Assembly (NCBI GenBank): GCA_964519225.1
Contig: CAZFJK010000002.1
Location: forward strand, 56,531-76,530
Reading direction: 5' to 3'
Length of the DNA stretch: 20,000 bases
DNA from: an uncultured Methanosarcinales archaeon
Lineage (GTDB): Archaea; Nanobdellota; Nanobdellia; Woesearchaeales; B54-G15
Shown here: in pieces, positions 1 to 20,000 of the stretch
Layout of the letters: every line of letters begins with the position of its first letter
Numbering within the stretch: position 1 is the first letter of the stretch
The notes under the pieces: generated by a model
The model's database searches: none
What the model was told of the DNA's origin: nothing
What the model saw: the letters and a program-made list of their open reading frames with translations, nothing else
Made by a program: the position numbers and the translations under genes

Positions 1-859
1 ATTCTACAAGCTCTTTTACGTATCTCGTTAGTTCAGTTTGCTTTACAGAAAGAAATGATGCGATTTTGGCTAATGTGTTTCTTCCCGAAGCAATAGCGAC
101 TAGAATATCGTAATATCTTCCTTTTCTTTTTCCGAACTCTAAAGCAAGGATTTTTTCGACTTCATCTTCAAATATTGCATTTTCTCTAAAGAAGAAAGAT
201 TCCATTATTTCTTCAAATCCTTTTCCAACGAGCCCTTCATCTTCTATTGCTACCCAATATAATGGAAAGCCACCGAATATAACATACAACTTAATTATAT
301 CTTCAAAATCTAATTTCAATAAATCACCCATTTCCATAATATCAAGCAATGATAGTGGTTTAAGATTTAGCTTTCTTTTTATTCTACCATACAAAGGCTC
401 TCTGTTATCCTCAAACGTTCTTTTGATCAAGCCAATCAAAGAGCCACAGAACACGATTAACAAGTCTTTTCTCTCTTCATATCCGTCTATGAAATTCTGC
501 AATGTTCCAAACACAGATGGATCTACATTAAAAAAATTCTGGAATTCATCGAAAACTACGATTCCTTTATACCTTTCAAATATTATTTTAAAGAAGTCAT
601 CCCAATTTCTTAATATCTCCAGTTCTGAAATTAATTTATTTTCCCTCAAAACCTCTTGAAAATCTCTTAGCAAGCCTATAGAGCTTTTGTTTTTATTAAC
701 AAAAAAATACAAAGATTTTCCTTTTGTAAATTCCTTGATCAATCTTGTTTTACCGACCCTCCTCAGTCCAAAAACAACTAAAGTAAACAGTTTTCTTTTA
801 CTAAGCTGTCTTGTATCTTCTAAATAAGTAAGTTCTTTTCTTCTATTTATGAATTTCAT
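1..859 (-). CDS. Archaeal ATPase (AAA+ ATPase_2/DUF234-type, COG1672-like); 3' end runs off the window
   Basis: Not in the ORF track. Manual translation from ATG at 859 gives MKFINRKEELTYL...LVVFGLRRVGKTRLIKEF (Walker A), ...IVVFDEFQNF (Walker B) and ...FGGFPLYW. The F.NR..EL start and G.RRVGKT are typical of this family. Confidence 0.88.
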   Translation of the reverse strand, partial: MKFINRRKELTYLEDTRQLSKRKLFTLVVFGLRRVGKTRLIKEFTKGKSLYFFVNKNKSSIGLLRDFQEVLRENKLISELEILRNWDDFFKIIFERYKGIVVFDEFQNFFNVDPSVFGTLQNFIDGYEERKDLLIVFCGSLIGLIKRTFEDNREPLYGRIKRKLNLKPLSLLDIMEMGDLLKLDFEDIIKLYVIFGGFPLYWVAIEDEGLVGKGFEEIMESFFFRENAIFEDEVEKILALEFGKRKGRYYDILVAIASGRNTLAKIASFLSVKQTELTRYVKELVE

Positions 860-862
860 TTT

Positions 863-895
863 TATACACCAATTGTATTATACAGTTGGTGTATA
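863..895. promoter_or_regulatory. 33-bp near-perfect inverted repeat, putative operator of the ATPase gene
   Basis: TATACACCAATTGTAT-T-ATACAGTTGGTGTATA: 16-bp arms, 1 mismatch, lying between the TATA box and the ATG at 859. Confidence 0.6.
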
Positions 896-910
896 TATAT
901 AAACTTTTCG
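891..910 (-). promoter_or_regulatory. Archaeal BRE + TATA promoter of the ATPase gene
   Basis: Minus strand reads CGAAAAG-TTTATATATA, about 35 nt upstream of the start codon. Confidence 0.65.
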
Positions 911-939
911 TTTCTTAAAAAAGATGCTTTGTTGCATGA

Positions 940-1230
940 TTAATACAACTTAAGACCTTTAGTATTTACTGTAAACACAAAATATTTTGCTTTATATTTC
1001 TTAAGAATATCTAACACTTTCTTTTGATCTCTAATCTTAACAATAAGAACTTCTTTTGAAAGTCTTAGATGAGGCATCTTTTTTAGAACACCCTCTCTTT
1101 TATAGAAATATTTACCTTTATTTGAATGATCAGTATATCCAAATAAAGCTCTATTCACTAAAACTTTTTGATAATGGTTGAGATTTGATAAATTATACAC
1201 TATTAATTTTGCTTTCATAATTTTCATCAC
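940..1230 (-). CDS. Small basic hypothetical protein, possibly Cas2/VapD-like ferredoxin fold
   Basis: 96-aa ORF filling the intergenic space. LIVYNLS followed by a helix and RLSKEVLIV resembles the Cas2 pattern (hhhYDh...RhQxSVh). Fold call is tentative and the start is uncertain among several Met codons. Confidence 0.65.
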   Translation of the reverse strand: MMKIMKAKLIVYNLSNLNHYQKVLVNRALFGYTDHSNKGKYFYKREGVLKKMPHLRLSKEVLIVKIRDQKKVLDILKKYKAKYFVFTVNTKGLKLY

Positions 1231-1281
1231 AAAAAAAGAATAAATTTTTTAAATTAGAGTTGGTTCGTTATTGGGGTCGAT

Positions 1282-1335
1282 GGATAAACTGGCAAATTTG
1301 CTGGTTTATGCCGGAGACAGCAAATAGCTGTCTCC
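1282..1335 (+). promoter_or_regulatory. Structured 5' leader of rps15 (candidate ribosomal-protein autoregulatory leader)
   Basis: Hairpin 1: ATAAACTGGCA-AATT-TGCTGGTTTAT (1284-1309, two G-U pairs). Hairpin 2: GGAGACAGC-AAATA-GCTGTCTCC (1313-1335, perfect 9 bp). SD AGGTGA at 1350-1355. Confidence 0.55.
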
Positions 1336-1361
1336 TTCTAAGTTTGAGTAGGTGAAGAAAA

Positions 1362-1814
1362 ATGGCAAGAATGCATTCAAGGAAAAAAGGAAAAAGCGGT
1401 TCAAAAAGACCAGTGCGAAAAGGAGAACCTTCATGGTTACGTTATTCAAAGCAAGAAGTGGAAATGTTGATTGTAAAACTTGCGAAAGAAGGTAATCCAC
1501 CATCTAAAATAGGGCTTTTATTAAGAGATATCTATGGGATTCCTGATGTTAAAGCAATAATTGGAAAAAGGCTAACAGCGTTTTTAGCAGAGAAAGGACT
1601 AGCACAAAAAATTCCTGAAGATTTGCTCGCTTTAATTAAAAAGAGTTTAGCAATAAGAAAGCATTTAGAAAAACACAAAAAGGATCGGACAGCAAAGAGA
1701 GGATTGATTCTTACAGATAGTAAGATTTTTAGATTGTCAAAATACTATAAGCGTGTTGGGAAACTTCCAGCTAATTGGAAGTATGAGCCGGATAAACCTC
1801 GCCTTTATATATAA
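1362..1814 (+). CDS. rps15: 30S ribosomal protein S15 (uS15, archaeal S15P/S13e)
   Basis: MARMHSRKKGKSGSKRP, LRDIYGIPDVK, IPEDL, RKHLEKHKKD, RLSKYYKR..KLP..W.Y are hallmark archaeal uS15 motifs; SD upstream. Confidence 0.98.
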   Translation: MARMHSRKKGKSGSKRPVRKGEPSWLRYSKQEVEMLIVKLAKEGNPPSKIGLLLRDIYGIPDVKAIIGKRLTAFLAEKGLAQKIPEDLLALIKKSLAIRKHLEKHKKDRTAKRGLILTDSKIFRLSKYYKRVGKLPANWKYEPDKPRLYI

Positions 1815-1815
1815 A

Positions 1816-3207
1816 ATGGGCTACGAATCTTTTTTTTCTTTAGTGAAAGAAAGCGCCAATTTTTTTCTTTCTTGGGATAAAGAAAAACCTATCCGGGTTG
1901 TTTCACACTACGATGCAGATGGCATTTCTTCAGCTGCAATACTTTCTTTTTTGCTTGAACATTTGAATAGAAAATATGTTCTGACTATAGTTAATCAACT
2001 CACCAAACCAAAGTTAGAAGAGCTTAAGAACGAACCTTACGACTATTTTATTTTTGCAGACCTTGGCTCAAGTTTAATTAAGGACGTTGGAAACTTATTT
2101 GACAGATCAAAACAGGTAATCGTTCTTGATCACCACCAAACAGAAAAAGAGGTTCATTTTGAAAATGTTATGCACGTAAATCCTCTTTTATGTGATGTTG
2201 GTGAGGACGAAATTAGTGGGAGCGGGGTAAGTTTTTTCTTTGCTAAAGAAATAGATGGTTGTGTGAATAAATTTGCCCATCTTGCTTTGGTTGGTATGCT
2301 TGGGGATTTACAGGACAGTTCAATAGGGTCTTTAAATGGTTTGGTTGTAGATGCTGCTAAGAAGAGTGGCAGGGTGGTAGTAAAAAAGGGATTGAAGTTA
2401 TTTGGTGCTCAAACAAAGCCGTTGCATAAATTGCTTGAACGAAGCACAAACCCTTACATACCTAAGGTAACTGGAAGTGAAAGCGGAGCGATACAATTTC
2501 TTCTTGAGTTGGGGATAAATCCAAAAAATGAAAAAGGATGGAAACGCTTAGTAGATTTATCGCAAGAAGAGCTTCAGAAATTAATCGCGGGCATCGTTAT
2601 AAAGCGAAGTTCTGAAGAAAATCCTGAAGATGTTATTGGTGATATTTTTATTTTAGAGGATGCTCCTGTGGGAAGCCCGTTTAGAGACCTTAGGGAATTT
2701 GCAACACTTTTAAATGCATGCGGAAAAATGAACAAAGGTTATATCGGCGTATGCGCTTGTTTAGGATATGAAAAATATAAAAAAGAAGCGCTTTCTGTTT
2801 TAGAAGCTTATCGTCGAGAATTAGTCAGTTCTTTAAAATGGGTTGAAAATAATTTTGAACTAGGAAAGGCCGATGGTTCTTTTGTTATAGACGGCGGCGA
2901 TAATATTTCTTCGAATCTTATTGGTGTGGTTGTTTCTATAATATCCAAGTCGGTATTGAAAGACTGTTTTGTTTTAGGCTTAGCAAATACCGATGATGGA
3001 ATGGTTAAAGTAAGTATAAGGGGGCCAGGGGATCATAGTGCAAATTTGAAAGAACTCTTGCTGAGAGCAGTAAATCTCGTTGGCGGCGGTGAAGTTGGTG
3101 GGCATGAAAATGCTGCAGGAGCATTAATTAATATTGAACAGAAAGAACGGTTTATTGAAATAATGGATGGGTTGCTTAGAAAAACAGCAATGGAAGAAAA
3201 GATCTGA
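1816..3207 (+). CDS. RecJ-like DHH/DHHA1 family phosphoesterase (archaeal RecJ/Cdc45-related)
   Basis: Motifs SHYDADG, DLGS, LDHH, NP, SGSG, GDLQD and C-terminal GGHENAAG. ATG at 1816 directly follows the rps15 stop, a common archaeal gene order. Confidence 0.93.
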   Translation: MGYESFFSLVKESANFFLSWDKEKPIRVVSHYDADGISSAAILSFLLEHLNRKYVLTIVNQLTKPKLEELKNEPYDYFIFADLGSSLIKDVGNLFDRSKQVIVLDHHQTEKEVHFENVMHVNPLLCDVGEDEISGSGVSFFFAKEIDGCVNKFAHLALVGMLGDLQDSSIGSLNGLVVDAAKKSGRVVVKKGLKLFGAQTKPLHKLLERSTNPYIPKVTGSESGAIQFLLELGINPKNEKGWKRLVDLSQEELQKLIAGIVIKRSSEENPEDVIGDIFILEDAPVGSPFRDLREFATLLNACGKMNKGYIGVCACLGYEKYKKEALSVLEAYRRELVSSLKWVENNFELGKADGSFVIDGGDNISSNLIGVVVSIISKSVLKDCFVLGLANTDDGMVKVSIRGPGDHSANLKELLLRAVNLVGGGEVGGHENAAGALINIEQKERFIEIMDGLLRKTAMEEKI

Positions 3208-3244
3208 GTGGGATAAAAATTAAAAAAAATAAAATTAGAAAAGT

Positions 3245-3823
3245 TTATTCTGTTGTGCTTTCAGTAGTGCCGGTTTCTTCGGCTGTTTCTTCGGTCGTTT
3301 CTTCTTTCGTTGGTGCGTACTCTTCACAATTAAATCTGTATTTGTGACGCTCTCCATTTACTTTCACTACAATGAAAATTCTTGGAGTTACCCGATTGTT
3401 TCCGTTTAGGTTTATGCATTTGGTGCTTTCTCCTGGTGCCAATTCAATTTTTTCACAGCCAGGGTTGTCAACTGGGTATTTGCCGAAATAATCTATTTTA
3501 ATATCATCACCAATAGTAAGGCTTTTGTCGTAAATGTTAGTTAATGTTGCCTCAATAACTCCCTTTGTTTCATCACACACAAAATCTGATAATAGTTCTG
3601 TTGGGGTTTCTGCTGTTGTTTCCTCAGGCATTTCAGTCTCTGCTGGAGTTTCTGTCTCTGGCGTTTCTGGCGCTGGTGTTGTTGGTTCTTCTGTTGGTAC
3701 TTCTGGAGTTTCTGTTTCTGGCATTTCTGTCTCTGGCGCTGTTATTTCTTCAGCTGATTTACAACCGAATAAAAGCACACCAGCTAATGCAAGAATACTC
3801 AAAATCAAAACCTCTTTTTTCAT
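3245..3823 (-). CDS. Predicted lipoprotein with Glu/Pro/Thr-rich linker and small Cys-containing beta domain
   Basis: MKK, a hydrophobic stretch and the lipobox LLFG-C; repeated PETE/ETPE/TEET motifs; acidic tail. Confidence 0.85.
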   Translation of the reverse strand: MKKEVLILSILALAGVLLFGCKSAEEITAPETEMPETETPEVPTEEPTTPAPETPETETPAETEMPEETTAETPTELLSDFVCDETKGVIEATLTNIYDKSLTIGDDIKIDYFGKYPVDNPGCEKIELAPGESTKCINLNGNNRVTPRIFIVVKVNGERHKYRFNCEEYAPTKEETTEETAEETGTTESTTE

Positions 3824-3884
3824 TTTCCTTTCACCTACATTGGGAAAATATTAAACTTATTTATAAAATTTTAGTAAATTCTTC

Positions 3885-5180
3885 CTAAAGATGCATGGAG
3901 ATTTCGCCTCTGAGGTCATAAGGAGTTACATTAACAATTTTAACTTCAATTAATCTACCTAAAGACTTTACTGGATTTGGTTCTCTATGATTTTTAATTA
4001 CAATCGGTTTATATGCAAAGTTTCTTCCTGTTAGGCTACTGTTTTTCCCTATTTCATCAATTAACACTTTTCCTTGCCATCCGATCCATCTTTCGTTTTG
4101 CATTCTTGCAATATTCGTATGCAAAGCCGTTAGAAGCGAACTTCTTCTCTTTGTTTCATTGCCATGGATTTGATTGGGCATTTTTGCTGCTTCTGTTTCT
4201 GGTCTTGGCCAGAATCTACTTATGTTGAGAACATCTGGTTTTGTTTCTTTAATTAGTTCTACTGTTTGGTTAAATTCTTCCTCTGTTTCGCTTGGAAAGC
4301 CGCAGATTATGTCTGTTGCTATTGTAATACTTTGAATTTCTTTTCTGAAAGCAAAAACAATCTTTTTGAAATCTTCGGCTGTGTATTTTCTATTCATCAA
4401 ATGAAGAATTCGGTCGCATCCGCTTTGTACAGGAATGTGAAGGAATTTGAATATTTTTGGGCTTTTGAATACGTCTATTAACTCGTCGAGATATTTTAAA
4501 ACGTGATTTGGATTTGCCATTCCAATCCTGATAAAGAAATTATCTTTTAGAGAAATTATTCTTTTTAATAGCTCTGGTAAAGAACTATTTTTGTCTAACC
4601 CATAACAACCAGTATCTTGTGATGTAAGCCAGATTTCTTTTGCTCCTGTATTGAGCTCATGTTTTATAGTAGCGATGATATCTTCTATCGGATAAGAGTA
4701 AAGATCTCCTCTCGCTAGCTTTACATGGCAATAACTACAATTTCCTGTGCAGCCAGAGGCTATCGGAACTATGCCTATCACAGGACTGAATCTTAAAGAA
4801 GGAATTTTTAGTTTGTTTATCTGCTCGTCTGCTAGGTATTCAACTATGTTTCCTTCAAGCGTTTCCTCGACTGCAGAAACTATTTGATGTATCTGATCAG
4901 GACTGATTTGTGAATAGCCAAGAAACAAACTTGGGTTTGCCTTTGGTATGCATCCTGCAACAATGATTTTCTTTTTTGATTCTTCTAATTGTTTGACGTA
5001 CTTTATTGCTTTTTTTTCAGCGAGATTTTTTACAGTGCATGTATTTACTATTATGAGTTCTGCTTTTTCTGGCGAATCTACTATGCTGAATCCTGCATTT
5101 TTCAGCAAATAAGCCATTCTCTCGCTATCTGCTTTGTTCAGAGCGCATCCAAAAGTTTTGATGTGTATTGCGTTTTGCAT
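3885..5180 (-). CDS. MiaB-like radical SAM tRNA methylthiotransferase, probably the archaeal t6A37 MtaB/CDKAL1 type
   Basis: UPF0004 domain (TFGCALN..DSE, NTCTV, AGC), radical SAM motif GCTGNCSYC, HIPVQSG, TDIICGFP.ET and C-terminal TRAM domain. SQDTGCYG and RIGMANP fit the archaeal/eukaryotic MtaB clade. Confidence 0.93.
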   Translation of the reverse strand: MQNAIHIKTFGCALNKADSERMAYLLKNAGFSIVDSPEKAELIIVNTCTVKNLAEKKAIKYVKQLEESKKKIIVAGCIPKANPSLFLGYSQISPDQIHQIVSAVEETLEGNIVEYLADEQINKLKIPSLRFSPVIGIVPIASGCTGNCSYCHVKLARGDLYSYPIEDIIATIKHELNTGAKEIWLTSQDTGCYGLDKNSSLPELLKRIISLKDNFFIRIGMANPNHVLKYLDELIDVFKSPKIFKFLHIPVQSGCDRILHLMNRKYTAEDFKKIVFAFRKEIQSITIATDIICGFPSETEEEFNQTVELIKETKPDVLNISRFWPRPETEAAKMPNQIHGNETKRRSSLLTALHTNIARMQNERWIGWQGKVLIDEIGKNSSLTGRNFAYKPIVIKNHREPNPVKSLGRLIEVKIVNVTPYDLRGEISMHL

Positions 5181-5333
5181 TTTGTTTTTACTGGTTACTC
5201 ATTTTACTTTTTCATAAAAAAGTAGTCTAGTATACAAATTTTATCTGTTTAGGAGAGTTAAATTTTTAAAATTTAATTGTGACAGTTTCAATGAAGGGCG
5301 GCATGTGAGGGGTGGTCTTTTACCTCTTGCTTT

Positions 5334-6011
5334 TTAATATTTTCCTTGCATTTGCTTCTGCCCTTCTTTTTTGATTACTAACAAAACTTCATTGTCTAAT
5401 TCGTGTATTAGTATTTTATATCGGTTTTTCTCTTCGGTAGCTTGGATTAAAGAGTTTGCAATTCTATAGGCATGGTAATCAAAAAATGTTGCGCAATAAA
5501 AAATTCCGTCGCCTTTGAAAAAGTCGAGCCAAAAAGGAAATAATTTTTTGAAGTTATGGTCATCATAGTTATAGAAAATAAAGTTTCCAAAGCTTTTCGA
5601 AGAAAAAATAAGGTGTTGGTATATCGCTGGGTCAAGATAATCTCCTCTTACGAGTATTAATCGCGGGTCATCTTTGAAATTTTTTGCGAGATACTCTTTT
5701 GATAGCCTATAAAGTTCTTGGTCATATTCGATTCCAATCACTTTTCCAATACCATATGCTAATGCAAATGCAAGCACAAGCCCTGAGCCAGAACCAAAAT
5801 CAAGAAAGACAAGGTTCTCTAAACTTTGTCCTTCTTTTTTAACATGCTCTTTTATATCTTCGAACATAAATGCTAACACAGAGGTTGTGCTTTGTCCGAA
5901 GATTCCTTTCTTTGTTGCTTTAACTATATGGGGAAACCTCTCCCAAGTTTTTTTTATCTCCCGCAGTAATTTGCCGAGCCCTTTTATTTCACAAGTCGGC
6001 AAAATCTGCAT
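5334..6011 (-). CDS. Class I SAM-dependent methyltransferase, substrate unknown
   Basis: Motif I FLDFGSGSG, motif II IGIEYD, then RGDYL. Start uncertain (6011 or 6038); overlaps the 3' end of the upstream thiolase gene. Confidence 0.8.
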   Translation of the reverse strand: MQILPTCEIKGLGKLLREIKKTWERFPHIVKATKKGIFGQSTTSVLAFMFEDIKEHVKKEGQSLENLVFLDFGSGSGLVLAFALAYGIGKVIGIEYDQELYRLSKEYLAKNFKDDPRLILVRGDYLDPAIYQHLIFSSKSFGNFIFYNYDDHNFKKLFPFWLDFFKGDGIFYCATFFDYHAYRIANSLIQATEEKNRYKILIHELDNEVLLVIKKEGQKQMQGKY

Positions 6012-6904
6012 ATCGCTTCTTTCGTAGGTTCGCCGCATTTTTCACATGCAATTGGTTTTGTTAAACCAGTTTGAAGCTGCTCGCTTATTTTTACTATGCC
6101 CTTAATAAAATGAAGTCTGAAGTTTTTGTTCCATTTTTCGATTTCATAGATTTCTTTAAACCATCTTTCTCTTGTTATGTCGATCATCTTTCGTTTAAGA
6201 AAAGGGCAGGTGTAATCTTTAAGATATGGAATGTTATTTAGCTCGCAAAATAGTTTATTTTCATTCCCGCCGACTTCAAATAAGGGCCTGATTCTTGCAA
6301 GCTGCTTTGGATGTGTGCTTGGTAACATTGGCATGAATTTTGCTGCCCATTCTGGCTGTTGTGAAAGGAGATCTTTAATAAAGAAAACTATAAAGTCGTC
6401 CATATGGTGGCCTGTAGCAACTTTGTTGAAGCCAAGTTCTCTTGGAATTTTGTTCATTAAATATCTCTTGATTGTGGCGCATATTGAACAAACGTTCTTC
6501 GCTTTGACCTTTTTTGCTATCTCTAATGGTGTTGTGTTGAATTCTTTTTGAAAATCCGTCACATAAAGCTTAATGTTGCTGTTGCTGTTTTTGATTTGCT
6601 TTTTGATTAGCTCGTGTATCGGTTTAAAATCTTCAGAGAGAAGTATGTGGTAGGCTGAAACAGTAGCTCTTATACCTTCTGTTTCTATGAATTTTTGTAA
6701 TTTTAGCAAGGCTGAGATGCTGTCTTTTCCACCGCTTAAAGCAACAGCTATCCTGTCATGCTTTTGAACAAGTTTGAATTTTTTGATAATTCTAAAGATC
6801 TTTCTTTCATAGATGCGCAGAAAACAATCTTGACAGAGCTGCATCGAAAATTCTGAGTAAAGTTCTTCTTTTGGTTTTTTTAGCTTACATGATTGACAGC
6901 GCAT
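5984..6904 (-). CDS. TtuA/TtcA/Ncs6 family tRNA 2-thiolation protein (PP-loop ATPase)
   Basis: N-terminal CxxC...CxxC, PP-loop SGGKDS, CSIC, ATGHHMDD, RIRPL, CP and C-terminal Zn finger CEKCGEP...CRFC. Confidence 0.92.
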   Translation of the reverse strand: MRCQSCKLKKPKEELYSEFSMQLCQDCFLRIYERKIFRIIKKFKLVQKHDRIAVALSGGKDSISALLKLQKFIETEGIRATVSAYHILLSEDFKPIHELIKKQIKNSNSNIKLYVTDFQKEFNTTPLEIAKKVKAKNVCSICATIKRYLMNKIPRELGFNKVATGHHMDDFIVFFIKDLLSQQPEWAAKFMPMLPSTHPKQLARIRPLFEVGGNENKLFCELNNIPYLKDYTCPFLKRKMIDITRERWFKEIYEIEKWNKNFRLHFIKGIVKISEQLQTGLTKPIACEKCGEPTKEAICRFCRLVK

Positions 6905-6963
6905 TTTTTTTCTGGTTGAAACAGATATCTTTATTAAATCTTTTTTCCTTTGTGGAAGAAAAA

Positions 6964-7113
6964 ATGGATCTATCTGTGAAGATTGTTGAAAAAGAGCTTA
7001 GATGTGTAATCTGTGGAAAAAGAATTAAGGCTTTTGTTAGGGCCGATGCTGAAGATAAATTTATTTGCCAGCAATGCGGGAAAAAATGGCACGGCGATAT
7101 AAAAGAAAATTAA
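6964..7113 (+). CDS. Small zinc-ribbon protein (49 aa)
   Basis: ATG at 6964 gives MDLSVKIVEKELRCVICGK...FICQQCGKK with two CxxCG knuckles. Confidence 0.7.
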   Translation: MDLSVKIVEKELRCVICGKRIKAFVRADAEDKFICQQCGKKWHGDIKEN

Positions 7114-7421
7114 GTGAATTTACACTGGAAGTGCTTGAGCTTGTGAAAAAGATTCCTCGAGGCAGGGTCTCGACTTATAAAGAAATTGGAAAAGCTCTTG
7201 GCAGGCGCGGCCAGATTTATAGGGCAGTTGGAAGAGCGCTCAAAGAAAACCCCTGTCCAGTTAAAATACCATGTCATAGAGTTGTTTGCAGCGATGGTAG
7301 CCTTGGCGGTTATAGTGGAAAAGGAGGTATAAAGAGAAAAATTAAGCTACTAGAAAGTGAAGGAATTAAAATTAAAAAAGGAAGAATAATTGAGTTCTCA
7401 AAAAAGATTTTTAGGTTTTAA
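7086..7421 (+). CDS. ogt: Single-domain methylated-DNA--protein-cysteine methyltransferase (MGMT/Ogt family)
   Basis: IPRGRVSTYKEI, RAVGRAL..NP, active site IPCHRVV, LGGYSG, K..LLE.EG. Confidence 0.9.
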   Translation: MARRYKRKLSEFTLEVLELVKKIPRGRVSTYKEIGKALGRRGQIYRAVGRALKENPCPVKIPCHRVVCSDGSLGGYSGKGGIKRKIKLLESEGIKIKKGRIIEFSKKIFRF

Positions 7422-7695
7422 ATTTAATGGATTGTGCCTGTCCCTTCTTTCTATTGTATTCGCATATATATCTTTGAATGTACCATTCTACTTTACCTGT
7501 CTCACGATTAATTATTTTTGGAAATGGCACTTTTGAACCCTGATAAGGGCAGACCTTTTCAGGACTAGGAAGCCTGCAAATATTTTTTCCGTTGTATTCA
7601 ATGCAGTGAAGTCTACCTTCTCGTTGGATGCATAATCTAACGGTTGGAATAAGTTTTACAGTAAGAGTTTCTAAATCTTGTTTTTCGCCGTTCAT
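7411..7695 (-). CDS. Hypothetical Cys-containing protein coupled to tfb
   Basis: 94-aa ORF whose ATG overlaps the tfb stop (ATGA, 7692-7695); five Cys; no recognised family. Confidence 0.6.
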   Translation of the reverse strand: MNGEKQDLETLTVKLIPTVRLCIQREGRLHCIEYNGKNICRLPSPEKVCPYQGSKVPFPKIINRETGKVEWYIQRYICEYNRKKGQAQSIKFKT

Positions 7696-8627
7696 CTTCT
7701 GCCTCCTCTTCCAGTTTTCTTTTTAATTTTTTTCATTTCTTTGCCGAGTTTTAATTTTTCAAGTAATTCTTTATAGCGATTTCTTATGGTAACTTCAGTC
7801 ACTCCTGCAACATCTGCAACTTCTCGTTGAGTTCTTTTTTCACCTTTTGCTAAGGCAGCTACGTACAATGCTGCAGCAGCTATTCCAGTTGGACCTCTTC
7901 CAGAAGTGAGCTCTGCTTTTTGTGCTTTCTCAAGTATTTCTATTGCTTTGCTCTGGGCTTCAGGAGAAAGTCTTAGTTCTGAAGCAAATCTTGCTATATA
8001 ATCTACTGGATTGCTTGGTTGAACAGTAATGCCAAGCTCTCTGATTATGAAGCGATAGGTTCTACCTATTTCTTTCTTTTCAATATTGCTTACGTCTGAT
8101 ATTTCATCCAATGTTCTTGGAACATCATGCCGACGGCAGGCAGCATATAAAGCGCCAGCAACAACACTTTCCATTGAACGACCTCTTACAAGGCCGCGTT
8201 GAACAGCAAGGGTATAAATTCGTGCTGCTTCTTCTTCTACGCCTTTTGGGAGTTTAAGCAAAGCAGCAACCCTCTTCAGCTCTGCTAAAGCAAGTTTGAG
8301 GTTTCTTTCAATAGCAGTGCTAATCCTGTACTGCCATTTTCTTAGTCTGAAGAATTTATCTCTTTCTTTAGTTCCAAGTTTGCCTATGTCGCTCATTCTG
8401 CCGATTTCTGTGCCGAGACCTTGATTCGGTTGCGTATGGGTCATAGGAGCGCCAGCACGCCTGTGTTTTTCAATAGCATCCTCAGTAGCTCGCCATTCCT
8501 GGCTGAAGTCAATCATTTTATCCTCAATGATTAAGCCACAATCTCTGCAGACGATTTCTCCGCGTTCGCGATCCCAGAACAAGTTTATGCTACCGCATTC
8601 AGGACATTTTTTAACCATTTCGATCAT
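7692..8627 (-). CDS. tfb: Transcription initiation factor IIB
   Basis: Zn ribbon CPECGS...GEIVCRDCG, B-reader EWR, two cyclin repeats (RGRS, PRTLDEI, GRGPTG.AAAALY, VAGVTEVTIRNRYKEL); SD AGGTGA upstream. Confidence 0.98.
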   Translation of the reverse strand: MIEMVKKCPECGSINLFWDRERGEIVCRDCGLIIEDKMIDFSQEWRATEDAIEKHRRAGAPMTHTQPNQGLGTEIGRMSDIGKLGTKERDKFFRLRKWQYRISTAIERNLKLALAELKRVAALLKLPKGVEEEAARIYTLAVQRGLVRGRSMESVVAGALYAACRRHDVPRTLDEISDVSNIEKKEIGRTYRFIIRELGITVQPSNPVDYIARFASELRLSPEAQSKAIEILEKAQKAELTSGRGPTGIAAAALYVAALAKGEKRTQREVADVAGVTEVTIRNRYKELLEKLKLGKEMKKIKKKTGRGGRR

Positions 8628-8684
8628 TTATATTCACCTGAAAAATGGCTTTTCGAAACTTTTTTAAAAGAAAATTAGGGCTTT

Positions 8685-8701
8685 TATTTATAAAACTTTC
8701 G
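8685..8701 (-). promoter_or_regulatory. BRE + TATA promoter of tfb
   Basis: Minus strand reads CGAAAG-TTTTATAAATA about 60 nt upstream of the ATG. Confidence 0.65.
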
Positions 8702-8738
8702 ATTTTTATTTAAATAGGCAATTAGTCACTTGGCAGAA

Positions 8739-9779
8739 CTAAACTGCTTTTTCTACAAGCATCACGTAACTTATTGGATATCTTGTATATCTTAATTTTT
8801 CAATTCCGTCCTTCTTTTGATAATAAGAGGTTAGTCTTATGTTTCCTCTCAGAAATCGTAAGATATAAGGTAGCTTTAAAGTGCGTTCAAATTCTGTTTC
8901 AGCTTTTTGCAGGTCTTTATTAATACCAAATAAACAATACTCTATCGGCAATACCCACACTGTGTTGGGTTCTAACGCAGAAAATCCTTCAGCATCTACT
9001 TTTAGTCCTAAATACTTTACAATACTATCTAAAGTGGATGTTCCCCTGCCAGAAAGATTAGCCATTAATCCATAAAGTAATAATACTTGTTTGTATAGCT
9101 GAGCTGGAACATTAAGTGATGGATTGCTTATATCTATCGGATAGGGGTCTAAAAGCGGGTTTCCATCGGTACGATGAAATGTTTGAAGCAATAGTTTGAC
9201 AGCTTCTAAACCTTCGGAGCTTCTAATTTCCTTTTCCAAATCGACAGCTGGTTTTGATAAATCAAAATCACCGTGTTTTTCCTTTTTCAAAAGTAGGTGA
9301 GGAAGAATAACAAAAAATTCTGATCTTTTGTGGTTTTCTAATTTTCTGAGTCTTCTCTCAAGATTGAGAATTGTCTCTTTATCTTTTTCTTTATCTATTC
9401 CATAAACACCAACTATAATGACCGATCTTTTTGTTACTGTTGCCGGCGGGCGGGATATGCCTTTAATTTTGTATCTTTCATCGTTAGCTAATTCCTCGAG
9501 TTTTTCTGGAGTAAGCTGGTAAAAATCAAAGATATTAAATCTGCCAGATTCGATTAAAGCGCGTACAGCTTCTTTGCTTGCAGGATCTTCTTTAAGAACG
9601 AATTTATCATTTTTATAATCAAAACCGAGCTTTCCTTTCCATTCGTTGAAGAATTCTTCTTTTATTCTGGGAGGCTCTAGATACTTTAGTAATGAAGGGT
9701 TGGATATTATCCTTCCTAATTCAATCCGTTCGTTATCTAAGTTTTGTAGTTCTAATTTTGTAAAAAATTCTATCGTCAT
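8739..9779 (-). CDS. Hypothetical protein (346 aa)
   Basis: Long ORF with protein-like composition and a TATA-like AAAAGATTTATATAT at about 9801-9815; no motif recognised. Confidence 0.8.
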   Translation of the reverse strand: MTIEFFTKLELQNLDNERIELGRIISNPSLLKYLEPPRIKEEFFNEWKGKLGFDYKNDKFVLKEDPASKEAVRALIESGRFNIFDFYQLTPEKLEELANDERYKIKGISRPPATVTKRSVIIVGVYGIDKEKDKETILNLERRLRKLENHKRSEFFVILPHLLLKKEKHGDFDLSKPAVDLEKEIRSSEGLEAVKLLLQTFHRTDGNPLLDPYPIDISNPSLNVPAQLYKQVLLLYGLMANLSGRGTSTLDSIVKYLGLKVDAEGFSALEPNTVWVLPIEYCLFGINKDLQKAETEFERTLKLPYILRFLRGNIRLTSYYQKKDGIEKLRYTRYPISYVMLVEKAV

Positions 9780-9926
9780 TTGAGTTTAGAAGATAATTAA
9801 ATATATAAATCTTTTTATTTTTACCACTAAAAAATAATAAACAAGTTTGTATGTTTGCGTTTTTAAAAGAAAAAGAATTTTTATAAAGTAAGGTTATTAA
9901 TAAGAAGCAATGATGTTTGTCTAAAT

Positions 9927-10012
9927 GCCGCGGTCGCATAACCTGGTATTGCGCCAGCCTGGAGAGCTGGTGTCCCTTTGGGGACGTGTGGGTTCGAATC
10001 CCACCCGCGGCG
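9927..10012 (+). tRNA. tRNA-Ser (GGA)
   Basis: Acceptor GCCGCGG/CCGCGGC, discriminator G, anticodon arm CCAGC-CT-GGA-GA-GCTGG, long variable arm GTCCC..GGGAC, T arm GTGGG-TTCGAAT-CCCAC; CCA not encoded. Confidence 0.97.
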
Positions 10013-10028
10013 TTAATCACCGTTAATT

Positions 10029-10153
10029 GCCCCGGTGGTGTAGTCCGGCCAAGCATAGGGGCCTCTCGAGCCTCTGACACGGGTTCAAATTAACCCTTTC
10101 CGCTACGCGCAATCGAGTTAACGGAAAAGGTTATGAAAGTCCCGTCCGGGGCA
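10029..10153 (+). tRNA. tRNA-Glu (CTC) with a 50-nt intron in the T-loop (intron 10090-10139, position 59/60)
   Basis: Acceptor GCCCCGG/CCGGGGC, D arm GTGT-AGTCCGGCCAA-GCAT, anticodon arm GGGGC-CT-CTC-GA-GCCTC. The T stem ACGGG/CCCGT is separated by an insert forming a strict bulge-helix-bulge. Confidence 0.93.
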
Positions 10154-10210
10154 TTTTGATTTTACTTGTAAGTAGAAAAATTTTAAAAAAAGATCTTTTT
10201 TCTGGCAAAC

Positions 10211-10594
10211 ATGCTTGAAGCAAGAGTTAAATCTTTATTCGAGAAGATTTGTACTAGTGAGAAAGAAAAACAGAGATTCTTGAGATGGGGATCTGATCGT
10301 GGATATTTTGCTGACATGAACCAGCTTAATGGTATTCTTTCGCTTGGATTTGAAAGGATCAAGGATTTGATTTTTTCGTATTTTTCAGTGTACAATTCAA
10401 GAAAGATTTATACAAAAAAATTGAAACGTGCGACGTTGGCAATTTTTGTTGGCTCTGTTTTAAGTATCGCGAGTTTATTGGCGGACAATGATAGCGCAAA
10501 GAAATTTTTAAGAATCTTTGGATTGCCACTTGCTGCAGCAGGCATTTTAACTGCGCCTTTTTATTACAGAAAATACAAGAAGCATTATGGTTAA
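10211..10594 (+). CDS. Hypothetical membrane protein with two C-terminal TM segments
   Basis: 127-aa ORF; hydrophobic stretches ATLAIFVGSVLSIASLLA and IFGLPLAAAGILTAPFYY flanked by basic residues. Confidence 0.7.
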   Translation: MLEARVKSLFEKICTSEKEKQRFLRWGSDRGYFADMNQLNGILSLGFERIKDLIFSYFSVYNSRKIYTKKLKRATLAIFVGSVLSIASLLADNDSAKKFLRIFGLPLAAAGILTAPFYYRKYKKHYG

Positions 10595-10644
10595 TAAATT
10601 AGATTGGAAACAATTATATTTTTCTTCATAGTTTTAAGTTGAAA

Positions 10645-11643
10645 ATGGCTCTTGATGAGTTTGATTATCCTCTTCCGAAAGAACTTATAGCCCAGGAGCC
10701 TGCGAAAAGAAGGGAAGAAAGCAGGTTGATGGTGTTGCATAAGAACAATGCAATTGAACACTTGACTTTCAAAGATATTATTCGGTTTTTAAGTCCTGGC
10801 GATGTTCTTGTGCTCAACGAAACGAAGGTTTTAAAAGCAAAATTGGTTGGGAGAAAAGAAACAGGAGGAAAGGTTGAGCTTATTGTTGAGGAAAAGCTTA
10901 GTGATTTTATTTGCAAATGCAGAATAAGGGCTACAAAACCAAAAATAGGGAATTTGCTTGTTTTTGACGGTGCGGAAGGAAAAATCATTGATAAAAGGGA
11001 AGATGTTTTTCTTGTTCGGTTTAGCGGCGATGTTGATAAACTTCTTAAGGAAAAAGCGGTGCTTCCCACACCACCGTATATTAAAAAGCCCATAAAGGAT
11101 TATAGCAGGTATCAAACCGTTTTTGCGAAAAAAGAAGGAAGTCTTGCTGCACCAACAGCAGCTTTGCATTTTAGCAGAGATTTACTTGAAAAAATAACGA
11201 AGAAAGGAGTAAGCATAGCAAAGATTTGCTTGCATATAAGCTTTGGAACTTTTTTGAAAGTTCGTGCAGAGCAAATCGCAGAAAAAAGACTTCATAGCGA
11301 ATACTTTGAAATCAGCAAGGAAGCTGCTGAATTAATTAATAGCAGAAAAGGAAGATTATTTGCTGTTGGCACAACTGTTGTTAGGGCTCTTGAGAGCGCG
11401 GCTTATAAGCGAGGAAAGATAAGAGCAGTGAAGAAAAGCACAGAATTATTTATCATGCCTGGCTATGAATTTAAGTCAGGTATTGATGCTTTGATTACTA
11501 ACTTTCATTTGCCTAAGTCAAGTTTGCTCATGCTTGTTTGTGCATTTGCTGGAAAAGAGAGGATATTGAGAGCATACAAAGAAGCGATTAAAAGAAAGTA
11601 TAGGTTTTTTTCATTCGGTGATGCGATGCTGGTTTTCAGATGA
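10645..11643 (+). CDS. queA: S-adenosylmethionine:tRNA ribosyltransferase-isomerase
   Basis: FDYPLPKELIAQEP, SRLMVL, VLNETKV..A.L, PTPPYI, YQTVFA, GSLAAPTAALHF, VGTTVVRALES, TNFHLPKSSLLMLV.AF, YRFFSFGDAML. Confidence 0.97.
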   Translation: MALDEFDYPLPKELIAQEPAKRREESRLMVLHKNNAIEHLTFKDIIRFLSPGDVLVLNETKVLKAKLVGRKETGGKVELIVEEKLSDFICKCRIRATKPKIGNLLVFDGAEGKIIDKREDVFLVRFSGDVDKLLKEKAVLPTPPYIKKPIKDYSRYQTVFAKKEGSLAAPTAALHFSRDLLEKITKKGVSIAKICLHISFGTFLKVRAEQIAEKRLHSEYFEISKEAAELINSRKGRLFAVGTTVVRALESAAYKRGKIRAVKKSTELFIMPGYEFKSGIDALITNFHLPKSSLLMLVCAFAGKERILRAYKEAIKRKYRFFSFGDAMLVFR

Positions 11644-12169
11644 TTTTTTTTGAATAAACGCATCCGCAATAGTTTTGTCTGTAAAGATTGAATTGTTTGC
11701 TTAATGCAATGCTCAGTTCATAGCCTTTGTATTTTTTAAAGTCTGATGAAATATATTTCACGAGCTGGTCCTGATATTTTTTTCCTATTTTATTAATCGT
11801 TTCTGCTGACTTGTGCGGGCTTATTGTTAAGGTTGTTGCGAATGCTTGGAAGCCGTGTTTTTTTGCGTATTCTGCTGTTTTTTTCAGGCGAAGTTCAAAA
11901 CACAGTTGACATCTCTTTCCTTGTTCTGGTTCGTGTTCAAAACCTTTAATATAGCTGTGCCATTCGCTTTCTGTTTGTTCTGGAACTATAAGCGGAACAG
12001 AATAGAGTTTTGCTATTTTGCGCACATCTTCTAGGCGGCGTTCAAATTCTTTTCTTGGATGGATATTTGGATTGTAAAAGAAGAGAGTTATTTTAGCAGG
12101 ATGGTGTTTTAATTTTTCAAGCACTCCAACAGCACAGCATGCGCAACAAGCGTGAAGTAAGAGTTTCAT
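11636..12169 (-). CDS. queH: Epoxyqueuosine reductase QueH (DUF208)
   Basis: LLLHACCACC, FYNPNIHP..E...R, EPEQGKRCQLCFELRL, TTL.ISPHK, LYRQNYCGCVYS. Confidence 0.95.
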   Translation of the reverse strand: MKLLLHACCACCAVGVLEKLKHHPAKITLFFYNPNIHPRKEFERRLEDVRKIAKLYSVPLIVPEQTESEWHSYIKGFEHEPEQGKRCQLCFELRLKKTAEYAKKHGFQAFATTLTISPHKSAETINKIGKKYQDQLVKYISSDFKKYKGYELSIALSKQFNLYRQNYCGCVYSKKII

Positions 12170-12213
12170 TTTGAATAGAAAGCTTTTAAAGTTATTAAGT
12201 TTTATGATTTAGT

Positions 12214-12296
12214 GCCGGCGTGGCGGAACGGCTAACGCGCCTGCCTCGAGAGCAGGTCCCCTTCGGGGGTTGCAGGTTCGAATCCTGCCGCCGGCG
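12214..12296 (+). tRNA. tRNA-Ser (CGA)
   Basis: Acceptor GCCGGCG/CGCCGGC, discriminator G, anticodon arm CCTGC-CT-CGA-GA-GCAGG, variable arm CCCC-TTCG-GGGG, T arm GCAGG-TTCGAAT-CCTGC. Confidence 0.97.
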
Positions 12297-12432
12297 TAAC
12301 GAAGTGAAGCCAAGGCAGGTTCCTGAACAGAGCGAAGCGGAGTGAAGATATCTGCCGCCGGCGTAACGAAGTGAAGCCAAGGCAGGTTCCTGAACAGAGC
12401 GAAGCGGAGTGAAGATATCTGCCGCCGGCGTA
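12285..12432 (+). repeat. 67-bp tandem repeat (2 full units + 14 nt) that re-iterates the tRNA-Ser 3' end
   Basis: CTGCCGCCGGCGTA starts at 12285, 12352 and 12419; the two intervening 53-nt segments are identical. Confidence 0.95.
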
Positions 12433-12436
12433 TTTT

Positions 12437-12451
12437 GATAAAATTTATAAG
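12437..12451 (+). promoter_or_regulatory. BRE + TATA promoter for the Trm112-like gene
   Basis: GATAAAA-TTTATAAG ending about 24 nt before the ATG at 12475. Confidence 0.5.
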
Positions 12452-12474
12452 TTCGATTCAACCAATTTTGAAAA

Positions 12475-12639
12475 ATGCCTTTGCCAAAAGATTTGCTTGA
12501 AATACTTGCCTGTCCTGTTTGTAAAGGCAACCTAGTCGAGAAGAAGAATAAACTTGTATGCAAGAGATGTAAGATCGACTATCCGATAGAAGACGGGATT
12601 CCAATTCTGCTTCCGCCAGAGGATAGGCAAGTAAAATAA
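12475..12639 (+). CDS. trm112: Trm112-family methyltransferase activator (54 aa)
   Basis: Not in the ORF track. Manual translation MPLPKDLLEILACPVCKGNL...LVCKRCKIDYPIEDGIPILLP matches the L.ILACP.CK..L...YPI.DGIP.LL signature. Confidence 0.92.
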   Translation: MPLPKDLLEILACPVCKGNLVEKKNKLVCKRCKIDYPIEDGIPILLPPEDRQVK

Positions 12640-12709
12640 AAAGAACACAGGTCAAATGTATATATAAATTTTAAATCTAAATTCCATATTCTTCAATTCG
12701 CCTTTGAAA

Positions 12710-13783
12710 ATGCATAAAGGATTTGCTGATTTGCCTTTGCACTATGGAAGAGCTCCGAGATGGCTTTTTAATAGAATGGTCAAATTAGCTGGGGCTATAT
12801 CTGAAGCAATAGTATTTGAATACGGAACTTCCACATTTCTTAAAAGAATATCAGACCCATTTTGGTTTCAGGCTTTTGGCTGTGTGCTTGGTTTTGATTG
12901 GCACAGCAGCGGATTAACGACTACTGTTTGCGGCGCATTAAAGATCGCATTGAAAGATGCAAATCTCGGCATTGCTGTTTGCGGCGGAAAAGGTAAAACA
13001 AGCCTGAAAACACCAGAAGAGATTTTGAATTCTGATCTTGGACTTTCAACACAAAAACTTGAAAATCTTGCCTATGCAAGCAGAATTTCAGCTAAAGTTG
13101 ATAATGCATGCATTCAGGACGGGTTTCAGCTTTACCATCATTGTTTTGTTTTTGACGAGCGCGGGAACTGGGCGGTTGTTCAGCAGGGGATGAACGATTC
13201 TTTGCATAAAGCAAGACGCTATCATTGGTTTTCTGAAGATATTGAAGAAAGCATGATTAATGAGCCGCATAGTGCGATTTGTTGCGATATCAGGCTTGAT
13301 AAAGTGCTTGATATGACGTCAAGTGAAAGTAAAGAGGCAAGGGAATGCTCTATGGCAGTAGCGCAAGAGTTTGAACGTGAGCTGAAAAGCAGTGAAATTA
13401 AAAAACTTATTATGCCAAGACATCATGAACTTTACAAATTTCATCTTTCTAAGTATGGCAGAGCTATTCTTGAAAAAATTAGAACCATTGAACCAAAGAA
13501 TTATGAAGAGCTGATTGCAATAAAAGGCGTAGGGCCAAAGACAGTAAGGGCATTAGCACTGATAAGCGAACTTATTTACGGAAAAGCACCAAGTTATAGA
13601 GATCCTGCTGTTTATTCTTTTGCTCACGGCGGAAAAGATGGCTGGCCTTATCCTGTGGATAAGAAAAGATATGATGAGTCGATTTATACTTTAAGGCGGG
13701 CAATAGAAGAAGCAAAACTCGGAAAGAGAGAGAAATTGAAGATGCTGAAATTATTTGATAGTGCTATCCAGATCAGCCCTTAG
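12710..13783 (+). CDS. DUF763 domain protein (COG1415-like) with HhH motif
   Basis: ADLPLHYGRAP.WL..RM, DPFWFQAFGCVLGFDWHSSG.TT, AKVDN...QDG.QLYHH, VQQGMN, GVGPKTVRALAL, FAHGGKDG.PYPV. Confidence 0.92.
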   Translation: MHKGFADLPLHYGRAPRWLFNRMVKLAGAISEAIVFEYGTSTFLKRISDPFWFQAFGCVLGFDWHSSGLTTTVCGALKIALKDANLGIAVCGGKGKTSLKTPEEILNSDLGLSTQKLENLAYASRISAKVDNACIQDGFQLYHHCFVFDERGNWAVVQQGMNDSLHKARRYHWFSEDIEESMINEPHSAICCDIRLDKVLDMTSSESKEARECSMAVAQEFERELKSSEIKKLIMPRHHELYKFHLSKYGRAILEKIRTIEPKNYEELIAIKGVGPKTVRALALISELIYGKAPSYRDPAVYSFAHGGKDGWPYPVDKKRYDESIYTLRRAIEEAKLGKREKLKMLKLFDSAIQISP

Positions 13784-14329
13784 TTTTTCAAGGGCTTTTT
13801 CTCTAAGCTGTCTCACCCTTTCCCCTGAAATACCCATTTCTCTTCCTATTTCTAAAAGTGTACGCTTTTTATGACCGTTCAGGCCGAAATATTCATTTAT
13901 TACTTTTTGCTCTCTTCTTGGAAGGTTCCTCAGCGCATTATAGAGATTGTTTATAAGTTCAGTTTTGTATAATCTTTTTGTTGGACTCTCCTCGCGGCTT
14001 CTTATTAAATTTAGGATCTCTTCGTCTGCGATTGAAAAAGGCTGTTGGGCTTTGAGACTTTTTTTAAGTAGACCTGAAACACTTTTCCAAGCGTAAGTTG
14101 TAAATGTGCTTTGCATATTTGGATTCCAAGCATACCATGCTTTAAGAAGCGCAAGGAATCCTTCTTGAATTAGATCTTCGATAGTTGCAGGGTTTCCGAA
14201 GTTCATTGCTAACATACGCACCATTGGGGCGTATTGCTGAATAATGAATTTCTTTGCTTCTTCTGAGTTCTTTGAGTTTGCATATTCCATGCATTTTCTG
14301 CGGATGCTGGCTTGGTCAGTGGATTTCAT
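13751..14329 (-). CDS. Sigma-70 family RNA polymerase sigma factor-like protein (regions 2 and 4)
   Basis: Region 2: IIQQYAPMVRMLA...EDLIQEGFLALLKA...FTTYA. Region 4: LPRREQKVINEYFGL....RTLLEIGREMGISGERVRQLREKALEKLR. Confidence 0.92.
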   Translation of the reverse strand: MKSTDQASIRRKCMEYANSKNSEEAKKFIIQQYAPMVRMLAMNFGNPATIEDLIQEGFLALLKAWYAWNPNMQSTFTTYAWKSVSGLLKKSLKAQQPFSIADEEILNLIRSREESPTKRLYKTELINNLYNALRNLPRREQKVINEYFGLNGHKKRTLLEIGREMGISGERVRQLREKALEKLRADLDSTIK

Positions 14330-15311
14330 TTTTTAAAACAAACAAACCCTTGTGTTTTTTCATTCCATCTGCAAGAAAGACCGCATTCTGAAAGAGCTGT
14401 TTTTATTTGATTTATATATTTTTTTCTTGAACGTACCCCTACCTTACCAACATAATGAAAAAATCTTCCTTTTGGCTTTAAGACGCGACGAANNNNNNNN
14501 NNNNNNNNNNNNNNNNNNNNNNNNNNNNNNNNNNNNNNNNNNNNNNNNNNNNNNNNNNNNNNNNNNNNNNNNNNNNNNNNNNNNNNNNNNNNCCTACCTT
14601 ACCAACATAATGAAAAAATCTTCCTTTTGGCTTTAAGACGCGACGAAACTCTGCATAAAGAGTTCTGCTGTAGAGTTCTTTTGCGTGGTAGTACTGGGGC
14701 GGATCGTGGATAATAAAATCAAATGTAAGATCTTTGAACTTCTTTATCGCATGTCGAATATCGTCAATAATGAGTTTGATATTTTTTGCGATGAAGAGCT
14801 TTCTTGACCATGGATTAAGTTTTGCTATCCTGATAACATTTTTGTCTTTTTCTACAGTAATAATCTTTTTGCATCTTCTTGCTGCGAGTATTGCTGTATA
14901 GCCCAAACCTGTGCAGCTGTCAAGACCGAGCTCGTTTTTTTGTGGCATTATCAAATTGATTTTATTTCTGGCGTCGCTCCACGGATCTGTGCCTACAACC
15001 CTATGCATGTGGGTTCCGCTTATTTGGATTGTTGGAGCTTGATTTAAGCCGTAGGTGACAAGTTTGTAAAACAAGTTTGTTTTGGGAGAGTATAGTTGAA
15101 TCTTTTCTAATTTTCCTTTTTTGAAGATAAACACAGAAAACTTTCCTTTCTTAACTATCTTTTCAATTATTTGGAATGGAATTTTGTCTTGGTTGATTTC
15201 GATGCAATCTGAATAGTATTTTGGTTTGATACGTGTTAATCCTAGGTCAAGTGAAATCGTCGATCTTTTCTTTAAAAGTTCTTTAGCTACAAAACCTGTT
15301 AAATAAATCAT
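14326..15311 (-). CDS. Predicted archaeal SAM-dependent methyltransferase (COG2521-like); interrupted only by the scaffold-gap artefact, 276 aa when collapsed
   Basis: PTIQISGTHMH, LDSCTGLGYTAI, TVEKD.NV..IA..NPWS, FDFIIHDPP, ELYS..LY.EF.RVLKP.G.FFHYVG. Removing 100 N and one copy of the 55-nt duplicate extends the frame through GVRSRKKYINQIKTALSECGLSCRWNEKTQGFVCFKK to TGA at 14328-14326. Confidence 0.88.
14438..14647. other. Scaffold gap (100 N, 14493-14592) flanked by an identical 55-nt duplication
   Basis: 14438-14492 equals 14593-14647 (CCTACCTTACC...GACGCGACGAA). Confidence 0.95.
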
Positions 15312-15329
15312 ATTAGTTCTTCTTGACCC

Positions 15330-15818
15330 TTAAACTTTTACCTGACTCGTTTTTGCAAGTTCAATAAATTTTTCTGACATTCGTTCTATGCGATCGTTAA
15401 GTTCTTTGAGCTGTTCGAGTAAAGTTTCGATAGTTACTGCTGCATTCCACCCTTTGTCAAGTACTTTTCCTTCTGCTTTCCTTGCCTCTTCGATTGCTCT
15501 CTTTTCCTTTGAAATTTCTTCTGCTTTTCTTAGTGCAGTGCTTAGTTTTTGCTTCAAATCGTTGAGCATCTTCCTTGCTATGTCGCCAGATAGCTCCTCT
15601 ATTGCGTTTTTTAGTACGGTTTCATCGATGTTTATGCTCTTTAAGTCGTCGATCAATGAACGAATTTTGTTGAGAATCTCTTCTTCTTTTTCAAGCAACT
15701 CTTTGTCTGTTCTCAATGTAACTAGTTCATGTTGCTCAAGATGTTTTACTAGGTCAGAAAGCTTTTTGTTTATTTCAAGGGCCTCATTCAACCGAGCTTT
15801 TAGATAGTCTTTCGGCAT
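15330..15818 (-). CDS. Hypothetical coiled-coil protein
   Basis: Glu/Lys/Leu-rich heptad-like sequence. ATG at 15818 lies 2 nt after the upstream stop; alternative start at 15860. Confidence 0.78.
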   Translation of the reverse strand: MPKDYLKARLNEALEINKKLSDLVKHLEQHELVTLRTDKELLEKEEEILNKIRSLIDDLKSINIDETVLKNAIEELSGDIARKMLNDLKQKLSTALRKAEEISKEKRAIEEARKAEGKVLDKGWNAAVTIETLLEQLKELNDRIERMSEKFIELAKTSQVKV

Positions 15819-15820
15819 TT

Positions 15821-16369
15821 TTATGCGAATACCTTCTTTATTTTTTTGAGTTCGTTCCAAGCAAGTGCAAGTTCTTTTTGGAGAAGTTCATCTTTTACTA
15901 ACGTCTTGTTAATTCTAATTGCGCTTCTAAGATAAGTAGATATCTGTTTAAGATCATCTTCGAAAACTCCTCCTTTTGATTTAATTAAGTCAATTATTTC
16001 TTTGATGTTACGCCCGAGCAAGACCGCACTACTCTCTCCTGATTCTATTAAGGGTATGACCTTTTGCCATACAAGTTCGATGTAATGAATAAAACGATTT
16101 TTTTCTTTAAGCTCGTTCCAAAGTTCTCTTAATATTTTTTCAAGTAAGTTCTTTAAAAGAAGAATTTTGGCTGATTCGCCGTGCCGTCGAATGAATTCTT
16201 TTACCTTATCGAGCGCATGATTCATTAATTGAATTTTTTTTGAAACGTGTTTCTCTTTTCGCACATTATTTATTGCTTCGAGCACACCACTTATGCATGT
16301 TGATTCGGTACTTCTAAAAATATCAACTGCAACTTTTATGGCAGATTGTATTGTGTTTGTTATCCCCAT
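15821..16369 (-). CDS. Hypothetical alpha-helical protein
   Basis: 182-aa ORF with a TATA-like AACAAAACTTATATAG about 22 nt upstream (16391-16406). Confidence 0.78.
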   Translation of the reverse strand: MGITNTIQSAIKVAVDIFRSTESTCISGVLEAINNVRKEKHVSKKIQLMNHALDKVKEFIRRHGESAKILLLKNLLEKILRELWNELKEKNRFIHYIELVWQKVIPLIESGESSAVLLGRNIKEIIDLIKSKGGVFEDDLKQISTYLRSAIRINKTLVKDELLQKELALAWNELKKIKKVFA

Positions 16370-16522
16370 GCTTGGAATAGATTTAACTAACTATATAAGT
16401 TTTGTTATTCTAAATTTTATAACTTTCTACTTCGAATTGCTTATGTAAAAACACTACAAGAAGGAAAAAATTAATTATCTCTAAAAAAACCTTTTTATAC
16501 TTGGGCTTTTGGAAAACAACAT

Positions 16523-19063
16523 ATGGACGAAAAAGAACTTAAAAAGAAACTTAAAGAGGCTGCTTCAAAAAATCCAGAGAAATTTTATGCTGTGAAAGTT
16601 CTGAAAGCAGAAGGTTTTACAAGAAAGCGATGCGAGAAATGCGGAACTTATTTCTGGACTGCTGATGAAAAACGAAAACTTTGCGGAAATCCTTTTTGTT
16701 CAGGCGGTTATGGATTTATCGGAGAAAGTCCTGCAAAGAAAAAATACGATTATATTGAATTATGGAATACGTTTTCAGACATGTTCATAAAACTCGGTTA
16801 CACACCAATAAAGAGATATCCTGTTGTTGCTAGGTGGAGAAATGATGTTGATTTTGTTCAAGCAAGCATATATGATTTTCAGCCGTATGTTGTTAGTGGA
16901 GAAGTAGAGCCGCCAGCAAATCCTTTAGTTGTTCCGCAGTTTTGCTTGAGATTTAATGATGTTGATAATGTTGGAATAACTTCTGCACATTTTACTGGTT
17001 TTGTGATGATAGGTCAGCATGCATTTGTGCCGCAAGCAAAATATGATCAGGAAAAGTACTTTAGCGATATTCTTCAATGGCTGACTAAAGGCCTCGGCTT
17101 AGAGCATAAAGAAATTCAGTTTCATGAAGATAGTTGGGCTGGTGGTGGAAATTTGGGGCCATGCATGGAATTCTTTAGCAGAGGCATAGAACTTGGAAAT
17201 CAAGTTTATATGTGGTACAAGGTTAAAGGAGCCGGCTGGGAAGATTTGAATATAAAAGTTCTTGATATGGGGATGGGACATGAAAGAAATTGCTGGTTCA
17301 GTCAAGGGAGTGCTACGATTTATGATGCGACTTTCCCTAGTGTAATGAAAAAATTATACAAGCTGGTTGGTTTGAAGCCAGATGCTGAACTGATGAAGAG
17401 ATTTCTTCCACTTTCTTCTTATTTGAATCTTGATGAAACACAAAACATTGAAAAGACATGGCGCTTTGTTGCTAAGAAGCTTGATCTTGATGTTGAAGAA
17501 CTTAAGAAGAAAATCCTTCCTTTAGCTGCACTGTACAGCATTGCAGAGCACAGTCGGAGTTTGCTTGTTGCTTTCAGCGACGGAGCATTGCCGAGCAACA
17601 GCGGAGGCGGCTATAATCTGAGAATGATCTTAAGAAGAGCGCTAAGTTTTATTGAGAAATACAATTGGCCAATTAATCTTTATGAAGTATGTGAATGGCA
17701 TGCTGATTATCTGAAAAAGCTGTTTCCAGAATTGAAAGATAATCTTGAAATTGTTAGGAAAATTATTGATGTTGAAAAAGCGAAGTATAAAGCAACAAGG
17801 CAAAAGGTAAGAAGCATAGTTGAAAATATCGTTAAGAGGAGAGAAGTGATTGATGAAAAAACATTGATCGGATTGTATGACAGCCAAGGCATAACACCAG
17901 AGCTTGTAAAAGCAGAAGCTGAAAAACAAGGTGTTGAGGTTAAAATTCCTGAAAATTTCTATGCAAGGGTCTCTGCAATGCATGAAAATCTTGAAGCGCC
18001 AAGAAGAATGGAAGAGAAAAAAGAAATTGAATTTCCTATTGCTGATTTGCCAGAAACAAAGCTACTTTATCTCGATGATTATGAGAAAGTTGATTTTGAA
18101 GCAAAGGTTTTGAAAATTTTTGATCATGTTGTAGTACTTGATAGAACTGTTTTTTATCCTACTAGTGGTGGACAAGAACATGATACCGGCAAGCTAAATG
18201 ATCAGGAAGTGGTTGATGTTTTTAAGCAAGGAAGTGTTGTTTTGCATAGGTTGGCTGCTCTTCCAAAGAGTAAGGAAGGCGATATTGTTAAGGGCGAAGT
18301 AGATTTTGAAAGAAGAAAAATGCTTACGCAGCATCATACAGCAGCACATATCTTAAATTCTGCTGCAAGGAGAGTACTTGGAAAGCATGTAAACCAAGCA
18401 GGTGCAAAGAAAAGTGTTTGGAAAGCTCATCTAGATATAACTCATTTTGCTAGTTTAACGCCAGAAGAAGTTAAAGCGATCGAACGCGAAGCCAACGAGA
18501 TTGTGCAGGAGGATATAAAGATTCATACTTTTCTTATGCCAAGGACAGAAGCAGAGCAGAGGTTTGGCATGACTATTTATCAGGGTGGAGCTGTTCCTGG
18601 AAAGCAGTTGCGAATAGTAGAGATTCCTTCTGTTGATGTTGAAGCGTGCGGTGGAACTCATTTGCATAGCACTGGCGAAGCTAGAAAAATTAGAATTATA
18701 AAAACGACAAAGATACAAGACGGAGTTATAAGGCTTGTGTATGTTGCAGGAAAGGCAGCCGAGCAATTCGAGGCTGAAGAAGAAAAACTTGTTGATGAAA
18801 TTGCTTCACTGCTTAAGTGCTTTAGATTCCAGATTCCATACAGGGCAAAAGAATTGTTTGAAAAATGGAAGACGGTTGTTAAAAAGAAAAAGCAGATTCC
18901 CCAAGAGGAAGCAAAGCTTAAAGCAGGAGGCGAATTCAAAGGAAGCAATGCTGAATTGCTTGAAGAAACTGCAAAAGCACTTAAGACACAAAAAGATTTT
19001 ATAATCAATACGATAAAGCGTTTCTTGAAAGAATTAAAAGAAAAAGGTTATGAGGTGGTTTGA
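16523..19063 (+). CDS. alaS: Alanine--tRNA ligase, archaeal type, with shortened C-terminus
   Basis: Archaeal N-terminal GF.RK.C..CG.YFWT, YPVVARWR.D, ASIYDFQP, PPANPL...Q.C.RF.D.DNVG, W.GGGN.GP, GYNLR; editing domain HTAAH and EACGGTH. Confidence 0.97.
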   Translation: MDEKELKKKLKEAASKNPEKFYAVKVLKAEGFTRKRCEKCGTYFWTADEKRKLCGNPFCSGGYGFIGESPAKKKYDYIELWNTFSDMFIKLGYTPIKRYPVVARWRNDVDFVQASIYDFQPYVVSGEVEPPANPLVVPQFCLRFNDVDNVGITSAHFTGFVMIGQHAFVPQAKYDQEKYFSDILQWLTKGLGLEHKEIQFHEDSWAGGGNLGPCMEFFSRGIELGNQVYMWYKVKGAGWEDLNIKVLDMGMGHERNCWFSQGSATIYDATFPSVMKKLYKLVGLKPDAELMKRFLPLSSYLNLDETQNIEKTWRFVAKKLDLDVEELKKKILPLAALYSIAEHSRSLLVAFSDGALPSNSGGGYNLRMILRRALSFIEKYNWPINLYEVCEWHADYLKKLFPELKDNLEIVRKIIDVEKAKYKATRQKVRSIVENIVKRREVIDEKTLIGLYDSQGITPELVKAEAEKQGVEVKIPENFYARVSAMHENLEAPRRMEEKKEIEFPIADLPETKLLYLDDYEKVDFEAKVLKIFDHVVVLDRTVFYPTSGGQEHDTGKLNDQEVVDVFKQGSVVLHRLAALPKSKEGDIVKGEVDFERRKMLTQHHTAAHILNSAARRVLGKHVNQAGAKKSVWKAHLDITHFASLTPEEVKAIEREANEIVQEDIKIHTFLMPRTEAEQRFGMTIYQGGAVPGKQLRIVEIPSVDVEACGGTHLHSTGEARKIRIIKTTKIQDGVIRLVYVAGKAAEQFEAEEEKLVDEIASLLKCFRFQIPYRAKELFEKWKTVVKKKKQIPQEEAKLKAGGEFKGSNAELLEETAKALKTQKDFIINTIKRFLKELKEKGYEVV

Positions 19064-19489
19064 ATGACAGAAACAGAATGTATTTTTTGCAAGATTATTG
19101 CGGGCGAAATTCCATCAGCAAAAGTCTATGAAGATGAAGATGTTGTGGCTTTTCTTGATATAAATCCAACTACAAAAGGGCATACGCTTGTTGTTCCGAA
19201 AAAACACGTTGCAACCTTTCTTGAAGCTGATGATGATGTGATCGAGAAATTAATAAAAGTGAGCAGAGATGTTGGAAAAGCAATAGTCAAGGCAATGAAT
19301 GCTGACGGATTGAATATTGGAATCAATAACGGAAAAGCAGCAGGGCAGATTATTTTTCATTTACATTTTCATCTGATTCCGAGATATGCAAATGATGGGT
19401 TGAAATGCTGGCCGCAGGGAAAATACGAGGAAGGTGAAATAGAAAAAGTTAAAGATGAGATTTTGAAAGTTATGCAAAAAGAAAAATGA
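19064..19489 (+). CDS. HIT family nucleotide hydrolase (HINT-like)
   Basis: CIFCKII.GEIP...VYED, AFLDINP...GHTLVVPK, AGQ.IFHLHFHLIPR. Confidence 0.96.
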   Translation: MTETECIFCKIIAGEIPSAKVYEDEDVVAFLDINPTTKGHTLVVPKKHVATFLEADDDVIEKLIKVSRDVGKAIVKAMNADGLNIGINNGKAAGQIIFHLHFHLIPRYANDGLKCWPQGKYEEGEIEKVKDEILKVMQKEK

Positions 19490-20000
19490 TAAAAGGGGTT
19501 TTGTTTGATTTTTGGGGAACGCTTGTTGAGAATGGAGTTTATTCGCCGTTGAGACAGGCTAAGAAGATTTTGGGAATTAACATGCCGTTTGGTAAGTATG
19601 TTGTGAGATTTGAGAAAGCGTTGATGTTAAGCAATAAATCTCTTGAAGATGGCTTTAGACAGGTTTTTGATGCTTTTAATATACCTTTTGAACAGCGCGT
19701 TTTGGATGAACTGGTTGCTTTATGGCGTGAGAATGCTGAAAAAGCTGAACTTTATCCTGAAACAAAAGAAGTCCTTGAGGATTTAAAGGCTAGTGATAAA
19801 AAGCTTTGTTTGATATCAAACACAGATAGTTTTTCAGTAAATCAGGTTTTGTCCAAGACAACATTAAGGAAATATTTTGATGCGATTGTTCTTTCGTGTG
19901 CTGTTGGTTGTCTGAAAACGAATCCAAGAATGTTTTACTATGCTCTGAAGATGCTGAATTTGCAGAAGAATGAGGTTGTGATGGTAGGCGATAGCATTGA
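19486..20000 (+). CDS. HAD-superfamily hydrolase; 3' end runs off the window
   Basis: Not in the ORF track. ATG overlaps the HIT stop (ATGA). MIKGVLFDFWGTLV (motif I variant), LYPET, ISNTD (motif II), YFDAIVLS..VG.LK, MVGDS (motif IV). Confidence 0.92.
   Translation, partial: MIKGVLFDFWGTLVENGVYSPLRQAKKILGINMPFGKYVVRFEKALMLSNKSLEDGFRQVFDAFNIPFEQRVLDELVALWRENAEKAELYPETKEVLEDLKASDKKLCLISNTDSFSVNQVLSKTTLRKYFDAIVLSCAVGCLKTNPRMFYYALKMLNLQKNEVVMVGDSI

Follow-up and report, generated by a model that had tools for sequence, protein, structure and literature searches.

A minimal, divergent sigma-70 family gene in a small-genome DPANN-type archaeon

Initiation of transcription by TBP, TFB and TFE in archaea and by sigma factors in bacteria are textbook opposites, and the locus described here raises the question of what a sigma-70 family gene is doing among archaeal genes. 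The window analyzed is a stretch of 20,000 nucleotides, for which an earlier note made from the sequence alone had proposed a domesticated gene rather than contamination. This proposal is supported by synteny, bridged gene edges, composition, purifying selection, the lack of a bacterial core polymerase and the presence of archaeal markers. We consider it almost certain that the gene truly belongs to the chromosome of a small-genome DPANN-type archaeon and encodes a minimal sigma2–linker–sigma4 protein, and that it represents a divergent lineage of the sigma-70 genes already reported from DPANN archaea. Such genes are kept in hundreds of small archaeal genomes devoid of a bacterial polymerase and were published in 2021 without a mechanism. 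The 192-aa protein offers a test object for this problem, as it is composed of two domains, with the DNA-reading and core-binding helices intact and the melting apparatus gone. If it binds the archaeal polymerase, a foreign initiation factor would have been grafted onto the machinery of another domain of life; if it binds only DNA, a sigma factor would have been reduced to an ordinary regulator.

Domain composition and genomic neighborhood

The gene lies at 13751..14329 on the minus strand and encodes 192 aa from an ATG start, as the earlier note had placed it, with ORF, Pfam, NCBIfam and PHROG evidence for its family. HMM searches assigned residues 30-96 (14042..14242, minus strand) to Sigma70_r2 with 43.7 bits against a Pfam cut-off of 24, and residues 132-185 (13775..13936, minus strand), including the 4.2 helix-turn-helix, to Sigma70_r4 with 54.4 bits against a cut-off of 24.1. 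Helix 2.2 (DLIQEGFLALLKA, residues 52-64, 14138-14176 on the minus strand) is housed inside sigma region 2, and the motifs quoted previously (EDLIQEG...ALLKA, FTTYA and TLLEIGREMGISGERVRQLREKALEKLR) were all found. The NCBIfam model TIGR02937 aligned over model positions 4-163 of 165 (98.1 bits, cut-off 42.9), PHROG 351 (sigma factor) matched with an E value of 1.7e-28, and sequence matches in the PDB comprised RpoS, SigA, RpoD and FliA. An ESM Atlas model of P0002, a relative with 91% identity, served as a partial stand-in for the protein (pLDDT 0.71, pTM 0.44), and its nearest neighbors, by features as well as by structure, are sigma-factor clusters. The nearest Atlas clusters hold r2+r4 proteins of 189-222 aa from Bacteria, most commonly Chloroflexota, with Uroviricota clusters among the look-alikes.

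Region 1.1 was absent as claimed, with no Pfam match of the 192-aa protein to Sigma70_r1_1; Sigma70_r3 likewise gave no Pfam match, nor did Sigma70_r1_2, although residues 1-29 precede region 2. Relative to RpoS, the stretch between the two matched blocks lacks about 74 residues of region 3, and the linker between sigma2 and sigma4 spans about 35 residues. The protein does not fall within the group 1-3 sigma factors, having no Sigma70_r3 match and subfamily scores (FliA 78, cyanobacterial RpoD 77 and RpoS 71 bits at the top) far under the cut-offs of 190-385. Its sigma2–linker–sigma4 layout without sigma3 is that of bacterial two-domain sigma factors (group 4/ECF architecture, ~190-220 aa). 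However, in contrast to ECF (group 4) factors, it has a region 4 of the RpoD/RpoS/FliA type (PF04545), with no match to the ECF-type region 4 (PF08281) at E <= 0.01, and is accompanied by neither an anti-sigma gene nor a bacterial core polymerase.

The sigma gene closes an apparent four-gene run on the minus strand. The run begins with a 182-aa protein of no known family (15821..16369), followed by a 176-aa protein, also of no known family (15330..15860), which is kept in L030, an independent metagenome contig described below. The third gene encodes a class I SAM methyltransferase (14326..15311; Methyltransf_25/31/11), and the sigma ATG overlaps its stop in an ATGA at 14326-14329, as claimed, which suggests that translation of the sigma gene may be coupled to that of the methyltransferase. 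A divergent intergenic region (16370..16522) separates the run from alaS and contains an A/T-rich TATA-like stretch, AAAGTTATAAAA, which, read by eye, sits ~45-55 nt upstream of the ATG and would be a candidate promoter for the run. On its other side, the sigma gene converges with a DUF763 gene (12704..13783, plus strand; PF05559, 438.5 bits), and the tail-to-tail overlap of 33 nt agrees with the earlier claim. No anti-sigma gene was identified near the sigma gene, whose neighbors are the methyltransferase and DUF763 genes. These neighbors gave no PHROG match, and the window contained no integrase or phage structural gene. PADLOC matched nothing but MzaA, confined to region 4 (41.8 bits), and "mad2", a partial match on the methyltransferase domain.

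Archaeal markers on the same scaffold include an archaeal-type alanyl-tRNA synthetase (16523..19063, plus strand; TIGR03683, 868.9 bits against a cut-off of 744.7), S15/S13e and the archaeal initiation factor TFB (7692..8627, minus strand), which shows TFIIB repeats and a Zn ribbon. TFB also reaches 27.9 bits on Sigma70_r4, in line with the topological similarity between the TFB and sigma families. The BHB-intron tRNA described previously could not be recovered, as ARAGORN, also with introns allowed, and Rfam found no intron-bearing tRNA; both identified intronless tRNA-Ser genes at 9926-10013 and 12213-12297, and a 67-nt tandem repeat triplicates the 3' end of the second of these. A mobile-element origin was rejected on the basis of the lack of an integrase and of the direct repeats between 9800 and 16600, which comprise only this tandem repeat and the duplicate at the scaffold gap discussed below.

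Assignment to the archaeal chromosome

A low depth (~6-9x), fragmented Logan contigs and a 100-N run 164 nt upstream of the sigma gene could point to an error of assembly or binning, in which a scaffold gap would have united archaeal DNA with a fragment from a bacterium or phage. The earlier description of the gene as gap-free with tfb is correct for the interval between the two genes, which contains no N, and fails to mention this upstream run. However, the 100 N (14493-14592) lie inside the methyltransferase gene between two exact 55-nt copies (14438..14647) and are an artefact of scaffolding: in runs X1 and X3, Logan contigs pass directly from 14437 to 14593 and bridge the gap, and the methyltransferase frame continues across the junction and matches its homologue in L030, which is uninterrupted at 276 aa. 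L030 derives from another sample, is ~90% identical and is collinear over 7 kb, with the same gene order and no gap. Both edges of the sigma gene are likewise bridged in run X1, with record 1 leading from DUF763 into sigma and record 6 from sigma into the methyltransferase, and a contig from run X5, which belongs to a study other than that of X1-X3, spans DUF763 and sigma at ~92% identity. The composition of the gene also fits the genome, with a GC content of 38.7% (genome 36.9 +/- 2.8%), a GC3 of 34.7% (genome 31.3 +/- 4.4%) and matching codon use. The genome itself (869 kb, 97% complete, 1.6% contamination) gave no rpoB or rpoA match over the cut-offs and contains only archaeal Rpo1N and a split Rpo2. 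An artefactual origin of the locus is, in our assessment, extremely improbable.

Comparison of the sigma gene with its L030 counterpart, a single sequence pair, gave a dN/dS of 0.29, indicating purifying selection. The neighboring genes have lower values (0.08-0.17), and their dS of 0.43-0.53 compares with 0.14 for the sigma gene. None of the 17 replacements relative to P0002 falls within the 75 residues at positions 49-98 and 160-184 (hypergeometric P 1.3e-4), and regions 2.2-2.4 and the 4.2 helix-turn-helix are unchanged. This distribution of replacements places the focus of purifying selection on the two functional modules of the protein.

Relatives, precedents and conserved residues

The novelty implied by the earlier note was not borne out, as DPANN sigma-70 genes have been in print since 2021 (Castelle et al., PMC8204110), which, within the available text of the literature on sigma factors in DPANN lineages, is the only report of such genes. 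The accessible part of that report describes these genes as "particularly prevalent in Woesearchaeota", excludes mis-binning and states that anti-sigma factors were not found. Likeness to the family described there (fam00359, PMC8204110, as far as its accessible text extends) includes a small archaeal genome, initiation of the TBP/TFB/TFE type, the absence of a bacterial polymerase and of a nearby anti-sigma gene, and adjoining "bacterial systems", e.g. queA and queH. The present locus fits among these genes, with archaeal informational genes on the sigma contig, an 869-kb DPANN-type genome and confirmed synteny.

Sigma70_r2 genes were detected in 27 of 61 genomes of the same order and in 156 of 401 of the same phylum. 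Apart from P0002, every relative of the 192-aa protein is at most 37% identical, and P0002 was the one close relative among 1.84 billion representatives. A FastTree phylogeny was built from 175 columns and 195 sequences, after removal of proteins of more than 800 aa, of nine rows with a column coverage under 70%, of L039, which is a duplicate, and of L037, which belongs to the unpublished genome G122. The 192-aa protein and P0002 share a branch of 0.95 substitutions per site, sister to P0032 (support 0.85) and outside the RpoD-like genes of the same order; no donor was assigned because the deeper nodes are weak. On these sequence comparisons, the 192-aa protein is a divergent lineage among DPANN sigma-70 genes. 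Most of the same-order copies extracted are RpoD-like proteins of 211-737 aa with regions 1.2-4, scoring 23-54 bits against the 192-aa protein, which in contrast has no region 3 and stands on a long separate branch. More broadly, many DPANN relatives show the full RpoD-like architecture of regions 1.2, 2, 3 and 4, and two paralogues in genome G040 score on the region 1.1 model, one over and one under the Pfam cut-off. Short forms elsewhere in the phylum (19 ORFs from 34 loci) are at best 25-28% identical and were not seen to share a clade with the 192-aa protein.

Sigma genes of relatives also lie within archaeal housekeeping clusters: one heads an S13-S4-S11-Rpo3 cluster (G095), another adjoins S15 in the closed genome G017, and four adjoin exosome genes in G040. 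Linkage of the methyltransferase with a sigma gene was seen at none of the eight homologous methyltransferase loci in 60 relatives, four of which begin at a contig end. A same-genus genome, G001 (81% complete), gave no sigma match, and its neighboring DUF763 gene was absent too; this absence is uninformative because the sigma/DUF763 region is not assembled there.

In size and two-domain layout, the protein is like the small sigma factors of tailed phages (PHROG 351, 1740). It is unlike them in that the best full-length phage matches are 24-27% identical and no phage genes flank the sigma gene, whose composition matches the genome. A phage as specific source was rejected, since only 49 of 50,697 phage records match and the nine that cover at least 80% of the query are all at 24-27% identity. 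A 170-aa sigma protein in a virus-like stretch of a relative (G347) is only 30% identical to the 192-aa protein.

Alignment with E. coli RpoD shows which elements have been retained. DLIQEG in helix 2.2, FxTYA in region 2.3 and ERxRQ in the 4.2 recognition helix are the same as in E. coli RpoD/RpoS residue for residue. With D52-A64 aligned to D403-A415 of RpoD, residues D52, Q55, E56 and G57 correspond to D403, Q406, E407 and G408, and eight of nine conserved family columns are kept in residues 52-64 (helix 2.2), whose counterparts we take to bind beta' in bacterial sigma factors. Region 4 keeps 23 of 24 conserved family columns at ~30% overall identity. Here E170, R171, R173 and Q174 correspond to RpoD E585, R586, R588 and Q589, presumably the -35 contact residues, and G169 aligns with RpoD R584.

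Unlike E. coli RpoD/RpoS, the protein has no regions 1.1 or 3, has Gly in place of R584, and has lost the W433/W434 dyad along with adjoining -10 contacts. The replacement of the dyad was claimed previously and is confirmed (K82 for W433, S83 for W434); S74, S85, G86 and K89 likewise stand at Y425, R436, Q437 and T440. F76 and Y79 (RpoD F427 and Y430) are retained. The RpoD alignment ends at A80 (A431), so that it includes S74, whereas K82, S83, S85, G86 and K89 were placed by ungapped continuation, which agrees with the family alignment A1 (S83, V84). With Y425, W433, W434, R436, Q437 and T440 of RpoD taken to serve in -10 recognition and melting, most residues of region 2.3/2.4 with this function are replaced in the 192-aa protein.

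Possible functions of the protein

Our preferred reading, a tentative one, is that the protein regulates the archaeon's own genes by sequence-specific DNA binding, as a transcription factor that may also contact the clamp of the RNA polymerase. Its near-canonical region 4.2 helix-turn-helix would bind a promoter-proximal DNA motif inside the archaeon, a motif that probably departs from TTGACA, given the Gly at the position of RpoD R584. With most of the residues for it replaced and region 3 gone, the protein would be unable to recognize and melt a -10 element as a bacterial sigma factor does. The strictly conserved helix 2.2 suggests that it may also dock on another protein, for which the clamp coiled-coil of Rpo1N, from the archaeon's own polymerase, would be the most obvious candidate. 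Such a contact is the docking we favor, although we regard it as rather unlikely, and the docked protein would modulate initiation alongside TBP, TFB and TFE without replacing them. We are somewhat more doubtful still of the version in which helix 2.2 docks on the archaeal clamp and region 4 steers the polymerase to a private set of promoters; if true, a bacterial initiation-factor fold would work on the archaeal enzyme beside TBP, TFB and TFE.

Over 103 aligned columns, the coiled-coil of the archaeal clamp shares 32% identity with that of E. coli beta' and has Ile, Leu and His at beta' R275, E295 and A302, which we take to be sigma70-binding determinants; most basic residues in the first beta' helix have no match either. 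These differences at the sigma-contact positions make the canonical sigma2-clamp interface doubtful. Among 30 same-order genomes the coiled-coil is invariant whether a sigma gene is present or absent, and therefore gives no signal of co-evolution with sigma. Sigma70-type promoters were not enriched between 12000 and 17000 (12 sites, 11.8 +/- 3.4 in shuffles), and in the 435 upstream regions examined across the genome TTGACA was counted 9 times (14.1 +/- 3.3 after shuffling), with no strand bias. A role for sigma as a replacement of TFE was rejected, as the genome encodes TFE, as do 55 of 61 relatives. With regard to the transcription-factor reading, DNA binding alone leaves the strict conservation of helix 2.2 unexplained, and we also counted against it the dN/dS above that of the neighbors, the lack of sigma70 promoter enrichment and the lack of methyltransferase linkage outside the lineage. 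Counted in its favor were the housekeeping clusters around relatives' sigma genes and the lack of a TM-like or hydrophobic segment in this protein, a lack that extends to 31 other same-order sigma ORFs.

A true sigma-like initiation factor, which would bind Rpo1N/Rpo2 and give promoter specificity to a subset of genes, e.g. bacterial-derived ones, would mean sigma-dependent transcription in an archaeon. The conservation of helix 2.2 and region 4 is in line with this, as are the relatives that keep regions 1.2-4 or score on region 1.1, the absence of bacterial rpoB from all 61 related genomes, the sigma gene heading a ribosomal protein-Rpo3 cluster and the Sigma70_r4 score of TFB. We nevertheless judge it improbable, given the loss of region 3 and of most -10-reading residues, the lack of a sigma70-type promoter signal, the differences of the clamp at presumed sigma-contact positions and an intact TBP/TFB/TFE-type initiation system, with TFB in the window and TFE in the genome and most relatives. 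The same clamp differences, next to the canonical beta'-binding residues kept in helix 2.2 and a genome without a bacterial core, would fit an effector delivered to a bacterial host, where it would bind the host core polymerase and redirect or block transcription like a phage sigma factor. Small two-domain tailed-phage sigma factors are among the nearest look-alikes (PHROG 351, Atlas), and Castelle et al. 2021 (PMC8204110) suggest, on the basis of cell-wall-degrading proteins, that bacteria may be the hosts of some episymbiotic DPANN. However, no signal or TM segment is present in the protein or in the 31 other ORFs, SLT, Peptidase_M23 and Amidase_2 genes are all absent from the 97%-complete genome, operon contexts here and in relatives are of a housekeeping type, and the protein has lost the -10-melting residues with which a sigma factor works on a bacterial polymerase. 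We know of no DPANN host other than archaea, and an effector role seems highly improbable.

An equally slight chance is given to an old transfer whose remnant is decaying or without function, or to a protein reused outside transcription. The patchy distribution of sigma genes across the order and phylum, the raised dN/dS and the long branch with a single close relative among the representatives searched are compatible with such a fate, and a search for RNA data sets containing 12704-14492 listed none. However, the frame is intact in two lineages ~10% apart in DNA, the composition of the gene is adapted to the genome, replacements avoid both functional modules, and nearly all conserved region 4 columns persist despite the low overall identity.

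Genomic residence of the sigma gene

The sigma gene is an ORF of 192 residues at 13751–14329 on the minus strand, in a window (G000:C2:56531-76530) taken from an 869-kb assembly of 53 contigs with 97% completeness and 1.6% contamination. The same scaffold carries TFB, an archaeal-type AlaRS (TIGR03683, 868.9 bits), ribosomal protein S15/S13e, and an archaeal ATPase_2 protein. A check of the bin for bacterial polymerase genes found archaeal large subunits only, a split Rpo2 and an 867-aa Rpo1N on contig C8, and nothing in the genome reached the cut-offs for bacterial rpoB or rpoA. Sigma70_r2 occurred once in the genome.

The gene surroundings described in the earlier note held for both overlaps, the 33-nt convergent one with the DUF763 gene and the ATGA shared with the upstream methyltransferase, and needed correction further upstream, where a 100-N run (14493–14592) flanked by an exact 55-nt duplicate breaks the methyltransferase gene 164 nt from the sigma start. 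Contigs assembled in Logan from sequencing runs X1 and X3 joined 14437 to 14593, omitting exactly the 100 N and one 55-nt copy. The junction from DUF763 to sigma was bridged by further Logan contigs, and a 1,930-base contig from run X5, which belongs to a different study from X1–X3, spanned DUF763 and sigma with 137 differences. A look-up of sequencing runs containing the locus returned no RNA run. Because these contigs bridge the region, the gap is a scaffolding artefact rather than a chimeric join.

A relative's metagenome contig from another sample (L030; 7,056 bases, about 90% DNA identity) was collinear with the window over its full length, in the order 176-aa protein of no known family, methyltransferase, sigma, DUF763, tRNA, QueH, QueA, two unknowns, and TFB. 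Its methyltransferase is uninterrupted (276 aa) and its 192-aa sigma protein is 91% identical. The GC content (38.7%) and GC3 (34.7%) of the sigma gene lie inside the genome's spread, and its codon-use score stands at the 9th percentile of genome ORFs that are 200 aa or longer, nothing unusual in a gene this short. Synteny, bridging contigs, composition, and archaeal markers on the scaffold uphold the view that the gene is not contamination; it is real and archaeal by residence, and we consider an assembly artefact highly improbable.

Several other features of the window were recorded. The intron-bearing tRNA of the earlier note was not found, and both tRNA-Ser genes are intronless. At 12285–12432, a 67-nt unit in perfect tandem begins inside the 3′ end of tRNA-Ser(CGA), so that three copies of the tRNA's final 14 nt stand 67 nt apart; this repeat may be the source of the supposed intron. 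The repeat in L030 is shorter by one unit, and a handful of changes set its 53-nt insert apart. Alternatively, the tRNA may have undergone several rounds of integration and excision that left the tandem behind, or the tandem may stem from the assembly; folding the RNA yielded nothing clear. Between the tRNA and DUF763, a 54-aa ORF (12475–12639) with two CxxC pairs (MPLPKDLLEILACPVCKG...) looks by eye like a Trm112-type zinc ribbon. At 10639–12169, 1.6 kb away from sigma, lie two genes of the queuosine pathway of bacteria, queA (334 aa) and queH (177 aa), whose 3′ ends overlap. Castelle et al. 2021 (PMC8204110) describe DPANN genomes in which queA and queH lie together.

Domain layout, conserved residues, and selection

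The sigma-70 identity first read from motifs was borne out by HMM search, with Sigma70_r2 (residues 30–96, 43.7 bits) and Sigma70_r4 (residues 132–185, 54.4 bits) both well above their Pfam cut-offs and no other match in the Pfam scan. TIGR02937 aligned to the protein end to end (98.1 bits), an NCBIfam assignment that is, as judged from model scores, at superfamily level only; the protein fell far under the cut-offs of all subfamily models (FliA, RpoS, RpoD, RpoH, SigB/F/G, and sporulation sigmas). PHROG 351, 'RNA polymerase sigma factor', also matched (E 1.7e-28). In a search against solved structures, both halves aligned to RpoS, SigA, RpoD, and FliA, with about 74 residues of region 3 missing between them.

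Alignment to the E. coli K-12 RpoD record showed that helix 2.2 is kept (D52-L-I-Q-E-G57 matching RpoD D403–G408, L61 matching L412, and A64 matching A415), as are F76 and Y79 of region 2.3 (RpoD F427 and Y430), while RpoD Y425 is replaced by S74. Ungapped extension of this alignment placed K82, S83, S85, G86, and K89 at RpoD W433, W434, R436, Q437, and T440, in agreement with the previously noticed loss of the WW dyad. The extension is supported by the family alignment of sigma homologues, where two columns with Trp in 74% and Ile in 85% of 126 homologues carry Ser and Val, respectively, in this protein. Within region 4, 23 of 24 conserved columns of the family alignment were retained; E170, R171, R173, and Q174 correspond to RpoD E585, R586, R588, and Q589, and Gly stands at RpoD R584. 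We take RpoD region 2.2 to bind β′, regions 2.3 and 2.4 to read and melt the −10 element, and region 4.2 to read the −35 element. At face value, the promoter-melting apparatus and region 3 would have been given up.

Comparison with L030, a single sequence pair, gave a dN/dS of 0.29 for the sigma gene (dN 0.041, dS 0.138) and 0.08–0.17 for six neighbouring genes. The sigma gene is under purifying selection. Nine of the 17 amino-acid differences fall in the N-terminal part (residues 1–48), three in the linker (99–131), three in region 4.1 (132–159), and two in the tail (185–192). None was present in regions 2.2–2.4 (49–98) or the 4.2 helix-turn-helix (160–184), 75 residues for which zero of 17 has P = 1.3e-4. 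Taken at face value, this pattern would mean constraint on the helix that docks on the polymerase and on the helix-turn-helix that reads DNA.

The sigma dS of 0.14 (13751–14329 against L030 1151–1729) is about one third of that of DUF763, QueH, QueA, and a 346-aa unknown (0.43–0.53); a 127-aa unknown (10211–10594) is likewise low, at 0.09. RNA constraint may explain the low sigma dS, as may a recent exchange among strains.

Relatives and prior reports

The text of Castelle et al. 2021 on these genes reports sigma-70 genes (fam00359) in DPANN as 'particularly prevalent in Woesearchaeota', excludes mis-binning, and states that no anti-sigma factors were found and that the mechanism is 'unclear' (PMC8204110). 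Beyond this paper, literature searches on sigma factors in DPANN turned up no report of such genes. The gene studied here is a minimal, divergent, newly found member of this already described kind. A 91%-identical protein (P0002) was the sole match under E 1e-30 among 1.84 billion representative proteins, the next match being 29% identical, and a search of 5.8 billion proteins gave the same pattern. Among 401 same-order genomes, including some flagged as unpublished (G113, G122, G183, G244, and G335), the top non-self matches were 26–30% identical, the best one in G122. Same-order RpoD-like genes scored just 23–54 bits against the protein, which stood apart from them in the tree; its branch is long, at 0.95 substitutions per site, and has P0032 as sister (support 0.85). 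This nearest outgroup has 467 aa, and its cluster mate P0181 has 635 aa; P0032 is apparently a tandem double sigma, since Sigma70_r2 and Sigma70_r4 each match two stretches. The same loose group holds a 207-aa two-domain protein named 'sigma-70 family RNA polymerase sigma factor [Nanoarchaeota archaeon]' at NCBI.

Sigma70_r2 was over its cut-off in 27 of 61 same-order genomes (28 at E ≤ 0.001), including the closed G017 and the near-closed G029, and in 156 genomes of a high-quality set of 401 drawn from across the phylum, a tally that includes the flagged unpublished G113 and G501; none of four archaeal control genomes had a match. The bacterial rpoB cut-off was reached in all ten bacterial controls and in none of the 61 same-order genomes. 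With one exception, the twelve neighbourhoods examined placed sigma genes amid archaeal housekeeping genes. The sigma gene of G017 adjoins S15/S13e, and that of G095 (441 aa; L086, C5) immediately precedes an S13-S4-S11-Rpo3-L18e-L13-S9 cluster on the same strand. G040 (L082, C3) has four tandem paralogues (287–684 aa) beside exosome, SBDS, and deoxyhypusine synthase genes; two of the four match the region 1.1 model, one over its Pfam cut-off. Others lie beside SUI1, diphthamide synthase, RIO kinase, Rpp14, or CDC48. The exception, a 170-aa two-domain gene in G347 (L085, G347:C22:38000-47247; on a contig binned with a same-order archaeon), is surrounded by ThyX, ribonucleotide reductase, dUTPase, collagen-repeat, ankyrin-repeat, DinG/XPD-like helicase, and GroES-like genes, a set suggestive of a virus or mobile element. 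Methyltransferase homologues were present in 8 of 60 relatives, none with an adjoining sigma gene (four of these loci begin at a contig end), indicating that the methyltransferase–sigma pairing is lineage-specific.

Possible function and binding partners

The best-supported reading, a tentative one, is a resident transcription factor whose sigma4 helix-turn-helix would read DNA inside the archaeon and which would be unable to melt promoters. That helix 2.2 additionally touches the archaeal polymerase clamp is possible, if doubtful. The clamp coiled-coil (Rpo1N ~225–272) was invariant over 30 same-order genomes with or without sigma genes and therefore gives no co-evolution signal. It is 32% identical to E. 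coli β′ 238–336 and shares the tip (GAPEIII versus β′ AAPDIIV) and R241 (β′ R278). However, β′ R275, E295, and A302, which are sigma70-binding determinants, correspond to Ile, Leu, and His in the archaeal coiled-coil, and the basic residues of the first β′ helix are for the most part without a counterpart. These differences disfavour simple carry-over of the bacterial interface and leave some room for a bacterial target. An effector on the polymerase of a bacterial partner is nevertheless improbable, given the housekeeping contexts of sigma genes, the lack of SLT, M23, or Amidase_2 cell-wall hydrolases in the genome, and the lack of a hydrophobic signal-like or membrane segment in this protein or 31 other same-order sigma ORFs.

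That the protein is a full specificity factor of the sigma type for the archaeal polymerase appears unlikely. Sigma70-type promoters were not enriched locally (12 versus 11.8 ± 3.4), nor was TTGACA in 435 upstream regions of the genome (9 versus 14.1 ± 3.3). We also regard it as improbable that the gene is a remnant or that its protein serves an unrelated function; purifying selection was found on the gene. The clamp coiled-coil is usually occupied by TFE during initiation, and replacement of TFE by the sigma protein was rejected because this genome and 55 of 61 relatives have TFE.

In TFB (7692–8627), residues 259–293 matched Sigma70_r4 (27.9 bits against a Pfam cut-off of 24.1) in the region of the TFIIB repeat model (best stretch 203–290). 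This match echoes the kinship that has been proposed between sigma helix-turn-helix units and TFB repeats.
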